A stretch of 64,000 nt of DNA. Source: Acidimicrobiia bacterium. Its GTDB lineage: Bacteria; Actinomycetota; Acidimicrobiia; Spongiisociales; Spongiisociaceae. The notes beneath the pieces are model-generated. The model was not told the DNA's origin. It did no database searches and was given only the letters and a program-made list of their open reading frames with translations. Positions 1 through 64,000 of this stretch are shown here, one piece after another. The translations under genes and the position numbers were made by a program. The stretch spans positions 13,349 to 77,348 of the forward strand of contig VXRE01000049.1 of assembly GCA_009838635.1 (NCBI GenBank), given 5' to 3'. The stretch's first letter is position 1; every line of letters starts with the position of its first letter.

Positions 1-1
1 C

Positions 2-1159
2 AACTACCCGTACAAGATCCTGGTCGTCGACGACGAGCCGGACCTGCAACCCCTCATCCTCCAGCGGATGCGCCGTCCGATCCGCTCCGGCAAGTACACG
101 TTCGAATTCGCGCAGAACGGCGTCGAGGCCCTCGAGAAACTGAACGCGCAACCCGACATCGACATGGTGGTGTCGGACATCAACATGCCGCAGATGGACG
201 GCCTGACGTTGCTGGACCAGATACCGAGCGTCAATCCGAACATCCGCTCCGTGATCATCTCCGCCTACGGCGACATGCAGAACATCCGCACCGCCATGAA
301 CCGCGGCGCCTTCGACTTCGTCACCAAGCCCCTCGACTTCAAGGACCTGCGCCACACCATTGCGCGAACCCTCCGTAACCTGGTGGAGTGGCGGGAGGCG
401 CTGGCCTCTCGCGACCAGTTGGTCGTGCTCCAGAACGAACTCGACGTAGCCAGCAAGATCCAGCAGTCCATCCTGCCGACCGAGTTCCCGCAGCACGAGA
501 GGTACGGGATACACGCCAGCATGGAACCCGCCCGCAACGTCGGCGGAGACTTCTATGACATCCTCATGCTGGAGCGAGACCACGTCGGGCTCGCCATAGC
601 CGACGTCTCCGACAAGGGCGTGCCCGCGTCGCTGTTCATGATGTCGAGCCGGACCCTCCTCAAGGGAACCGCCATCGGGTTGCCACAGCCCGGAATGGTC
701 CTGTCCGATGTCAACGACCTCCTGACCGAGGAGAACGAGACAGCCATGTTCGTGACGGTCTTCTACGCGGTGTACTCACCGATGACCGGCGAAGTGACCT
801 ACGCGAACGGCGGCCACAACCCTCCCCTGCTCATCCACGCCGATGGGAGCTCGGAGCTCGTTCCTCGGGTCGGGGGGATTGCCCTTGGGATCCTCCAAGG
901 GGCGCCCTTCGCGCAGGGAACCCTCACCTTGCAACCGGGCGACACGCTCCTGCTGTACACCGACGGCGTCACCGAGGCCATGAACGCTGACAACGAGGAG
1001 TTCGGCGTGGAGCGCCTGCAGGCGATCTTCCAGGAAGAACCGCCGACGTCTGCTCAGCACACCAACGAGGCCGTCTTCCGAGCCGTGCACTCCTTCGCCG
1101 GTGGCACGCCCCAGTCGGACGACATAACCTGCCTGACCATCTCCCGGATCCAGGGGTAG
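2..1159 (+). CDS. Response regulator with N-terminal receiver (REC) domain fused to a PP2C/SpoIIE-type serine phosphatase (RsbU-like). 5' end truncated by the window start.
   Basis: The frame is open from nt 2 (NYPYKILVVDDEPD...), upstream of the listed Met. The REC signature is VVDDE...DINMPQMDG...KP. The C-terminal part carries the PP2C motif GGDFYDI....DVSDKGVPASL and the TDGVTEA metal-binding motif. Confidence 0.8.
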   Translation, partial: NYPYKILVVDDEPDLQPLILQRMRRPIRSGKYTFEFAQNGVEALEKLNAQPDIDMVVSDINMPQMDGLTLLDQIPSVNPNIRSVIISAYGDMQNIRTAMNRGAFDFVTKPLDFKDLRHTIARTLRNLVEWREALASRDQLVVLQNELDVASKIQQSILPTEFPQHERYGIHASMEPARNVGGDFYDILMLERDHVGLAIADVSDKGVPASLFMMSSRTLLKGTAIGLPQPGMVLSDVNDLLTEENETAMFVTVFYAVYSPMTGEVTYANGGHNPPLLIHADGSSELVPRVGGIALGILQGAPFAQGTLTLQPGDTLLLYTDGVTEAMNADNEEFGVERLQAIFQEEPPTSAQHTNEAVFRAVHSFAGGTPQSDDITCLTISRIQG

Positions 1160-1161
1160 CG

Positions 1162-1599
1162 ATGACTTCGCGCTCGCTGGCGTTGGACTTCGAGCAAGGT
1201 ACGCAGGAGACCAACGCGGAGATGCTCCAGAGCATCTCCGCTCAGATCGAAGGCATAGGGGAAGAGGACGAGTGGTCCCCCAGGTTGCTCTACCTGGTCC
1301 AGTTATGCCTGGAGGAGTTGGCGCTCAACGCCATGACCTACGGTCGGCAGAAGGGCCTGTCCGAGTTCCAGGTATCGATCACGCCCGGCATCGAGGAGAT
1401 AGTGATCGAGCTGCATGACAACGGCGCTGCTTTCGACCCGACCAAGGACGCGCCGATCCCCGACCCCGATGCGGAAATGGATGATCGACCGATAGGCGGT
1501 CTGGGGATCTTTCTCATCCGGGAGATGGTGGACGACCTCGCGTATCGAAGGGAAGAGGGTTGGAACCATCTGACCATCACCATAAGGCGCGCCCAATAG
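1162..1599 (+). CDS. Anti-sigma regulatory factor-like GHKL Ser/Thr kinase (RsbW/SpoIIAB-like HATPase_c)
   Basis: The protein is 145 aa with ELALNA...HDNGAAFDP...GGLGIFLIREMVDDL motifs typical of HATPase_c_2 partner-switching kinases. Its start codon lies 2 nt after the stop of the upstream RsbU-like gene, consistent with translational coupling. Confidence 0.6.
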   Translation: MTSRSLALDFEQGTQETNAEMLQSISAQIEGIGEEDEWSPRLLYLVQLCLEELALNAMTYGRQKGLSEFQVSITPGIEEIVIELHDNGAAFDPTKDAPIPDPDAEMDDRPIGGLGIFLIREMVDDLAYRREEGWNHLTITIRRAQ

Positions 1600-1613
1600 G
1601 GGTTTCTGGCCGG

Positions 1614-2870
1614 ATGGGGGTCAGGAAGCGCCAGCCACGGACTCCTCAGGCCATCGGTTGCGGCATTCTCGTCCTCGCACTGGCCGCTTGCGGGTCGACT
1701 CTGACAGGCGATGGCCCCCGAGCCACCGATCCCACCACCACCTCCGCCACTACGGTCGCCTCGGGCCAGACCACCCCGGGTGTGGACGACCAGCGGGTCC
1801 TGTTCGGCCAGTCGGCGGCCCTCAGCGGCCCGGCCCAGGAGCTGGGGCTGGAAATGAGGCTGGGGATCAACGCCGCCTTCCACGAGGTGAACTCGAACGG
1901 CGGGGTGGCCGGTCGCCGCCTCGAACTGATCAGCCTCGACGACACCTACGAACCGGAACTGGCCATCGCCAACACCCTCCAGCTCATCGAGGACGAGGGG
2001 GTGTTCGCCCTGATCGGCGAGGTGGGAACCCCGACATCCCGATCGGCCACGCCGGTGGCGGCCGAAGCGGACGTCCCCTTCGTGGCGCCCTTCACCGGAG
2101 CTGCCTTCCTCCGGTCCGAGAGCTGGACCAATATCGTCAACCTCAGGGCGTCCTACGCACAGGAGACCGAGGAGATGGTGGCCCGTCTCACCCAGGACCT
2201 GGAGATCGAACGCATCGCGATCATGTACCAGGACGACTCGTTCGGCCGGACCGGATTGCAGGGCGCCCAGGCAGCACTCGAGCGCCGCGACATGCAGCCC
2301 GTCTCGGTGGGGATCTACCCCCGCAACACGACGGCCATCAAGACCGGCCTCATCGACCTTACCCTGGGCAACCCCGACGCGGTCATCGTGGTCGGCGCCT
2401 ACCAGCCCGTGGCGGCCCTGATCGCCTGGTCCCGACACATCGGCTTCGATCCCATCTTCATCACCATCTCCTTCGTGGGAAGCAACGCCCTGGCGAGGGA
2501 GCTCGGACCCGACGGCAAGGGCGTGTTCGTCACCCAGGTGGTGCCGTTCCCCACGGACACGTCCATACCGGTCGTAGCCTCGTACAACGACGCCCTGGCG
2601 GCCTACGCACCGGATGCTTCGCCCAGCTTCGTGTCCCTGGAGGGGTACCTGTCGGGACGGCTGGCCATCATCGGCCTGGAGGCATGCGGACCCGAACCGA
2701 CCCGCGCCTGCTTCCTGGAAGGCCTTCTGGATGGCGGCGTCATGGACATCGGGGGGTTCCCCCTCACCTTCGGCCCCGGTGACAACCAGGGTTCGGACCG
2801 CGTCTTCCTGACCTTCATCAACAGCGAAGGCGAGTACGAACCGGCCGAAGAGATCAAGAGGATATGGTGA
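1614..2870 (+). CDS. Periplasmic ligand-binding lipoprotein of the branched-chain amino-acid-binding type (Peripla_BP_6 / LivJ-like)
   Basis: The N-terminus MGVRKRQ...ILVLALAACGS has a lipobox. The body resembles Leu/Ile/Val-binding proteins (GQSAALSGP..., VNSNGGVAGRRLEL...DD). The start is chosen at the ATG just upstream of the signal peptide, so the ORF-track start at 1560 is probably too long. Confidence 0.7.
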   Translation: MGVRKRQPRTPQAIGCGILVLALAACGSTLTGDGPRATDPTTTSATTVASGQTTPGVDDQRVLFGQSAALSGPAQELGLEMRLGINAAFHEVNSNGGVAGRRLELISLDDTYEPELAIANTLQLIEDEGVFALIGEVGTPTSRSATPVAAEADVPFVAPFTGAAFLRSESWTNIVNLRASYAQETEEMVARLTQDLEIERIAIMYQDDSFGRTGLQGAQAALERRDMQPVSVGIYPRNTTAIKTGLIDLTLGNPDAVIVVGAYQPVAALIAWSRHIGFDPIFITISFVGSNALARELGPDGKGVFVTQVVPFPTDTSIPVVASYNDALAAYAPDASPSFVSLEGYLSGRLAIIGLEACGPEPTRACFLEGLLDGGVMDIGGFPLTFGPGDNQGSDRVFLTFINSEGEYEPAEEIKRIW

Positions 2871-5080
2871 ACTGGCTCGGCCGCCTCTGGGCGCTCCGCA
2901 CCCTCATATCCACCCAGATGTACATCGGGATCGGCGCAGTCGTCGCGCTGACCATTGCAGCCAGCTTCGTCGGTTGGGTCTCGTTCAACCGGGTCGGCGC
3001 CGCCCAGGCCAGGGTGGAGAACGAGAGCCTGCCCGAGATGGAGGTCGCCTTCCGGATGGCCGAGTACAGCCGGACCCTGGCCGCGGCGGCTCCCAGGCTG
3101 GTAGCCGCCCAGCCGACCGAGGTCGACGCGATATCCGAGGAGATCCGCCAGGCCCAGCAGGGGTTCGAGGATCAGATCCTCCTGTTGCAGAGGCTGGCGA
3201 GAACCGAAGACCATCTCCAGACCTACATACCCAATGCGCAGGCGGTCTTCTTCCAGTTGCTGTTCAACATCGACCGGATCCAGGGACAGCTCTCCCAGCA
3301 TCACGCTCTCGTCCAGCGAGCCGAGGAGCTGAGGCTGCTGATCATCGACCTGCGCTCCCGACTCGACGACATAATCGTCCCGGCCATCGACGATCAGCTG
3401 TTCTACCAGCTGACCGGGTTTCGCGATCTGGGCGAACCGCCGGCCAGCCGGACCCTCTACCTCTCGGAGACCGAGTTCAACCGCTACCGCCACCTTGCGT
3501 CGCTCAAGTCGGAGGCCACTCTGGCGACCCAGCTCCTGTCCAGCGGCCTGAGCGTCTCGGACGCGGCCTACATCGAGCCCCTCCAGGAGAGCTTCGAATC
3601 GACCTCCGGGCGCCTCGCGATCAGCCTGGGCGCCATCGAGGGAACCGAACTCCATACCTCCCTCACCCCGCTCTTCGGTCAACTGCTCAGCACGGCCACG
3701 ACTCAGGGGGACGGCTTCGACCTCCTGATCGAGAAGCTCAGGCTGGAGGAGAGCCAGGATGCCCTGTTGCTCCACACGACCGAGTTGGCCGCGGAACTGA
3801 CCACGGAGGTCGATGGCCTAGTCACCTCCGCCAACCTGGCCGCCGATGCGGCCAACCAGGCCTCCGACAACGCCATCAACACCGGCCGCGCCCTGCTGGT
3901 AACGATCAGCGTCCTCGGCGTGCTCGCGGCCTTCGCCATCAGTTACGGCTTCGTGGGCCGGGTCCTGCTCCGCCGGATCCACATACTGTCGGCGCGCATG
4001 CGGCAGATGGCCGACGGGGACCTCGAAGCAGAGGTCAACATCAAGGGCCGGGACGAGGTGGCCGACATGGCCGCCGCCCTGGAGGTCTTCCGGCGCCACG
4101 CGCTCGAGGTCCAGCGCCTGAACCTGGTCGAGAAGATGGCCGCCGAGTTGGTCGAGAAGAACAGCCAGTTGGAAGAGGTCCTGTCCGAGCTGGAGCGGGC
4201 CCAGGACCAGATCGTGATGCAGGAGAAGCTGGCGGCACTCGGTGAGGTCACCGCCGGGGTGGCTCACGAGATCCGCAACCCGCTGAACTTCGTGAAGAAC
4301 TTCTCGGAAGCATCCGAGGAGCTGCTGGAGGAACTCGAGGAGATCCTCGAAGAGGACGACCTGGACGAGGACGAGATAGCCGAGATCGTCGAGGATCTGA
4401 ACGACAACCTCGAACGGATCCGCCGGCATAGCGAGCGGGCCAACCGGATCGTGCAGGACATGCTGATGATGGGCCGGGGTGGTGGCGAGTGGCAGACCGT
4501 GGATCTGAACACCGTCTTCAACGAGCACGCCCAACTGGCCTACCACAGCGCCCGGGCCGTGGATCCCGACTTCCAGCTGACCATCGAGCGCGACTTCGAT
4601 CCCGACGTAGGCGACATGGAGGCCATCCCGCAGGACTTGGGCCGGGTCTTCCTCAACATGGTGGGCAACTCCTGCCAGGCCGTCGACTTCAAGCGGGTGT
4701 CGATCCAGGAGACGCCCCGCGACGGCACGCCCTACATGCCCACCGTCTGGCTGAAGACCAAACGAGTCGGTGACCGGGCCCACGTCATCATCCGCGACAA
4801 CGGGGACGGCATCCCTGAGGACGTGATCGACAAGATCTTCAATCCCTTCTTCACCACCAAGCCCACCGACAAGGGCACCGGCCTGGGTCTGGCGCTCTCG
4901 AGCGACATCGTCCGGACGCACGGCGGAGCCATCTCGGTCGAGTCGGAGGAGGGTGAGTTCACGCAGATGACGGTCGACCTACCACTCAGACGGCCCGAGG
5001 GAGCGTCCGAAGCCGATCAGGCGTACGCGGACCGGTTGATCGACGAGGATGACGATGATGACGACTACGAGGACGAGTGA
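2864..5080 (+). CDS. Sensor histidine kinase with periplasmic sensor, HAMP, coiled coil, and HisKA/HATPase_c domains
   Basis: It has an N-terminal TM segment, a second TM followed by HAMP (RRIHILSARMRQMADGDLEAEV), and the H-box AHEIRNPLNF. The N/G boxes are present (DNGDGIPE, GTGLGLAL). There is an acidic insert between the H and N boxes and a poly-Asp tail (DEDDDDDDYEDE). Its ATG overlaps the stop of the binding-protein gene (ATGGTGA). Confidence 0.85.
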   Translation: MVNWLGRLWALRTLISTQMYIGIGAVVALTIAASFVGWVSFNRVGAAQARVENESLPEMEVAFRMAEYSRTLAAAAPRLVAAQPTEVDAISEEIRQAQQGFEDQILLLQRLARTEDHLQTYIPNAQAVFFQLLFNIDRIQGQLSQHHALVQRAEELRLLIIDLRSRLDDIIVPAIDDQLFYQLTGFRDLGEPPASRTLYLSETEFNRYRHLASLKSEATLATQLLSSGLSVSDAAYIEPLQESFESTSGRLAISLGAIEGTELHTSLTPLFGQLLSTATTQGDGFDLLIEKLRLEESQDALLLHTTELAAELTTEVDGLVTSANLAADAANQASDNAINTGRALLVTISVLGVLAAFAISYGFVGRVLLRRIHILSARMRQMADGDLEAEVNIKGRDEVADMAAALEVFRRHALEVQRLNLVEKMAAELVEKNSQLEEVLSELERAQDQIVMQEKLAALGEVTAGVAHEIRNPLNFVKNFSEASEELLEELEEILEEDDLDEDEIAEIVEDLNDNLERIRRHSERANRIVQDMLMMGRGGGEWQTVDLNTVFNEHAQLAYHSARAVDPDFQLTIERDFDPDVGDMEAIPQDLGRVFLNMVGNSCQAVDFKRVSIQETPRDGTPYMPTVWLKTKRVGDRAHVIIRDNGDGIPEDVIDKIFNPFFTTKPTDKGTGLGLALSSDIVRTHGGAISVESEEGEFTQMTVDLPLRRPEGASEADQAYADRLIDEDDDDDDYEDE

Positions 5081-5090
5081 GAGCCCTCGT

Positions 5091-5348
5091 TCAGTGGTCC
5101 ATCGCCCGGATCATGCCGAGAAAACCGCCGCCGAAAACGCCGAACAGGACACCCGGGAGCAAGGCGGTAGCCACCGAGGTCTGCCAGCTCTGACCGGTCA
5201 TCAACCAGACGGCGACGGTCATGAAGACGATCATCAGGGGTAGTCCGACGATGGAGCCCTTCATGATGGCCATACCGAAGGCCAGATCGCTACCGGCGTC
5301 GTGCGATCCGTCGCCTTCCCGAACCTGATCCGGACTGTGATCCGCCAT
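5091..5348 (-). CDS. Small hypothetical membrane protein (2 predicted TM helices, Gly-rich)
   Basis: The ORF has a coding-like GC3 and hydrophobic segments (IVGLPLMIVFMTVAVWLM and LLPGVLFGVFGGGFLGM). I recognise no family, and the start is uncertain (MADHSPD at 5348 or the M at 5369). Confidence 0.4.
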   Translation of the reverse strand: MADHSPDQVREGDGSHDAGSDLAFGMAIMKGSIVGLPLMIVFMTVAVWLMTGQSWQTSVATALLPGVLFGVFGGGFLGMIRAMDH

Positions 5349-5512
5349 CTTCACCTCTCGACCCCACAAGAACGGGCAACCTACTCGGGACCGGCCACGT
5401 TACCGCAGCCCGCCCGCAGTCCCGACTCTAGTGGTGTGTCCAGCCTTCCCGGGTCTGCCCAGGAAGTCGCCACCTGCATGAACGTCGACCTCCCCATCGA
5501 GGAGATCCCACG

Positions 5513-7939
5513 TTGAAGTCGGAGGCTCAGGCCGTGGTGATCGGCGGCGGCGTGGTCGGTTGCTCCGTCCTCTACCACCTCACCAAGGCGGGCTGGAGCG
5601 ACGTGATGCTGGTCGAGCGTCTCGAGCTGGCCGCCGGATCGTCGTGGCATGCGGCCGGGGGCATACACACGCACAACGGGAGCGTCGACCTCGCCGCCCT
5701 CCAGCGGTACACCGTCGAGCTGTATCCCGAGGTCGAGAGGATTTCCGGGCAGGACTGCGGTCTCCACTTGACCGGCGGTTTGCAGCTGGCCGACTCCCCC
5801 GCGTGGATGGACTGGCTGAGGACGGTGCACGCCAGGGGCCGGTACCTGGGAATGGAGACCGAGCTCATCTCCGTCCGGGAGGCGGCCGAGATCTTCCCGC
5901 TGATGGAACCCTCGCTCTTCGTGGGAGCCATGTGGGACCGGCACGAGGGTCATGTTGACCCGTCGGGGGTCGTCCGGGCCTACGCCGGGGCCGCCGAGGT
6001 GGGCGGCGCCACCGTGGTCCGTAACACGATGGTCGAAGCCCTATCGCAGCGTGCGGACGGCACCTGGGACATCCGCACCAGCCGGGGAGACATCCACACC
6101 GAGCACGTGGTGAACGCGGGCGGGCTCTGGGGTCGCGAAGTAGGGCGGATGGTCGGCCTGGAACTGCCGCTGCTGGCCATGGCCCACCAGTACATCGTGA
6201 CCGAACCCGTGCCCGCAGTCGCCGAGCACCGGGAGGCCACGGGGAAGGAACTGCCCACCGTGGTCGACTTCGGCGGTGAGATCTACATGAGGGAGGAATC
6301 CGGCGGCATCCTGCTGGGCACCTACGAACAGGATCACAAGCCGTGGTCGCCCCGGGACACGCCGTGGAGCTTCGGCAGCGAGTTGTTACCGCCGGAGATC
6401 GATCGGATCGCCCCCGAGCTCGAAGCAGGATTCACCCACTACCCCGCCCTGGCCGACGCCGGAATACGGAACATCGTGCACGGTCCGTTCGTCTTCTCCC
6501 CCGACGGCAACCCATGTATCGGTCCGGTCAAGGGGATACGCAATTTCTGGCTGGCGGTGGGCGTCATGGCCGGTTTCTGCCAGGCCGGTGGAGTAGGCCT
6601 GGCCCTGGCCAACTGGATGGCCGAGGGGGATCCCGGGCTCGACGTGTGGGCGATGGACGCCGCCCGCTTCGGCGACTGGGCCACCATCGACTACACGAAC
6701 GCCAAGGTGCGCGAGAACTACTCGAGGCGGTTCAAGATCACCTTCCCGAACGAGGAACTGCCCGCAGCCCGGCCGCTCCACACCACCCCTCTCCACGACC
6801 GGTACACGCAGGCAAATGCCGTGTGGGGCGCCGCATTCGGGCTCGAAGTGCCTCTGTGGTTCCAGGATCGCGGTAGGGAGCCCGTCGAGGAGGTTACGTT
6901 CCGTCGTTCCAACGCCTTCCCGGTGGTCGCCGCGGAGTGCGCCGCGGTCCGTGGCGGGGTGGGCATGATCGAGATTTCGGGGTTTGCCAAGTACCGGGTC
7001 GAGGGTCGGGATGCCGCGTCATGGCTCGACCGGATCCTCGCCAACAACGTCCCGCCGCCCGGCCGCATCACCCTCAGCCCGATGCTGAACCACCAGGGCA
7101 AGCTGATCGGCGACTTCACCGTTGCCAACCTCGGAGACCACTACATCGTGTTCGGCTCGGGTCCCGCCGAGGACTACCACATGCGCTGGTTCCTCTCCCG
7201 GATTCCCCCCGACTGCCGGGTAGAGGTCGCGCCGCTCGGACGGACGATGGTCGGACTGTCGATCGCCGGCCCGGCCTCGCGCCACGTGCTGGCGGCGGTC
7301 GCGGACCAGGACGTCGGCCCCGACGTCCTCCGCTTCATGGACATCAAGGCCATGGACCTCCGGATGGTCCCGGCGCTGGTCGGCAGGCTCACCTACACCG
7401 GAGACCTCGGATACGAGATCTGGGTGGGGCCGGAGCACCTCGTGGCCCTGTACGAGGTGCTGCTCGACGCCGGACGGGAACACGGGATCCGTGACTTCGG
7501 TCTCCTGGCCCTCGACTCGTTAAGGCTGGAGAAGGGATTCGGTTCCTGGGCCCGGGAGTACCGGCCGGTTTACGGCCCGGCGGAAGCGGGCCTGTCACGG
7601 TTCGTAGCCCTCGACAAGGGAGAATTCGTAGGGGATGAAGCCGCCCGGCGGGAGCGGGAGAAAGGTCCGGAGCGGCGGCTGGTCACGATGGTCGTCGATG
7701 TTGCCGATGCCGACGCGGTGGGCGACGAACCGGTCTGGCATGGCGGCGAGGTGGTGGGCTGGGTGACATCGGGGGGTTATGCCCACACGGTGGGCTGCTC
7801 GGTCGCCCTCGGGTACGTACCGTCCGAGTTGGCCGAACCCGGGCAGCGCTTCGAGATCGAGATCCTCGGGAGCCGGCGCAAGGCCACCCTGCAGCCCGCT
7901 CCCCTGTTCGATCCGCAAGGTATCCGGATGCGTAGCTAG
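5513..7939 (+). CDS. Dimethylglycine/sarcosine dehydrogenase family protein (FAD-dependent DAO domain fused to GcvT aminomethyltransferase-like folate-binding domains)
   Basis: The Rossmann motif VVIGGGVVGCS is followed by AGSSWHAAGG. Length is 808 aa with a C-terminal GcvT-like region. A TTG start at 5513 is preceded by GAGGAG 8 nt upstream. Confidence 0.8.
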   Translation: MKSEAQAVVIGGGVVGCSVLYHLTKAGWSDVMLVERLELAAGSSWHAAGGIHTHNGSVDLAALQRYTVELYPEVERISGQDCGLHLTGGLQLADSPAWMDWLRTVHARGRYLGMETELISVREAAEIFPLMEPSLFVGAMWDRHEGHVDPSGVVRAYAGAAEVGGATVVRNTMVEALSQRADGTWDIRTSRGDIHTEHVVNAGGLWGREVGRMVGLELPLLAMAHQYIVTEPVPAVAEHREATGKELPTVVDFGGEIYMREESGGILLGTYEQDHKPWSPRDTPWSFGSELLPPEIDRIAPELEAGFTHYPALADAGIRNIVHGPFVFSPDGNPCIGPVKGIRNFWLAVGVMAGFCQAGGVGLALANWMAEGDPGLDVWAMDAARFGDWATIDYTNAKVRENYSRRFKITFPNEELPAARPLHTTPLHDRYTQANAVWGAAFGLEVPLWFQDRGREPVEEVTFRRSNAFPVVAAECAAVRGGVGMIEISGFAKYRVEGRDAASWLDRILANNVPPPGRITLSPMLNHQGKLIGDFTVANLGDHYIVFGSGPAEDYHMRWFLSRIPPDCRVEVAPLGRTMVGLSIAGPASRHVLAAVADQDVGPDVLRFMDIKAMDLRMVPALVGRLTYTGDLGYEIWVGPEHLVALYEVLLDAGREHGIRDFGLLALDSLRLEKGFGSWAREYRPVYGPAEAGLSRFVALDKGEFVGDEAARREREKGPERRLVTMVVDVADADAVGDEPVWHGGEVVGWVTSGGYAHTVGCSVALGYVPSELAEPGQRFEIEILGSRRKATLQPAPLFDPQGIRMRS

Positions 7940-8127
7940 TTGCTAGTTGTCGACAGATTGTTGTCTTAGATCAGATCGTTCCAGTGTCCGTGGGTTGATC
8001 GAGTGACCTCATGGGAGGCGGGCCACACCTCACGCGGGCCTTGCACCGTCGTGGATGACAACTGAGATAAATACTCGTCGGCGGATACTTTCGATGCAGA
8101 GGCGGGACGGCGGGTCCGCCGATCTGC

Positions 8128-9603
8128 TCAGAGGAACCGGGCCAGACGCTCTACTCCCGGGCGAATCGCCTCCCGATCGATGGCGGCGAACCCGAGTTGG
8201 AAGTAGCGAGCAGGACGGTCCGGGCCCAGGAAGCAGGATCGGCCCGGTTCGATCACCACCCCGTCATCCAGTGCCCGCTCCGCTAGGAAGGTTGAGTCCA
8301 GATCCTCCGGGCCGGCCACCCAGAGGCTCATTCCCCCGTCGGTGCCCGGAACCGGCCATGGAAACAGGTCGTCCACCGCTTCGGTGATGGCCTGCCACTT
8401 GGACCTGAGCACCCGGCGGTGCCTTCTGATCACCCTTCCGTAATCACCCACCTCCATCATCAGGGCGGTGGTGCGCTGGATGATCCCCGGAGGATGCCTG
8501 AGCATGTGATGTCGCAGGCGGCGCAGATGGTCGATCAGGACGGGATCGGCCACCACGAATCCGAGTCTCAGCCCGGGGGCCAGGAACTTGGAGAAACTCC
8601 CTACGTAGACGACCCGTCCTGTCGTGTCCAGGGCCTTGAGTGCCGGCGGGGGCCGGCGGGAGTAGCAGTACTCCGAGTCGTAGTCGTCCTCCACGATCAG
8701 CGCGCCGTCCCGGGCAGCCTGGGCCAGCAGCTTTCGCCGCCGGCCGATCGTCATCGTCACGTTGGTAGGGAATTGACGCCCCGGAGTGACGAACACCATG
8801 TCCAGCCCCGAGAGGCCTTGGGGAGCGGTCGCGCCGTGGGCGTCGACCGGCAACGGCACCAGCCTCGCCTCCTGCTTGAGGAAGATCCTCCGGGCGTCGG
8901 GATAACCGGGATCCTCGATGCCCACCGTGGATCCGGCTCCGATCAGTGCCTCCGCGACCAGATGGAGTCCGTGCTGGGTTCCCAGCGTCACCAGAATCTG
9001 GTCAGGCGTGGCCTGGATGCCCCTACCGGGAAGGATGATGCGCCGGATCTGCTCTACGAGGAGCGGGTCATCCTGGTCGTCCAGGTTGTGGAGGCTGGTG
9101 CCTCGGTGTTCCTCGCGCAGCGCCGTGCGCATGGCCTTGGTCCACGAACCGATCGGGAATCCCTCCGGACCGGGACCGACCACGAACGGAAAGGGGTACG
9201 AGCGCCAATCGGCCGGCCGGGTCCGTTCGTCATCGTCTTCGGCCGGGGCGCCCAACCTCTCATCCCAGCGGACCCGGGGCGGGGTGGATGATCCATCCCT
9301 CTCCGGCCCACCGGCCGCGCCGTCACCGAGCCCGTCGTTCACCACATAACCGACCCGTTCGATCGGCTCGATGAACCCCTCCACCGCCAACTCCCGGTAG
9401 GCCCGGTTCACCGTGTTGCGAGAGACGTCCAGGTGGTCCGCCAGCACCCGCGACGACGGGAGCATCGCACCCCCGCGCAGCTCCCCCCTCTCGATCGCCC
9501 TGGTCAGCCCGTCCTTGAGACGGCGATAGCGCGGCTTGTTCGTCTCGTCGCTCAGGGAGTCGGACAGGCGGGCCACCGTCGCGTAATGCTGCTCAGCCGT
9601 CAT
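8128..9603 (-). CDS. MocR/GabR-type transcriptional regulator (GntR HTH fused to a PLP aminotransferase-like domain)
   Basis: The N-terminus has a GntR wHTH (YRRLKDGLTRAIERGEL...LPSSRVLADHLDVSRNTVNRAYREL), and the long C-terminus is a class-I aminotransferase fold. It is divergent from a class-III aminotransferase gene, the classic MocR arrangement. Confidence 0.8.
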   Translation of the reverse strand: MTAEQHYATVARLSDSLSDETNKPRYRRLKDGLTRAIERGELRGGAMLPSSRVLADHLDVSRNTVNRAYRELAVEGFIEPIERVGYVVNDGLGDGAAGGPERDGSSTPPRVRWDERLGAPAEDDDERTRPADWRSYPFPFVVGPGPEGFPIGSWTKAMRTALREEHRGTSLHNLDDQDDPLLVEQIRRIILPGRGIQATPDQILVTLGTQHGLHLVAEALIGAGSTVGIEDPGYPDARRIFLKQEARLVPLPVDAHGATAPQGLSGLDMVFVTPGRQFPTNVTMTIGRRRKLLAQAARDGALIVEDDYDSEYCYSRRPPPALKALDTTGRVVYVGSFSKFLAPGLRLGFVVADPVLIDHLRRLRHHMLRHPPGIIQRTTALMMEVGDYGRVIRRHRRVLRSKWQAITEAVDDLFPWPVPGTDGGMSLWVAGPEDLDSTFLAERALDDGVVIEPGRSCFLGPDRPARYFQLGFAAIDREAIRPGVERLARFL

Positions 9604-9670
9604 CGTTCACCGCCCAGCGGATGGGCATTATCACTCTACCCAAGCCCGGCGGGCAGGTAGACTTCGGGAC

Positions 9671-10999
9671 ATGACTAGCTCGCCTGATCTCACCCACCTC
9701 CTGCCGCACTTCACCAGCGCCAAGTACTGGCGCTCCGGCGCCGCCCCCGTGTTCGCCCGTGGTGAGGGCTGTTACCTCTGGGACCACGCCGGTAACAGGT
9801 ACCTGGACACGCTGGCCGGGCTGTTCGTGGTCCAGATCGGGCACGGTCGGACCGACATCGCGAAGGCGATGAGCGAGCAGGCCGAGCAGCTTGCTTTCTT
9901 CCCCTCCTGGTCGGCCACCACACCCGTCACGCTCGAGGCCGCCTCGTTGATCACCGACCTGGCGCCCGGTGATCTGGACGCGGTGTTCTTCGTCAGTTCG
10001 GGCTCCGAAGCCAACGAATCGGCCATCAAGTTCGCCCGCCAGTACCACCAGGCCGATGGACAGCCCACCAAGACGGGCGTCATCTCGCGGATCGACTCCT
10101 ATCACGGCACCAGCATGGGCGCGCTCTCGGCCACCGGCCTGAAGCCCGTCAGGGAGCCCTTCCTGCCTCTCCTGCCGGGCTTCACCCACGTGCCCAACAC
10201 CCACGGTTTCTCGGACGGGGTGGAAGCCGCCCGGGTGGTCGAGGAGGAGATCCTGCGCCGGGGAGCGGACCAGGTGGGCATGGTCATAGCCGAACCGGTC
10301 CAGAACGGAGGCGGAGCCCTGGTGCCTCCGTCCGGTTACTGGAGGGAGTTGCGTCGCATCTGCGACCGGTACGGCGTACTCCTCGTCGCTGACGAGGTGA
10401 TATGCGGGTTCGGACGGCTCGGCGCCTGGTTCGGATCGGAGGTCGTGGACGCAGCGCCCGACATGATCACCTTCGCCAAGGGCGCCACCTCGGGCTACGG
10501 GCCGATCGGCGGCGTGCTGGTGCGCCGGCCGGTGGTCGAGAAGGTCCTGGACTCAGAGGCCGGGACCTTCCTGCACGGCGCGACCTGGGGCGGTCATCCG
10601 GTGGTGATGGCTTCCGCCGTCGCGAACATCACCGCCATGCGAGAAGAGCGGGTGATCGAGAACGTCGCCCGCAATGCGCCGCTGTTCGAAGCGCGCCTCC
10701 ACGACCTCGCGGAGGCCCACGACCAGGTGTTGGATGTCCGGGGTACCGGTTACCTTTACGCGCTTGCTCTCGGGCATAGCCGCAAGGAAGGACGGGATTA
10801 CTCCGAAGAGGAGACCAAGCGGGCCGTGTACGAGGCTCTCCCCGAGTTGGCCCTTGAAGCCGGCCTGCACCTCCGGGTCGACGACCGGGGCGGCGCCAAG
10901 ATCATGCTCTCTCCCCCGCTGGTGGCCACCACCACCGAGCTGGACGAGATGATCGCGGGCGTGTCGCAGGTCCTGGTCCAGCTCGCCGCCACCATCTAA
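9671..10999 (+). CDS. Class III (omega) aminotransferase, PLP-dependent
   Basis: It carries typical AT-III motifs: FFVSSGSEANESAIKFAR, AEPVQNGGGA and LVADEVICGFGRLG. Length is 442 aa. Confidence 0.8.
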   Translation: MTSSPDLTHLLPHFTSAKYWRSGAAPVFARGEGCYLWDHAGNRYLDTLAGLFVVQIGHGRTDIAKAMSEQAEQLAFFPSWSATTPVTLEAASLITDLAPGDLDAVFFVSSGSEANESAIKFARQYHQADGQPTKTGVISRIDSYHGTSMGALSATGLKPVREPFLPLLPGFTHVPNTHGFSDGVEAARVVEEEILRRGADQVGMVIAEPVQNGGGALVPPSGYWRELRRICDRYGVLLVADEVICGFGRLGAWFGSEVVDAAPDMITFAKGATSGYGPIGGVLVRRPVVEKVLDSEAGTFLHGATWGGHPVVMASAVANITAMREERVIENVARNAPLFEARLHDLAEAHDQVLDVRGTGYLYALALGHSRKEGRDYSEEETKRAVYEALPELALEAGLHLRVDDRGGAKIMLSPPLVATTTELDEMIAGVSQVLVQLAATI

Positions 11000-11029
11000 C
11001 GAGTCCGTAAACGTCCGTGGAGGGATCGC

Positions 11030-12115
11030 GTGAGGATCGGGATACCCACCGAGACCAAGCCGGATGAGCACCGCGTAGCCCTCACGCCGGCCGGCGTGGA
11101 AGCCCTGACCGGGTCGGGTCATCAAGTGCTGGTGCAGGAGGGCGCCGGCCTGGGGTCGTACATCTCCGATGACGATTACGCCGGAGCGGGCGCCTCCATC
11201 GTCGACGCCGCTACCGATGTCTGGTACGGGGCCGAGTTGATCGTGAAGGTCAAGGAGCCGCAGGAGGAGGAACTCGCTTACCTGTCCAACGACCAGATCC
11301 TGTTCACCTTCCTCCACCTGGCCGCCTATCCGGAGGTCGCCTCGGCGCTGTGTGGGGCCCACACCACCTCGGTGGCGTACGAGACGGTGAAGCTCCCCGG
11401 CGGCGTCCTGCCCCTGTTGGCGCCGATGTCCCAGATAGCAGGGCGGATGGCCACCCAGGTCGGGGCCCGCTTTCTGGAGAGATCGGGTGGAGGCCGAGGC
11501 GTGCTCCTGAGCGGTGTTCCGGGTGTCGAGCCCGCCGAGGTGGTGGTGATCGGCGGCGGCATGGCCGGCGCCAACGCTCTCCGGGTGGCGGTGGGAATGG
11601 GCGCCAGAGTCAAGGTCTTCGACCTGAACCCGGCCCGCCTGCGGGAGATCGACGATCTGTATCGAGGCGCGGTGACAACCCTGATCGCCAACCGAGCCGA
11701 CGTCCGGGCAGCGGTGCTCGAGGCCGACCTGGTCATCGGCGCGGTCCTGTTACCCGGCGCCCGAGCTCCCCGCGTGCTGACCGCCGAGGACGTGCGGGAC
11801 ATGAAGCCGGGCTCCGTGGTGGTCGACATCGCCATCGACCAGGGGGGCTGCTTCGAGACCTCGCGGGAGACCAGGCACTCCGACCCCACCTACATGATCG
11901 AAGAGGTGGTGCACTACGCGGTCGGTAACATCCCCGGCGCCGTGCCCCGCACCGCCACCTTCGCTCTGGCCGCCTCCACCATTCCCTACGTCCGGTTGCT
12001 GGCCGATCATGGCGTCGACGCCGCCATCGAGCAGCGCCCGGAGCTGGGAGAGGGCCTCAACACCAGGGGCGGCTTCATCACCAACGAGACGGTAAGGGCC
12101 GCGCTCGGTGGGTGA
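11030..12115 (+). CDS. ald: Alanine dehydrogenase
   Basis: The sequence MRIGIPTETKPDEHRVALTP...KVKEP...VVIGGGMAGANA...DIAIDQGGC is a strong Ald signature. A GTG start is preceded by GGAGGG. Confidence 0.85.
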   Translation: MRIGIPTETKPDEHRVALTPAGVEALTGSGHQVLVQEGAGLGSYISDDDYAGAGASIVDAATDVWYGAELIVKVKEPQEEELAYLSNDQILFTFLHLAAYPEVASALCGAHTTSVAYETVKLPGGVLPLLAPMSQIAGRMATQVGARFLERSGGGRGVLLSGVPGVEPAEVVVIGGGMAGANALRVAVGMGARVKVFDLNPARLREIDDLYRGAVTTLIANRADVRAAVLEADLVIGAVLLPGARAPRVLTAEDVRDMKPGSVVVDIAIDQGGCFETSRETRHSDPTYMIEEVVHYAVGNIPGAVPRTATFALAASTIPYVRLLADHGVDAAIEQRPELGEGLNTRGGFITNETVRAALGG

Positions 12116-12127
12116 ACACGAGGGCCG

Positions 12128-14611
12128 ATGACGGATCCCGGCCACCCCACGGTCACGCCCGCGCCTGGCGGCCCGTCAGGCGGACCCCTTCCCGACCGGG
12201 CCCAGGTGGTGGTGGTCGGCGGCGGGATCGTCGGGTGCGCGATCGCCTACCACCTGGCCAGGCGGGGCATCACCGATGTGCTACTGCTGGAGCAGAACAC
12301 CCTGACCGGGGGCACCACCTGGCACGCGGCCGGGCTGGTGAGCCAGCTCAAGTCCAGCCACAGCCTTACGAGACTGGCGACGTATACCGCCCGCCTCTTC
12401 GAAGAATTGGAGGATGAGACCGGCCAGTCCACCGGCTACCGCACCACCGGATCTATCTCGGTGGCCTCCGACGAGGAGCGGTGGGAGGAGATCCTGCGCG
12501 GCATGTCGATGGCCAGGACGGCCGGTGTGGAAATGGAGGTCATCGACCCCGAGCGGGCGCGCGAGATGTGGCCGCTGCTCCGCATCGACGACCTGGTGGG
12601 TACGGTCTACATACCCGGGGACGGCCAGACGAGCCCGGTCGACACCACGATGGCCCTCGCCAAGGGCGCCAGGGACCGGGGCGTCACGATCCGCGAGGGA
12701 GTCGCGGTGGAGCGGGTGCGGGTGGAGAACGAGGCGGCGGTCGGGGTCGAGACCGAGGCAGGCTACGTGGAGGCGGAGACCGTAGTCCTGGCCTGCGGTA
12801 TCTGGACCCGCCAACTGGCGGCATCCGCGGGAGTGAACGTGCCGCTCCATCCGTGCGAGCACTTCTACGTGGTGACCGAACCGCTCGACGGGATGCTGCC
12901 GGGGATGCCGACCCTGCGCGATCCGACCAACTACACCTACTTCAAGGAGGAGACCGGCAAGCTGATGGCCGGATTCTTCGAGCCGAGGGCCAAGACCTGG
13001 AAGTACGAGGTTCCCAGGGACTTCGCCTTCGGCACCCTCGGCGAGGACTGGGACCACGTCGGGCCGATCTTCGAGAGGTCCATCCACCGCATCCCCGCCC
13101 TCGCCGAGTGCGGCATCCAGCTCTTCCTCAACGGACCCGAGGCCTTCACGCCCGACGGCGTCTACTACCTGGGTGAGTCCCCGGAGGTTGACGGCCTCTA
13201 TGTGGCCGCCGGCTTCAACTCGGTCGGCATCCAGTCGGCGGGAGGGGCGGGCTGGGTGCTGGCGGACTGGATAGCAGAGCAGCGCCCGCCGATGGACCTG
13301 TCGGCGGTCGACCTCCGCCGGGCCTTCCCCTTCCAGGGGGAGAAGACCTACCTGGAGGACCGCATCTCGGAGAGCCTCGGGCTGCTGTACGCCATGCACT
13401 GGCCGTTCCGCCAGTTCGAGTCGGCCCGCGACGTGTTCCGGTCCGTGCTCCATGACCGCTTGGGCGACCTGGGAGCGGTGTTCGGCGAGGTGGCGGGCTG
13501 GGAGCGGCCCAACTGGTTCGCAACGGGGGACATGGAACGCGAGTACAGGTACTCCTACGGCAAGCAGAACTGGTATCCGGCCTCCGCCGCCGAGTGCGAG
13601 GCCACGCGCCGGAGGGTGGCGCTGTACGACCAGTCCTCCTTTGTCAAGTTCCAGGTACGGGGACCCGATGCGCTGGCCGTCCTGAACCACATCGGCGGGG
13701 CCGATGTGGATACGCCGATCGGCAAGGTGGTCTACACGCAGTGGCTCAACGACCGGGGCGGCATCGAGGCCGACCTGACCGTCACCCGCACCGGCCCCGA
13801 GGACTTCATGGTGGTGACGGCAGCGGCAGCGGCCAACCGTGATTACCACACCCTGCGCCGAGCCCTGCGGGGCCACGACGCCGAACTCACCGACATCACG
13901 ATGGAGCTCCCCACCATCGGCGTGATGGGCCCGCGATCCCGCGCCCTGCTGAGCGCTCTGACCGACACCCCCCTCGACAACGCATCGTTCCCGTTCGGAT
14001 GGTCACGGGAGATGACCGTGGCCGGCATACCGGTACGGGCTCTGCGGGTCAGCTACGTGGGCGAGCTGGGATGGGAACTGTACGTCGCCAGCGAGACGGC
14101 CGTAGATCTGTTCGACGCGGTGATGGAGGAGGGAAGGTCACACGGAATCCATCCCGCCGGATACCACGCCATGAACACCCTGCGGCTCGAAGCCGGTTAC
14201 CGGCACTGGGGTCACGACATCACCGACGAGGACACGCCGCTGGAAGCCGGGCTGGGCTTCGCGGTGGCATGGGACAAGGAAGGCGGCTTCCTGGGACGTC
14301 GAGCCCTCCTGGCCCAGCGCGCCGCAACCCCGCTGCCGAAACGGCTGGTCCAGTTCAAGCTCGACGACCCGGAGGCCATCGCGTACCACGACGAGCCGAT
14401 CCGCCGCGACGGCCGACTGGTCGGCCGCACCACGTCCGGAATGTACGGCCACACCTTCGGCGCCTGCCTGGCCATGGGCTACGTACTCCACGAGGAGGGC
14501 GTGACCCCGGAGTGGATCGAGTCGGGAACATGGGACATCGAGCTGGCCGGAGTCCGCATCCCCGTCGCCGCGCAACTCCGACCCTTCTACACCGCCCAGA
14601 CCCGAACCTGA
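12128..14611 (+). CDS. Second dimethylglycine/sarcosine dehydrogenase family protein (DAO + GcvT-like), paralogue of 5513-7939
   Basis: It has VVVGGGIVGCAIAYHL...GGTTWHAAGL, is 827 aa, and has the same architecture as the 5513 gene. Confidence 0.8.
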   Translation: MTDPGHPTVTPAPGGPSGGPLPDRAQVVVVGGGIVGCAIAYHLARRGITDVLLLEQNTLTGGTTWHAAGLVSQLKSSHSLTRLATYTARLFEELEDETGQSTGYRTTGSISVASDEERWEEILRGMSMARTAGVEMEVIDPERAREMWPLLRIDDLVGTVYIPGDGQTSPVDTTMALAKGARDRGVTIREGVAVERVRVENEAAVGVETEAGYVEAETVVLACGIWTRQLAASAGVNVPLHPCEHFYVVTEPLDGMLPGMPTLRDPTNYTYFKEETGKLMAGFFEPRAKTWKYEVPRDFAFGTLGEDWDHVGPIFERSIHRIPALAECGIQLFLNGPEAFTPDGVYYLGESPEVDGLYVAAGFNSVGIQSAGGAGWVLADWIAEQRPPMDLSAVDLRRAFPFQGEKTYLEDRISESLGLLYAMHWPFRQFESARDVFRSVLHDRLGDLGAVFGEVAGWERPNWFATGDMEREYRYSYGKQNWYPASAAECEATRRRVALYDQSSFVKFQVRGPDALAVLNHIGGADVDTPIGKVVYTQWLNDRGGIEADLTVTRTGPEDFMVVTAAAAANRDYHTLRRALRGHDAELTDITMELPTIGVMGPRSRALLSALTDTPLDNASFPFGWSREMTVAGIPVRALRVSYVGELGWELYVASETAVDLFDAVMEEGRSHGIHPAGYHAMNTLRLEAGYRHWGHDITDEDTPLEAGLGFAVAWDKEGGFLGRRALLAQRAATPLPKRLVQFKLDDPEAIAYHDEPIRRDGRLVGRTTSGMYGHTFGACLAMGYVLHEEGVTPEWIESGTWDIELAGVRIPVAAQLRPFYTAQTRT

Positions 14612-14875
14612 ACGTCCGAACAGGAACCACGCCTTTTCGGTGACTAGGGGCACCAGGACCAGTTACATCATGTCAGGGCTGGGATAGGACGCGGACCAGC
14701 GACCTGCCGAGTCCGACCCCAGGGATCGGCCAGGATCTCGGCGTGGCCGCCATTTGCTAGCGCTCTGGCTGTTGGAGACAACCGGCGTTATTGCCGGCAT
14801 ACGGACCACCTCAGGCGTCTGGGGCTGATCACCGGGCGCGGTGACCCGATGGGGAGATTCGGGTCGGCGGAGTGC

Positions 14876-15730
14876 CTAACGCTCGACCGGGAGGCCTACC
14901 GACGAGCCCCACTCGGTCCAGGATCCGTCGTAGACACGGACGTGGTCCCAGCCGAGTATCCGGGTGGCGGTGAACCAGAGCAACGAGGCGCGGTGGCTGA
15001 GGCGGCAGTAGGCGACCACCTCGTCGGCCTGGTCGGGCGCCGCCCCGACCGAGCGGAAGGCCTCCTCCAACTCCGCCGGCGTGCGGAGGGTGTTGTCGTC
15101 GTTGAAGAGACGCCGGAACATCAGGTGCCGGGCGCCGGGGATGCGCCCGTGGCGCTCGGCCCCGTAATCGAACCCGGTGCCGGGCTTGACCCGATCACCC
15201 ACGTACTCGGTTTCGTACCTACCGTCCAGCACTACCAGGCCGGGTTTCCCGAGGTCCGCCAGCAGCTGCCCGCAGAACACCCGTGTCGAGTCGTCACGCT
15301 CGGCCTGCTGCGGCTCGTAGTGCACCGCGTCGAACGTCGGCACCTCCAGGGTCATAGGCCTCCCGTCGAGCTGCCAGCGTTTCTGCGACCCGTCGAGCAC
15401 GCGGGCATCGGGGTGGCCGTTCATGACCGCGGTCACCCAGTAGGCGAAGATGGCGTACTGGTTGCGCCCGCTGTAGAAGACGACGGTCGTATCGGATGAG
15501 ATCCCCCACTCTCCGAACCGTTCGGCCATCAGCCGTGGGGTGGGGAACTGGCGCTCGATGGGGTGCCAGAGCACATCCTTCCAGTACCAGTTGACGGCGC
15601 CCGGGATGTGCCCGTCGTGGTACTCGCTGGTGTCGGCCTCGTACTGGATCTCGATGACCCGGACGTTCGGGTCCTCGAGGCGCGCTTCGAGCCAGTCGCC
15701 CGAAACGAGGGGGGTGGTCGGGTCAGCCAT
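14876..15730 (-). CDS. Tandem-domain rhodanese-like sulfurtransferase (thiosulfate/3-mercaptopyruvate sulfurtransferase family)
   Basis: Two rhodanese modules are present: HIPGAVN in the first and an active-site loop CRLSHRAS in the second. Length is 284 aa. Confidence 0.75.
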   Translation of the reverse strand: MADPTTPLVSGDWLEARLEDPNVRVIEIQYEADTSEYHDGHIPGAVNWYWKDVLWHPIERQFPTPRLMAERFGEWGISSDTTVVFYSGRNQYAIFAYWVTAVMNGHPDARVLDGSQKRWQLDGRPMTLEVPTFDAVHYEPQQAERDDSTRVFCGQLLADLGKPGLVVLDGRYETEYVGDRVKPGTGFDYGAERHGRIPGARHLMFRRLFNDDNTLRTPAELEEAFRSVGAAPDQADEVVAYCRLSHRASLLWFTATRILGWDHVRVYDGSWTEWGSSVGLPVER

Positions 15731-15789
15731 CGGGTCAGACCTCCGATCTAGAGATAATTGACTGGAGACAGATATGCATGCGGCTCTTC

Positions 15790-16254
15790 TCAGAAGGGTT
15801 TGAAGATCATCAGAGCCAGGATCACGGTCGCCGTGACGCGCAGGTAGATGCCTCCCCTGCGTATCCGTGTGCGGAGACGCCTGACCTCGGCTGCCTTCTC
15901 CCCGGCGGGTGGCTCTCCGTCCTGTGTGGCTGCGATCGCCCGGGCCAGGGTGGGGTTCTGGACGGTGATCGAATAAGTGAAGCTACCCGCAAATAGGATG
16001 ATCGACACCAGGAGCCACAACCGGTCGAACAACCCGTAGCCCTGCTCCACCATGAGCCCGATCCCGGACACCAGCACCAGCGCGGAGAGCGGGATAGCCG
16101 TGGTGCCCGTGAGCAGGCGCACCACCCGGGTGGCGAAGAGGGAGTGCTCGGTCCCGGCGCCCTGACGGCTGATTCTCCCGAACACGAAGGTGGGCCCGAT
16201 CCCGGCCATCGCGCCGAACAGGTGCAGGAAGAGGAGGATGCCGAACAGGTCCAC
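15790..16254 (-). CDS. Hypothetical integral membrane protein (4 TM, DUF2269-like)
   Basis: It is hydrophobic throughout, with no catalytic motif. It overlaps the start of the upstream MBL gene by a few nt, so they are co-operonic. Confidence 0.45.
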   Translation of the reverse strand: MDLFGILLFLHLFGAMAGIGPTFVFGRISRQGAGTEHSLFATRVVRLLTGTTAIPLSALVLVSGIGLMVEQGYGLFDRLWLLVSIILFAGSFTYSITVQNPTLARAIAATQDGEPPAGEKAAEVRRLRTRIRRGGIYLRVTATVILALMIFKPF

Positions 16255-16257
16255 GCC

Positions 16258-17112
16258 TCAGCCTCCGTTCCCTCCGGAAATGCCGGGCTTCCAGATCCGC
16301 CGCCCGCCTAGGCGCTCGAACCTGCCGAAGGTGGGATGGTTCAGATGGCCGGCGGCCACGAGGGTGCGGTCCTCCTCCAGCCGGCGGAGTTGGCGCCGGC
16401 GGGTCAGGACCGCCTCCTCGGGATCGGCGTCGAAGCGGTGCACCCAACCGGTTTCGGTCGCCACCACCGGATGGTGGATGAGGTCACCGAGTATGAACAG
16501 CCGCTCGCCGCCGGACTGGACCACGAAGCTGGTGTGGCCGGGGGTGTGTCCGGGCGTGGCGACCGCCGTGATCGACCTGGTCAGGCTGTGACCGTCCGCG
16601 AAGGTGTCGAGCACCCCCGTTCTCTCCAATGGCAGCGCCTGGCGGGCGATGTTCGGGTGGTTCTCCTCGCGGGAGCTGAAGAAGGCCCAGTCCCGCTCGG
16701 AGACCAGGTAGCGGGCGTTCCCGAAGCGGGGAGAGATCGCCTCGCCGTCGTACACCAGGTTCCAGCCGACGTGGTCGGCGTGCAGGTGGGTGAAGGCCAC
16801 CACGTCGATGTCCTCCGGCTCCAAGCCGATCTCCGAGAGCCGCTCCGGCAGCGCCCCCCGTGACTTGGGCGCCCCGGGAGGACCGAGCTCGGGTCCCCAA
16901 CCGGTGTCGATCAGCACCGCCCGGCCGTCTCCGCGAACCACGAAGCAATGGAAGTTGACCATGGCGTTGCCCGGATCGTTCTCGAGGAGGTCGAGGTACG
17001 GCGCCCAGGCCTCTTCGGGAACATCCGGGTAGTGCCAGGCCCGGTCGAAGGAGTGGGCCTTGTCCCGGATGGCGGTCACCTCGACGTTCCCGACCCTCAC
17101 AGTCGTCCTCAT
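16258..17112 (-). CDS. MBL-fold metallo-hydrolase
   Basis: The THLHADHVGW (HxHxDH) motif and later GHTPGH...D metal ligands are present. Confidence 0.75.
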   Translation of the reverse strand: MRTTVRVGNVEVTAIRDKAHSFDRAWHYPDVPEEAWAPYLDLLENDPGNAMVNFHCFVVRGDGRAVLIDTGWGPELGPPGAPKSRGALPERLSEIGLEPEDIDVVAFTHLHADHVGWNLVYDGEAISPRFGNARYLVSERDWAFFSSREENHPNIARQALPLERTGVLDTFADGHSLTRSITAVATPGHTPGHTSFVVQSGGERLFILGDLIHHPVVATETGWVHRFDADPEEAVLTRRRQLRRLEEDRTLVAAGHLNHPTFGRFERLGGRRIWKPGISGGNGG

Positions 17113-17122
17113 CGCGCTCTTC

Positions 17123-18515
17123 CTAGCCCGACGCCGGGGGGTGGTAGCCGGCCCGCCGGCACAGCTCGCTCAGATGCTCGGCGGCATTCTCCACCACCGC
17201 GGCCGGATCGACCGCGGTCAGGCGTCCGTGGCGCTTCAGGATCCGTCCGTCGATCATGACCGTGTCGATGTTGGCAGGTTGGGCGGAATGGACGATCGCG
17301 ACGGCCGGGTCGTGGACGGGCGCCATGTTGAGGGCGTCGGTCCTCACCATCAACAGGTCGGCCCGCTTGCCCACCGTTATCGATCCCACCAGGTGGTCCA
17401 GGCCCAGGGCACGGGCTCCCTCGATCGTCGCCAACTCCAGGACCCGCCGGGGGCTCAGCGCTTCGGGGTCCTGGTTGGCGATCGACTCCAGCCCAACCGC
17501 CACCCGCATCGCCGCGAAGACGTCGGCACAGGCCGAGATGGCCGTGGTGTCGAGCGACAGGCTCACCGGGATGCCGGCGGCGAGGTGCCCACCCACCGGC
17601 GGGGCGCCCATGCCCAACCTCAACGAGGACATGGGGCTCATGCTCACCGGGATCCGGTTGGCGGCCAGGTACTCGCGTTCGGTCCGGGAGATGTAGAGGC
17701 AGTGGGCCAGGAGCATGCCGGGACCCAGGAGCCCCTCGTCGTGCAGTATCCGGACCTGGTGGATGCGCCGCACCTCCGCCCTGGTACCGGCGCAGTGCAT
17801 CGAGATGGTCAGGCCCTGTTCCCTCGCCAGCGCCCACTCCTTGCGGTAGACCTCGGGAGTCGACCGGGCTGGTCCCCTCACGCCCACGCCAAGGGTCAGG
17901 AGACCATCGGAGTGCGGTACCCACTCCTCGGCGATCCGCCCGATACTCCCGAAGTCCATGACCTCGTCAGGGAGGACGCCGCCCCTCGCGAGGATGGCTC
18001 GCATCTTCTCCATGGGCATCGAGGGATGCGCCGACGGAGCGGAGTAGGAGAAGTGCACCCTCGTACCCAGCCGCCGGTGAACATCGAGGTTGGCCTCTGC
18101 GTCGCCGTACCGCATGATGTTGTGCGACCAATCGTGGACCGTGGTCACGCCGGCGGCGATACCCTCGGCCATGCCGAGCATCACCCCCGCCGCCACGTCC
18201 TCGGGCGTGAAGAATCCGCCGAGCCTGCCCTTCGTGGCGAACCAGCCATGCTTCTTGCCGTCTCCCACCACACCTCTCAGCAGCGTGCCCCACACGTGCC
18301 AATGCGAATCGACGAAGCCGGGCATGGTTATGCAGTTGCTTCCGTCGATGGACTCGGCGCCGTCGGCGGGCAACCGGGGACCGACGGCAACCAGAGCGCC
18401 GTCGGCGACCTCGACGTCCGTTCCCGTGAGTTCTCCCAGGGCTGGATCCATGGTCAGCGCCGTAGTGTCCCGGATCACAAAATGACCTCTACGGGGCAGG
18501 CCTCGGACAACCATG
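17123..18515 (-). CDS. Amidohydrolase of the cytosine-deaminase / chlorohydrolase (TRZ/ATZ, SsnA-like) family
   Basis: PGFVDSHWHVW (HxH) is near the N-terminus and HC...DH motifs occur later. The start is placed at the MVVRGLPRRGHFVIRDT Met at 18515 rather than the ORF-track start at 18904, which is an upstream extension. Confidence 0.7.
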
Positions 18516-18608
18516 TCCGGCACCCTAGTGCTGCGGGCTGCGAGGGCACTGCATGGTGGTTCCGGCCGAGTGGCGCCACATGGGAGGGCCTGCATACAAT
18601 ATCCAGCG

Positions 18609-19313
18609 ATGAGCACCATCGACTCCCCGACGGTCATCCCGCCGGTCGGCATGCCCAGGCCGCAGTTCCTGCCCGCTGTTGAACCGCTCAGCGCCGAGGA
18701 CGCGGTGACGTCCGCACTGAGGGACGCCATTCTCAGCGGCAAGCTGATGCCGGGAGAACGCCTCGCCCAGGCAGAGTTGGCCCGGCAACTGGGCGTGAGC
18801 CGCATCCCGTTGCGCGACGCGCTGCGGCGGCTCGGCGAGGAGGCCCTGGTACGGATCGACGGGCGGCGCGGAGCCTGGGTGACCGCTCTGTCGAAGCGCG
18901 ACATCGCGGAGATCTACGAGCTGAGGATCATGCTCGAAGGTCGATGCATCCGCTACGCAGTCCAGAACCTGTCCGGCCACCAGGAGCAGGCGGCAGTGCT
19001 GGAACTGTCGAAGCACATGGACAGCTCGGACCGGGACGACCCGGCGGGCCGGGAAGCCCGACGACGGTTCTACGACGTGCTCTACTCCCACTCAGGGCGT
19101 CCCCGGATGCACCGGCTCATCATGCAGCTCCGGGACAACGTGGGTCGGTACCACCTGATACAGGACACAGACCTGGCGCACGCCGCCCACTCCGAGGTGC
19201 GCCACTGCATCATGCGCGGGGACGCCGACGGGGCTGCCCGCGCAGTGAAGGCCCATCTCGAGGAAGCCCGGGAGGACCTGCTGGCAACCATGTCAGAGGA
19301 GACCCTCCAGTAG
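18609..19313 (+). CDS. GntR-family transcriptional regulator, FadR/FCD subfamily
   Basis: The HTH is ERLAQAELARQLGVSRIPLRDALRRL, followed by an all-helical FCD-like C-terminus. The start is chosen at MSTIDSP. It is divergent from the amidohydrolase operon and precedes hyuA. Confidence 0.75.
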   Translation: MSTIDSPTVIPPVGMPRPQFLPAVEPLSAEDAVTSALRDAILSGKLMPGERLAQAELARQLGVSRIPLRDALRRLGEEALVRIDGRRGAWVTALSKRDIAEIYELRIMLEGRCIRYAVQNLSGHQEQAAVLELSKHMDSSDRDDPAGREARRRFYDVLYSHSGRPRMHRLIMQLRDNVGRYHLIQDTDLAHAAHSEVRHCIMRGDADGAARAVKAHLEEAREDLLATMSEETLQ

Positions 19314-19391
19314 TGCCGCACCACGGGGGAGCGGCCGGCCCTGAAGACGCCGGTGGGGTCGGTGACCGGGGGGAAGGCCGTCCTTGGCATA

Positions 19392-19402
19392 AGGTATACA
19401 AT
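19392..19402. promoter_or_regulatory. GGTATACAAT element (GTATACA core) about 55 bp upstream of the hyuA start and downstream of the FCD-GntR gene. I interpret this as a putative GntR-type operator.
   Basis: Read directly. FadR/FCD-type GntR operators commonly contain GT-N(x)-AC palindromes. Confidence 0.35.
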
Positions 19403-19455
19403 CCGGGTATGGACCAGACCACACCAGTGAAGCCGCGCGTCCGGCGAGGGACGCC

Positions 19456-21627
19456 ATGTACCGGATAGCAGTCGACGTAGGTGGTACGTTCACCGACTGC
19501 CTCGTCCTAGACGAACAGACCGGTGACCTGCGTCAGTTCAAGTCACCCACCACCCCGCCCGATCCGTCGATCGGGTGTATTGACGCTCTCGCCAAGGCGG
19601 CGACCGCGTACGGGCTGGCGCTCCCGGCCTTTCTGGAAAGGGTGACACTCCTCATCCACGGGACCACCCTTGCCACCAACACCCTCATAAACGAGGACGG
19701 CGCCAGAACCGGAATGATCACCACCAGGCACTTCCGGGACATGCTGGAAATACGCCGTGGCTACAAGAACGTGCGGACCTCCATGTACAACGTGTTCGTG
19801 CCGCCATACAAGCCCCTGATACCGCGCCGGCTGCGGCTCGAAGCGGAGGAACGGGTGCTGTACACGGGAGAGGTCCACAAGCCGCTCAACGAGGACGAGG
19901 TACGGGAAGCGGCCCGCCAACTCGGCCGCGAGGGCATCGAGTCGGTCGCGATCGGCTTCCTCCACGCCTACGCCAACACCGCCCACGAGCGACGGGCCGC
20001 CGAGATCGTGGAGGAGGAGTTGGGTGAAGACGTGTACGTGACCACCTCCTCCCAGATACTGCCCGTGTGGAGGGAGTGGGAGCGGTTCTCCACGATGGCC
20101 GTATCCGCATACACCGGCCCCGCCGTGAAGCGCTACCTGCTGGCTCTCGAGGACCGGCTCGCCGAGAACGGCTTCGCCGGAAGCCTGATGATGATGCTCT
20201 CGGATGGACTCGTCGAGACGGTCGAGAACTGCATCCCCCGCGCTGTCTACCTCATCGGATCCGGTCCGGCCGCAGCCCCCGCCGCCGCCGTGCACCTCGG
20301 CTCCGAGACCGGCCACAAGAACCTGCTCAGCTTCGACATGGGGGGAACCTCCATCGACATAGGGGTCGTGATGAGGGGAGAGATACCGACCACGACCGAG
20401 GGATGGGTACAGGACGAGCGGGTGGCCATCAAGATGGTTGACATCGTCTCGGCCGGAGCCGGCGGCGGGTCGATTGCCTGGGTCGATTCGCTGGGCCTGC
20501 TCAGGGTGGGGCCGAACTCGGCCGGAGGCGATCCGGGGCCGGCCTGTTACGCGAAGGGCGGGACGGCGCCGACCGTCACCGACGCCGACCTGGTGCTCGG
20601 CTACATCGACCCGGACTTCTTCCTGGGAGGCGAGATCCCGCTCGATCCGGGACTGGCCGTAAGCGCCATCGTCGACAAGGTAGCCGACCCTCTGGGCATG
20701 ACCGTCGAGCAGGCCGCCGAGGCGATCATGACCGCGGTCAGCTCCTTCACCGCGGACGAGATCAACGAGATGGCGACCCGGCGAGGGATCGACGTCCGGG
20801 ACCTGACCCTGGTGGCCGGGGGCGGGGCCGGACCGGCGCACGCGGCGTTCATCGCCGACATATTGGGGCTCCCGCACGTGATCGTGCCGTCGGTGGCATC
20901 GACCTATTCGGCGTTCGGGATGTTCGCGATGGACGTGGGCCGTAACTACGCCCGCTCCTACATAACCCGATTCGCCGACCTCGACACCGACCGGGTGCAG
21001 GCCCTCTACGAGGAGATGGAGCAGGAAGCCATCACCGGCTTCGGGGAGATGGGGTACCGGGCCGAGGACGTGAGCTTCGCCCGCACCGCCGATCTCCGCT
21101 ACATAGGGCAGTTCCACGAGGTGGAGGTGGAGATGCCGTTGGATCCCGGCCAGGACCTTTCCGAGACAGCCGAGAAGACCTTCCGGGCGAGCGTCTTCCG
21201 GGACGCAGGCGGGATGCAGATGCTGGACGCGGTCGAGGAGGCCATCGACAACTTCCACGCCAAGCACTACGACCTGTACACGTTCAACATGCCATGGCAG
21301 GGGGTCGAGTTGCTGACCTTCCGGCTCCGGGCCACCGTACCGAAGGCACCCTTCGAGCTCCACCGGATCCCGGAGGGCGGTCCCGATCCGTCGGCCGCGC
21401 TCAAGTCGCATCGTGACTGCTGGTTCGGGGGCGAGCGGGTGCCCACCCCCATCTTCGACGGCGGCCGGCTGAAGGCCGGCAATCAAGTCGTGGGTCCGGC
21501 CATCATCGAGGAGCCGACCACCACGGTGGTGGTGCCCGGATCGTTCACGGCCACGGTCGACGCCCAGCGCAGCTACCACCTGAACCGCGACGGAGCGGTC
21601 GGAGAACCCACGGGAGGTACGACATGA
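19456..21627 (+). CDS. hyuA: Hydantoinase/oxoprolinase family A subunit (ATP-dependent N-methylhydantoinase A / acetone-carboxylase beta-like)
   Basis: MYRIAVDVGGTFTDCLV...IHGTTLATN is the canonical HyuA N-terminus. Length is 723 aa. Confidence 0.85.
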   Translation: MYRIAVDVGGTFTDCLVLDEQTGDLRQFKSPTTPPDPSIGCIDALAKAATAYGLALPAFLERVTLLIHGTTLATNTLINEDGARTGMITTRHFRDMLEIRRGYKNVRTSMYNVFVPPYKPLIPRRLRLEAEERVLYTGEVHKPLNEDEVREAARQLGREGIESVAIGFLHAYANTAHERRAAEIVEEELGEDVYVTTSSQILPVWREWERFSTMAVSAYTGPAVKRYLLALEDRLAENGFAGSLMMMLSDGLVETVENCIPRAVYLIGSGPAAAPAAAVHLGSETGHKNLLSFDMGGTSIDIGVVMRGEIPTTTEGWVQDERVAIKMVDIVSAGAGGGSIAWVDSLGLLRVGPNSAGGDPGPACYAKGGTAPTVTDADLVLGYIDPDFFLGGEIPLDPGLAVSAIVDKVADPLGMTVEQAAEAIMTAVSSFTADEINEMATRRGIDVRDLTLVAGGGAGPAHAAFIADILGLPHVIVPSVASTYSAFGMFAMDVGRNYARSYITRFADLDTDRVQALYEEMEQEAITGFGEMGYRAEDVSFARTADLRYIGQFHEVEVEMPLDPGQDLSETAEKTFRASVFRDAGGMQMLDAVEEAIDNFHAKHYDLYTFNMPWQGVELLTFRLRATVPKAPFELHRIPEGGPDPSAALKSHRDCWFGGERVPTPIFDGGRLKAGNQVVGPAIIEEPTTTVVVPGSFTATVDAQRSYHLNRDGAVGEPTGGTT

Positions 21628-23393
21628 GACCCGGCCCCGTCGACCCGATCACCCTCTCAACCATCTGGAACTCGTTCCAGAGCATGGGCCGCGAGATGCG
21701 CTACGTCATCGACCGCACCGCGCAGAACTACCTGATCGCCCAGCTCCACGACATGGCGGCCGGTATCTGGGACGCGCAGGCCCGCACCATCGCGGTTCCC
21801 GAAGGACCCACGTCCATGTTCCTGTCGCAGCAGTTCTCGGTGGAGTACATCCTCGACAAGTTCGGCGACGACCTGCATCCGGGCGATGTGATCATCTGCA
21901 ACGACCCCTACAAGGGGTACTGCAACCACCTCCCGGACTGGGGTTTCTTCAGGCCGATCTTCTACGAGGACGAGTTGGTGTTCGTCGCCCTGACCCGGGG
22001 CCACCAGATGGACACGGGAGGATCGTTCCCCGGTGGCTACTTCCCCAACGGCTACGACATACACGCCGAAGGGTTGATGATCCCCCCCACCAAGATCTAC
22101 GACCGGGGCCGGGAGCGCACCGACGTGCTGGAGCTCATCTGGAACAACGTCCGGTGGCCCGACGGGGTCAAGATCGACAACTACGCGCTGATGGCGGCGC
22201 TGCAGGTGTGCGACAACCGGATCGTCACCCTGCTCGACAAGTACGGCGTCCCGACGGTCAAGGATGCGGTGGAGGAGATGCTGGACCGGATGGAGGCCAA
22301 CGTGCGGGCCCAGCTCGCGGAGGTCCCGGACGGGACCTACTACGGCGAGTCGGCCACCGACGACGACGGCACGGTTCTCGACGAACTGGTGTGGGTGCGC
22401 TGCGCGGCCACCATCAAGGGCGACGAGCTGATCCTGGACTTCTCCGAGAGCGACGCCCAGCGGAAGGGGTTCGTGAACTGCGTCTACTCGTCCACCTACA
22501 GCCGGGCCGTGGCGGGCAGCTTCCTCTACTTCGACCCCGCCTACTCGGAGTTCCACAACGAGGGCAGCATGCGACCCATCACCGTGGTCGCCCCGGAGGG
22601 CTCCGTCTGCAACGCCCAGTACCCGGCGACGGTGGGTGGATCCCCGGTGAACGTGGGGACCCAGGTGCTGGAGGCGACGGTCAACGCCCTGTCTAAGGCC
22701 ATGCCGGACAAGGCCATCGCCGGATGGGGCCGCCGGAGGGGCCACTACATCGCAGGCGTCGATCCCCGCACCGGTGAGCGCTACGTGCAGACCACCACCG
22801 ATGCCGACGGTGGCTCGGGAGCGGTGTGGGGCTACGACGGGTTCGAGGGCGCCATGGGTATGTCCGGCCTCGGCTCGATCCAACGCGGCAGCGTGGAGGA
22901 GATCGAGATCCGCTTCCCCTGGCGAGCGGTGCGCTACCACTACGTCCCGGACATGTCGGGGGCCGGCCGCTGGCGGGGCGGGTCGGGAATGCTCTGGGAA
23001 GTGGAGAACGTCGGTGGGGACGTAGGGGTGGCAACCGGCAGTTCGGACGGCGACCTGACCCAGCCGCCGGGAGCGGTCGGGGGCGAGGACGGTCCCCTGT
23101 CGAGGATGTACGTGCGCCGGGGAGATGAGATCATCCCGGCCCGCACCCACCGCATGGTGCAGATCAAGAGCGGGGAGATCCTCGGGAAGGTCAGCGGCGG
23201 CGGAGGCGGAGTGGGTGATCCCACCGAGCGAGACCCCGACAAGGTGCTCGAGGACGTGCGCAACGAGTGGGTGACGCCCAGCCACGCGCGGAGCGTCTAC
23301 AAGGTGGCGATCGACACCGAGACCATGACCGTCGACCGGGACCAGACCCGGATGCTCCGAAGCTCCACAGGCGAGACCGAGACCGAGACCTAG
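21624..23393 (+). CDS. hyuB: Hydantoinase B/oxoprolinase family subunit
   Basis: MRPGPVDPITLSTIWNSFQS...NDPYKG... is the canonical HyuB signature. Length is 589 aa. Its start overlaps the hyuA stop (ATGA). Confidence 0.85.
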   Translation: MRPGPVDPITLSTIWNSFQSMGREMRYVIDRTAQNYLIAQLHDMAAGIWDAQARTIAVPEGPTSMFLSQQFSVEYILDKFGDDLHPGDVIICNDPYKGYCNHLPDWGFFRPIFYEDELVFVALTRGHQMDTGGSFPGGYFPNGYDIHAEGLMIPPTKIYDRGRERTDVLELIWNNVRWPDGVKIDNYALMAALQVCDNRIVTLLDKYGVPTVKDAVEEMLDRMEANVRAQLAEVPDGTYYGESATDDDGTVLDELVWVRCAATIKGDELILDFSESDAQRKGFVNCVYSSTYSRAVAGSFLYFDPAYSEFHNEGSMRPITVVAPEGSVCNAQYPATVGGSPVNVGTQVLEATVNALSKAMPDKAIAGWGRRRGHYIAGVDPRTGERYVQTTTDADGGSGAVWGYDGFEGAMGMSGLGSIQRGSVEEIEIRFPWRAVRYHYVPDMSGAGRWRGGSGMLWEVENVGGDVGVATGSSDGDLTQPPGAVGGEDGPLSRMYVRRGDEIIPARTHRMVQIKSGEILGKVSGGGGGVGDPTERDPDKVLEDVRNEWVTPSHARSVYKVAIDTETMTVDRDQTRMLRSSTGETETET

Positions 23394-23398
23394 CCAGC

Positions 23399-24358
23399 AT
23401 GACCCGAACCCGCCCGTTGACGGATCTGGAGATCCTGGCACGGATGTGGCTGATCAGGGCGTTCGAAGAGAAGGTGTCGGAACTGTACGCCGCCGGCAAG
23501 GTGGCCGGTCTGATCCACCTGGGGATCGGACAGGAGGGATCGGCGGTCGGTACCTGCGCCGCCCTCGGCCGGAGCGACTACGTCTTTGGCACCCACCGCT
23601 CCCACGCCCACGCCATCGCCAAGGGCGCCGACCTCCGCCGGTTGATGGCCGAGATCGCCGGGCGGTCCACGGGCTATTGCAAGGGGAAGGGCGGGTCCAT
23701 GCATATCTCGGCGCCCGAGGTTGGCTTCGTGACCGCCACGGGGGTGGTGGCCGGGAACATCCCCCTGGCGCTGGGCGCCGCCCTGACCAGCGTCACGCGC
23801 AACGAGGACCGGGTATCCGTGGCCTTCTTCGGCGACGGGGCCGGCCAGAGTGGTCCCTTCCACGAGAGCCTCAACATGGCCGCGCTGTGGAAGCTGCCGG
23901 TGGTACTGGTGTGCGAGAACAACGGGTACGTCGAGTTCTCTCCCCTGTCCGCCCACACGGTGGTGGAGCGCCTGGCCGACTACGCATCCGTCTACTCGAT
24001 CCCGGCCGTCACCGTGGACGGTGGTGACGTCCTGGCGGTCAGGGACGCCGTGACGGAGGCCGTGGACCGCGCCCGGGGCGGGGGCGGACCCTCCTTCGTG
24101 GAGGTGCTCACCCACCGCCTCCGGGGTCATTACGAAGGAGACCCGGCCCGCTACCGGACGCTGTCCGAGCGGGAGGAGTGGAAGCGGAAGGACCCGGTCG
24201 CCCGCTTCGCCAGGCATCTGGCCGAGTCGGGGGTTCCGCCGGAGTCGCTGGATGACGTCGAGGCCGCGGCCCGGACCCGGGTTGCCGTAGCGGCCGAGCA
24301 GGCCCTGGCGGATCCCCCCGCCGACCCGGCGGGCGTGACCGGCGACGTGTACGTGTGA
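23399..24358 (+). CDS. TPP-dependent 2-oxoacid/acetoin dehydrogenase E1 component alpha subunit (copy 1)
   Basis: The TPP motif FFGDGAGQSG...ESLNMAALWKLPVVLVCENNGY is present. The start is set at MTRTRP immediately after the hyuB stop, and the ORF-track N-terminal extension is rejected. Confidence 0.8.
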   Translation: MTRTRPLTDLEILARMWLIRAFEEKVSELYAAGKVAGLIHLGIGQEGSAVGTCAALGRSDYVFGTHRSHAHAIAKGADLRRLMAEIAGRSTGYCKGKGGSMHISAPEVGFVTATGVVAGNIPLALGAALTSVTRNEDRVSVAFFGDGAGQSGPFHESLNMAALWKLPVVLVCENNGYVEFSPLSAHTVVERLADYASVYSIPAVTVDGGDVLAVRDAVTEAVDRARGGGGPSFVEVLTHRLRGHYEGDPARYRTLSEREEWKRKDPVARFARHLAESGVPPESLDDVEAAARTRVAVAAEQALADPPADPAGVTGDVYV

Positions 24359-25365
24359 TGGCAGCCCGTATCCGGTACATCGAGGCTGTGCGGCAGGGGT
24401 TGCAGTCCTCCATGCGTTCCGACCCCTCGGTCATCGTGCTGGGTGAGGACGTGCGGTACGGCGGCCCCTTCGGCGCCACCAAGGGCTTGGCGGACGAGTT
24501 CGGGAAGGGCCGCATCCTCGACACCCCGATCAGCGAGGCCACCGTGATGGGCATGGCCACCGGGGCGGCGGCAACCGGCCTGCGCCCGATCGTCGAGATC
24601 ATGTTCGTCGACTTCGCCACCCTGGCGATGGACCAGCTGGTCAACCACGCCGCCAAGCTGGGCTTCATGACCGGCGGCCTTCTGCGAGTGCCGCTTACGG
24701 TACGGGTCCAGGGCGGCGTGAGCGGGCGGTTCGGCGCCCACCATTCCCAGAGCCTCGAAGCCTGGTTCCTGCACACGCCGGGCCTCAAGGTGGTGGCGCC
24801 CGCCTTTCCGGGCGATGCCGCCAGGCTGCTCGAGGTCGCCATCGCCGACGACAACCCGGTGGTGTACATGGAGCACCGGGGTCTGTACTGGACGAAGGGC
24901 GAGGTCACGGGGAACGAGCCGGCGTCGGGATCCGTAGTGCGGCGGCGCGGCGACCATGTGACGATCGTCTCCTACTCGAGGATGGTCCACCACGCGCTGG
25001 CCGCGGCCGATACCCTGGCAGCGGACGGCATCGGATGCGAGGTGATCGACCTCCGCTGGCTGGCTCCACTCGATCTGGAACCGGCTGTGGCCTCATTGCG
25101 CCGGACGGGTAGGGCGGTGGTAGCTCACGAGGCCGTCACTACCGGCGGGGTGGGCGCCGAGGTGGTGGCCCGGCTCCAAGCCGCCCGCGGTATCCGCACC
25201 AGGGCTCCGATAGCCCGGGTGGGGGCGCCGTTCGCCCCGGTGGGCGCCGCACCGGAGTTGGAGGACGCGTTCGTTCCCGGTTCCGGAGACATCGTGGGGG
25301 CGGTGCGAGGCCTGCTCGGCGAGGCCCCGCCCCGGACCGATGGACAGAAGGGAGGAAGAACGTGA
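24355..25365 (+). CDS. E1 component beta subunit (transketolase-like, copy 1)
   Basis: It has VIVLGEDV...GGPFGATKGL..DTPISEA, the typical E1-beta fold. Its start overlaps the alpha stop. Confidence 0.8.
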   Translation: MMAARIRYIEAVRQGLQSSMRSDPSVIVLGEDVRYGGPFGATKGLADEFGKGRILDTPISEATVMGMATGAAATGLRPIVEIMFVDFATLAMDQLVNHAAKLGFMTGGLLRVPLTVRVQGGVSGRFGAHHSQSLEAWFLHTPGLKVVAPAFPGDAARLLEVAIADDNPVVYMEHRGLYWTKGEVTGNEPASGSVVRRRGDHVTIVSYSRMVHHALAAADTLAADGIGCEVIDLRWLAPLDLEPAVASLRRTGRAVVAHEAVTTGGVGAEVVARLQAARGIRTRAPIARVGAPFAPVGAAPELEDAFVPGSGDIVGAVRGLLGEAPPRTDGQKGGRT

Positions 25366-26381
25366 TCCCCGACCTACCGGCCGATCGCCTCACCGACTAC
25401 CTGCGCCGGATGCTGGTCATCCGCCGCTTCGAGGAGGGGCTGATAGAGCTGGCCGGCGAGTACGCCGTCGGCCACTTCCACGTGTATATCGGCCAGGAGG
25501 CCACCGGCGTGCCGGCCCTGGCGCAGCTCGAGCCGGGAGACGTGGGCTTCACCACCCACCGGAACCACGGCCACCTGCTGGCCAGGGGCACCGACCCGGC
25601 CGCCATGTTCGCCGAGATCCTCGGCAAGGAGACGGGGACCAACCGCGGCAAGGGGGGCACCCTCCACATCGCCTCGCTCGAGAACGGCTTCCCGACCACG
25701 TCGGCGGCCACCGGGGGCTGCACACCCCTCGCGACCGGGGCCGCGTTCGCCTTCTCCCGGCTCGGGAGGGATCGGGTGTCCGTATGCCTGTTCGGTGACG
25801 GAGCCCTGGAGGAGGGCACCTTCCACGAGTCGATCAACATCGCCGCCCTAGAGAGCCTCCCCGTCATCTACCTGTGCGAGAACAACAGCCTGGAGGCGCT
25901 CGGTCAGAAGGCCAACGAGTACCCGTCCTCCACGATGGCGGCGGCGCCGCTCACCGACCTGGCCGCCGCCTTCAAGGTGCCCACGATCACGGTGGACGGC
26001 ACCGACACCGGAGCGGTCCACGATGCGATGGCGACCGCCGTCGGGCGAGCCCGCGGCGGCGGTGGCCCCACCTTCATCGAAGCGCTCACGGTCCGGTGGC
26101 CGGGAAGCCGGCCGATCTGGCCACAACTCCTCACCGGTCCGACCGATCTCTCCTACGCGTGGGACCCTTCGGCGATCCCGGCCGACTACGCGGTCTGGCA
26201 CGCCGAGCAGGATGGGCTGCTCCGCTACGTCCGGGAACTGCTCTCGGCCGGAGTGCTGACCCCCGACGAGGCGTTGGCAATGGACGAGCAGGTCAAGGAC
26301 CGGATCGAGCGCGGCGTCCGGTTCGCCCTCGACAGTCCTTACCCTCCCGTGGCCAGCGCCCTCGAGTCCGTCTACGCCTAG
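25362..26381 (+). CDS. E1 component alpha subunit (copy 2)
   Basis: A GTG start overlaps the beta-1 stop. The TPP motif LFGDGALEEGTFHESINIAALESLPVIYLCENN is present. Confidence 0.8.
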   Translation: MIPDLPADRLTDYLRRMLVIRRFEEGLIELAGEYAVGHFHVYIGQEATGVPALAQLEPGDVGFTTHRNHGHLLARGTDPAAMFAEILGKETGTNRGKGGTLHIASLENGFPTTSAATGGCTPLATGAAFAFSRLGRDRVSVCLFGDGALEEGTFHESINIAALESLPVIYLCENNSLEALGQKANEYPSSTMAAAPLTDLAAAFKVPTITVDGTDTGAVHDAMATAVGRARGGGGPTFIEALTVRWPGSRPIWPQLLTGPTDLSYAWDPSAIPADYAVWHAEQDGLLRYVRELLSAGVLTPDEALAMDEQVKDRIERGVRFALDSPYPPVASALESVYA

Positions 26382-26547
26382 TGGTCTGTCTGTGGAATGG
26401 CGGTGTGGTATGGCGTCGGCAGCGGTGTTCCTCGCAAGGCCCGCTGACGAAGGCGTACCCGCAGTGGTACGTTGAGGAAGCGGAACGCAGCGACGGGACA
26501 CCGATGACCGCCAGAACACACCAAGCTGTTTCGCAGATAGACCACTA
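26379..26547. repeat. 170-bp non-coding insert between the E1 alpha-2 and beta-2 genes, bounded by 14-bp inverted repeats (TAGTGGTCTGTCTG ... CAGATAGACCACTA). This may be a MITE-like or structured-RNA element.
   Basis: Read directly. The left repeat begins at the alpha-2 stop codon (26379). The right repeat ends 10 nt before the beta-2 ATG, and 13 of 14 positions are complementary. Confidence 0.5.
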
Positions 26548-26557
26548 GAGGGTGGAT

Positions 26558-27544
26558 ATGCGCGAGATGCTCTATGCCGAGGCGCTGGTCGAGTCGCTCC
26601 GCCACCAGATGGCGACCGACGAGCGGGTCCACCTCATGGGCCTCTACTTCCTGGGCCTCACCAAGCACCGGGCGATCATGGCCCGCCTGCATGCCGACTA
26701 CCCGGGCCGCGTCTACCACCCCCCGATCGCCGAGGTCGGGTACGTGGGCGTGGCCATAGGAGCAGCGCTGGCCGGGCTGAGGCCCATCGTGGACATGGCC
26801 ACCGCCAGCTTCATGTTCCAGGCCTTCCCCCAGATCGTCAACGAGGCGGCCAACATCCACTACATGTCGGGCGGCGCCACCAAGGTGCCGATGGTCTTCC
26901 ACTTCAACCACGGCATCCGCGGAGGAGGGGCGGCCCAACACTCGCACAGCCCGCAGGCGATGCTCTGGAACACCCCTGGGCTCGAAATCATGGCGCCCTC
27001 CACGCCTCGGGACGTGATGGGGCTGGTCAACACTGCCGCTGCGTCCGACAACCCGACCGCCTGGGTGGATCACGTCCGCCTGTTCGACACCAGTGGCCCG
27101 GTACCCGACGACAAGGATTTCTCCATTCCCTTCGGCGTCGCCGACGTCAAGCGGCAGGGCGGAGACGTCACCGTGTTCGCCTCGTCCTGGATGGTCGTGC
27201 GGGCCCTCGAGGCCGCCGAAACCCTGAGCGCGGAAGGGATCCAGGCGGAGGTAATCGATCCCCGCACGCTTTCGCCCCTGGACGAGGAGACGATCCTTGA
27301 ATCGGTGGCCAAGACCGGGCGCCTGGTCGTGGTGGACGAGTGCCACCGCCGGTGCGGCGTGGCCGCCGAGATCACCGCCGTGGTCACTGAACGTGCATTC
27401 GGCGACCTGGTGGCCGCTCCGATCCGGGTTACCACGGCCGACGTGCCCATCCCGTTCAGCCCGCCCCTCGAGCAGCACGTCGAGCCGACTACCGACAAGA
27501 TCGTCGCGGCCGTCCGGGCGGTAACGGACAGCGCCGCCGGGTAG
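26558..27544 (+). CDS. E1 component beta subunit (copy 2)
   Basis: It has E1-beta features (HLMGLYF.., PIVDMATASFMFQAF, C-terminal transketolase-C-like region). The start is at the ATG 5 nt after AGAGGG; an alternative GTG lies at 26552. Confidence 0.8.
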   Translation: MREMLYAEALVESLRHQMATDERVHLMGLYFLGLTKHRAIMARLHADYPGRVYHPPIAEVGYVGVAIGAALAGLRPIVDMATASFMFQAFPQIVNEAANIHYMSGGATKVPMVFHFNHGIRGGGAAQHSHSPQAMLWNTPGLEIMAPSTPRDVMGLVNTAAASDNPTAWVDHVRLFDTSGPVPDDKDFSIPFGVADVKRQGGDVTVFASSWMVVRALEAAETLSAEGIQAEVIDPRTLSPLDEETILESVAKTGRLVVVDECHRRCGVAAEITAVVTERAFGDLVAAPIRVTTADVPIPFSPPLEQHVEPTTDKIVAAVRAVTDSAAG

Positions 27545-27549
27545 ACAGA

Positions 27550-29802
27550 ATGGAACTGGGCCAGGCGCCGGTTCGGCTGGAGGACCTCCCGCTGATCACC
27601 GGCTCCGGCCGGTTTGTCGGCGACATGGTGGACGTCGGCACCCTCCACTGTGCTTTCGTGCGCAGCCCGGTCGCCCACGGCAGGCTGTTGCCTCCGGACC
27701 TCGGCGGCGCCCGGAGCCTTCCAGGCGTCGTCGCCGTCTTCGGCGCCCACGACCTCGGATTGCCGGACATGCCTTCGTCGCCCCATCCGGGCGCACCTGA
27801 GGCCGCCGGCATGGGCCAGCCGCCCCTGGCCCGCGACCGGGTGCGTTACGTGGGAGAGCCGGTTGCAGTGGTCGTTGCCGAGACGGCTGTCCAGGCGGTG
27901 GACGCCGCCGGGTCGGTGTGGATCGAGGCCGAGGAACTCCCCGCCGTGGACACCGACTCCGCGCTGGCGGGCGAGGTGCTGCTGTTCCCGGATACAGGCT
28001 CGAACATCGCCCACCGCGCCACGATCATGACCGAGGGACCCCGACCCGCTGCGGAGATCGAGGCTTCCGCAGAGGTGGACATTCCCAGGGTCTCGCCGGT
28101 GACCATCGAGCCCCTGGCCATACTCGCCCGTCCGGCGGGCTCCGGCCTCGAGGTCTGGTGTGGCCATCAGGCGCCCGCAGCGCTGTCGAGACAACTCGGA
28201 GCGATGCTGGGCATCGACCCGTCCAGCATCAGAGCGAGGGTTCCGGATGTGGGCGGGGCCTTCGGGACCAAGGGCCAGTTCTATCCGGAGTATCCCGTCG
28301 TGGCGGCCATAGCCCGGCGTCTGGCTAGGCCGACCGTCTGGCTCCAGAGCCGGACCGAGCAGCTCATGTGCGGTACCCATGGCCGAGCCCAGCACATCAC
28401 GATGCGGGTCGGCGGCGACCGTGACGGACGGATCCGCTACCTCGCCGCCGAGATAGTGGGCGATTCCGGGGCTTACCCGTGCGCCGGAGCGCGGGTTCCC
28501 TTCTACACCCTGCCCGTGATCCAAGGTCCTTACGACATCGAGCATCTCGAGGCCACCGCAACCGCGGTCGTCACCAGCAGGGCCCCGGTCGGCCCGTACC
28601 GTGGCGCCGGCAGGCCCGAGGCGGCCATCGCCATCGAACGGGCGGTGGATGCGTTCGCGCAGTGTGCCGGGTTGCTTCCCGAGGAGGTGCGGAGGCGCAA
28701 CTTCGTCGATCCGGCCGACTTCCCCTTCAGGAGCCACACCGGCTTCATCTACGACTCGGGTGATTACGTGGCCGCCCTGGAGCTGGCCATCGACACGGCC
28801 GACATGGCTCGGTGGCGGCAACTCCGGGCCGAACGGCGGGCCGGCGGGGGCGATCCCATCGGTATCGGTATCGGCTCGTTCATCGAGCGCGCCGGGGGCT
28901 CGGCCGGTTCGGGCGAGTACGGCAGGGTCGAGATCAGCCAGGACGGCGGTGTGGTCGTGAGGACCGGATCGACGCCCGCCGGCCAGGGACACCGTACGGT
29001 CTGGTCCCAGATAGCGGCAGGGGTGTTCTCCGTGCCCACCGAGGAGGTGACGGTCTACGCGGGGGACACGGGCGAGGTGGCAGGCGGTGTCGGAAGCTTC
29101 GCGAGCCGCTCCACCCAGCTCGGAGGCTCGGCGATCCTTCGAACGGCCATCGAGGTTCGCGCCCGCGCCCGGGCGGTCGCCGCCGGCATGCTCGAGGCGT
29201 CAGAGGCGGATCTCGTCCTGGTGGACGGGGGCTTCGGCGTCGCCGGCTCGCCGGGCACTACCGTCACGCTCGCCGAGGTTGCCGCCGAGGCGGCAGCCAC
29301 CGGCGTCGAGCTGGCGGCCGAGGAGATGTACACCGGCGCCACGCTGACCTTCCCCTTCGGAACCTACGTGGCAGTCGTCGAGGTGGAACGCGAGACGGGC
29401 GAGGTGGGCCTGCTGTCACTCGTAGCCGTCGATGACTGCGGCAACGTGCTGAATCCGATGATCGTCGAGGGCCAGGTACACGGCTCGGTCATGCAGGGCA
29501 TCGGGGAGGCGCTCCTGGAGGAGGTCGTGTACAACGCCGACGGGCAGCCCATCAACGCCAACCTGGCCGGTTACCTCGTGCCCACGGCCACCCAGCCCCT
29601 CCCGCTGATCGCGCGGCGGACCACCACTCCGGCCCCCGGCAATCCTCTCGGCGTCAAGGGAACCGGCGAGGCCGGTTGCATCGGGGCACCTCCGGCGATC
29701 CTGAACGCCGCGCACGACGCCCTGCGCGACGACGGGGTGACATCCTTGGACTTCCCACTCACACCCGCCCGAGTGTGGGAGGCCATCCGCTCGGCCCGAT
29801 AG
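27550..29802 (+). CDS. Xanthine-dehydrogenase/aldehyde-oxidase family molybdopterin-binding large subunit (CoxL-like, form-II type)
   Basis: It is 750 aa, with the form-II-type loop PYRGAGRPE and a molybdopterin-binding fold. No cognate small or medium subunit gene is adjacent. Confidence 0.8.
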   Translation: MELGQAPVRLEDLPLITGSGRFVGDMVDVGTLHCAFVRSPVAHGRLLPPDLGGARSLPGVVAVFGAHDLGLPDMPSSPHPGAPEAAGMGQPPLARDRVRYVGEPVAVVVAETAVQAVDAAGSVWIEAEELPAVDTDSALAGEVLLFPDTGSNIAHRATIMTEGPRPAAEIEASAEVDIPRVSPVTIEPLAILARPAGSGLEVWCGHQAPAALSRQLGAMLGIDPSSIRARVPDVGGAFGTKGQFYPEYPVVAAIARRLARPTVWLQSRTEQLMCGTHGRAQHITMRVGGDRDGRIRYLAAEIVGDSGAYPCAGARVPFYTLPVIQGPYDIEHLEATATAVVTSRAPVGPYRGAGRPEAAIAIERAVDAFAQCAGLLPEEVRRRNFVDPADFPFRSHTGFIYDSGDYVAALELAIDTADMARWRQLRAERRAGGGDPIGIGIGSFIERAGGSAGSGEYGRVEISQDGGVVVRTGSTPAGQGHRTVWSQIAAGVFSVPTEEVTVYAGDTGEVAGGVGSFASRSTQLGGSAILRTAIEVRARARAVAAGMLEASEADLVLVDGGFGVAGSPGTTVTLAEVAAEAAATGVELAAEEMYTGATLTFPFGTYVAVVEVERETGEVGLLSLVAVDDCGNVLNPMIVEGQVHGSVMQGIGEALLEEVVYNADGQPINANLAGYLVPTATQPLPLIARRTTTPAPGNPLGVKGTGEAGCIGAPPAILNAAHDALRDDGVTSLDFPLTPARVWEAIRSAR

Positions 29803-29812
29803 ATCAGCCCCC

Positions 29813-30877
29813 CTACCAGTCTCCTTCCGCGACACTCAGGACGATCTTGCCGACGTTGCGCCTCGAGCCCAGGTCGGCGTAGGCCGCGCGAATGTCGCCG
29901 AGGGGTCGGACCGAGTCGATCGCCGGATCGATGCGGCCTGCTCCGGCCAGGTCGATGCACCGCCGCATCCCCCGCCGCGTGGATCCCGCGCTTCCGTATA
30001 TCGCCACCCGCGACCGGAACAGCCAGTTGTTGTTGAGTTGGACCATCGGGCCGGCGTGCGACCCGCAGACCACCACCCGGGCCCGGTTCCGGAGTGTCTT
30101 GAGCACCTCTTTCCACACGTCCGGGTTGCTGGCAGGATCGAGGAAGAGGGTGACGCCCTCGGGAACGATGCCGCGGATCCGGCCTGCGAAGTCGGGCTCG
30201 GCGGTGTAGTCGACGGTGGCGTCCGCACCGGCTACGGCCGCCCGCGCCGCCCGATCAGGCGAGCCGGCCGCACCGATGACGAACGCACCGGCCAGCTTGG
30301 CGAGCTGGACCGCGGCGGAACCGATGGCGCCGGATGCGCCCGCCACCATGACCACATCGTCCCTGGTCAGTCCTACCCGGGTGAACATCTGCTCCGCGAC
30401 GGGAAACGAGTGGGCCAGTGCGGTCGCCTTCGCGTGGCTCAGACCGGATGAGACGGGGAACACGCTGCGCTCGGGCACCGTCACGTACTCCGCATGTCCA
30501 CCCCACCGGTGGACGCCCACGTTATGGAGGGAGGGACAGGAGTCGTCCTCGCCTCGAGCGCAGAATTCGCAGGCATCGCAAGCGATCGGAGGTTTGACGA
30601 CCACCCGCCGGCCGATCGCGAGGGAAGTGACCCGGGAACCGTGCCCGGCAACCACCCCCGATGGATCTATCCCCATCACGTGCGGAAACGAGAGGTTCGC
30701 CATATGGGCCCGGCCCGACATGGTGAAGAGATCCTGGTGGTTCACGGCCACCGTCCGGACCCGGATCAGCACCTCGTCCTCCGCCGGTTCCGGTACCGGC
30801 AGGTTGGTGTCCATGATGCAGTGGGGCCCTCCGAGCTCCGCCAGCGCCATGGCTCGCATGGTCTTCGGGAGGGTCAC
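29813..30877 (-). CDS. Zinc-binding alcohol dehydrogenase / MDR-family oxidoreductase
   Basis: A GroES-like N-terminus with catalytic-zinc Cys and structural-zinc ligands (CDACEFCARGEDDSC) and a Rossmann motif VAGASGAIGS are present. Confidence 0.75.
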   Translation of the reverse strand: MTLPKTMRAMALAELGGPHCIMDTNLPVPEPAEDEVLIRVRTVAVNHQDLFTMSGRAHMANLSFPHVMGIDPSGVVAGHGSRVTSLAIGRRVVVKPPIACDACEFCARGEDDSCPSLHNVGVHRWGGHAEYVTVPERSVFPVSSGLSHAKATALAHSFPVAEQMFTRVGLTRDDVVMVAGASGAIGSAAVQLAKLAGAFVIGAAGSPDRAARAAVAGADATVDYTAEPDFAGRIRGIVPEGVTLFLDPASNPDVWKEVLKTLRNRARVVVCGSHAGPMVQLNNNWLFRSRVAIYGSAGSTRRGMRRCIDLAGAGRIDPAIDSVRPLGDIRAAYADLGSRRNVGKIVLSVAEGDW

Positions 30878-30997
30878 GCGATTCCCCGCGAGAGTTGGGT
30901 CATCGGCCTCGAATCCGGTCGTAGCAGCGGTTCACGATTCTTGACGATACCGTGGGGAGATCTGCCTTCGGAGCCGGCCACTTCCCGGGGCAGGCGG

Positions 30998-32425
30998 TCA
31001 TGCCCGGTCCCCCTCGGGCTTCGTGATGAGAGTGCGCGCCGTCATGATGACCCCTGCCAGGGCCACGGCAGCCAGCCCGGCTTCGCCCACGGGGAATCCC
31101 GAGCCCAGGAGCGGGACGGACAGGTCACGCTGGATGATCCCGGTTGTCACCGCCCCGCCCGATGATCCGCCGAGGAAGAAGCCGAGGTAGAAGATCCCGA
31201 TGGCGATCGACTGGGATGGACCGTCGAAGCGCTTCGTCACCGCATCGACCAGCGGAGGGGTCAACAGTCCGAACCCGATGCCGAGCGGTATCACCAGTAT
31301 CGCCACCAAGCCGGGGCCGCGGTCGACTCCCAGGGCGGCCAGCAGCCCGGTTCCCGCCAGAAGGAACAGCAGCGAGACCAGCGTCGTGCCCATGTAGCCC
31401 AGCCTCCGTGAGGCAAGCCTGGTAGTCGTGGACGCCAGGGAGATCGACGCCGCGGCGGGGACGATGACCAGGCCGATACCCACGGCATCTATCTCGTGGG
31501 CCCGGGACAGGGCCGATGGCAGGGCGATGATGGTACCGAGATAGGCGGCGCTTCCCACGAAGGCGGCGATCGCCAGAGGGAGGAACTTCCGGTCAGACAG
31601 CACCGACATGGGTACGAACGGGGCCGGATGGCGCTTCGACCTGGAAGCGGTGAGCAAGCCGCCCAGAACGGCGACTATCACGGCGCCCCCGGTCAGGAGC
31701 GTGGCGCCGTCTAACGGGAACCGGTTGACGGCAAAGACCAAACCGCCGATCAGGAGCAGGACCGAGCCCGCACCCGCGTAGTCCAGGTGGTGGTCGGGGT
31801 CACCGCGCTGGGGCAGGTCGTACCAGATGAACGCCGCGACGGGTGAGGCCAGCATCCCGACCCCCACCGCGGCCCGCCAGCTGATGAGGTCCACCAGCAG
31901 ACCGCCGATCATCGGTCCGAGGGCCTGAGCGACTCCCACCACCGCGGTGATGATCCCGTAGGCGAACTGGCGCCGCTCCGGGGGGTACCTGGTTGCGAGG
32001 ATGGCGACCGACAGGGTCGGGATAGCCCCTGAACCCGCCCCCTGGATCACCCGCGCCGCGATCACCACCTGCAGGGTCGGGGCCACGACCGCCACCAGGG
32101 AGCCGAACGCAAGGAGCAGGATCCCGAACGAGAGGGTTCTTCCCAGCCCGAACCGGGCCGCCAGCCGCCCGTACAGAGCGGTGGCTATGGCGAACATCGC
32201 CGAGTAACCGAAGACCACCCACCCCACGTCCGCCGGCCCGGCCGCGAACGTCTGGGCGATGGCGGGTTGGGAGACGGCCGAGGCCGTCGTATTGGCCACG
32301 GTGAGGAACACGGCCGCCCCGAGCATGGTCAGGATGGCAGTCGCCGACAGCCGGCCCCTAACGGTATCCACGCTACATGTCCGTTCCGGCCCGCTCAAAC
32401 AGATCCGGCTCGAGCGGACCCGCAT
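30998..32425 (-). CDS. MFS transporter (DHA2/EmrB-like, about 14 TM)
   Basis: It is hydrophobic throughout and has the MFS motif GRLAARFGLGRT. The true start is probably downstream of the listed one (MLGAAVFL...). Confidence 0.7.
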   Translation of the reverse strand: MRVRSSRICLSGPERTCSVDTVRGRLSATAILTMLGAAVFLTVANTTASAVSQPAIAQTFAAGPADVGWVVFGYSAMFAIATALYGRLAARFGLGRTLSFGILLLAFGSLVAVVAPTLQVVIAARVIQGAGSGAIPTLSVAILATRYPPERRQFAYGIITAVVGVAQALGPMIGGLLVDLISWRAAVGVGMLASPVAAFIWYDLPQRGDPDHHLDYAGAGSVLLLIGGLVFAVNRFPLDGATLLTGGAVIVAVLGGLLTASRSKRHPAPFVPMSVLSDRKFLPLAIAAFVGSAAYLGTIIALPSALSRAHEIDAVGIGLVIVPAAASISLASTTTRLASRRLGYMGTTLVSLLFLLAGTGLLAALGVDRGPGLVAILVIPLGIGFGLLTPPLVDAVTKRFDGPSQSIAIGIFYLGFFLGGSSGGAVTTGIIQRDLSVPLLGSGFPVGEAGLAAVALAGVIMTARTLITKPEGDRA

Positions 32426-32505
32426 CCACTCCCGTGTCAGCGACCGAGCGAGAGAGCCGATGGGTATCCGGGCTTCCAGTGGCCGCTATCGGTGCCTCCG
32501 CTAGT

Positions 32506-32529
32506 CTGTATACAGAGCACTGTATACAG
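32506..32529. promoter_or_regulatory. Two tandem copies of the perfect 10-bp palindrome CTGTATACAG separated by 4 bp, in the divergent promoter region between the MFS gene and the ABC ATPase gene. I interpret this as a putative operator.
   Basis: Read directly: CTGTATACAG AGCA CTGTATACAG at 32506-32529. Related GTATACA-core palindromes occur at 19392-19402, 42879-42888 and 57560-57569. Confidence 0.5.
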
Positions 32530-32595
32530 TGGCTGTCGGGTGTGTGCTGACCGCACGACCGCCTTCGCTCCATTGGTTCGAGTAGGAGACCGCCG

Positions 32596-33414
32596 GTGGC
32601 TAGACCGAAGATCGAGATAGCACACGTCGACAAGTTCTATCGAAAGACCGGTACGCCCCCGAAGCGCCTGAGCCGGCGGGGACGGACGCACGGGACGGTT
32701 CAGGCCCTGCGCGACGCCAGCCTGACCGTGGCCGAGGGCGAGTTCGTCAGCCTCATCGGTCCGAGCGGATGCGGCAAGACCACCCTGCTAAAGGTCTTGG
32801 ACGGCTTGGTCCCTTACGATTCCGGTGAGGTCAGAGTCTCGGGCAAGCCCGTTACCGGGCCCGGCCGGGATCGCGCCTTCGTGTTCCAGCAGTTCGGGCT
32901 CTTTCCGTGGCGAACCGTGACGGGGAACGTGACGCTCCCCTTGGAGGCTGCCGGGAAGTCAAGGGCGGAGCGCGAGGACATTGCTTGGAAGTACATAAGG
33001 ATGGTGGGACTGGAGGGCTTCGCCAACCACCATCCCCATGAACTGTCCGGCGGTATGCAGCAGCGGGTGGGAATCGCTCGCGCCCTGGCGGTAGATCCCG
33101 AGATACTGCTCATGGACGAGCCGTTCGGCGCTCTCGACGCGCAGACCCGCGAGTTGATGCAGATAGAACTGCTCGGGATCTGGGAGAAGACCCGCAAGAC
33201 GGTGGTGTTCGTCACCCATAGCGTGGACGAGGCGATCTTCCTGTCCGGGCGGATAGCAGTCATGTCGGCGCACCCGGGCACGGTGAGCGAGGTCATAGAC
33301 GTCCCCTTCCCGTACCCGAGGACCGAGGGGGACCTGAAGCGGGATCCCTTGTTCGCCGACATGCGGCACGACATCTGGAACAAGCTACTGCCGCACAAGA
33401 CCGCCACCGTCTGA
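32596..33414 (+). CDS. ABC transporter ATP-binding protein, NitT/TauT (sulfonate/nitrate/taurine) family
   Basis: Walker [10 protein letters not shown], the signature [15 protein letters not shown], and Walker [12 protein letters not shown] are present. Length is 272 aa. Confidence 0.85.
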
Positions 33415-33457
33415 CGGGATCGCTCCGGCGAGCGGATACGGCGACATCCCCTTCCGA

Positions 33458-33832
33458 CTAGGCCTCGCCCTTTGCGGCTAGCTGTCCCTCCGGCTGGAGG
33501 GGCGGGACCCAGTTCAACACCTTCTCCAGGTTGACGAGATAGTCCGCGAAGGCCCGGCGGCCCGAAGGCGTGGCCGTCACCCATGTGGAGGGCTTCTCGT
33601 TCCGGAACTCCTTGGTGATCGCGACGTAACCGGTGTCCCGGAGCTTGCGCAGGTGGATGGTGAGGTTCCCACCGGTCACATCCAGAGTTCTCTGGATGAA
33701 CGTGTAGGCCACCCGACCGTTGCCCGGCTGGGAGACCAGCAGGGTCATTATCCGCAAACGGACGGGCTGATGGATGATCTGGTCGAGGTCGACGGACTCG
33801 CTGGTCACCGGATCCCGATCCTGCGCAACCAC
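33458..33832 (-). CDS. Small winged-helix transcriptional regulator (ArsR/HTH_45-like)
   Basis: It is 124 aa. Its predicted wHTH is IHQPVRLRIMTLL...GNLTIHLRKLRDTGYV. It overlaps the 3' end of the upstream membrane-protein gene by 28 nt. Confidence 0.5.
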   Translation of the reverse strand: MVAQDRDPVTSESVDLDQIIHQPVRLRIMTLLVSQPGNGRVAYTFIQRTLDVTGGNLTIHLRKLRDTGYVAITKEFRNEKPSTWVTATPSGRRAFADYLVNLEKVLNWVPPLQPEGQLAAKGEA

Positions 33833-34449
33833 ACCGCTCCCCCGCCCACTACCGCCAGGGTCGCCACCGCCGAGACCACCAGTGCGGCGTCACCCGCCAG
33901 GAAGCTGGGTACGTAGTAGGCGGCGGCTATCCCGGCGCCGACGGCTGCCAGCGCCGGCCGGGTCATCATGCCGTAGAGAATGTAGCCCAGGGCCACTATC
34001 CCGATGGCCACGTGGGGGATTCGAGGGCCGAGCTCGTCATTCCACATCCCCGCGGCTGCCGGAATGAACCAGGCCGCCACCGCCACCGCCATCCAGAAGC
34101 CGAAGACCCGGAGACCGACCGCCCGGCTGGCCTCCCTCGACACGTTCCTGCTCCCTGCCCGGTGCCCGATGATGGCGCTCCCGACGATCCCGGCCACGAT
34201 CAGGACGCCGAACAGCGGCACCACCACCCACGGTCTCTGCTCCACCAGATCGGCGCCCCCGGTCTGGAGCCAGTATGAGAAGAGATACGCCACCGCGGTG
34301 ATACCTCCCCACAGCAGCAGGATGGGGGAGGTCCCGGCGAGGTACATCGAACTCCTCGCCCTGTCCATGGTGGTGTGGATGGATCCCCAACTCTCTTGAG
34401 GGGTGAGGGCGGACCCTCCACTTTCCGAGCCTGACATCGAGACCTCCAT
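33805..34449 (-). CDS. Hypothetical integral membrane protein (about 6 TM)
   Basis: It has coding-like composition and several hydrophobic helices. It is co-transcribed with the wHTH regulator and preceded by the TTTGTAATACAAA palindrome. Confidence 0.45.
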   Translation of the reverse strand: MEVSMSGSESGGSALTPQESWGSIHTTMDRARSSMYLAGTSPILLLWGGITAVAYLFSYWLQTGGADLVEQRPWVVVPLFGVLIVAGIVGSAIIGHRAGSRNVSREASRAVGLRVFGFWMAVAVAAWFIPAAAGMWNDELGPRIPHVAIGIVALGYILYGMMTRPALAAVGAGIAAAYYVPSFLAGDAALVVSAVATLAVVGGGAVWLRRIGIR

Positions 34450-34453
34450 CTAG

Positions 34454-34466
34454 TTTGTAATACAAA
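34454..34466. promoter_or_regulatory. 13-bp palindrome TTTGTAATACAAA immediately upstream of the membrane-protein/wHTH-regulator operon. I interpret this as a putative autoregulatory operator.
   Basis: Read directly at 34454-34466, within a 118-bp low-GC intergenic region. Confidence 0.4.
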
Positions 34467-34567
34467 GTAGTTTATCCGGAAGGGAACTCTGGTGTCAAGT
34501 TGTCTCCAGAAGGGAGGGGCGCATCGAGCACGACCGGAAGCCGGCGGATCCGGTTGAGGTGGACGAC

Positions 34568-35531
34568 CTATTCGGAGGTGTCCGCGGCGCCTCCTGTGAC
34601 GCCCTGACGGCGCGGCGGCGTGACCTCGAAGGTGAAGAGGTCGGACCGGCTGTAGTGACCGGCCACGTCCAGGTCGAACTTGCCCCTGATCGTGTCGGTC
34701 AGGTCGATCTCGGCGGTCAGGATCGCCTCGCTCCCGTAGTGGGGCCCGGCGAGGACCTCACCGAACGGATCGACGATGCAACTCCCACCCGGGGTGATCA
34801 CACCGTCGGGCGCTTCGCCGAATACGGACCGGTAGTCGGCGGGATAGTCCGCACGGGTCGCGTACTGGTTGGCCGAGAGCACGTAGCACCGGCCCTCCAC
34901 CGCGATGTGCCGCATGGAAGCGGTCCAACTGTCCCTGGCGTCGGCGGTCGGAGCACACCACACCTGGATGTCCTGCCGGTAGAGGGAGTAACGGAGCAGC
35001 GGCATGTAGTTCTCCCAGCAGACGGCGGCGCCCAGGTTGCCGTGCCGGGTCGGGTGGACCTGGAGCGTCGATCCGTCTCCGAACCCCCAGATCAGCCGTT
35101 CGGAACCGGTCGGCATCACCTTGCGGTGCTTGGCGTACATGCCCTCCACCGGCGCGAAGAACAGCACCGAGCAGTACAGGGTGCTCCCGCCGCGCTCGAT
35201 CACCCCGATCACGATGTCCATCGCCAGATCGGATGACAATTCGACAAGCCGGTCGGTGACCGGACCGGGCACGTCGATCGCCGACTGCCAGTAGCGGAGG
35301 AACATATCCCGGCCCGCCTCGCTCCGCGACCCGACCACCGCCCCGAAGTCCAGGCCCCGCGGGTACGCGGAGAAGAAGGCCTCGGGGAACACCGCCAAGT
35401 CCGCGCCCTCCGACCGGGTGCGGGTAGCCAGATCGGCTGTCTTCCGATAGCGTGGCCTCCGGATCGAATCCAACCGGCGCCGCCTGCACCACCGCGGCGA
35501 CGAACTTGGATCCAGCCGGGCGTTCAGCCAT
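34568..35531 (-). pseudogene. Nitrilase/cyanide-hydratase family carbon-nitrogen hydrolase, interrupted by a +1/-1 frameshift near codon 30
   Basis: The ATG at 35531 gives MAERPAGSKFVAAVVQAAPVGFDPEATLSEDS. After 35440-35450 the homology continues in another frame: RKTADLATRTRSEGADLAVFPEAFF...CWENYMPLL, carrying the Glu, Lys and Cys of the catalytic triad. This could be a sequencing error or a genuine pseudogene. Confidence 0.55.
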
Positions 35532-35624
35532 CGGAGCAATCGTTATGATCGGCGACCGACATTTCCGAGAGGCTAATACCGGCCGGCCGCAGGCTCGATC
35601 GGAGAGAACTGCCAGGAGGTTCCC

Positions 35625-36635
35625 GTGGGCACCCGAAGCGTCAGCCGGACCAGATCCTTCCGGGACGAGGACCGCTGGGTAGAGGTCGAGGGCGCCACCC
35701 TGGCCGGGACCCTGACCCTGCCCGCCGGCGAAGGTCCTTGGCCGGTGACCCTCCTGCTTGGAGGGACGTTCTCGGATCTCAGGGATGCTGATGTGGATCC
35801 GCGGCTGTGGCCCGGAGTCCCCAAGCGCCACATGTACGCCATCCTCGCCCGCGGTCTGGCGGGGGCGGGCATCGCCTCCTTCCGCTTCGACCGGAGGGGC
35901 GCCGGCGAGAGCAAGGGCGAGCTGGGAGTCCGGCGGGGCCAGGAGGTTGCCGACGCCGGGGCCGTGTGGCGATGGGTCCGGTCCCTGCCGGAGTGCAACG
36001 GCAGGGCGGCCATGCTGGGCCACAGCGCCGGCGCGTACGTGCTCTGCCGGGTGGCGCTCGAAGAGGGGCAGCCCGACGCGGCGGTGTTGCAGGGCGCCCT
36101 CTACCGGTCGATCGCGGCGTTGCTCGAGTACAACTACCGCCTGATTCGTGATTACATGCGCCTCGGCGAGTCCGAGGTGGCGTGGGTGAAGGAGCACTCC
36201 CCCAAGGCCTACGAGGATGCGATGATGATGCCAGCCATCGTCACCGCGATCGAGAACCGCGAGCCGCCGCTGGCGACGGCGGAGGTCGACGGTGTGACCA
36301 GGACCCGCGACCTGTCGAGCCTGCGGTACGACCTGGACCTTCCTCCCGAGGACCAGTTCCGCCACCTGGCCGCCCCCGCCCTCGTGCTGCACGGCGCCGA
36401 GGACCTGAACGTACCCACAGAAGACGCCTTCGAGACGGCGCGAGCCCTATGGGCCGCCGGGAACAGGGATGTCGAACTGCGGGTGATCCCGGGCGCCAAC
36501 CACTCCTTCCAGCTGGACGCCGATGACTACGCCACCCGGGTGCGGGAGAAGATCACGATGAAGAACTTCGGCCGCCCTTTCCACCAGCAATATCCCGGCG
36601 TGGTGATCGACTACCTGGCAAGAAAGCTCCTCTGA
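35625..36635 (+). CDS. Alpha/beta-fold hydrolase
   Basis: The nucleophile elbow is LGHSAGAY. A GTG start is preceded by AGGAGG, and length is 336 aa. Confidence 0.65.
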   Translation: MGTRSVSRTRSFRDEDRWVEVEGATLAGTLTLPAGEGPWPVTLLLGGTFSDLRDADVDPRLWPGVPKRHMYAILARGLAGAGIASFRFDRRGAGESKGELGVRRGQEVADAGAVWRWVRSLPECNGRAAMLGHSAGAYVLCRVALEEGQPDAAVLQGALYRSIAALLEYNYRLIRDYMRLGESEVAWVKEHSPKAYEDAMMMPAIVTAIENREPPLATAEVDGVTRTRDLSSLRYDLDLPPEDQFRHLAAPALVLHGAEDLNVPTEDAFETARALWAAGNRDVELRVIPGANHSFQLDADDYATRVREKITMKNFGRPFHQQYPGVVIDYLARKLL

Positions 36636-36701
36636 CCCTCACCGTTGATCATCAGACGAAGCCGGCCGTCAACCCCTGACTCTCCCCACGACGGGCAGAA
36701 C

Positions 36702-36796
36702 CGGCATCAAGCCCCGCGCAGAGACGGCACCAGAACATGCGCAGAATCGGCATCGAAACATGCGCCAGAGCGGCATCTAGACCTGCGCAGGCAGAG
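36702..36796. repeat. Four tandem imperfect direct repeats with a 23-bp period (CGGCATC-N8-GCGCAG-like) in the intergenic region between convergent genes
   Basis: Read directly. The four units are cggcatcaagccccgcgcagaga, cggcaccagaacatgcgcagaat, cggcatcgaaacatgcgccagag and cggcatctagacctgcgcaggcagag. Confidence 0.6.
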
Positions 36797-36842
36797 TCCC
36801 GTGTCGGTGGCTTGGTCCAGGTCCGTCCCCGAGGCCCCGTCT

Positions 36843-37418
36843 TCAGCCGGGCTGCCGGACTCCGTGGGGGACCGTGTTCCGGATGACGGTTCCGTTGTGG
36901 GTGACGACCGAGTAGACCGGCACCGCCCTCCGGGAGAAGGCGCCGAGTGGGCAGCGGGCGTCGCCCCAGTCGATCATGGCCAGTACGGAGTCGGCCGCCG
37001 ACGGGCTGTCCACGTGGACATCGAACACCAGCCACTGGATGTGGACCGGTTTGTCCTCGAAGCCGTGCTCCCCGCGCAGGTCCAGGTGGGTGGTGATGTT
37101 CATTCGGAGCCCCTCCACCTCGCAACCCGCGAACGGGGCGCCCTTGGCGTACCAGCCGAGCATGCAGAAGGCGATCCCGCTGAGGAAGTACCGGATCGGG
37201 CTCGGGCCCCGCTCGTGTCCGCCCCGCTCGATGGCCTCGTCCCCGAAGAAGGTGAACTCGCGGTCATACTGGACGAACGAGGACCGGACGCTCACGTCTT
37301 CGATGGTCTCTGCCGACACGTAGGGGTGCACCAGCCCGGCGGCGTGGTTGCCGCCCAGTATCTCCACCAAGCCCAGGTAGTTGGACTCCAGCTTGCCGTG
37401 ATCGACGATCCCCATCAT
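36843..37418 (-). CDS. OsmC/Ohr-family-like protein
   Basis: GPSPIRYFLSGIAFCMLGW and a later ..DARCPLG.. resemble the two conserved Cys regions of OsmC-like proteins. Length is 191 aa. Confidence 0.45.
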   Translation of the reverse strand: MMGIVDHGKLESNYLGLVEILGGNHAAGLVHPYVSAETIEDVSVRSSFVQYDREFTFFGDEAIERGGHERGPSPIRYFLSGIAFCMLGWYAKGAPFAGCEVEGLRMNITTHLDLRGEHGFEDKPVHIQWLVFDVHVDSPSAADSVLAMIDWGDARCPLGAFSRRAVPVYSVVTHNGTVIRNTVPHGVRQPG

Positions 37419-38464
37419 TTCCTCCTGTCTGCTTGCGGCACGCCCGACCGGGCGATCTCCTCCCGCACGATCGGTAGTACGGACCCGCTTATCTCCTCCA
37501 GGGTCTCCTCGAAGCGATTGAACTGGTTACGCACGTCGAACGTGAAGTGGTCGAACCCTCGGTTGTAGTACTCAAGGACGCCGTCCGCCACATCGCGGGC
37601 GTCGCCCACCACCACCACGCCCCGGATGTCCTCGAGCGTCCGGAAGGCGCCCCCGGGCGGGGTCACCCAGTTCCTCTTGCCGTCTCGCGACATCCGCTCC
37701 ACGCTCACCCGGCTGCGGGCCCGGTCCCGGTCACCGTCGAGAATCGTGCGGGGTGTGGCTGAGAGGAAGAGACGGTCGATGCTGCCCAGCAACTCCCGCA
37801 TGTAGGAGAGCCGGGCGTCGACGGTGGTGAGCGGGACGGTGCCTGCCAGCCAGCCGTCTGCATGTCGGGCGGCTATCCGGGCTGCCCGCCGGGAAGGACC
37901 ACCGTAGAGGATGGGTAGCGGATGCTCGAGTTTCGGTTCGAGGGAGGCGTGGTGGACCCGGAAGATCTCCCCGTCGAAGGTAACGCCGTTGTCGACCCAC
38001 AGCCGGCGCACGATCTCGATCATCTCCAGGACCGCCTGGTGTTTGCGGTCCGGGTCGATCCCGGCTGCCCTCAACTCACCGCCGTGACCGGCCCCGAAGC
38101 CGGCGATGACGCGCCCGCCGGTGAGGTAGGAGAGGGTGAGGTACTGCTGGGCGACCCTGATCGGGTGGCGCACCGGGATCATCACCCCCGTCCCGATGAC
38201 AAGCCGTTCCACCAGCGTTCCCAGCCCGACCAGGGTGGTGAACGGCTCCAGGAAGGTCATGTCGGTGTGTTCCTCGTGGCTGTGCGGGTGCCAGAGGAGG
38301 TGATCGCGGGCCCACACCGCGTCGAAGCCCAGGTCCTCTATGAGCTTGATTCCCTCGATGAGGCGGGTCCGGGAAGCGTGGGGACCGAAGTGGGGCAGCA
38401 ACACCCCGAAAGTCATCCCCGTCCGGGGCCTCCTAAGGGGATGGCCGTCCAGGTCCCGGCTCAT
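37415..38464 (-). CDS. LLM-class (luciferase-like) flavin/F420-dependent oxidoreductase (copy 1)
   Basis: MTFGVLLPHFGPHAS...GFDAVWARDH is the typical LLM N-terminus. The probable real start is the internal Met at about 38416. Confidence 0.7.
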   Translation of the reverse strand: MSRDLDGHPLRRPRTGMTFGVLLPHFGPHASRTRLIEGIKLIEDLGFDAVWARDHLLWHPHSHEEHTDMTFLEPFTTLVGLGTLVERLVIGTGVMIPVRHPIRVAQQYLTLSYLTGGRVIAGFGAGHGGELRAAGIDPDRKHQAVLEMIEIVRRLWVDNGVTFDGEIFRVHHASLEPKLEHPLPILYGGPSRRAARIAARHADGWLAGTVPLTTVDARLSYMRELLGSIDRLFLSATPRTILDGDRDRARSRVSVERMSRDGKRNWVTPPGGAFRTLEDIRGVVVVGDARDVADGVLEYYNRGFDHFTFDVRNQFNRFEETLEEISGSVLPIVREEIARSGVPQADRRK

Positions 38465-38575
38465 ACCAGCTCCGGCGGTGGCGTGGGGATGAGCGTCCGG
38501 GTGCCGGGCCGCTCTAGAACGGTCCGGGAGCTTCCGTGTCCGATGGTGCTCACCGCCGCTTCGAACCCTCGGAGT

Positions 38576-39592
38576 TCAGAATGCCTTAGGTCGCCAGGAG
38601 GACAACCGGGACTCGACCGCCTTGGTGATGGTGATCATGATCCCTCCGATCACCATCAGTAGCAGGGCCATGGCGAACAGCCGGTCGGTGTGGTAGGCAG
38701 CCCGGGCGTCCCGGATCACGAAGCCCAGTCCGGGCACCCCGATCAGGAACTCGGCCACGATCACCGCGATCAGACCACGTTGCACGGCGATGCGGAGACC
38801 GGTGGCCAGGAACGGGACGGCGCCGGGCAGGAGGATCTTCAGGAACATGTGCCGGTCGCGTGCGACGAGCAGCCCCACCGTGCCGAACAGCAGTACCAAA
38901 CCCTGAATGAGGCTCAGCCATCCCGCAGCCGTACCCAGGAAGGTGACGACGAGGAGGACGGCCCCGACCCATTCCTCGACCACGCCCTTGCCCGACCTCA
39001 GGTTGAAGGCATAGGAGATCTCGTTGTACTCCTTCATCAACTCGTGCACCCCCGCCGCGGTGGAGAAGGCGATCAGGACCGAGCAGGCCACCACCACGCT
39101 GGCGATCACGAACCTGGAGAAGGGAATCTCGACCCCGGCCGCCAGGAAGTTGTCTGCGATGCCGAACCAGATGACCATGATCGGGACGAAGGCCACACGT
39201 GGGACCGAATAGACGGCTGCCAGGTAGGGATCGAGCGCCACCCGGAACACCCGGTACCGGCCGATCAGGAAACCAAGGGTCACCCCCACGATGAACGAGA
39301 GCACCATGCCGATCAGCAGGGCTCCCATGGACTTCATGAGCAGTACCGGGAAGCTCCCCTCGATGTAGGGAAGCACCTGCTCGGCGCCGAGGAGCCTCCA
39401 CAACTCGGCGAGCGTCAGGCTCGGCTGCGAGTACCACTCGGGCTTCCGGGCGCCGAACACCTCCCAGAGCCCCAGGAAGACCACGACTCCGGTCAGTTGA
39501 AGGATCCTCACCCGGCTGATCCGGAACGGGCTACGGGTCTCCCCGCCAGTCTGGACGGCGCCGTCTCCGCTGTCTGTCGAAGTCTCGGCCAT
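38576..39592 (-). CDS. ABC transporter permease, NitT/TauT family
   Basis: It has 6 TM helices and the EAA-like loop. The start is at MAETSTD, since the ORF-track upstream extension is out-of-frame read-through. Its ATG overlaps the stop of the upstream permease (ATGA). Confidence 0.8.
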   Translation of the reverse strand: MAETSTDSGDGAVQTGGETRSPFRISRVRILQLTGVVVFLGLWEVFGARKPEWYSQPSLTLAELWRLLGAEQVLPYIEGSFPVLLMKSMGALLIGMVLSFIVGVTLGFLIGRYRVFRVALDPYLAAVYSVPRVAFVPIMVIWFGIADNFLAAGVEIPFSRFVIASVVVACSVLIAFSTAAGVHELMKEYNEISYAFNLRSGKGVVEEWVGAVLLVVTFLGTAAGWLSLIQGLVLLFGTVGLLVARDRHMFLKILLPGAVPFLATGLRIAVQRGLIAVIVAEFLIGVPGLGFVIRDARAAYHTDRLFAMALLLMVIGGIMITITKAVESRLSSWRPKAF

Positions 39593-40437
39593 CACGTGGC
39601 CTCCATGGTGCTCCACGGGGTCACCCAACGCTCGAGCAGCCGCAGGCCGAGGTTGATCGACACTCCCACCGCCATGACGGTCAGCATGCCCGCGAAGGTC
39701 GTGTGCATCCGGTATTCGTTGGTCTGGTTGGCTATCAGCCCCCCTATCCCGTTGGCCTCGAGGAAGAAGCCGGCCAGCACCACGCCGACCATCCCGTGCA
39801 GGAGGCCCAGGCGGAGCCCGGTGATGATGTAGGGCGCGGTAGCCGGCGCGATGATCTTGGTGAGCATCATGCCCTCCGGGATCGAGTATGACCTGGCCAC
39901 GTCCACGTACTCGGCGTTCGTCACCTTGATGCCGTCGCGAACGGTGAAGAAGACCTCGAAGAAGCTGAAGAGGATCACTATCAGCACCTTGGCGTTGAAC
40001 TGGAAGCCCAGCCAGAGGGCGATGATCGGCAGCAGGGCGATCTTGGGCGTCATGAACACACCCACGAACACCGGCTCGACGGTGTTGTCGATCGAGCGGT
40101 ACCGTCCCATGACGAAGCCCAGAATGATTCCGGCCACGGCCGAAATCGCCAGGGCGGTGAACATGATGGCCAGGTCGGACCGCCACGCCTTCCACAGGTC
40201 GCCGCTGACGGTCATCTCCCATAGCGCATCCCAGGTCCTGGTCACCGAGGCGAAGGTGACGGTGCTGGTGCGCCTGCCGAAGACCTCCCAGCCGGTGAGG
40301 ATGACGGCGAGAGTCAGGATCCGGATCAGCCAACTCGATTGGAACACCGCCAGGAAGCGCAGCAGGGGGCGGCTCCACCCGGCAGCCAGGATCGCGGAAC
40401 CCTGCTCCCGGTGGGTCAGCGTGTCGACTGCGGCCAT
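39592..40437 (-). CDS. ABC transporter permease, NitT/TauT family (second permease)
   Basis: It is hydrophobic with 6 TM. The start is at MAAVDTLTHREQ, with GGGGAG 9 nt upstream. Confidence 0.8.
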   Translation of the reverse strand: MAAVDTLTHREQGSAILAAGWSRPLLRFLAVFQSSWLIRILTLAVILTGWEVFGRRTSTVTFASVTRTWDALWEMTVSGDLWKAWRSDLAIMFTALAISAVAGIILGFVMGRYRSIDNTVEPVFVGVFMTPKIALLPIIALWLGFQFNAKVLIVILFSFFEVFFTVRDGIKVTNAEYVDVARSYSIPEGMMLTKIIAPATAPYIITGLRLGLLHGMVGVVLAGFFLEANGIGGLIANQTNEYRMHTTFAGMLTVMAVGVSINLGLRLLERWVTPWSTMEAT

Positions 40438-40636
40438 ATCCAATAGCTCCCCATCTGATGACCCCGGGAGTGGCACCGGCCAGCCCGGCAACCGGTAACA
40501 GGCTGCCTTCAGGACGGCTCGAACCCTTACGGAAACCTTAGTCCCACGCTCCGCAGCCGTATGGACACCTTGTGGGCCTGCCGCATCCCGGAGGAAACCG
40601 GTAGGCCCACAGGTTCATTTCGTCGTGTCGTCTGCT

Positions 40637-42778
40637 CTATCGCCGCCCGAGAATGTCCAGTGCCTGGTCTTGGAACTCGAAGGTGACCAGTTCCTCGACC
40701 GTGTAGGCCCGGTCGACCGCCTCGAACGCGAGCGATGTGTCCAGGGTGGTCTGCATCAGGTCGTAGTCGAGGGAACCGTTGACCGGCCACATGTCCAACT
40801 CATGGATGAGCCCGTCGTAATCGATCGAGGCAGCTTCCGCGGTAAGGCGCTCGTTCACCGACATGGCGTACTCGATCCACTGCTGCTTGTCCTCCTGCGC
40901 CCAACGCGCCGACTTCAACGACGCGATGTTGAACGCCAGCGCCATGTCAGGATTGGCCTCCACCCAGGCCCTCTCGGCATACCACACCGAAGAGATCTGG
41001 GGGGCCGCCTCCCAACCCGCACAAAGCATGTTGTAAGCGCCCACGCCCTCATTCAGAGTGAGCTGGGTGAGACGCCAGGTAGCCGAGATGCCGCCGACAA
41101 CCTGACCCGACGAGATCGCCTGGGTCGCCTCACCCGTATGGGCCAGCCGCACCAGCTGCACATCGTCCACGGTCATGCCCACATCCGCCAGACACTTCTG
41201 GAGAGTCTGGCCCGTGATCTGGTTAAGGCTCTGAGTCGCCGCCACGGGCTGGCCCCGCAACTCCTCCATCGAGCTGATCGGCGCCTTGGCCGCGATGATG
41301 AACGAGTTCTTCTGATCGTCACCACCGAAGGCGACGAAGTCCGAACCCGCCGAGACGGCATTCGCCATACCCGCCAGGGAGAGCTGGCCCACGTCCACCT
41401 CACCGGCGATCGTGGCCGCCACCAGCGGATCGGAGTCCAGCAGGCGGAACTCCACATCGAGACCGAAGTCATCCCGCAAGAAGTCCATCGTCCGGAACGC
41501 ACCCGTCAACGAAGCGTTCGGGAAGCCTGAACTACCCACCACCACCGACTGGCCCTCGATCCGGGACCGGATGTCGGCGATCACCGCATCCGGATCCATC
41601 ATCGCATCGTCTGCCATGGAGATGTCGGGATTGCGCTCGGCTGTCCCGAGGATCTCAAGTGCCTTGTCCTGGAACTCGAAGGTGACCAGTTCCTCCACGG
41701 TGTACTCACGGTCGACCGCCTCGAACTCGAAGGAGGTATCCAACGTGGTCTGCAAGAGGTCGTATTCGAGGGAGCCATTGACCGGCCACATGTCCAGCTC
41801 GCCCAAGAGGCTGTCGTAGTCGAGCGACGCAGCCTCCGGGGTAAGGCGCTCGTTCACCGACATGGCGTACTCGATCCAGCGCTGCTTGTCCTCCTGCGCC
41901 CAACGCGCCGACTTCAACGACGCGATGTTGAACGCCAGCGCCATGTCAGGATTGGCCTCCACCCAGGCCCTCTCGGCATACCACACCGAAGAGATCTGGG
42001 GGGCCGCCTCCCAACCCGCACAAAGCATGTTGTAAGCGCCCACGCCCTCATTCAGAGTGAGCTGGGTGAGACGCCAGGTAGCCGAGATGCCGCCGACAAC
42101 CTGACCCGACGAGATCGCCTGGGTCGCCTCACCCGTATGGGCCAGCCGCACCAGCTGCACATCGTCCACGGTCATGCCCACATCCGCCAGACACTTCTGG
42201 AGAGTCTGGCCCGTGATCTGGTTAAGGCTCTGAGTCGCCGCCACGGGCTGGCCCCGCAACTCCTCCATCGAGCTGATCGGCGCCTTGGCCGCGATGATGA
42301 ACGAGTTCTTCTGATCGTCACCACCGAAGGCGACGAAGTCCGAACCCGCCGAGACGGCATTCGCCATACCCGCCAGGGAGAGCTGGCCCACGTCCACCTC
42401 ACCGGCGATCGTGGCCGCCACCAGCGGATCGGAGTCCAGCAGGCGGAACTCCACATCGAGACCGAAGTCATCCCGCAAGAAGTCCATCGTCCGGAACGCA
42501 CCCGTCAACGAAGCGTTCGGGAAGCCCGAGCTACCCACCACCACCGACTGGCCCTCGATCCGGGACCGGATGTCGGCGATCGTCTCGGCCTCATCCATCA
42601 TCCCATCGTCGGCCGGAGCCGTCTCGGTGGGCGTGTCGTCGGCCGGGGCCTGGGTGGCCTGGGTGGTGGCCTGCGTTGCGGGGGCTTGGGTCGTGGCGGC
42701 GGGTTCCTCATCCGCGCCGCAAGCCGCCACAAGCAAGGCAAAGCCCAACAGCAGTGCCATTAGCCGCATGTGTCTCAT
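40637..42778 (-). CDS. ABC transporter substrate-binding lipoprotein (NMT1/SsuA/TauA-like) containing two tandem substrate-binding domains
   Basis: The signal peptide has a lipobox (LLVAACG) and a TTQAP-rich linker. Two SBP modules of about 330 aa follow: the first 250 residues are identical between copies and the last 80 are about 75% identical. Confidence 0.75.
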   Translation of the reverse strand: MRHMRLMALLLGFALLVAACGADEEPAATTQAPATQATTQATQAPADDTPTETAPADDGMMDEAETIADIRSRIEGQSVVVGSSGFPNASLTGAFRTMDFLRDDFGLDVEFRLLDSDPLVAATIAGEVDVGQLSLAGMANAVSAGSDFVAFGGDDQKNSFIIAAKAPISSMEELRGQPVAATQSLNQITGQTLQKCLADVGMTVDDVQLVRLAHTGEATQAISSGQVVGGISATWRLTQLTLNEGVGAYNMLCAGWEAAPQISSVWYAERAWVEANPDMALAFNIASLKSARWAQEDKQRWIEYAMSVNERLTPEAASLDYDSLLGELDMWPVNGSLEYDLLQTTLDTSFEFEAVDREYTVEELVTFEFQDKALEILGTAERNPDISMADDAMMDPDAVIADIRSRIEGQSVVVGSSGFPNASLTGAFRTMDFLRDDFGLDVEFRLLDSDPLVAATIAGEVDVGQLSLAGMANAVSAGSDFVAFGGDDQKNSFIIAAKAPISSMEELRGQPVAATQSLNQITGQTLQKCLADVGMTVDDVQLVRLAHTGEATQAISSGQVVGGISATWRLTQLTLNEGVGAYNMLCAGWEAAPQISSVWYAERAWVEANPDMALAFNIASLKSARWAQEDKQQWIEYAMSVNERLTAEAASIDYDGLIHELDMWPVNGSLDYDLMQTTLDTSLAFEAVDRAYTVEELVTFEFQDQALDILGRR
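40640..42640. repeat. Direct tandem duplication with a 999-bp period (two units) inside the SBP gene. About 750 bp of each unit is >99% identical at the nucleotide level, and the 3'-proximal 240 bp (gene orientation) is diverged.
   Basis: Read directly: 40861-41620 equals 41861-42620 except for about 4 substitutions. Sub-ORFs in the track are duplicated accordingly (for example 41173-41502 versus 42172-42501). Confidence 0.85.
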
Positions 42779-42878
42779 CTGAACTTCCTCCCGTCGCTAG
42801 CTGGTGGGCAAGGAGCCCGCCACCGGTCGCGCGGTGCTACCTCCCGTCTCCGGCAGGTAGCCAATCGCCTGCCGCATA

Positions 42879-42888
42879 ATGTATACAG
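42879..42888. promoter_or_regulatory. ATGTATACAG palindrome-core upstream of the SBP-permease operon. This is a putative operator, related to CTGTATACAG at 32506.
   Basis: Read directly, about 100 bp upstream of the SBP start codon on the minus strand. Confidence 0.4.
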
Positions 42889-43082
42889 CGCGGTCTACCC
42901 GCGCAACTGGTCTGCGACACGGCACGACCGCTGAGCCGGTTCCAGGAGCGTGCTGAAGAAGACGGAGAGGGGTGGCCGCAACACTTCTACGTGCGGGGGC
43001 GTCTCCCGTTGTCGGGCCAACCGGACACTCTTCGGTCCCCCCTCGCAAGGGGGGTTCCAGGCCGGCTCGAGAGTCCCGAGGA

Positions 43083-44051
43083 TCACGATGCCGAGAACGA
43101 TGGGAGGACCTCGGCCCCCAGTTGCTCGATGCCTTCCTCGAAGGCGTCCATTCGCTCCCGTAGATCGAGTACCACCTCATCCACCCCGCGGGCTTCGAGC
43201 TGGTGGAGTTCCTCGATCACATCATCAGCCGTGCCTGCGATCAGCGCTCCCCGCAGGTCCGCCGCCGTGTCGAACGGTCCGTCCGGACGCCAGGCCGGCT
43301 TCCTGCGGGACTCCTCGAGGATTCCCTCTACGTTGACCTTGGCCAATGCGCGCTCCCGGCTCCGGTCGAGGGAGACCAGCGGGACGATGGCGATCCGCAT
43401 CGTCTTGCCGGCCGCGCCGGCCTCCTCCTCGAGCCTTGCCGACAGGCGGTCGAACACCCTTAGCGGGCAGCGGCCGGGGAACCAACCGTCAGTGAAGCGG
43501 ACCGCTCGACGGATGGCCGCCAGGCTGGAACCGCAGTAGAGAAGCGTCAGATCCCGGGGAGGGGCCGGATCGAGGGTCAGGTCGTCGAAGCTGATCAGGG
43601 TGCCGCGATGGGAGGCGCGGGGATGCGCCGTGGCACGTAGGACGGTCACCATCTCCTCGAAGAGGGCAATGCGGTCGTCGACCGAGAGCCCTGCCAGGCG
43701 GAAGGCGTTCGGCTGACCCCCCAAGCCCACACCGAGCGCCATCCGGCCGCGGGCGAGGTGGGCGAGGGATCCCACCAGCTGGGCGAGCACCACGGGCGGG
43801 CGAATCGGGGTCAGGGTCGCCATGCCCACGGTCAGTTCGGTGGTTGCCGCCACGGCGCTCATGGCGATGAAAGGATCCACGAAGTGGTGGCTGGGGTTCT
43901 CGAACGACACGCCACCCGTGAAGCCCAGCTGGTCCCGGAAGTAGACGCTGGAGAACCCGAGTTCCTGGAGGCGCGGCCCGATCGCGAACACCCGGTCCCA
44001 GGTCGAGTGCGGGCCGAAGTGGGGCACGAGTAGGCCGAAGGAGAGGCTCAT
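43083..44051 (-). CDS. LLM-class flavin/F420-dependent oxidoreductase (copy 2)
   Basis: It begins MSLSFGLLVPHFGPHST, is 322 aa, and has a luciferase-like TIM-barrel profile. Confidence 0.7.
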   Translation of the reverse strand: MSLSFGLLVPHFGPHSTWDRVFAIGPRLQELGFSSVYFRDQLGFTGGVSFENPSHHFVDPFIAMSAVAATTELTVGMATLTPIRPPVVLAQLVGSLAHLARGRMALGVGLGGQPNAFRLAGLSVDDRIALFEEMVTVLRATAHPRASHRGTLISFDDLTLDPAPPRDLTLLYCGSSLAAIRRAVRFTDGWFPGRCPLRVFDRLSARLEEEAGAAGKTMRIAIVPLVSLDRSRERALAKVNVEGILEESRRKPAWRPDGPFDTAADLRGALIAGTADDVIEELHQLEARGVDEVVLDLRERMDAFEEGIEQLGAEVLPSFSAS

Positions 44052-44077
44052 CGCTGCCGGGAATTCAACGCTGCCGG

Positions 44078-45292
44078 GTGTTCATCGGTCCGGTCATCGT
44101 ATACGATCAGCCCGTGCCTGCCGGTGCTGAAGGACCCGTCCGGGTGGCCGTTGTGCAGGCGGCCCCGGTGTTTCTGGATCGGGCCGCGTCCGTGCGCAAG
44201 GCGTGCGGCCTGATCGATGAGGCCGGAGCCGCCGGTGCTCGCCTGGTCGCATTCGGTGAGAGCTTCCTTCCGGGACACCCGATCTGGTTCCACGCCCTGC
44301 CCCCCACGGCCGGCCGTTCGAGGGAACTCGCCACAGCCATGGTGGAGAACGCCCTGACGGTTCCGGGCCCGGAGAGCGATCTGCTGTGCGAGGCCGCCCG
44401 CCGCGCCGGAGCGATGGTCGTGATCGGTCTCGTCGAGCGTCCCGACCCCGGGGTGAGCGTGGTATTCGATAGCCAGATGGTGCTGTCCCCGGATGGTGCG
44501 ATGCTCGGCGTGCGCCGGAAGCTGGTTCCGGCAGTGGGTGAGCGGGTCTTCTTCCACCCGGGCGGCGGGGAATCGATCCGCGTGTTCGACTCGCCGTGGG
44601 GGCCGGTGAGCGTGCTGGCGGGAGGGGAGAACTCCAACCCATTGCTCACCTACGCCATGCGCACTCTGAGCGCCCGGATCCACGTGGCTCTCTGGCCCCC
44701 GCATTTCCACGCTCCCGGCGTGATGCAGAATGTGGTGTCCATAACCGGGCGGGCCGTGGCCTACCAGAACACGGCCCACGTGCTCTCGGTGGCCGCCGCC
44801 TCGGATGCGGAGGCCGTGGAGCGGGTGGCGCCGGACGCCGCGCATCGGGCCAACCTCATGACGATGACCGAGGAGCCCGGCTCGATGATCTACGCGCCGG
44901 GTGGCAGGATCCTGGCCGGTCCCCAGCAGGGCGAGGGAATCCTCTACGCCGACATCGACCCGGACGCCGGAACCTGGGCGCAACTGGTCAACCGCCAGTA
45001 CGACCGACCCGACCTCCTGCGGCTTTCCTGGGGTGGGCAGGAAGGCACCCTTCCGGCGGAACCTGGCGGTCGCGTCGAGGGGGACCCCGAGCAAGACTCC
45101 CCCACGGACGAAGACCTGGCGGCCCGCGCCCGGCTCCTGATCCGGGAGAGGTTCGGCGACGCGCTCGATCCCGACGACTCCGAGGGGCTGGTTCCCTACG
45201 TGGTGCAGATACTGCGCCGGTCCGGAAGGCTGGCCGAGCGCGTCCCGGACTCCACCGATCCGCGGACCGCCCTCTACGCGGGCGAGCGTTGA
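44078..45292 (+). CDS. Nitrilase-superfamily (carbon-nitrogen hydrolase) homologue lacking the catalytic cysteine, with a 100-aa acidic C-terminal extension
   Basis: VRVAVVQAAPVFLD, the Glu motif LVAFGESF, and the Lys motif RRKLVP are present. The Cys motif position reads VLAGGENSNPLL where the neighbouring paralogue has AVCWENYMPLL. Confidence 0.7.
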   Translation: MFIGPVIVYDQPVPAGAEGPVRVAVVQAAPVFLDRAASVRKACGLIDEAGAAGARLVAFGESFLPGHPIWFHALPPTAGRSRELATAMVENALTVPGPESDLLCEAARRAGAMVVIGLVERPDPGVSVVFDSQMVLSPDGAMLGVRRKLVPAVGERVFFHPGGGESIRVFDSPWGPVSVLAGGENSNPLLTYAMRTLSARIHVALWPPHFHAPGVMQNVVSITGRAVAYQNTAHVLSVAAASDAEAVERVAPDAAHRANLMTMTEEPGSMIYAPGGRILAGPQQGEGILYADIDPDAGTWAQLVNRQYDRPDLLRLSWGGQEGTLPAEPGGRVEGDPEQDSPTDEDLAARARLLIRERFGDALDPDDSEGLVPYVVQILRRSGRLAERVPDSTDPRTALYAGER

Positions 45293-46749
45293 GCGATAGC
45301 ATCGCGCTCGCCTCCATCACCGAGGTCGCAAGTCGTATCTCGGCCGGGGAGGTCTCTCCCGTCGATCTGGTCTCCGGAACGCTCGACCGCATCCGGACCC
45401 TGGACCCAGTCCTGCGGGCCTACGTCACCGTGTTCGAAGAGGAAGCGCTGGCCGGTGCCAGGGTCGCCGCGGACGAGATCGCGGGCGGGAACCACCGCGG
45501 GCCGCTGCACGGCATCCCGGTGGCGGTGAAGGACAACGTTGCGGTGGCGGGCCACCCCACGACCAACGGATCGGTGCTCTGGGCGGATCACAAGACCGAC
45601 TTCGATGCGGAGGTCGTCACCCGCCTCCGGCGAGCCGGGGCCATCCTCCTCGGGAAGAACAACATGCACGAGTGGGGAATGGGGGGTACCTGCAAGGACA
45701 TGCACTTCGGCACGGTACGCAACCCCTGGGATCCGGCCCGCATACCGGGCGGCTCGAGCGGAGGCTCCGCCGCCGCCGTGAGCGCCGGGATGGCCTGGGC
45801 CGCGGTCGGCACCGACGGGTGGGGCTCGATCCGGACGCCGGCATCGTATTGCGGTGTGGTCGGACTGATGCCCACCCACGGGCTGGCCAGCCGCTTCGGG
45901 GAGTTGCCTCCCACCAGCTCCTGGCATCACACCATCGGCCCCATCACGAGGACGGTCGGGGATGCCGCAACCCTGCTCGATGTCATGGCCGGACACGATC
46001 CCAAGGACCCGACGTCCATCCATTCCGGCTTCGAGGGTTCCTACCGCGACGGCTTGGCAAGGGGAACGAGTCGCCTGAGGGTGGGCTTGCCCGGTTCCTA
46101 TTTCTTCGACGACGCCCTCGCTGAGGTGGAGGAGATCGTACGTGACGCGGCCCGGGTCCTCGAAGACCTGGGAGCGGAGGTCGAGGAGGTGGACCTGTCG
46201 GCCTTCTACGAGATTCCCCTGGCGCTGGCGGCCGCCCAGCACGAGTCGCAGTCGCTTCTCCTTCCGCACGCCCTCGCCCGTCCGGAAGGCTTCGCCACGC
46301 CCGAAATCCGCTACAGGATCCTGGCCGGGGAGTTTGTGTCGGCAGCCGATCACCGCAGGGGTATGCAGGTGCGCAACGAGATCCGCGCCGGGGTTGCCCG
46401 CGTATTCGAGGCAGTGGATGTGGTGCTCACCCCGTGCAACTCCACCGTGGCCTTCCCCATCGACGCCCGCCATGTCGGGATCGGTGGGGGAAGGTGTGTG
46501 GACCTGGACCAGCCGGGAGCGCAGAGCAGGCTCACCACGCGGCTCACCCTGCCCTGGAACATGGCCGGTGTGCCGGCGGTATCCATCCCGTCCGGCCGCT
46601 ACATCGACGGCCTACCGGTGGGCCTGCAGCTGTCGGCGCGCCGGCTGCACGAGTCCCTGCTGCTCCGTGTCGCGGCAGCCTACGAAGCGGCCGCCGGGGG
46701 TTACCGGCCGCCTCCGCTACCTGGAGTCGGTGAGAACCCGGTTGTCTGA
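45289..46749 (+). CDS. Amidase-signature family amidase (GatA-like Ser-cisSer-Lys hydrolase)
   Basis: GIPVAVKDN and GGSSGGSAAAVSAG motifs are present. A TTG start overlaps the nitrilase-like stop (TTGA), and the ORF-track 5' extension is rejected. Confidence 0.8.
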   Translation: MSDSIALASITEVASRISAGEVSPVDLVSGTLDRIRTLDPVLRAYVTVFEEEALAGARVAADEIAGGNHRGPLHGIPVAVKDNVAVAGHPTTNGSVLWADHKTDFDAEVVTRLRRAGAILLGKNNMHEWGMGGTCKDMHFGTVRNPWDPARIPGGSSGGSAAAVSAGMAWAAVGTDGWGSIRTPASYCGVVGLMPTHGLASRFGELPPTSSWHHTIGPITRTVGDAATLLDVMAGHDPKDPTSIHSGFEGSYRDGLARGTSRLRVGLPGSYFFDDALAEVEEIVRDAARVLEDLGAEVEEVDLSAFYEIPLALAAAQHESQSLLLPHALARPEGFATPEIRYRILAGEFVSAADHRRGMQVRNEIRAGVARVFEAVDVVLTPCNSTVAFPIDARHVGIGGGRCVDLDQPGAQSRLTTRLTLPWNMAGVPAVSIPSGRYIDGLPVGLQLSARRLHESLLLRVAAAYEAAAGGYRPPPLPGVGENPVV

Positions 46750-46780
46750 TGGCGTGTCCGGCACACGGAAGCCGAGCGTG

Positions 46781-47728
46781 ATGGCCGGCGTACCTCTCCG
46801 GGTCTGCCTGTTCAGCGGGGCATCGTCGCTGCCGATACGCATCGCCGACCACCTGGGCCTGCTCTCGGAAGCCGGGCTGGCGGCCGAACTCCATCTGACC
46901 CGAGGCTCCAGAGAGTTGGTGGAGGGTCTGGCGGCCGGTCGCTACGACGTGGTGCATGCCGCCCCGGACAACTTCATCGAGTGGAGCGACCGGACCGGAG
47001 CGGACATCGTGTCCTGGATAGGCGGCACCAGCGGACCCTTGCATCTGATCGGTTCGCCCGAGCTGGCGGGATTGGCGGACCTGGCCGGGCGCGGGATAGC
47101 GGTGGACTCTCCCGACTCGGGGTTTGTCTCGATCCTGATGAAGATCGTGCGGGCGGGAGGATTGGCCGCCGAGGACGTCTCCCTCGTACCGCTCGGCAGC
47201 ACTCAGCTGCGTTACGAGGCGCTGATGGCAGGCCGGACAGCAGCCACCATGCTCGCCCTACCGTGGTCGGCCATGGCCCTGGAGGCCGGTTTCAGCCTCT
47301 TGGGCGACCGCGACCAGGTCCTGCCGGGGATGCAGGGCTCCTCCGGAGCATCCCTCCGGACCTGGCTGGCAGCCCACCCCGACACCGCGGACTCCTACCT
47401 GAAGGCGTTGTGCGCCGCCATCACCTGGCTCAACCACCCCGCGAACCTCGAGGATGCCAACCGGTACATCTGCGAGACATACGGGACGAGTCCCGCCCTG
47501 GCTGACGCGGTCCACCGGTCGATCATGGACCCACGCACAGGTTGGTCGCCCTCGGCGTTCATCGATCCGGCCGGCATGGACATGGTGTGCCGCCTGCGCT
47601 CCGAGAACGGTCGACCACCGGACCGGCCGGCGACCTCCTACTACACCCTGGAACCGTACCGCCGGGTGTTCGGGTTCGGCTTGGGACCTTGTGCGGGTGA
47701 GCCTCCGGAAGATGTGGAGGGTGCCTAG
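46781..47728 (+). CDS. NMT1/THI5-like (SsuA/TauA-fold) protein with no signal peptide, so a predicted cytoplasmic binding-protein-like component
   Basis: Starting from MAGVPLRVCLFSGASSLP, the sequence reads like a periplasmic-binding-protein type II fold but has no leader or lipobox. Confidence 0.5.
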   Translation: MAGVPLRVCLFSGASSLPIRIADHLGLLSEAGLAAELHLTRGSRELVEGLAAGRYDVVHAAPDNFIEWSDRTGADIVSWIGGTSGPLHLIGSPELAGLADLAGRGIAVDSPDSGFVSILMKIVRAGGLAAEDVSLVPLGSTQLRYEALMAGRTAATMLALPWSAMALEAGFSLLGDRDQVLPGMQGSSGASLRTWLAAHPDTADSYLKALCAAITWLNHPANLEDANRYICETYGTSPALADAVHRSIMDPRTGWSPSAFIDPAGMDMVCRLRSENGRPPDRPATSYYTLEPYRRVFGFGLGPCAGEPPEDVEGA

Positions 47729-47789
47729 GCGGCGGGGCCGACCTGCTGATCGGTGAGGCCTATTCGCATTGTCCAGCCGCTCAACTTGT

Positions 47790-47808
47790 TAGTCACAAAA
47801 AATGACTA
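47790..47808. promoter_or_regulatory. Palindrome TAGTCA-N7-TGACTA in a low-GC promoter region upstream of the antitoxin gene. I interpret this as a putative TA autoregulation operator.
   Basis: Read directly: tagtcacaaaaaatgacta. The local AT-rich stretch contrasts with the 67% GC background. Confidence 0.45.
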
Positions 47809-47820
47809 TGTGCTGAACTC

Positions 47821-48117
47821 ATGACCGATCCCGGTCCCTTTCCACCTGAACGATCGGTGGCTGCCGCAGAGTTCAAGGCGCATTGCCTGCGCCTGATGGA
47901 TGACGTCCAGGAGACCGGAACAGCGATCATCGTGACGAAGTACCGCCGGCCCGTTGTACGGATCAGTCCGGTCCGCGAGGACCGCCCTCCGCTGGTCGGA
48001 TCATGTGCGGGGCAGTTGAGGATCATCGCCGACATCGATGTCGACCCGGCGATTCCGCCGGACCATTGGGACATGATCGCTGATCCCGGCCAAACGGAGA
48101 CCGGCGATCCGGTCTGA
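47821..48117 (+). CDS. Type II antitoxin (Phd/YefM-like) partnering the downstream PIN toxin
   Basis: It is 98 aa. The N-terminus AAEFKAHCLRLMDDVQETGTAIIVTKYRRPVVRISP matches the Phd/YefM antitoxin fold. It lies 15 nt upstream of the PIN gene. Confidence 0.55.
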   Translation: MTDPGPFPPERSVAAAEFKAHCLRLMDDVQETGTAIIVTKYRRPVVRISPVREDRPPLVGSCAGQLRIIADIDVDPAIPPDHWDMIADPGQTETGDPV

Positions 48118-48132
48118 CGGCGGAACATCCGG

Positions 48133-48552
48133 GTGAACCTACTCCTGGACACCAACGTCCTGCTCCGGCTTGCCGTCGCCAGCGAATCCGTCCCCGACTC
48201 CTTCAAGAGAGAGGTGGAGTCAGGTCTCGCTCAGGGAAGCGTCGCCGTCTCCGCGATCACTTTCGTGGAGACCACGCGCCTGCACCACCACGGGCGGATC
48301 GATCTGGGATGCCATCCCGGGGTCTGGCGTAGCGAACGGCTTCGATCAGGACTACGCGAAGTCCCGATCGGAGGTGAGATCGCCGTCGAGTCGGTATTGC
48401 TGATGAACGCCGGCTTCCACAATGACCTTGCAGATCAACTGATCGTTGCCACGGCGATGCTGGGAGGGATGCGCCTCGCGACGATGGACGGGAATATCAT
48501 CGCTTGGGCGCAACGGACCCGCCTAGTGGCGCTGCTCGACCCGAGCGCCTAG
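48133..48552 (+). CDS. vapC: PIN-domain toxin (VapC-like ribonuclease)
   Basis: MNLLLDTNVLLRL is the hallmark PIN N-terminus with the first catalytic Asp. Later acidic residues are present (..DLADQLIVATA..), and length is 139 aa. Confidence 0.75.
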   Translation: MNLLLDTNVLLRLAVASESVPDSFKREVESGLAQGSVAVSAITFVETTRLHHHGRIDLGCHPGVWRSERLRSGLREVPIGGEIAVESVLLMNAGFHNDLADQLIVATAMLGGMRLATMDGNIIAWAQRTRLVALLDPSA

Positions 48553-48661
48553 GTGCGGCGTGGATGTCCGGGCTACGCTGGCGGTAGCGGAAGTTGCCTG
48601 CGGGTCCGTGGCCAGGGCCGGGTAACGCGCCGGTGGGACGGATCGCGAGGAGGGGCTCGGA

Positions 48662-49510
48662 ATGACACCGGAACAGATTCTTGCCGAGGCGCCGAGGGTG
48701 TTGACACAGGAACAGAGGGAGTTCTACTTCGAGTCCGGTTACCTGACGGTGGAGTCGCTGATCCCTGACGAGACGGTGGAGAGGATCAAGGAGGCCACCG
48801 CAGAGGCCGTGGAACGTAGCACTCTGATCGCCGAGTCCGACACCGACTTCGACCTGGCGGACGATCACCGCGCTGACTCACCGAAGGTGCGCAGGCTCAA
48901 GGGGGCGGACAGCCATCACGAGACCTATTGGGACTTCGCCAAGGGTCTGGTCGCAGACGTGGCGGCCGATCTGGTCGGGCCCGACGTGGTGTTCCACCAC
49001 GCCAAGCTCAACTTCAAGCATGCCGGTGGTTCCCACATCAAGAAGTGGCATCAAGACATTCCCTTCCACCCGCACACCAACTACAACATGGTGACCATCG
49101 GAACCTTGCTCACCGATACGGAGGTCAAGGATGGTCCGCTGGTCATGGTGCCCGGCAGCAACAACGGCCCGGTGTACGACCACTACGACCTGGAAGGCAA
49201 CTGGGTAGGGGCCCTGTCGTCCGAGGATGTCGCAGCCATCGATGAGGACAGCGTGGCGTATCTCACCGGCCCGGCGGGGACGATAACGGTCCACAACTGC
49301 CGGACGGTCCACAGCTCGCCGGCTCCAAGCGAGGATGCGGTCGGACGGCCGCTGCTTCTCAACATCTACGCGGCAGCCGACGCCATGCCCTATACCGCCA
49401 ATCCGATGCCGACGGGCCACAGCGGGACTGTGGTTCGCGGCAGTCCTGCGCGCTGGGCCCACCATGATCCGAGGCCGGCTTTGTTGCCGCCCTGGGCCAA
49501 GGGCGGCTGA
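48662..49510 (+). CDS. Phytanoyl-CoA dioxygenase (PhyH) family Fe(II)/2-oxoglutarate-dependent oxygenase
   Basis: The facial triad is WHQDIPFHP (HxD) with a distal His in TVHNCRTVHSS, matching the PhyH-like profile. Confidence 0.7.
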   Translation: MTPEQILAEAPRVLTQEQREFYFESGYLTVESLIPDETVERIKEATAEAVERSTLIAESDTDFDLADDHRADSPKVRRLKGADSHHETYWDFAKGLVADVAADLVGPDVVFHHAKLNFKHAGGSHIKKWHQDIPFHPHTNYNMVTIGTLLTDTEVKDGPLVMVPGSNNGPVYDHYDLEGNWVGALSSEDVAAIDEDSVAYLTGPAGTITVHNCRTVHSSPAPSEDAVGRPLLLNIYAAADAMPYTANPMPTGHSGTVVRGSPARWAHHDPRPALLPPWAKGG

Positions 49511-49649
49511 GCCGGCCTACGGGCGACCGCACCCCGAGGCCACTCTCGCGCCTGCCCTCATCCCGCGCTGCGGGCGGATGGAGCACACGCTCGCCCACCT
49601 GGGATTGATCTTCGGTCCCCCCGGCACGTCTCCATGCTGTCCGGCTCGG

Positions 49650-51377
49650 CTACGAGGCGTCTACCTTGACGGTGACTATCTCCGCCCCGTGGAACTTGCG
49701 GTGCCGCACCGAGGAGGCATAGTGCCTCAGGAGACGGAAGGAGATCTCCCGCTCGTCGGGTTCATCGGCTCGTTCGTCGAGGTAGGCGAGCCGATCCTCG
49801 AGGTTGTCGTCTGAGAGGACGACGATGAAGTCCATCTCGAGGACTCGGTTGTCGGGACGCGCCACGATCACGAGCCGTGGTGGAGTGTCCCCTGCCTCCC
49901 GGTCGGAGGGTTGCAGGAGGCTCGACAGGGTCTCCTCGCCGGCAGCCCGGAGCCGTTCGACCGATGAGGAATTCCATCCCAGGCTGACAGCCAGGTTGTT
50001 GAGGTGGTTGTCTATGTCGGGCAGGGCTGACATGTCCAGCCTGACCTCGAGGCGGGTACGGCGGCGACCGGTGGCCTCGATGACCAACGTGAGAAGCAGC
50101 GCCACGAGCCCCCCGGACATCATCCCCGAGTCCAGCGAGGCGCCCCACGTCTCGCCGAGCAGGTCGCTGAAGACGGTGCGGCCTTCCAGTCCCATTCCGA
50201 TCGAGAGCGCCAGCGCCACCACCAAGCCCTTCCGGTAATCGAGACCGTCGCGGAGCACCGTCCTCATGCCTTCGAGGAACAGCATTCCCATCAGGACCAG
50301 CAGGTAGGCGGCCGCCACGGGACCGGGAACGGTAAGCAGGAACGCCATGAGCTTTGGAGAGAACGCAAGTGCCGCCAGGCACGCGCCGATCAGGTATCCG
50401 ACGCGGCGGTACGCCACTCCGGTGAGGCCGACCAGAACGCTGCTCTGGGCCGACATGATCGTGGTCGGCGGGACCCCCACGAGTCCGGCTGCCAGCACGC
50501 CCAGCCCGTTGACGTTCAGAGCTCCCTGGACGAGCCGGAAGTCGGCGGCGCGGGGTCTGCGCCGGGACACCTGTTGGACAACCACGGCATCGCCGATGTT
50601 CTTGATGCCCACCACCAGGCTGACGATCAGGAAGACAGGCAGTAGCGCCCAGAACTCCGCTCCTGGCGTCAGGTCGAGCGCGGGCAGGTCGGGTGAGGGG
50701 ACACCGATCCAGGACGCGTCGAGTACCGGCCGGAAGTCGTAGCTCCCGAACAGCGCCGACGCCGCGGAGCCGGCCGCTATCCCGATGAGCGGCGTCCACA
50801 GCCGCCACACACCCGACGCCAGCAGCGCCAGAACCGCAGTCACCCCCAAGGCGACGGCCGCCGCGACCGGGCCGGCTGCGGGCGACCCGCCGGACGCAAC
50901 CTCGTCGATCCTGTCGAAGGCGATCGGCATGATGCCGGCGGCTATCAGCATCAAGGCCGTGCCGGACACGACCGGGGTGATCAGCCCCCGCAGCGAAGGA
51001 AGCCACCTGGCGAGCGACAACTGCGTGACCGCCACCACCATTGTCAAGCTCGCCAGCAACGCCGGTCCCCCGGCGGCGAGCGCCAGGACCGAAATCCCCA
51101 GATAGCTCAACGAAACGCAGGTGAAGACAATGCCCCCCGCCCCGACCCGTCCCAGGCGGCCCGCCTGGAGAGCCGTCGCACCCCCACTCACCAGCAGAGC
51201 TGCGAACACCGCCCACGACAGGTACCTGTCGTTCTCTCCGGCCGCCAGAGATGTGATCACCACGATGACGACCACGGTGGGCAGGATGAGCATGACCCCC
51301 TGCATCGCCACGGCGGCAGCAACCGGAAGGGGACAGGAATCGTCGGGGTCGTACCGGATGTTCTCGTTGACCCGCAC
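49650..51377 (-). CDS. Multi-TM permease (NCS2/SulP-like transporter) with a roughly 130-aa cytoplasmic C-terminal extension
   Basis: About 12-14 hydrophobic helices are followed by a soluble acidic tail, giving 575 aa. The family assignment is tentative. Confidence 0.45.
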   Translation of the reverse strand: MRVNENIRYDPDDSCPLPVAAAVAMQGVMLILPTVVVIVVITSLAAGENDRYLSWAVFAALLVSGGATALQAGRLGRVGAGGIVFTCVSLSYLGISVLALAAGGPALLASLTMVVAVTQLSLARWLPSLRGLITPVVSGTALMLIAAGIMPIAFDRIDEVASGGSPAAGPVAAAVALGVTAVLALLASGVWRLWTPLIGIAAGSAASALFGSYDFRPVLDASWIGVPSPDLPALDLTPGAEFWALLPVFLIVSLVVGIKNIGDAVVVQQVSRRRPRAADFRLVQGALNVNGLGVLAAGLVGVPPTTIMSAQSSVLVGLTGVAYRRVGYLIGACLAALAFSPKLMAFLLTVPGPVAAAYLLVLMGMLFLEGMRTVLRDGLDYRKGLVVALALSIGMGLEGRTVFSDLLGETWGASLDSGMMSGGLVALLLTLVIEATGRRRTRLEVRLDMSALPDIDNHLNNLAVSLGWNSSSVERLRAAGEETLSSLLQPSDREAGDTPPRLVIVARPDNRVLEMDFIVVLSDDNLEDRLAYLDERADEPDEREISFRLLRHYASSVRHRKFHGAEIVTVKVDAS

Positions 51378-51552
51378 TCTGCCGTACTACCCCTCGAGGT
51401 TGACCGGTGCTGAACCCCACCCATCATGGTAGTTCGCTAGGATTGGTCAAGCTCCCCGCCGTTGACACCGTCAGTGAGTCGCGTCCGAAGGATCGGTGCC
51501 TCCCGCGTGGACGGATCAGCCCAGTGAGAAGGGGGACCAGCACAGTGGCAGC

Positions 51553-51832
51553 ATATGCAATCATCACGACCGAGGTACGGGACGAGGCAAAGCACGCGGA
51601 GTTCCTGGCCGGCGCCGCGGAGACGATCATGGCTCATGGCGGCAGGTTCCTGGTGCGCGGAGGGAAGATGGAAACGGCTGCGGGCGATTGGGCACCGGGC
51701 CGCGTAGCGGTGATCGAGTTCGGAAGCTACGAAGAGGCGATGCGCTGGGAGAACTCCTCGGAACTGGGGGCTATCAAGGCCCTCCGGGACGAGTCGGCAG
51801 ATGTCAGCAAGATCATCGTCGAGGGCGTGTAG
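51553..51832 (+). CDS. DUF1330-like small protein
   Basis: AYAIITTEVRDEAKHAEFLAGAAETIMAHGGRFLVRGG...IEFGSYEEAMRWENS matches the DUF1330 pattern. The start is uncertain (a GTG after AAGGGGGA). Confidence 0.45.
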
Positions 51833-51985
51833 CCGGCACTACCCATCGGACCAACCCGTATAGCCAGGCTTAACACCGACCTCCGCTGAACCGCTGCGAC
51901 GGGCCTTGGATGTCCGCGGCGGTCCCGAAGACCGGCTCCTTGCTTCTGGATGCCCGCGCAACGTGGTGCGGAAGCCTTAGGGGAG

Positions 51986-54346
51986 TCACCACCTCTCCAT
52001 CCCGGCGGCCTGCCCGCGGGACGCCGCTTCGGCCTCGCGGATGTATCTCAGTATCTTCTCCGGCTGAAGGGGCATCTCCGTGATGCGCAGGTCGAGGGGG
52101 TGGAGGGCGTCCTCGACCGCGTTGGCGATGGCCGCCGGGGCACCCACCGTTCCCCCCTCGCCGCATCCCTTGATCCCCAGGTCGTTCAGCCCGGAGGGGA
52201 ACTCCTGGTGGTGGACCTCGATGGGCGGAACGTCGATGGCCCGCGGGAGCCGGTAGTCGACGAAGCTGCCGCTGAGGAGGTTGCCGGCTTCGTCGTAGAC
52301 CGCCTCTTCCGACAGCGCGTTGCCGATCCCGTGCACCACGCCCCCCACGATCTGACCCTCCACCACCGCCGGGTTGATGATGTTTCCCGCATCGTGGGCT
52401 ATCACGTAGCGTTCCAACTCGACCTGGCCCGTGTCACGGTCCACCTCGAGGGTGACGACGTGGGTTCCAGAGGCCCACGTCACGGTCGGCGACGCGAAGG
52501 AGTCCATCGCCTCCAAGCCCGCTCTCCCACCGGTGCACTCCCCGTCGCCGGTCGTCCGGGCCAACTCTGCGAGGGTCGTGATCCGGGCGCCGGCGCCGTC
52601 CCGGATGACCCCGCCGAACACGGTCAGTCCGTCCACTTCCACGCCATGGAGGTGGGCGGCCATCTTGATGGCCTTCTTTCGGAGCTTCCGGGCCGCACCC
52701 GCCACCGCCATGCTGCCGGTGACCGCGGTCCGGCTGGCGAACGTGCCGCCTCCCTGCCGGATCAGGGCGGTGTCGCCATCCCTTAGGGAGATCGTCTCGA
52801 TATCCACACCCAGGGCATCGGCGCACACCTGAGCGAGGGTGGTCTCGTGGCTCTGGCCGTGGTTGTTGGACCCGCTCAGGATCGTCACCGCTCCCGACCC
52901 GTCGACCCGCACGATGGCGCTCTCGGGGGGGCCGAAGCCCGTCCCCTCCATATGGGCGGATATACCTATCCCGACGTGGCGGCCCTCGGCCCGCAGGCGG
53001 GCCTGGCGGGCGCGGAACTCCTGGTAGTCGATCGCCTCCAGCGCCATCTCGAGCTGGGCGGGAAAGTCGCCGCTGTCGTACACGGACGGCTTGCCGTCAC
53101 GGTAGGGCACCCCGGTGTCGAACGGCATGGCATCAGCGGGAATGAGGTTGACCCTCCTCACGTCCGCCGGATCCAGGTCGAGCCGCCGGGCGACCCTCTC
53201 CAGAACCCTCTCGATCACGAAGGCGGCCGTGACCCGCCCCGCTCCCCTGGCCGGGGCGTTGGGAGTCTTGTTGGTGATCACGCAAGTCGCCGCGGCCTCG
53301 TAGTTGTCGATCCGGTACTGGCTCTTCAGATGGGAGATCGTGTTGTACGGCACCACCAGGCCGTAGAAGTTGGCGATGCCCATGTCCACGAGGATCCGGT
53401 CACGGAGGGCGAGGAGGCGGCCCCGGCTGTCGAACCCCACCTCGACATCATGGACCTGGTCTCGGGCGTGGCGGGCGTTGACCAGGTTCTCCGTCCGGTC
53501 TTCGACCCAACGCACCGGGCGGCCTACCCGCCGGGCGAGATACGGGATCAGGATGTCCTCGTAGTAGACGCCCCCGCCGAAGCTGCCACCCATGTCCGGG
53601 CAGATGACCCGGATGCGGTCCTCGGCCACTCCGAGAATCCCCCCGATCACCTTGCGGGCGAGGTGCTGCATCTGGGTGGCAGACCAGACGGTCAGGCCCT
53701 CCACCGGGTCGAAACGGGCCAGCACCGCCCTGGGTCCCAGGGGGCTCCCGATCTGCCGCCGGATCGTGAACCCGAACCTGGCGGTGTGATCGGCGGCTGC
53801 CATCGCCCCGTCCGGATCCCCGACCACCACCCCGACCCGGCTCTGCACGTTGTCTCCCAGCTCGTCGTGAATGACCGGCGCCTCCGGCCGTAAGCCGGCT
53901 TCGGGGTCGAGCACCGGTTCCAGCGGTTCGTAGTCGACCCGGATGAGCCGGGCGGCGTCCTCGGCCAGGTAGCGGTCTTCCGCCACAACCAGCGCGACCG
54001 GCTCACCGACCCTCCTTACCCGTCCGGCGGCCAGGAGCGGCACGTCGTGGCCTTTCTCGAGCGGCTGGAGCAGGTTGGCGAATGCGGGCGGTGACTTGTG
54101 GTACGGGCGGTAGACGCCGGTATCGGTCAGGTCGTCGGCGGTGATCACCGCGACCACGCCGGGCGCTGCAGCTGCCTCCGAGATGTCGATGTGTCGGATC
54201 AGGGCATGGGCGTGGGGGCTGCGCTTGACGACCGCTTCCGCGGCATCGGGGAGCCGGACATCGGGTACGTAGACCCCCTCGCCTTTGAGGAACCGGCTGT
54301 CCTCCCTGCGGAGGACCGGCCTGCCGAAGACGGCGCCGGTCCTCAT
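51986..54346 (-). CDS. Xanthine-dehydrogenase family molybdopterin-binding large subunit (CoxL-like)
   Basis: It starts at MRTGAVFGRPVLRREDSRFLKGEG (the canonical CoxL N-terminus). It has the MGGSFGGG motif and form-II-type ARGAGR. The ORF-track extension to 54850 is a different-frame read of the small-subunit gene. Confidence 0.8.
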   Translation of the reverse strand: MRTGAVFGRPVLRREDSRFLKGEGVYVPDVRLPDAAEAVVKRSPHAHALIRHIDISEAAAAPGVVAVITADDLTDTGVYRPYHKSPPAFANLLQPLEKGHDVPLLAAGRVRRVGEPVALVVAEDRYLAEDAARLIRVDYEPLEPVLDPEAGLRPEAPVIHDELGDNVQSRVGVVVGDPDGAMAAADHTARFGFTIRRQIGSPLGPRAVLARFDPVEGLTVWSATQMQHLARKVIGGILGVAEDRIRVICPDMGGSFGGGVYYEDILIPYLARRVGRPVRWVEDRTENLVNARHARDQVHDVEVGFDSRGRLLALRDRILVDMGIANFYGLVVPYNTISHLKSQYRIDNYEAAATCVITNKTPNAPARGAGRVTAAFVIERVLERVARRLDLDPADVRRVNLIPADAMPFDTGVPYRDGKPSVYDSGDFPAQLEMALEAIDYQEFRARQARLRAEGRHVGIGISAHMEGTGFGPPESAIVRVDGSGAVTILSGSNNHGQSHETTLAQVCADALGVDIETISLRDGDTALIRQGGGTFASRTAVTGSMAVAGAARKLRKKAIKMAAHLHGVEVDGLTVFGGVIRDGAGARITTLAELARTTGDGECTGGRAGLEAMDSFASPTVTWASGTHVVTLEVDRDTGQVELERYVIAHDAGNIINPAVVEGQIVGGVVHGIGNALSEEAVYDEAGNLLSGSFVDYRLPRAIDVPPIEVHHQEFPSGLNDLGIKGCGEGGTVGAPAAIANAVEDALHPLDLRITEMPLQPEKILRYIREAEAASRGQAAGMERW

Positions 54347-54840
54347 GGGTCCTCGTGTCCCGAGCCGGAGCGGGCTGCCTGCATGGCCGCCGCAACCATG
54401 CTCTGGTACCCGGTACACCGGCACAGGTTGCCGTTGAGGCGGGTCCGGACCTCGACCTCGGAGGGTGGAGCGGACGGGTCCCGGTCCTCCAGCAGCGAGA
54501 ACAGGTTCACCAGGACACCGGGGGTGCAGAAGCCGCACTGGAGCGCGAAGTTCTCGTGGAAGGCGGCCTGGAGGCCGGTCATGGTCGGATCGCCGTCCAG
54601 CCCCTCCAGCGTGGTGATGGATCGACCCTCTGCCTGGACGGCGAGGATCAGGCACGACGTGGACGGCTCCCCGTCCAGGAGCACGGTGCAGGCACCGCAG
54701 ATTCCCTCCTCGCACCCGAGGTGGATGCTGTGCAGTTCCATGCGCTCCCTCAACACATCGGCGAGGATCAGGCGGGGTTCGACCGCCAAGGCGTGCTCGA
54801 CGCCGTTGACGAGCAGCGTCACCTGGACGGTCTCGGTCAC
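54343..54840 (-). CDS. (2Fe-2S)-binding small subunit of molybdenum hydroxylase (CoxS-like)
   Basis: The two Cys clusters are CEEGICGACTV and CGFCTPG...CRCTGY. Length is 165 aa, and the gene overlaps the large-subunit start. Confidence 0.85.
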   Translation of the reverse strand: MTETVQVTLLVNGVEHALAVEPRLILADVLRERMELHSIHLGCEEGICGACTVLLDGEPSTSCLILAVQAEGRSITTLEGLDGDPTMTGLQAAFHENFALQCGFCTPGVLVNLFSLLEDRDPSAPPSEVEVRTRLNGNLCRCTGYQSMVAAAMQAARSGSGHEDP

Positions 54841-55718
54841 GGCCGGTCACCCTCCGCCCTCACCAGCGCCGATCGCAGGGCGCGGGCTACCACCACCGGC
54901 GCCACCCGCCGCCGGTACTCCTCGGAACCGTGGATGTCCCCGATCGGAGCGATGTCGTTCTCCACGGCTTGCGCGGCCGCTTCGATGCCGACCGAGGCCT
55001 CACTGCCGCTCAGTGCGGCCTCGACCGACGGAGCACGGCACGGCGTGGGGGCGAGCCCGATCAGAGCCACCCGGGCGCTCTCCACGCAGGGGCCGTCGAG
55101 ACTGACAGCCGCGGCCGCTCCGGCCACTGCCGGGTCACCGGGGCGGGGCGCCACCTCGGAGAAGGCAGCACCGGTACAGGATGGGGGCAGCGAGAGGGTC
55201 AACGAGGTGATGATCTCCGAGCCGGCCAGGCTGGTCGAGTAAGGGCCGGTGAACAACCCTTCGACCCCCAGCTCCCGCTCTCCGCCAGGTCCGGCCACCC
55301 GGCAGACCCCGTCCAGGACGAGGGCGACCGCGCCCCACTCGGCGGAGGGATCAGCGTGGGCCAGGCTTCCGATCACCGTGCCGATCGCCCTGACCGAATG
55401 GTGGCCGATGTGCGCGGCGGCATCGACGAGGAGATCCTGCCCCTGGTCGGAGGCCCAACGCTGGAGGGCATGGTGCGTCACCATCGCCCCCAGCCTGAGC
55501 CTACGGGCGTCGTCGAGGCAGATGTCGCGCAACCCGTCGATCCGGCGGAGATCTATCAGCGCCTCCGGTTCGAGCAGGCGGTGACGGAGCATCGGAATGA
55601 GGCTCTGCCCCCCGGCCAGCACGCGGGCCCGGCCCCCGGAGCTATCCAACAGGTCGGTCGCCTCACGGACGGTGGCCGGCGCGGCGTAGCTGAACCGTGG
55701 GGGCTTCACGTGTTTAGA
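54837..55718 (-). CDS. FAD-binding medium subunit of molybdenum hydroxylase (CoxM-like)
   Basis: A GTG start at VKPPRFSYAAP is followed by the FAD motif VLAGGQSLIPML. Length is about 293 aa. Confidence 0.75.
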   Translation of the reverse strand, partial: SKHVKPPRFSYAAPATVREATDLLDSSGGRARVLAGGQSLIPMLRHRLLEPEALIDLRRIDGLRDICLDDARRLRLGAMVTHHALQRWASDQGQDLLVDAAAHIGHHSVRAIGTVIGSLAHADPSAEWGAVALVLDGVCRVAGPGGERELGVEGLFTGPYSTSLAGSEIITSLTLSLPPSCTGAAFSEVAPRPGDPAVAGAAAAVSLDGPCVESARVALIGLAPTPCRAPSVEAALSGSEASVGIEAAAQAVENDIAPIGDIHGSEEYRRRVAPVVVARALRSALVRAEGDRP

Positions 55719-55807
55719 GTATCCGATCGGAGCGCGGCCCGGCCGCCGGGATGGCAAACAGGACTTCAGTGCGCTCCAGGTGCCGGGAGAGCGGGAGGAG
55801 CAGCGGT

Positions 55808-56207
55808 GGAAGACCTTGCGATGGGGTTGCTGCGAGGCACGATGGGCGCCGTCTTCATGGCCCACGGCTGGCCCAAGATCTTCAGGAGCGCCGATACGGG
55901 ACATGGCCCGCGCCGGACCGAGAACCTCCTGCGGAGCAAGGGCGTTCCCTATCCGGCCGCGGTGGCGCTGCTGGCCGGATATGTCGAGACGTTGTGCGGG
56001 CTCCTGCTGGTCGTCGGCCTGCTGACCCGCGTGGCGGTCATCCCGCTCATCGTGATCCTCATCCTGGCCATACCGATGGTTAAGTGGAAGCAGGGCTTCG
56101 TGGACGGCTGGGACTGGCCCTTCACGCTCATCATCGTGGGCATCGTCCTGCTCATCCAGGGCCCGGGTGGGATGAGCATCGACGCTCTGGTCGGCTGGGC
56201 CGGTTGA
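55808..56207 (+). CDS. DoxX-family membrane protein
   Basis: ..AHGWPKIF...AALLAGYVETLCGLLLVVGLLTR.. is a typical DoxX motif. A GTG start is preceded by GGGAGGAG. Confidence 0.6.
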
Positions 56208-56273
56208 AGACCTGTGCCACCGGACCGAACCCATCACAACCCGAGCATTCCGAGGTAGAAGGAGAACCCGATC

Positions 56274-57542
56274 ATGAACGAACTGCTCGCCACGCTCCTT
56301 CCCTCCTTCACCCCCGAGCTCCGGGACGAGATGGTCGGCATGACCTGCGACCTCGTGGACATCCCCAGCCCCACCGGGGAGGAAGGCCCGATCGCCGACT
56401 ACGTGGCCCACCGGTTCCGGGAGATCGACGGGATGGACATCGAACTCCAAGAGGTGGAGCCCGACCGCTACAACGTGATCGGCCGCCTGAGAGGAAGCGG
56501 CCGGGGCCGCAGCCTCCTGCTTGGGGCGCACTTCGACACGGGCATGACCGGGAAGGATCCGGGAATGCCGTTCGGGCTGCTTCCCAAGGCGACGGTCGAG
56601 GACGGCGGCTGGATCTACGGCCTCGGGGTCTCCAACATGAAGTCGGCCTTCGCGGCCTACTACGGGGCCATCCGGGCCGTCCAGGAGGCGGACATCGAGC
56701 TACGGGGCGACATCATCATGGCCGGTGTGATCGGAGAGACCGAGAAGTCCCCCACCGACGAGTTCGCCGGACCGGCCTACCGGGCCGGCGGCTGGGGCAC
56801 CCTTTACGCCGCCCAGCACGGCGTGGTGGCGGACGCGGCCATTCTCGGCGAACCCACCGGGCTGAGGGTCCAGACCGGCAACTCGAGCTACATCTTCGCC
56901 AAGGTCACCACCAGGGGCATCTCCCGCCACACCTGGTCCAAGGAGCACGGTGACGACGCCATCGAGAAGGGGGTCCGGGTGCTGGACGCTCTCCGCGCCT
57001 GGGAACCGGAGTTCGCCGCTTCCCACGCTCACCCCACCATGGGAACGAGGATCGGATTCGGGGCGATCCGCGGCGGGAACCCCTTCCAACCGGCCGTCAA
57101 CCCGGCCCGCAGTTGCACCCTGTACCTCGACTTCCGCTTCCCCCCTACCGCGACCATCATGGAGATCCACCGACAGGTGCGGGGTTTCCTGGATGACCTG
57201 GCCGAGAAGGATCCCGCCCTGGCCACCGAACTCTCCTTCTTCCTGTGCCGCAACGGGTACGAGATCGGCGATGACGAGCCCCTGGTGCGGACGGTGGAGC
57301 GGGCCCATCGCGACGTGTTCGGCACCCCCTCCCACAAAGTGGAGCCGTACCGCTACGACGTGTCAGCCGACACTTCGATCCTCCACGAATACGGCGTGCC
57401 CGCCCTCACCTACGGTCCCGGCGGAATCCGCAAGGACGGCGTCTACGACGTCTACGACCAGTACGGGGAGATCGTCTCGATCGAGAACCTGGTCGATTGC
57501 ACCAAGGTCTACGCCAAGTGCATCGCCGAGATCTGCGGCTAG
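56274..57542 (+). CDS. M20-family metallopeptidase/amidohydrolase (ArgE/DapE/N-carbamoyl-L-amino-acid hydrolase-like)
   Basis: Metal ligands are in ..GAHFDTG.. and ..GETEKS... A dimerisation domain is present. Length is 422 aa, with GAAGGAGAA 6 nt upstream of the ATG. Confidence 0.75.
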   Translation: MNELLATLLPSFTPELRDEMVGMTCDLVDIPSPTGEEGPIADYVAHRFREIDGMDIELQEVEPDRYNVIGRLRGSGRGRSLLLGAHFDTGMTGKDPGMPFGLLPKATVEDGGWIYGLGVSNMKSAFAAYYGAIRAVQEADIELRGDIIMAGVIGETEKSPTDEFAGPAYRAGGWGTLYAAQHGVVADAAILGEPTGLRVQTGNSSYIFAKVTTRGISRHTWSKEHGDDAIEKGVRVLDALRAWEPEFAASHAHPTMGTRIGFGAIRGGNPFQPAVNPARSCTLYLDFRFPPTATIMEIHRQVRGFLDDLAEKDPALATELSFFLCRNGYEIGDDEPLVRTVERAHRDVFGTPSHKVEPYRYDVSADTSILHEYGVPALTYGPGGIRKDGVYDVYDQYGEIVSIENLVDCTKVYAKCIAEICG

Positions 57543-57559
57543 CCGGGATACGCTGACTG

Positions 57560-57569
57560 CTGTATACCG
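57560..57569. promoter_or_regulatory. CTGTATACCG (9/10 match to CTGTATACAG) in the 90-bp spacer upstream of the alpha/beta-hydrolase and hydantoinase genes. This is a putative operator.
   Basis: Read directly. Confidence 0.35.
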
Positions 57570-57632
57570 TATATCCGATCCCTATACTCGCTCCGTGAGC
57601 ACCGCGTCGAAGAGGTTCCTTGGAGGTCGGTC

Positions 57633-58559
57633 GTGAGGGTCGAGGAGGTCTCGTTCTACTCGGAGGGTGATCGCGTTTCGGCGATCCTCCGGCTTCCCGA
57701 CCGACGTGCGGACGCTCCTTACCCGGCTGTTGTCCAAGGGCCCGGCTGGCTGGGTCTCAAGGACGCCCAGCTCTACATCCCCTACCACGAAGCCCTCACC
57801 GCCGCCGGGATCGCGGTCCTCATCTTCGACTTCCGCGGCTTCGGTTCCTCCGAGGGGGCGAGTGACCTCTTGTTGCCCTCGCGCCAGCTGGAGGACCTGA
57901 TCAACGCGGTGACCTACGTCGCGTCGCGATCGGACATCGACGGGGACAGCATCGGCACCTTCGGCAGCGGCGGGACCGGCGGGGGTAACGCCATCATGCT
58001 GGCCGCGGCGGACTCACGCATCCGCTGCGCGGTCTCGCAGGTCCCGGTGGCCGACGGAGAGGACTGGCTGCGGCGGATGCGCCGGGAGTACGAGTGGTAC
58101 GAACTGCTGGAGTCCCTCCGCGCCGACCGGGCCGACCGGGTCCTGACGGGCAAGAGCCGGCTCGTCCATCCCCGCGAGGACATCATGCTCCAGACACCGG
58201 AGCGGAGGACCACGAAGGTGAAGAAGGACGTGGATTCCCGCGTCCCCACCCTGGTGCAGTTACGGAGCGTGGACGGGATACTCGCGTACAAGCCGATCGA
58301 GGTGGTCGGCAGTATCGAAGACGCTCCGCTCCTGATCGTCGGGGTGGAGGACGACCCGGTGACGCCCACCGACCACGCGGTAGCCCTCTACGAGCGCGCC
58401 CGCCCTCCCAAGAAGCTGCTCATGCAACGCCACACCACCCATTACGGCGCCTATGCGCAGTACGCGGACACGGTGGTTCCCCAGATCACCGACTGGTTCG
58501 GCGCGTACCTGCGCAGGGAACCCGTGACGATGGACCACGACCCGGGAGCGACGACATGA
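57633..58559 (+). CDS. Alpha/beta hydrolase (dienelactone-hydrolase / CocE-NonD-like)
   Basis: LIFDFRGFGSSEG is followed by a GSGGTGGG region where a nucleophile elbow is expected. A GTG start lies after GGAGG. Confidence 0.55.
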   Translation: MRVEEVSFYSEGDRVSAILRLPDRRADAPYPAVVQGPGWLGLKDAQLYIPYHEALTAAGIAVLIFDFRGFGSSEGASDLLLPSRQLEDLINAVTYVASRSDIDGDSIGTFGSGGTGGGNAIMLAAADSRIRCAVSQVPVADGEDWLRRMRREYEWYELLESLRADRADRVLTGKSRLVHPREDIMLQTPERRTTKVKKDVDSRVPTLVQLRSVDGILAYKPIEVVGSIEDAPLLIVGVEDDPVTPTDHAVALYERARPPKKLLMQRHTTHYGAYAQYADTVVPQITDWFGAYLRREPVTMDHDPGATT

Positions 58560-59929
58560 CATACGATCTGGCGGTGGTCGGAGGAACCCTCGTATCCGGC
58601 TCGGGCCGGCAGCGGGCGGACATCGGGGTCTCCGGCGGGCGGATCGTCGAGGTAACCACCGGTAACGGAGCCGGCTTGGAGGCGAAGCAGGTGGTGGACG
58701 CCACCGGCAAGCTGGTGCTGCCCGGCATGGTGGACGTCCACGTCCACACCCGGGAGCCCGGCTACACCCACAAGGAAGACCTGATCACCTGCACCGAGGC
58801 CGCTGCCGCCGGCGGGGTGACGACCATCTTCGGGATGCCCAACCTGGATCCCCCCACCGTGACCAGGACGTATCTTGAGGAGGTCCTCGACCTCTACCGG
58901 GCCAGGAGCATCGTGGACTACAACCACAATCCGGTGCCCGCCCACGGCGAGACCGAGGCCATGGCCGCGGCCGGGGTGGCGGCCTTCAAGGTGTACATGG
59001 TGGTGGACACCGGCCGCACTTATCCCCATCCGGCCGGCACGGGGATCCACGACCACGGCCACCTGCTACAGATGTTCGAGGACGTGGAGGAGACGGGACG
59101 GGTGTTCATGGTCCACCCCCACGACCAGGCCCTGATGGATCACGTCGAGCAGGGATACTGGAAGAGGGGGGACCGCAGCCCGGAGGCATACGCCAAGACC
59201 CTGGCCGCGTACGACGGCATCATCTGGGACACCGCCACCGCCACCCTGCTGCGGATGGCCAAGGCCACCGGCTGCCGCCTCCACATCGTCCACGTCCAGA
59301 CCATCGAGGGGATCGAGATGATCCGCCGGGCCAAGGACGAGGGCGTCAGGGTCACGGGCGAGGTGAACCACTGGGCACTGTTCCTCGGCACGTGGAAAGA
59401 CGTGCTCGAGTTAGGGCCCTACTGCCTGTCCTACTGGGTGCCCGACCACCACCGGGCCGCCATCTGGGACGCGCTGGCTGACGGCACGATCGACATCGTC
59501 TCCTCGGATCACGCTCCCCATACCCGGGCGGAGAAGGACGTGGGCTGGGAGGACATGTGGGCCGCCCACACCGGCACTCCCGGAATCCAGCACCAGGTGC
59601 CCCTGCTGCTCGACGCCGCACACGGGGGAAGGCTCACGCTGGAGCGAGTGGTCGAGCTGACGGCCGAAGCGCCCGCCCGGTGCTTCGACATCGGTTCCAA
59701 GGGTTACCTCCGGCCGGGCTTCGACGCCGACCTGCTGATCGTCGACCCCACCAAGAAGTGGACCATCCGCAATGAGGACGTGCTGTCCAAGATCGGATGG
59801 ACCCCCTACGACGGCCGGCAGGTGGTCGGGGCGGTGGAACGCACGTTCCTGAGGGGTGTCGAGATCTACGGTGACGGGACGGTCAAGGGGAGACCAGGAT
59901 TCGGGCGCCACGTGAAACCCAGCGACTAG
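58556..59929 (+). CDS. Cyclic amidohydrolase of the dihydropyrimidinase/hydantoinase/allantoinase family
   Basis: MTYDLAVVGGTLV...PGMVDVHVHTREPG (HxH), the carboxylated-Lys region, and ..SSDHAPH.. are present. Its ATG overlaps the upstream stop (ATGA). Confidence 0.8.
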   Translation: MTYDLAVVGGTLVSGSGRQRADIGVSGGRIVEVTTGNGAGLEAKQVVDATGKLVLPGMVDVHVHTREPGYTHKEDLITCTEAAAAGGVTTIFGMPNLDPPTVTRTYLEEVLDLYRARSIVDYNHNPVPAHGETEAMAAAGVAAFKVYMVVDTGRTYPHPAGTGIHDHGHLLQMFEDVEETGRVFMVHPHDQALMDHVEQGYWKRGDRSPEAYAKTLAAYDGIIWDTATATLLRMAKATGCRLHIVHVQTIEGIEMIRRAKDEGVRVTGEVNHWALFLGTWKDVLELGPYCLSYWVPDHHRAAIWDALADGTIDIVSSDHAPHTRAEKDVGWEDMWAAHTGTPGIQHQVPLLLDAAHGGRLTLERVVELTAEAPARCFDIGSKGYLRPGFDADLLIVDPTKKWTIRNEDVLSKIGWTPYDGRQVVGAVERTFLRGVEIYGDGTVKGRPGFGRHVKPSD

Positions 59930-59942
59930 AAGAGGAACCGTC

Positions 59943-60935
59943 ATGAAATTCGGCCTGCTCCTGCCTCACTTCGGCATGTACGCCAACCGCGAGCGCATCC
60001 TGACCGGTTCCCGGCTCGCCGAAGAGTTGGGATTCGACTCCCTCTGGGTCCGGGACCATCTGGTGTTCGAACCACACGCAGAACTCGAGAACCCCAACAT
60101 CGTCTTCTACGAGGCCCTCGTTACCCTCACCGCGGTCGGCGCCGTAACCGACCGCATCACCTTGGGGACCGGATCCCTCATCCCCTTCCGCCATCCGATC
60201 CACACCGCGCTGTCGGTCGGGTCGCTCGCCCAGCTGGTCGGCGATCGGATCATCCTCGGCTACGGAGCCGGCACCTTCGACCACGAGTTCGAGGCCATCG
60301 GGATGCCGGGCATCTTCCGTCCCGAACTGGTCGAGTCCAACGCCAACATCCTCAAGCGCCTGTTCGCCGAGGACCGGGTCGACTACCAGGATGCCCATTA
60401 CAAGCTGGAGGGGATCTCGATCGAGCCGAAACCCCCCGCTCCGATTCCCTTCTGGTATTGCGGATCGACCCCGGCCTCGGCCCGCAGGGCGGTGCGCTAC
60501 TGCGACGGCTGGATGCCGGGAAGGACCACCCTGCCCACCATCGCCAAGCGGGTGGAGGCGATGGACAAGATGGCGGCCGAGGCAGGCCGCTCCCGGCCTA
60601 CGGTCGCCGTGATCCCCCCGACCTCGATCTCCAAGACCCGCGAGGAGGCGTTCGATGGCCTCAACATCGACGGGCATCGACGCTGGGCGAACGAACGCGG
60701 CATGTGGTGGGTGAAGCCTCCCTCGGGTGTCTTCGAGACGGCCAAGGACATCGAAGGCTCCTTGATAGCGGGGTCACCCGATGACGTGGTGGAGGAGGTC
60801 GTCAAGTTCGCCGCCGTCGAGGTGGAACACCTCGTATTCGACCTCCGGCTCAGGTTCGACCGCTGGTTCGAATCGATAGAGTTGCTCGGCTACCGGGTAC
60901 TCCCGCAGTTGAGGGAGCTGGGCCTGGCGGAGTAA
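59943..60935 (+). CDS. LLM-class flavin/F420-dependent oxidoreductase (copy 3)
   Basis: MKFGLLLPHFGMYAN...GFDSLWVRDH matches the profile of the other two LLM genes. Confidence 0.7.
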   Translation: MKFGLLLPHFGMYANRERILTGSRLAEELGFDSLWVRDHLVFEPHAELENPNIVFYEALVTLTAVGAVTDRITLGTGSLIPFRHPIHTALSVGSLAQLVGDRIILGYGAGTFDHEFEAIGMPGIFRPELVESNANILKRLFAEDRVDYQDAHYKLEGISIEPKPPAPIPFWYCGSTPASARRAVRYCDGWMPGRTTLPTIAKRVEAMDKMAAEAGRSRPTVAVIPPTSISKTREEAFDGLNIDGHRRWANERGMWWVKPPSGVFETAKDIEGSLIAGSPDDVVEEVVKFAAVEVEHLVFDLRLRFDRWFESIELLGYRVLPQLRELGLAE

Positions 60936-61010
60936 CCCGAGGCCAGCCCGGTGCTCGTGCGTTGACGGCGCGGCGTCGTCGGCATTGGAATCAACCGTCT
61001 GGACCGGGTC

Positions 61011-62243
61011 ATGGACTCAGATCTGAACATCGCCGAGCCGGACCTTCCTCCGAGCAAGCCGCTAAGCCTGCTCTTCGGGAGGAACTTCGGACCCTATTTC
61101 CTCGGCAACCTCATGTCGAACATGGGCACCTGGATCCAGAACATCGCCCTCGCGCTCCTGATCTTCCGGCTCACGGGTTCTACCTTCCTGGTCGCGATGA
61201 CGACCTTCTCCCAGTTCCTGGGCATCATCGTCCTCGCCCCTTGGACCGGGTCGGTCGCCGACCGGTTCGACCGGCGCGGCCTGATCGTCCTGACGCAGGT
61301 ACTGGCCACGGCGGCCGGAGGGATGCTGGCGCTGATCACCTATCTGGACCTGGTGACCCCGGCGTGGCTGCTGGGAACGGCTCTCGCTTTCAGCATCACC
61401 AAGGCCTTCGTGCTCCCGGCACAGCAGGCGCTGGTGCCGCAGCTGGTCGAGCGGAAGGACCTGCAGGCTGCGGTGGCCCTGAACGCGATCACCTTCAACC
61501 TGGCCCGAGCCGTCGGACCGGTGATAGGCGCGGGGGTCATCCTGACCCTCGGCTTCACCTGGGCGTTCTCGATCAACGCCCTCTCCTACCTGTCCCTGGC
61601 GGCGGCGGTGATGATCGTCAAGGTCGACCCGCGCAGGCGCCATAGGCCCGCGGAGCGCACCACCCTCAGGGAGACGATCCGCCTGGTCAGGAAGGACCCC
61701 ATCATCGGTCCGCTGCTCATCGCCATCGCCGCCGTCTCGGTAGCGGTCGATCCGGTGAGCAACCTGACCCCGGCGTTCACCGTTGAGATCTACGGGAGGC
61801 CCGACACGTTCACCGGCGTGCTCATCGGGGTGTTCGGCCTGGGTGCAGCGCTCACCGCCGGCCTGGTGATCACCCGGATACGGGCTTCGTTCCGGAGCAT
61901 CGCGCTGGGGATGACCGGGCTGGGCCTGTCGATCGCAGCATTCGGGATGTCCTCCCACCCGAACATGGGTATCGCCGCGCTGTTCGCCGGAGGAATCATG
62001 TACATCGTCTCGGTGAGCCTGTCGACAACCCTGGTGCAGATCAACACGGCGGAAGACCACCGAGGCCGGGTCATGGCCTTGTGGGGCGTGGCCTTCCTGG
62101 GACTCCGGCCCGTGGCCAGCCTCATCGACGGTTCCGTCGCCACCCTCGTCAACGTCAGGGTGGCGGCGCTCGTCATGGCTGTGCCCGTCCTGATCGGGGC
62201 GGCCTCTCTGGCCAGGCATAACAGGCGCTCCGGACAGCCGTAA
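61011..62243 (+). CDS. MFS transporter (12 TM)
   Basis: It is hydrophobic throughout and carries the MFS motif ..DRFDRRGL.. after TM2. Confidence 0.7.
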   Translation: MDSDLNIAEPDLPPSKPLSLLFGRNFGPYFLGNLMSNMGTWIQNIALALLIFRLTGSTFLVAMTTFSQFLGIIVLAPWTGSVADRFDRRGLIVLTQVLATAAGGMLALITYLDLVTPAWLLGTALAFSITKAFVLPAQQALVPQLVERKDLQAAVALNAITFNLARAVGPVIGAGVILTLGFTWAFSINALSYLSLAAAVMIVKVDPRRRHRPAERTTLRETIRLVRKDPIIGPLLIAIAAVSVAVDPVSNLTPAFTVEIYGRPDTFTGVLIGVFGLGAALTAGLVITRIRASFRSIALGMTGLGLSIAAFGMSSHPNMGIAALFAGGIMYIVSVSLSTTLVQINTAEDHRGRVMALWGVAFLGLRPVASLIDGSVATLVNVRVAALVMAVPVLIGAASLARHNRRSGQP

Positions 62244-62420
62244 CCGAGGGCTCGGCGCGAGGTTGATGCTTGAGAAACCCGGCGCCCGCCGCCTCGGTGT
62301 TGACGACGATCCCTGCGTTCCGGGCCGTTTCGAGTAACTTACCTGGGCGGTGAGACAGGTCGTGGTCGCAGTCGCCAGTAGCCCATTCATGCTGGATTGT
62401 CGCCGGTACCGGCTTGGCCG

Positions 62421-63752
62421 ATGATCTGTAGTTTCTGCGGAACCCGGGCGGAAGACGCCGGAAACCTGGTCATGGGCGAGGCCGGCGCCGCCATCTGTGA
62501 TGCCTGCGTGGACCTCGCGGTGGGCCTCGTGCGGGAGCAGGCGACGCCGATCGGCAACATGGTGCTGGACAACATCGGCACGCTGGCTACCAACGATCGG
62601 CGTTTCCCCGGCTTGCTGGGTCTCGTAACGGATGCGGCCGTGGCGATCCGCAACGGCCTGGTGGTCTGGGCCGGGCCCTCGGAACGAACACCCCAGGGAC
62701 TCCGGTCTCTTCCCAGCCTGGACTGCGGGGGTCGGGCGGTGCTTCCGGGACTGGTGGACGCCCACACCCATCTGGCGTTCACAGGCGACCGGAGCGAGGA
62801 GTTCGTGCTCAGGAGCTCCGGCACACCTGAAGCCCGCGCGGTTGCCCGCTCCGGTAGCGCCACGACAGCCCGCCTCAGCCACCTAGCGGATGCCTCCCGG
62901 ATCACCGACGTGATCGGCCGGCGGCTGAACCGCATGCTCGACTTCGGAGTCACCACGGTCGAAGCATCCGGCGGGTATTCGAACGACTACGAAAGGGAGT
63001 TGGCTCTCATCGACACGGTGGTCGAAGCGGGCCGGCGCCACGTGGTTGACCTGGTACCCACGTTCGACGTATCGGGTTTGCCGGTCACCGCATCCGACCG
63101 TTCGAGGACTCTGGATGAGGTGGCCGAGCTACACCTTCCCGTGGCGGCCACGCTGGGAGCCGCGGTGCGGTTGTCGCTCGGATCCGACGCTCTGACCACC
63201 GAGGAGGCACGCCGTCTCATCGGGGTTGCCGCAGGCCTCGGGACCCGAACCCGCATACACCATCGAGGCCAGACCCCGGATGTGTACAGCTTGGCATTGG
63301 AGACCTCCGCCCCGGTGGTCGACCACGCAGGATTTCCCGACCAGGACCAGGCCGGGCAGATGGCCGAAACGGGTATCAGTGTGGTGATCACCCCCACTGC
63401 GGTGCTCGGCACCCGCCGCTCCCCCGCCTCACTTCGCAGGCTGATGGAGAGAGGCGTCCCGTTGGGACTGGGAACCGACTGCAGCCCGGCGCCGGTAATG
63501 GTGGAGTCGCTACCCCTCGCCATCACCCTGGCCGTGACCGAGATGGGGCTGACCTCCGACCAGGCCATCTGGGCGGCGACACTGGGCAGCGCTCGGGCGC
63601 TGGGCCTGGGCGACCGGGGCTGGTTGGGCCACGGCGCGGTGGCCGATCTCGTCGTTCTCGACGCTCCCAGCCCCACCCACCTTCCCTACCGGCCGGGCAC
63701 CAACCTGGTCTGGAAGGTACTCAAGGCAGGCGAGGTGGTGGTCAGCAGGTAA
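62421..63752 (+). CDS. Amidohydrolase (imidazolonepropionase/HutI-like metal-dependent hydrolase) with an N-terminal ClpX-type C4 zinc-finger domain
   Basis: The N-terminus [30 protein letters not shown] matches the ClpX zinc-binding domain (CSFCGK...ICDECVDL). The downstream [13 protein letters not shown] is an HxH amidohydrolase motif. An alternative TTG start lies at 62397. Confidence 0.7.
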
Positions 63753-63793
63753 CCGGAGGGCCTGTGCGAGGATCAGGGGTAACCTCCCGGTCG

Positions 63794-64000
63794 ATGTCCC
63801 TTCCCTCCGCGCTCGGGCACGAGCACCCTATCGGCATGGCGCACCGGGGATCCGGGTTGCTTTGGCCCGAGAACACGATGGTCGCCTTCCAGGGCGCGGT
63901 GGATCTCGGCTACAGATACCTGGAGACCGACCTCCAGATCACCCGGGACGGCATACTGGTCACCATCCACGACGACACGGTCGACCGCACCACCGACGGC
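63794..64000 (+). CDS. Glycerophosphodiester phosphodiesterase (GDPD) family protein, 3' end truncated by the window
   Basis: [51 protein letters not shown] shows the HRG...ENT...ETDL...HD GDPD catalytic motifs. Confidence 0.65.

Follow-up and report, generated by a model that had tools for sequence, protein, structure and literature searches.

What a nitrilase-fold protein is kept for once its catalytic nucleophile is gone, and what it has to do with the intact amidase encoded directly behind it, is the question raised by a locus in the 64-kb stretch of DNA analysed here as a whole (hereafter the window). The nitrilase-like gene, named nitG, and the codon at its catalytic position are located as follows.

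44078..45292, forward strand: Cys-less nitrilase-superfamily gene nitG (404 aa; PF00795 6e-33; aligns to solved nitrilases)
44621..44623, forward strand: Gly182 codon GGA at the catalytic-Cys position (Gly or Ala throughout the 104 closest homologues; the sister clade has Cys)

nitG is a homologue of the branch-1 nitrilases, with a CN_hydrolase match and best phmmer matches among PDB nitrilases down to 1e-38; GTG 44114 is a possible start instead of 44078. The best fold matches of the AF2 model (pLDDT 82) are the filament nitrilases 8uxu, CynD and 6zby, and the Foldseek value against 8uxu (5e-29) confirms the CN-hydrolase alpha-beta-beta-alpha fold. The score against the Nit6803 equivalog TIGR04048 is 134 bits, below the curated cut-off of 502.6. 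HMMER alignments place Gly182 (VLAGGENSNPL) opposite the catalytic Cys (CAE/CWE) of 6zby, 8uxu and 8p4i, and Glu61 (FGES), Lys148 (RRKL) and Glu184 are retained in the alignment to solved nitrilases and invariant in 33 diverse family members as well as in all listed homologues. The nucleophile motif C-[WA]-E is absent from nitG and from 104/104 close homologues, so that nitG lacks the mark of a competent member. No conserved Cys, Ser or Thr substitutes for it at or adjacent to position 182 in the family alignment and the close homologues, and the only two Cys residues of nitG (C43 and C104) fall in non-conserved columns of the family alignment. The first-pass annotation, made from the letters of the window, had read this gene as a nitrilase homologue without nucleophile that keeps the Glu and Lys motifs; the alignment with characterised nitrilases bears this out, as it places no other Cys at the nucleophile site.

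About 100 nitG homologues with 50-98% identity are found in Acidimicrobiia, Limnocylindrales, Solirubrobacterales and Gemmatimonadota; one related assembly (L043) is full of frameshifts, which has no bearing on the window. The residue at the nucleophile position is Gly, rarely Ala, in the 104 closest homologues, and the next clade reads CGENSNPLLT at this site. In a rough tree the Gly-type clade is monophyletic and sister to this Cys-bearing 'CGEN' clade. The dN/dS ratio is 0.10-0.13 for the core, 0.17-0.27 for the C-terminal module described below and 0.4-1.0 for the linker between them. Misreading of the Cys codon in sequencing or assembly, the escape route that the earlier reading had left open, or a decaying pseudogene, has virtually no chance of explaining the locus, because GGA is two changes from any Cys codon (TGT/TGC), about 100 independent sequences in several phyla carry Gly or Ala, and purifying selection is strong. 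The Cys loss is conserved across the clade and under purifying selection, neither an error nor the sign of a decaying gene. Four clade-specific changes of the pocket, P60G, T152A, C182G and F209H, are near-invariant, and the invariant His209 is the sole gained candidate catalytic residue. Since these substitutions are themselves near-invariant, the pocket appears from the alignments to be remodelled rather than degraded.

The gene that follows encodes an intact enzyme.

45289..46749, forward strand: amidase-signature enzyme, GatA/AtzE-like, 486 aa (PF01425 1.8e-112; triad invariant)

Its TTG start at 45289 overlaps the TGA stop of nitG (cgTTGAgc), confirming the overlap of stop and start that had been noted before. 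The PF01425 match scores 377 bits, and the Ser-cisSer-Lys triad Lys81/Ser156/Ser180, aligned to GatA, is invariant in 16 amidase orthologues. GatA chains are the best solved relatives, and AtzE (6c62 chain A) matches at 4.5e-51; the enzyme is nevertheless below both curated cut-offs, with 296.3 vs 425.75 bits for AtzE (TIGR02715) and 317.2 vs 481.1 bits for GatA (TIGR00132).

Between the nitrilase core and the amidase lies a C-terminal tail of two unequal parts.

45029..45100, forward strand: acidic disordered linker, residues 318-341 (pLDDT <50 for 320-339)
45101..45289, forward strand: two-helix C-terminal module, residues 342-404, GatC/AtzG-like, proposed amidase-binding tether (motif, helices, hhalign, split ORFs)

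The acidic tail of roughly 100 aa described in the first-pass annotation is present, but its length is 87 aa and only the 24-aa linker is strongly acidic; the remaining 63 aa form a conserved two-helix module that is mildly acidic (13 acidic and 10 basic residues). The linker of nitG homologues varies in length and sequence and is poorly conserved. The module carries the motif R.LI..RFGD.L...D.E.LVPYV...L..S..L.....DPR, and its helices are predicted at 344-359 and 365-388 (pLDDT 85-92 in the AF2 model of the whole protein) and, for the isolated tail, at tail positions 6-21 and 27-50. By these predictions it would be a short helix-loop-helix peptide in the range of about 60-100 aa that GatC/AtzG-type partners occupy. 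A conserved tail is missing from the Cys-type sister clade. In three loci from MAGs (L011, L012 and L013), the core ORF ends within the linker and a separate ORF of 73-79 aa, which starts at an overlapping GTGA and directly precedes the amidase, encodes the module; the split tail ORF is also found as protein P0269. The tail is thus an autonomous module, free-standing in L011, L012 and L013.

The tail and the amidase go together. Across phyla, an amidase gene stands immediately after 27/27 distinct tail-bearing nitG genes, with stop and start overlapping in most, and after none of the five tail-less ones, which occupy four separate places in the rough tree; neither a tail without the amidase nor an amidase without the tail was seen in 32 informative loci. 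The module accordingly has the position of a GatC/AtzG-type partner, encoded immediately upstream of the amidase and translationally coupled to it (TTGA overlap in the window; the amidase follows in all 27 loci). The joint losses weigh less than their count, since the tail-coding region adjoins the amidase gene and one deletion could take out both. The Cys-type genes (7/7) are followed by sbpC, described below, instead of an amidase. Tail-less nitG copies survive without the amidase, with Glu/Lys/Glu intact and coupled to sbpC, and the nitG core therefore has some role independent of the amidase; it is not purely an amidase scaffold. The earlier proposal of an inactive nitrilase as partner of the amidase is upheld as far as the conserved adjacency goes; it had not foreseen that the link appears to run via the tail.

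The tail bears a weak resemblance, consistent in register, to GatC/AtzG, small proteins that GatA-type amidases require as partners. In hhalign, the comparison of the tail with GatC gave P=6e-4 (probability 29%) and that with GatC plus GatC-like small ORFs P=4.6e-4 (score 22.3, probability 33%); column-shuffle controls scored 8.1 +/- 1.7 and at most 15.5, 0/300 reached the observed 22.3, and a reversed control scored 8.0. The tail aligns with GatC residues 19-57 in a helix-loop-helix register, and the three pairwise alignments between tail, GatC and small ORFs keep the same register. These small ORFs, of 60-74 aa, overlap the amidase start in the closest plasmid relatives of the amidase (37-44% identity), and as a group they match GatC (P=6.4e-5). 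The Pfam GatC model (PF02686) and PDB sequence searches did not detect the tail, and a fold search with the isolated tail returned no matches; a GatC profile search missed AtzG itself as well. AtzE is insoluble in the absence of AtzG, its obligate and non-catalytic partner, and the pair derives from GatC-GatA (PMC6219798).

The genes on either side place the pair in a wider setting.

46781..47728, forward strand: cytoplasmic NMT1/SsuA-fold protein sbpC, 315 aa (PF13379 36.6 bits; SsuA_fam 39.6 bits)
43083..44051, reverse strand: luciferase-like (F420-type LLM) oxidoreductase (PF00296 4e-37, TIGR03619-like), divergent from nitG
38576..42778, reverse strand: ABC importer of two permeases and a tandem-duplicated SsuA/NMT1-type lipoprotein SBP (40637-42778) (BPD_transp_1, NMT1 domains)

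The fold-level matches of sbpC are weak but exceed their cut-offs (PF13379 against 24.7; PF09084 25.4 against 20.5), and it does not belong to the SsuA_fam subfamily, for which 163.5 bits would be needed. It has no export signal, and in 17 orthologues the N-terminus leads directly to the first conserved strand, unlike the importer's own SBP, whose N-terminus MRHMRLMALLLGFALLVAAC is a lipoprotein signal; the earlier description of an SBP-fold protein without signal peptide is correct. About 100 columns are identical in at least 16 of the 17 orthologues, with no Cys among them. Where coupling had been claimed, sbpC does not overlap the amidase gene but starts after a gap of 31 nt from its stop, and the three genes are not a fixed unit: six related loci have no sbpC behind the amidase, and depending on the locus sbpC comes after the amidase, after a Cys-type nitrilase or after a nitG without tail. 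sbpC is a facultative neighbour of the nitG-amidase pair. The LLM oxidoreductase gene is immediately upstream and divergent in every related locus with an available upstream flank, and the same importer arrangement recurs in L001-L004 and L020-L023. The cluster in the window also contains LLM oxidoreductases and a molybdenum hydroxylase, to which the clusters of relatives add a cupin, an isochorismatase-family protein, a creatinase-like M24 protein and a Cys-bearing nitrilase; apart from nitG, the 64 kb hold a single nitrilase gene (34568-35539, CWEN), which is 27-31% identical. From this gene content we infer that the cluster serves the catabolism of an imported compound, probably of an N-heterocycle-like class.

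The explanation we favour, to which we give about an even chance, is that the tail tethers a Cys-less nitrilase-fold subunit, probably ligand-binding (or else non-canonical), to the active amidase. The nucleophile would have been lost for good, leaving a constrained, remodelled pocket with Glu-Lys-Glu kept. Behind its flexible acidic linker, the two-helix GatC/AtzG-type module would bind the GatA/AtzE-like amidase encoded by the overlapping downstream gene, clamping it in a way similar to that of AtzG on AtzE and GatC on GatA, so that the active amidase would gain stability and be held on a dimer or oligomer of the nitrilase fold. The amidase would perform C-N hydrolysis in the complex, and the Cys-less domain may serve for ligand binding, capturing an amide or ureide intermediate or passing it on; the pair would work in the catabolic cluster for the imported N-heterocycle-like compound. 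Such a pairing of a Cys-less nitrilase with an adjacent amidase, most likely through a GatC/AtzG-like tail, has no earlier description. As far as the residues can tell, residual or new catalysis would fit the invariant Glu/Lys/Glu and the gained His209 equally well.

It is accordingly conceivable, if somewhat unlikely, that nitG is still an enzyme, in whose remodelled pocket (Gly60, Ala152, Gly182/183, His209 and Glu-Lys-Glu) water or a substrate group would serve as nucleophile on an activated C-N species, the amide product passing to the tethered amidase in a two-step process analogous to nitrile hydratase plus amidase. The invariance of Glu61, Lys148 and Glu184, the near-invariant substitutions including His209, a core dN/dS of about 0.1, the tail-less copies kept without the amidase and the related amidase that adjoins nitrile hydratase genes in Rhodococcus pyridinivorans all agree with such a role. 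However, nothing conserved replaces the nucleophile at or beside 182, other independent Cys-less nitrilase homologues lose Lys too, as ordinary pseudoenzymes do, and we know of no nitrilase-superfamily enzyme that works without Cys. We regard it as unlikely that Cys-independent chemistry on an unstable C-N intermediate occurs in the nitG pocket with the product handed via the GatC-like tether to the amidase; if true, this would be a C-N hydrolase machine with two active sites, combining a GatCA-type module with a nitrilase-fold oligomer, and a new reaction type for the nitrilase superfamily.

Two further explanations set the amidase aside, and both seem very improbable to us. If the Gly-type protein were a non-catalytic subunit of a mixed oligomer with a Cys-bearing paralogue, modulating its activity or specificity after the manner of the heteromeric NIT4 complexes of plants, the adjacency of the amidase would be merely operonic. 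Gly- and Cys-type genes do share a cluster in at least 10 distinct loci (L004, L015, L016, L021, L022, L030, L032-L035), their clades are each other's closest relatives, and filament-forming nitrilases are the best structural matches. But a Cys-type paralogue is absent, at cluster level, from the window, L001-3, L007-13, L018, L020 and L023, and the window shares this absence with the other sponge-type Acidimicrobiia loci; the sole nitrilase homologue of L023 is itself a tail-less Gly-type gene, and the tail, its split-gene form and the link with the amidase would be left unexplained. Alternatively, the tail may be a self-assembly element of the nitrilase-fold oligomer, unrelated to the amidase and lost with it only through DNA adjacency, as the gene order allows. 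C-terminal extensions matter for the helical filament assembly of branch-1 nitrilases, and filament structures are the top fold matches of nitG. Against this, the Cys-type sister clade has no such tail, a disordered, fast-evolving linker parts the tail from the core, the module can stand as its own ORF, its likeness to GatC-type partners keeps the right register, and it is never apart from the amidase in the informative loci.

The tethered complex that we prefer can be compared with several known systems. The branch-1 filament-forming nitrilases and cyanide dihydratases (8uxu, 6zby, 8p4i and 3wuy) share the fold of nitG (TM about 0.86-0.88 for the target), are 29-34% identical to it and carry the same Glu, Lys and second Glu motifs, whereas in nitG the Cys and the neighbouring Trp/Ala are Gly, the residues preceding the catalytic Glu (Pro) and following the Lys motif (Thr) are substituted, and a linker and tail are added. 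Grass NIT4A/NIT4B nitrilase complexes are heteromeric; both subunits keep Cys and pair with each other. They illustrate how a nitrilase paralogue, inactive by itself, might function only as part of a complex, but the partner indicated here is an amidase of another fold, and the window cluster contains no Cys-type paralogue. In Rhodococcus nitrile hydratase-amidase operons, a nitrile- or amide-handling protein is likewise encoded beside an amidase-signature enzyme of the same branch, and in one of them (L050, 39% identical) an unannotated GatC-like small ORF precedes the amidase; the upstream partner of our amidase is a nucleophile-less nitrilase fold instead of a metal-dependent hydratase.

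In the GatCAB transamidosome, GatC wraps GatA, the closest solved relative of the amidase, and bridges to GatB, and the nitG tail would similarly join the amidase to another protein body of a different kind. Unlike GatCAB, the nitG system has no GatB and no tRNA context, its amidase scores below the GatA equivalog cut-off and its tail is missed by the Pfam GatC model. The AtzE-AtzG pair of Pseudomonas sp. ADP (1-carboxybiuret hydrolase and its small obligate partner; PDB 6c62) differs in that the module here usually continues the C-terminus of a Cys-less protein with nitrilase fold (320 aa), the amidase falls short of the AtzE family cut-off and the binding is presumed; the nitG cluster also showed no genes resembling atzD, atzH or atzF. 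Both systems, however, pair a GatA-derived amidase-signature enzyme with a small helical peptide of no catalytic function, whose gene lies directly upstream and is translationally coupled, in the service of the catabolism of a nitrogen-rich compound, and the split forms L011-L013 reproduce the gene order atzG-atzE, which is also that of gatC-gatA.

The nitrilase homologue nitG, the amidase gene and sbpC are co-directional, as seen in the ORF listing and Pfam assignments, and a luciferase-like oxidoreductase (LLM) gene diverges from them.

43083-44051, divergent from nitG: luciferase-like oxidoreductase (LLM)
44078-45292 (+): nitG, CN_hydrolase homologue, 404 aa
45289-46749 (+): amidase-signature gene, 486 aa
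46781-47728 (+): sbpC, NMT1/SsuA-like gene, 315 aa

The overlap of the amidase start with the nitG stop, noticed in the first-pass annotation, was confirmed as a TTG start overlapping the TGA stop (cgTTGAgc), and 31 nt separate the amidase stop from the sbpC start. Just 26 nt (44052-44077) lie between the LLM start (44051) and nitG, whose annotated start is a GTG at 44078; an alternative in-frame GTG at 44114 fits the N-termini of relatives and would give a spacing of 62 nt. Whichever nitG start is used, the LLM and nitG promoters must overlap coding sequence or one another. Beyond the LLM gene come an ABC importer, whose SsuA/NMT1 lipoprotein is duplicated in tandem, and a second LLM gene. 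In this lipoprotein (40637-42778, minus strand, 713 aa) the whole module is duplicated head-to-tail with a period of 999 nt, the two halves being nearly identical; the doubled form also occurs in the related loci L001, L002 and L020 (701-719 aa), and Limnocylindrales-type clusters carry a single SBP of 372-383 aa. On the 3' side, the unit is followed by a Phd/PIN toxin-antitoxin pair, a PhyH dioxygenase, a xanthine/uracil-family permease and a molybdenum hydroxylase. The pair (Phd/YefM-like antitoxin and PIN-domain toxin, 47821-48552, plus strand) immediately follows the operon, with sbpC on one side and the PhyH-family gene on the other, and no Phd- or PIN-annotated ORF was found at the matching spot in the syntenic relatives L001-L003. 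A second nitrilase homologue (34568-35539, minus strand), 9 kb upstream and adjoining an alpha/beta hydrolase gene, is ordinary, with an intact CWEN motif; it was rejected as an active partner of nitG, being a distant CWEN-type protein (27-31% identity to both the Gly-type and Cys-type clades) that is missing from L001-L003. The window proteins are 98% identical to those of one Acidimicrobiia MAG contig, and the closest relatives include MAGs labelled Candidatus Spongiisociaceae.

HMMER alignments with three solved nitrilases placed Gly182 opposite the catalytic Cys, with Glu61, Lys148 and Glu184 kept, bearing out the initial proposal that nitG lacks the nucleophile. Gly182 is encoded by GGA, two substitutions from TGY, which speaks against a sequencing error at the Cys codon, and neither of the two nitG cysteines falls at a conserved column of a 33-member alignment, which argues against a Cys from elsewhere in the protein; Glu61, Lys148 and Glu184 are invariant in this alignment. 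Among the 120 best homologues, the motif is L-x-[GA]-G-E-N in each of the closest 104 (mostly full length, 50-98% identity) and L-M-C-G-E-N in the remaining 16 (43-48% identity). Neighbour-joining placed the Gly-type proteins (Gly, rarely Ala, at the Cys position) in one clade, sister to the Cys-type clade, from which they differ near-invariantly by P60G, T152A, C182G, S208P/F209H and A223T; P60G adjoins the catalytic Glu and T152A comes after the Lys motif. The dN/dS of the nitrilase core is 0.10-0.13 against four relatives. The putative nitG pocket is remodelled, not decayed. In a single Gly-type member, P0034, the motif is ALCGGEN, which places a Cys one residue ahead of the usual nucleophile position. 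Gly at the Cys position was also observed in separate nitrilase homologues (P0164, P0174, P0213, P0239, P0252 and P0265; e.g. GGLAGWENYMPL and GGLIGGEHYLPL), several of which are also without the catalytic Lys. In this nitrilase branch the Cys has been lost more than once.

The C-terminal tail of nitG had been described as acidic and about 100 aa long; a tail is indeed present, with a length of 87 aa, and its residues 318-341 form an acidic linker. This linker, variable in length and sequence and predicted to be disordered, evolves almost freely (dN/dS 0.4-1.0). Residues 342-404, which carry the conserved motif R.LI..RFGD.L...D.E.LVPYV...L..S..L.....DPR, show purifying selection and are predicted to fold as two helices (pLDDT 85-97). 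This two-helix module is absent from the Cys-type sister clade.

We mapped nitG, the amidase gene, sbpC and the LLM gene on 43 related genomic and metagenomic loci. The amidase gene immediately follows nitG in 27/27 distinct module-bearing Gly-type genes, usually with a stop/start overlap; two of these, L008 ('LVPYL') and L021 ('MIPFV'), were missed by the pattern and added by eye. It accompanies none of the five module-less Gly/Ala-type genes (P0100/L023, P0082/L017, P0074/L042, P0096/L041 and P0102/L040), where the next gene is sbpC (4/5) or another CN_hydrolase (1/5). Tail-less genes fall at four separate places within the tail-bearing clade, and P0082 and P0074 keep a remnant of the first helix. 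Because the stretch encoding the tail lies directly against the amidase gene, a single deletion can remove both, and the co-loss count overstates the independence of the evidence. No natural nitG-amidase fusion was found among 150 representatives; in P0087 (607 aa) there is only an N-terminal extension that has no assignment and probably reflects a miscalled start.

A split form of the gene was found in three Acidimicrobiia MAGs (loci L011, L012 and L013), in which the nitrilase-like ORF ends inside the linker (...ATG TGA or ...CTG TGA) and the GTG within that stop (GTGA) starts an ORF of 73-79 aa, which is exactly the conserved module and terminates at the amidase start.

L011 10034-11199, and the matching position in L012 and L013: split core and tail module, GTGA stop/start overlap

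The GTGA junction is kept across the three loci despite differing surrounding bases. The truncated core corresponds to P0026 (7 member sequences) and the small ORF of L013 to P0269 in the public protein set. The order of core, small ORF and amidase is that of atzG-atzE and gatC-gatA. P0268/L043 was discarded as a further split gene owing to frameshifts across several genes of the assembly (ENA ERZ28669063 ctg21380); its SBP, LLM and nitrilase-like genes are each in pieces, and it looks like an indel-rich assembly.

The best solved relatives of the window amidase are GatA chains, with AtzE (6c62) matching too, and the protein scores under both curated family cut-offs (GatA and AtzE). AtzG is a non-catalytic protein derived from GatC-GatA that forms an obligate complex with AtzE and is required for AtzE solubility (PMC6219798). 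The nearest plasmid-borne relatives of the window amidase (37-44% identity), from Aminobacter, Corynebacterium, two Rhodococcus, Burkholderia and Streptomyces, have 60-74-aa ORFs, 'hypothetical' or unannotated, that overlap the amidase start; one of them, unannotated, adjoins nitrile hydratase genes in a nitrile hydratase-amidase locus.

Small ORFs before the amidase gene
L044: 2299-2508
L045: 1326-1508
L046: 1323-1505
L047: 1287-1511
L048: 939-1157
L050: about 1000-1181, Rhodococcus pyridinivorans plasmid p_4-4_B

Profile-profile comparison (hhalign) of the tail, five solved GatC proteins and these small ORFs gave a register that is consistent across the three pairwise alignments.

Profile-profile matches
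Tail and GatC: P=6e-4, probability 29%, tail 24-62 with GatC 19-57
Small ORFs and GatC: P=6.4e-5, probability 64%, 9-58 with 5-54
Tail and small ORFs: P=0.022, probability 2%, 24-66 with 23-65
Tail and GatC plus small ORFs: P=4.6e-4, probability 33%, 17-66 with 14-63

The tail scored 22.3 against the merged profile, a value reached by 0/300 column-shuffled tails (mean 8.1, maximum 15.5), and the reversed tail scored 8.0. Pfam gave no GatC match for the tail alone or for 30 family members, the tail profile matched PDB sequences only at chance level, and Foldseek with an AF2 model of the isolated tail returned nothing under E=2, a two-helix peptide being uninformative in this test. The GatC profile itself did not recover AtzG from the PDB, so such peptides lie close to the limit of what sequence methods can detect.

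The absence of a signal peptide from sbpC held up, with no export signal in 17 orthologues, and the protein is strongly conserved (about 100 columns identical in at least 16/17). As there is no invariant Cys among these orthologues, sbpC was rejected as a supplier of the Cys in trans. The three genes do not form a fixed unit, since sbpC is missing after the amidase in L008, L009, L011, L012, L018 and L027. Where the cluster is of the Limnocylindrales type, sbpC comes after the Cys-type nitrilase (7/7). The wider cluster common to several phyla contains LLM oxidoreductases, an SsuA/NMT1 importer, a molybdenum hydroxylase with FAD and 2Fe-2S subunits, a bicupin, an isochorismatase-family hydrolase, a creatinase-like M24 protein, MFS and GntR. 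Its carriers are sponge-associated Acidimicrobiia and MAGs of Limnocylindrales (Chloroflexota), Solirubrobacterales and Gemmatimonadota. No NCBIfam equivalog was reached by the LLM, cupin, isochorismatase, M24 or nitC neighbours. The gene content of the cluster suggests that it serves to break down an imported N-heterocycle or ureide, and nitG marks it as an uncharacterised nitrogen-compound catabolic cluster.

We propose that the tail, as a GatC/AtzG-type peptide, would bind the amidase and thus tether it via the flexible linker to the nitrilase-fold body, whose nearest structural relatives are filament-forming enzymes. The amidase, with its Ser-cisSer-Lys triad intact, would supply the hydrolytic chemistry, and the Cys-less domain, which keeps a constrained pocket, most plausibly serves as a ligand-binding subunit, which would capture or hand over an amide/ureide intermediate. 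Taken whole, we consider this model about evenly balanced between right and wrong, the tail-amidase partnership being held with more confidence than the non-catalytic reading of the pocket. The same constrained pocket, with its Glu and Lys residues, could belong to a non-canonical enzyme using cysteine-independent catalysis, which we regard as possible if rather unlikely. Tail-less nitG copies persist without the amidase, coupled to sbpC and on visibly longer branches, and the nitrilase-like core thus serves some function apart from the amidase.

A mixed oligomer of nitG with the Cys-type paralogue is improbable in our judgement. Little credence is likewise given to a tail without relation to the amidase, set beside the gene pairing and the split form, and an artefact has a negligible chance alongside so many Gly-type homologues. 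Under the preferred tether and binding-subunit model, the nitG tail would extend the GatC/AtzG principle of a small peptide on which the function of a GatA-type amidase depends, and its fusion to a second protein body would create a tether between two different hydrolase folds. GatC-like small ORFs were overlooked beside several plasmid-borne amidases of this branch, and such partners may be widely overlooked; as amidases may be insoluble without the partner, these ORFs matter for amidase expression in biocatalysis.

Our full-text literature search found no description of a nitrilase-superfamily pseudoenzyme, a Cys-less nitrilase clade or a nitG-amidase pairing; on the present evidence, the Gly-type proteins would be the first Cys-less clade of branch-1 nitrilases that is conserved, under selection and has an identifiable partner. 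The nitrilase fold, the GatA-type amidase and the GatC/AtzG-type partner are each of a known kind, and it is their combination that is new: a conserved Cys-less nitrilase homologue has a GatC-like peptide fused to it, and its split and tail-less derivatives go along with the presence or absence of the amidase.

Follow-up and report, generated by a model that had tools for sequence, protein, structure and literature searches.

A ClpX-type zinc finger fused to an imidazolonepropionase-like amidohydrolase with a remodelled pocket in Acidimicrobiia

The locus and its genes

The window, the whole stretch of 64,000 nucleotides analyzed here, contains near its end a gene encoding a two-domain protein (Table 1). 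A ClpX-type Cys4 zinc-binding domain (ZBD, hereafter the finger) is connected by a short linker to an amidohydrolase domain with the fold of imidazolonepropionase (HutI; EC 3.5.2.7). No AAA+ module was found among the Pfam and NCBIfam matches of the fusion protein, which instead show an amidohydrolase, in agreement with the preliminary description of this locus.

Table 1. Features of the fusion locus (window positions; residues counted from the ATG at 62421)
Feature	Position	Strand	Remarks
Upstream non-coding stretch	62302..62420	+	aligned with the two closest loci, L001 and L008
ZBD-HutI-like fusion CDS	62421..63752	+	443 aa plus stop; ATG 62421 is the likely start
ClpX-type Cys4 ZBD	62421..62543	+	residues 1-41; beta-hairpin plus helix 27-41
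Cys4 codons	C3 62427-29, C6 62436-38, C26 62496-98, C29 62505-07	+	
Linker TPIGN	62544..62558	+	residues 42-46; from the finger helix to the first strand of the HutI beta-sandwich
HutI-fold amidohydrolase domain	62559..63749	+	residues 47-443
Metal-site residues kept	H115 62763-65, H117 62769-71, H280 63258-60, D301-H302 63321-26, D353 63477-79	+	
Glycerophosphodiester phosphodiesterase (GDPD), 5' part	63794..64000	+	in-frame ATG at 63794; matched by tblastn with the GDPD of L002; truncated at the window end

The coding sequence lies within a single open reading frame, listed at 62397..63752 on the forward strand and encoding 451 aa from a TTG codon. The reading frame proposed in the preliminary description (62397-63752) stands, but translation more likely begins at ATG 62421 (MICSFCG...) than at TTG 62397. 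This is suggested by close homologues, which start with MICSFCG, and by a related locus, L004, in which a stop codon lies five codons 5' of the equivalent Met. With either start, the finger lies inside the protein. Antisense ORFs at 62387-62956, 61062-62882 and 62987-63676 were rejected as high-GC artefacts on the indirect grounds of a sense-frame dN/dS of about 0.15 and of sense-strand homology.

Conservation of the non-coding stretch preceding the gene is limited to the three closest loci, the upstream genes of L001 being different. The stretch is presumed to contain the promoter and 5' leader. It has a fold z-score of 0.02, no Rfam match and no sigma-70 or terminator consensus, and a riboswitch was rejected on these grounds. 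Downstream, the GDPD gene begins 41 nt past the fusion stop on the same strand. GDPD is a conserved downstream neighbour of hutI, fused or unfused, in Acidimicrobiia, and the Pfam GDPD domain was called in L001, L002, L003, L005 and L006.

The N-terminal zinc finger

Profile match, sequence similarity and modelled fold all identify a genuine ClpX-type ZBD at the N-terminus. Pfam assigns zf-C4_ClpX (PF06689) to residues 11-46 (451-aa numbering) with E=1.7e-10 and 41.1 bits for a gathering cut-off of 27, the match spanning 36 of the 39 profile positions. A search of the PDB with the N-terminal 50 aa returned ClpX chains only (1ovx, E=1.9e-5), apart from one chance-level match (E=0.77). The AlphaFold model of residues 1-48 (pLDDT 86.5) superposes on the crystal structures of the E. 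coli ClpX ZBD (2ds5, 2ds6, 2ds7 and 2ds8) with an rmsd of 0.8-1.0 Å over 39 residues, TM values of 0.73-0.88 and 41% identity across the superposed residues; the next structural matches, other zinc fingers, have E values of about 1. The ClpX-type finger claimed in the preliminary description is hence upheld, and assignment of the Cys4 motif to another zinc-ribbon family, which that description had envisaged, is contradicted by profile, PDB and fold alike.

With the ClpX ZBD (PF06689; 1OVX, 2DS5-2DS8), the fused finger shares its N-terminal position, the CxxC...CxxC Cys4 motif, the beta-hairpin plus helix, the hydrophobic core and the pocket formed in E. coli by F16 and I46, whose counterparts are F5 and L36 in the window protein. 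In 78 fused sequences, down to 37% identity, C14, C17, C36, C39 and F16 (ClpX numbering) are 100% conserved and the position equivalent to I46 is always occupied by L, M, V or I; C3, C6, C26 and C29 of the window protein fit the spacing CxxC-(18-20)-CxxC. In contrast, 83% of the fused fingers have Ala at the position of ClpX Y34, the window's among those changed, and the hairpin contains a one-residue insertion relative to ClpX; therefore, the finger surface is not identical to that of ClpX. The fused proteins also differ in the length of sequence ahead of the first Cys, 2-5 residues as opposed to about 13 in ClpX, and in having a very short linker (about 5 residues). In ClpX, the linker following the ZBD is longer and flexible, and leads to an AAA+ unfoldase rather than to a metabolic-enzyme fold. 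The AlphaFold secondary structure places the linker between a helix (residues 27-41) and a strand (47-56), with a mean pLDDT falling to 67 for residues 31-40, and its T-P pair is 74-78% conserved in the fused family.

The E. coli ZBD dimer uses the F16/I46 pocket to bind TF, lambdaO, SspB and RssB (PMC7804408). One explanation of the fusion, which develops the tethering suggested in the preliminary description, is a link to ClpXP, the finger pairing with the ClpX ZBD or competing for adaptors or substrates, with the enzyme being degraded or modulating ClpXP in turn. The identity to the E. coli domain and the retained docking pocket (PMC7804408) favour such a link, as does the retention of the finger where catalytic residues have been lost (see below), which suggests a role in protein interaction. 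However, no clpX is present in the window or in the loci with called genes listed, Y34 is replaced by Ala in most fused fingers, and contact with ClpX is purely inferred. In addition, ClpX ZBDs form constitutive dimers of high stability within the hexamer, making exchange with a foreign finger improbable. Altogether, we regard a link to ClpXP as unlikely.

ClpX-type ZBDs were also found as stand-alone mini-proteins of 55-86 aa (e.g., P0280 and P0304), which lack an enzyme domain and in which more residues precede the first Cys than in the fused proteins. Furthermore, zf-C4_ClpX is an accessory domain on cyanobacterial sigma-70 factors (PMC11119718). These occurrences show the ClpX finger to be a module which spreads independently of ClpX itself. 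The functions as adaptors or anti-sigma factors which the preliminary description attributed to free-standing ClpX ZBDs found no backing, mini-proteins and sigma-factor accessory domains being the only such forms retrieved (PMC11119718).

An annotation artefact, in which translation would start downstream (at M26 or M47 in the numbering of the 443-aa protein; M55 in that of the 451-aa ORF) and leave the finger untranslated, is extremely improbable. It is true that gene calls start at the internal Met26 in 21 database entries of the fused family and that the sequence at Met47 (MVLDNIG) is similar to the beginning of unfused HutI. Nevertheless, a start at M26 would split a folded domain in half, and wherever the DNA of a fused gene was read (15 sequences: the window and 14 loci), the Cys4 motif shares its frame with the hydrolase domain and no stop codon separates the two. 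The finger's ATG in L002 overlaps the stop codon of hutU (TAATG), an arrangement indicating that this ATG is translationally coupled to hutU. Because Cys4 and Phe16 are invariant in the 78 homologues and the dN/dS of the finger is 0.11-0.16, the fusion is neither a chance event nor a start-codon artefact. Conservation of the Cys4 motif, finger dN/dS and the lack of intervening stops likewise argue against a true start downstream of the finger, a reservation made in the preliminary description. The many database entries which begin within the finger need correction.

The hydrolase domain and its altered pocket

Pfam recognizes Amidohydro_1 and Amidohydro_3 across residues 115-449 (451-aa numbering). 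Among the NCBIfam models, hutI (TIGR01224) scores best, with 212.7 bits and an end-to-end match (positions 2-377 of 377), the next best family scoring 53.7 bits; however, the equivalog cut-off of 298.15 is not reached, the shortfall being 85 bits. The AlphaFold model (pLDDT 90.8) displays the HutI fold, an amidohydrolase TIM barrel plus a beta-sandwich. Its top five Foldseek matches are all HutI (2g3f, 2bb0, 2gok, 2oof and 2q09; TM 0.79-0.89), and a phmmer search of the PDB matched 2bb0 with E=1.4e-42. The fold is therefore that of the enzymes from B. subtilis (2BB0/2G3F), A. tumefaciens (2GOK/2PUZ) and environmental samples (2OOF/2Q09), to which the window protein adds the finger. An imidazolonepropionase-like metal amidohydrolase, as initially described, is supported by family, fold and metal ligands.

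The metal site is indeed retained. The window protein keeps H80, H82, H249, D324 and the D271-H272 pair, together with R89 and Y152 (B. subtilis numbering), and thus has the mononuclear metal ligands (HxH, His and Asp) and the second-shell D-H pair in common with HutI. We take H80, H82, H249 and D324, plus H272, to be the residues of the mononuclear metal site of HutI (2BB0/2G3F). With its catalytic metal site kept, the window protein probably still binds metal.

The substrate pocket differs markedly. Relative to B. subtilis HutI, the window protein carries the changes Y102>E137, K149>S183, H185>S218, D219>R250, E223>G254, D251/E252>R282/G283, N326>S355, G328>A357 and S329>P358. The roles of these changed pocket residues are presumed from the B. 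subtilis and A. tumefaciens HutI structures and from the conservation statistics obtained here. In total, 21 positions conserved to 90% or more across 159 non-redundant canonical HutIs, including Y102, K149, H185, D219, E223 and N326, are changed in the window protein and changed or variable in its clade. Among them, Y102, K149, H185, D219 and N326 are each 100% conserved in the 159 HutIs and all replaced in the window. D219>R is fixed in the window's clade, most other changed positions are variable, and several of these five positions differ between subclades. The full HutI signature is found in only 12 of the 79 fused sequences, a count which, like the others for this family, is biased towards relatives of the query; the core pattern HHRYKYHD[DE]H..HDN is present in nearly all unfused sequences. 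Because the pocket is remodelled and the score lies under the equivalog cut-off, the hydrolase half is unlikely to be a canonical imidazolonepropionase, and it may hydrolyze a substrate other than 4-imidazolone-5-propionate. Automatic annotation of ZBD-HutI-like genes as imidazolonepropionase is inadvisable.

Within the fused family, conservation is higher in the finger than in the catalytic pocket. Between the window, L001 and L008, dN/dS is 0.15-0.19 for the hydrolase, next to the finger values given above, and 0.15-0.18 for the whole fusion coding sequence against L001 and L008. Both halves are under purifying selection.

Relaxed constraint on the pocket could indicate a pseudoenzyme, either non-catalytic or ligand-sensing, in which the HutI barrel would be a scaffold or small-molecule sensor for regulation mediated by the finger. 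In favour of this, the fused relatives P0075, P0078, P0138 and P0139 lack HxH, H249 and D324 yet have intact fingers. On the other hand, the window protein is among the 74 of 79 fused sequences retaining the four metal ligands plus H272, which argues for metal binding or catalysis, and the dN/dS of its hydrolase half is the same as that of the finger. We thus consider a pseudoenzyme unlikely.

Genomic context and proposed history of the fusion

The window gene does not adjoin hutH or hutU, and neither gene gave a tblastn match in the 64-kb window, 62 kb of which lie upstream. The fused loci, inspected over about ±10 kb each, separate according to their pocket: hutH and hutU occur within 8-10 kb in 6 of 6 loci with the full signature (L002, encoding P0083; L003, encoding P0116; L010; L011; L013 and L035), against 0 of 8 with a divergent pocket (the window and 7 others; Fisher exact test, about 3e-4). 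In the former, which have a complete HutI signature, the fused gene sits in a hutH-hutU-hutI operon directly after hutH and hutU. These canonical proteins are only 38-40% identical to the window protein but have the two-domain architecture, the linker position and the GDPD neighbour in common with it. In most loci, both groups share GDPD and a 192-aa ORF downstream, while DUF3237, LeuCD, Macro or MFS_3 flank several loci in both. Since these flanking genes are common to the two groups, they point to canonical-signature and divergent fused genes being positional orthologues, and the canonical fusion of other Acidimicrobiia probably represents the ancestral state of the window's gene. The remodelled pocket, the lack of hutH and hutU nearby and the better conservation of the finger than of the pocket had been overlooked in the preliminary description.

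These data bear on another explanation, an ordinary imidazolonepropionase whose finger only adds dimer stability and whose hutH and hutU partners lie elsewhere in the genome. No other family or fold matches nearly as well as HutI, the metal-site residues listed above are kept along with R89 and Y152, and the full-signature relatives in hut operons show that a finger is compatible with HutI function. Such an assignment is nonetheless unlikely, given the shortfall from the equivalog cut-off, the replacement of all five residues invariant in the 159 HutIs, and the lack of hutH and hutU in the 64-kb window and in the 7 other divergent fused loci. Outside the regions covered, hutH, hutU and a second, canonical hutI may be encoded elsewhere in these genomes.

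Starting from the observed architecture, fold, conservation, selection, synteny and loss of the HutI signature, we favour on balance, with somewhat more confidence than doubt, a HutI carrying an added zinc-dependent dimerisation and docking module and kept, where the locus has lost hutH and hutU, for a role dependent on the finger. In an ancestor belonging to the Acidimicrobiia, a bona fide HutI encoded in a hutH-hutU-hutI-GDPD arrangement would have gained the finger. Subsequently, hutH and hutU would have been lost from the locus in several descendant lineages, including that of the window. In these lineages, the imidazolonepropionate pocket would have come under relaxed or altered constraint, with the finger and most of the fold remaining under purifying selection. 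Judging from its residues, the finger would bind one structural zinc and, through the F5/L36 pocket, would act as a homodimerisation and hydrophobic docking module like the ClpX ZBD. The window enzyme may have changed substrate, and the property keeping the gene alive would depend on the finger.

A more far-reaching proposal is that the family is in transition from enzyme to regulator, the HutI barrel being a ligand sensor or scaffold and the finger capturing peptide motifs of the type bound by the ClpX ZBD, so that the protein would act as decoy, anti-adaptor or adaptor for ClpXP. It would explain why the finger has outlived the catalytic site in P0075, P0078, P0138 and P0139, but we deem it quite improbable.

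Under the favoured reading of a HutI with an added docking module, the fusion represents a natural case in which a domain docking ClpX substrates and adaptors has moved onto a metabolic enzyme. The family forms a graded series, from an intact HutI in a hut operon through an orphaned enzyme with a remodelled pocket (the window) to members devoid of the metal site, the finger being invariant throughout. It offers a tractable system for the role of a lone ClpX ZBD (dimerisation, peptide docking or sensing of zinc or redox state) and for the conversion of an enzyme into a non-catalytic or re-specified protein once its pathway is lost.

Both domains are well known, and no description of the ZBD-HutI combination was found in the literature searched. 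As held in the preliminary description, the fusion is unusual: of the 150 top-ranking representatives at 50% identity, only about 5 have it, all fused genome matches being from Acidimicrobiia, and the fused architecture holds from 97% down to 37% identity. In an NJ tree of the hydrolase domain, the fused proteins do not form one clean clade; divergent clades lie on long branches, and the unfused L014 and L019 are nested among fused sequences. The tree, dominated by its long branches, does not prove a single origin, and none is claimed from it. No stand-alone finger gene was found beside an unfused hutI in any fetched locus, leaving fusion by read-through of a neighbouring mini-gene unsupported. 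A search with the finger alone returned 36 candidates, all of them short proteins or ClpX fragments.

A ClpX-type finger joined to a HutI-like barrel

The preliminary description had flagged a single ORF carrying a ClpX-type zinc-binding domain (ZBD) and an amidohydrolase, and this fusion is confirmed, since profile, PDB and model matches agree. PF06689, the ClpX C4-type zinc finger, covers residues 11-46 (E=1.7e-10, 41.1 bits against a Pfam gathering score of 27), the remainder being covered by Amidohydro_1 and Amidohydro_3. Searched against all PDB sequences, the N-terminal 50 residues retrieved ClpX chains only (1ovx, E=1.9e-5), bar one chance-level match (E=0.77). The AlphaFold model of residues 1-48 (pLDDT 86.5) overlays the ZBD of E. 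coli ClpX in crystals 2ds5, 2ds6, 2ds7 and 2ds8 with an rmsd of 0.8-1.0 Å for 39 residues; RING and GATA fingers rank below, at E ~1 only. By profile, ligands and fold, the N-terminus belongs to the ClpX ZBD family. As also anticipated, neither Pfam nor NCBIfam finds an AAA+ module in the fusion protein, which is thus not a ClpX.

The top NCBIfam model for the ORF is imidazolonepropionase (HutI, TIGR01224), matched over practically its whole length (positions 2-377 of 377), the runner-up family scoring only 53.7 bits. Similarly, in Foldseek searches with the full-length AlphaFold model (pLDDT 90.8, pTM 0.87), the five solved HutI entries are the top matches (TM 0.79-0.89). The C-terminal part is HutI in fold and lineage. 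The proposed imidazolonepropionase-like assignment therefore holds for profile and fold. The protein nevertheless scores 212.7 bits, short of the 298.15 set for the equivalog, and also lacks two of the traits that define it, an invariant set of pocket residues and proximity to hut genes; on these three counts it is named HutI-like, not HutI.

In the finger, the hydrophobic core and the equivalents of E. coli ClpX F16 and I46 (F5 and L36) are conserved. The E. coli ZBD is a dimer whose F16/I46 pocket binds TF, lambdaO, SspB and RssB (PMC7804408). By analogy, the finger would bind a structural zinc and may act as a homodimerisation and peptide-docking module, set beside the beta-sandwich by a five-residue linker. 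The link to ClpX or ClpXP put forward in the preliminary description would draw on this conserved pocket, and we consider it improbable.

Translation of the finger

Whichever start is used, TTG 62397 or ATG 62421, the finger lies inside the protein. ATG 62421 (443 aa) is the likely start, as close homologues begin with MICSFCG and, in the homologous locus L004, a stop is found five codons 5' of the equivalent Met. The four Cys and the Phe between the first Cys pair are invariant (100%) across 78 fused homologues ranging from 97% to 37% identity, and no stop separates finger and barrel in the fused sequences read as DNA (window and 14 loci). Between the window and L001 and L008, dN/dS is 0.11-0.16 for the finger and 0.15-0.19 for the hydrolase half: both domains of the fusion protein evolve under purifying selection. 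In L002, the hutU stop overlaps the finger ATG as TAATG, a usual sign of translational coupling. A true start downstream of the finger, the caveat attached to the preliminary description, is contradicted by these data, and a start-site artefact leaving the finger untranslated is extremely improbable, even if 21 public entries are called from internal Met26 (443-aa numbering). These calls, which split the finger and conceal the PF06689 domain, are systematic gene-calling or start-codon errors.

In the 86%-identical orthologue of L008, a 17-nt tandem duplication (GATATGTAGTTTCTGCK x2; 7984-8019) is present at codon 6; reading from the ATG now ends at MICSFC-stop, so that the main ORF lacks a canonical start. 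The cause is a disruption of very recent date or else an error in MAG assembly.

Drift of the HutI pocket and probable loss of the hut context

When all matches are placed on B. subtilis HutI numbering (2bb0), unfused HutIs across bacteria share a near-invariant signature: H80, H82, R89, Y102, K149, Y152, H185, D219, [DE]223, H249, D271, H272, D324 and N326. The roles of these residues, as metal ligands or in the pocket, are assumed from the HutI structures. The window protein retains the metal ligands (H115, H117, H280 and D353), along with D301-H302, R89 and Y152, but carries the replacements Y102>E, K149>S, H185>S, D219>R, E223>G, 251/252>RG, N326>S, G328>A and S329>P. Judging from sequence, its metal site thus looks intact and its HutI-specific pocket drifted. 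When 159 non-redundant canonical HutIs were set against the window's clade (38 non-redundant members), the latter proved changed at 21 positions at least 90% conserved in HutI. Few have settled on a new residue (R219, T294); most differ from one subclade to another, a pattern more like loosened constraint on the ancestral pocket than clean re-specification.

Among 79 fused sequences, a sample biased towards relatives of the query, 12 have the full HutI signature and 74 the four metal ligands. At least one ligand is missing in the other five: P0030 looks truncated, and P0075, P0078, P0138 and P0139 have lost several (HxH>VxY or DxR; H249>S or R; D324>G or S) with a perfect finger (CSFCGK...AICxEC), making them apparent pseudoenzymes. 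A non-catalytic sensor or scaffold, as these four relatives might suggest, is an unlikely description of the window protein, which has its metal ligands and may still hydrolyse another amide, or bind a ligand.

Full-signature fused genes lie 3' of the histidase and urocanase genes, hutH and hutU, at 6/6 loci (L002, L003, L010, L011, L013, L035), versus 0/8 for divergent-pocket ones (window, L001, L004-L009; Fisher exact probability ~3e-4, our own calculation). Neither hutH nor hutU has a match anywhere within the 64-kb window. An ordinary HutI served by pathway genes elsewhere in the genome would agree with the fold and with this absence, and appears doubtful given the altered pocket. In most loci of both groups, a GDPD (glycerophosphodiester phosphodiesterase) gene and a ~192-aa ORF are immediately downstream; several loci also have DUF3237, LeuCD, a Macro-domain gene or an MFS_3 transporter close by. 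Owing to these common flanking genes, the window's gene is best read as a positional orthologue of ZBD-HutI at a locus that has lost its hutH and hutU. We somewhat favor a scenario in which a zinc-binding dimerisation and docking finger was gained by a working HutI and, after loss of hutH and hutU from the locus, the gene was kept owing to a finger-dependent property. A finger outliving an active site would be moderately surprising to a ClpX or amidohydrolase specialist; the fusion raises a testable question and settles no long-standing one.

Distribution and neighborhood of the fusion

As the preliminary description had supposed, the fusion is unusual. In a one-genome-per-species scan, the finger-bearing loci (L008-L011, L013, L035) are all annotated Acidimicrobiia or Acidimicrobiaceae, and, among the top 150 representatives from a library clustered at 50% identity, the finger is present in only ~5. 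For unfused HutIs of other Actinomycetota and other phyla, the alignment begins at about query residue 44. The literature searched contains no mention of a ZBD-HutI fusion; for zf-C4_ClpX outside ClpX, its one report has the domain as an accessory to sigma-70 factors in cyanobacteria (PMC11119718). The fusion is a new, lineage-restricted combination of known parts, undescribed in that literature. In a rough NJ tree, unfused L014 and L019, whose hutI is directly 3' of hutU, nest among canonical fused genes, which suggests secondary finger loss or tree error; a single origin is therefore not established.

Features of the window and of homologous loci
Feature	Location	Strand	Remark
Fusion ORF	window 62397-63752	+	451 aa counted from TTG
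GDPD	window 63794-64000		downstream neighbor of fusion gene
M20 peptidase	window 56274-57542	+
S15/S9-like alpha/beta hydrolase	window 57633-58559	+
Dihydroorotase/hydantoinase-like amidohydrolase	window about 58520-59929	+
Luciferase-like monooxygenase	window 59943-60935	+
MFS_3 transporter	window 61011-62243	+
P0078	L006 4150-5499		fused relative without metal ligands
P0280	L088 5001-5204		stand-alone finger mini-protein (set P0270-P0304)
P0304	L089 5001-5198		stand-alone finger mini-protein (same set)
Met26-called entries			P0001-P0004, P0006, P0016-P0028, P0034, P0061, P0121; homologues of window 62421-63752

The order hutI-GDPD-p192 also occurs with unfused hutI in other Acidimicrobiia. 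Loci with hutI(-like), GDPD and the ~192-aa ORF, which has no Pfam family, comprise the window, L001, L002, L005, L008, L016, L020, L021, L023, L042 and L043; the hutI(-like)-GDPD gap is only ~40-250 nt across fused and unfused Acidimicrobiia loci. Upstream of the fusion gene and on its strand, 56274-62243 looks like a small catabolic island. It is not conserved in L001, where defence-type genes are present instead. No functional link is drawn from it. The ~120 nt 5' of the start (62302-62420) are ~80% conserved with L001 and L008, though the upstream gene of L001 differs. This segment, probably a lineage-specific promoter and leader, shows neither a fold signal nor a match in Rfam, and lacks a sigma-70 consensus.

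In the global library, the HutI match begins 80-310 residues into seven homologues of 484-679 aa (P0135, P0140, P0151, P0165, P0177, P0191, P0215), which hence have N-terminal extensions and may be other HutI fusions. Long contigs also bear free-standing finger mini-proteins of the ClpX type, 55-86 aa long (CSFCGK...VAICNECVDLC), a few short matches in this set being fragments of real ClpX. At both loci inspected, L088 and L089, the neighbors of the mini-protein include a Peptidase_S15 gene, a methyltransferase and a TetR regulator.
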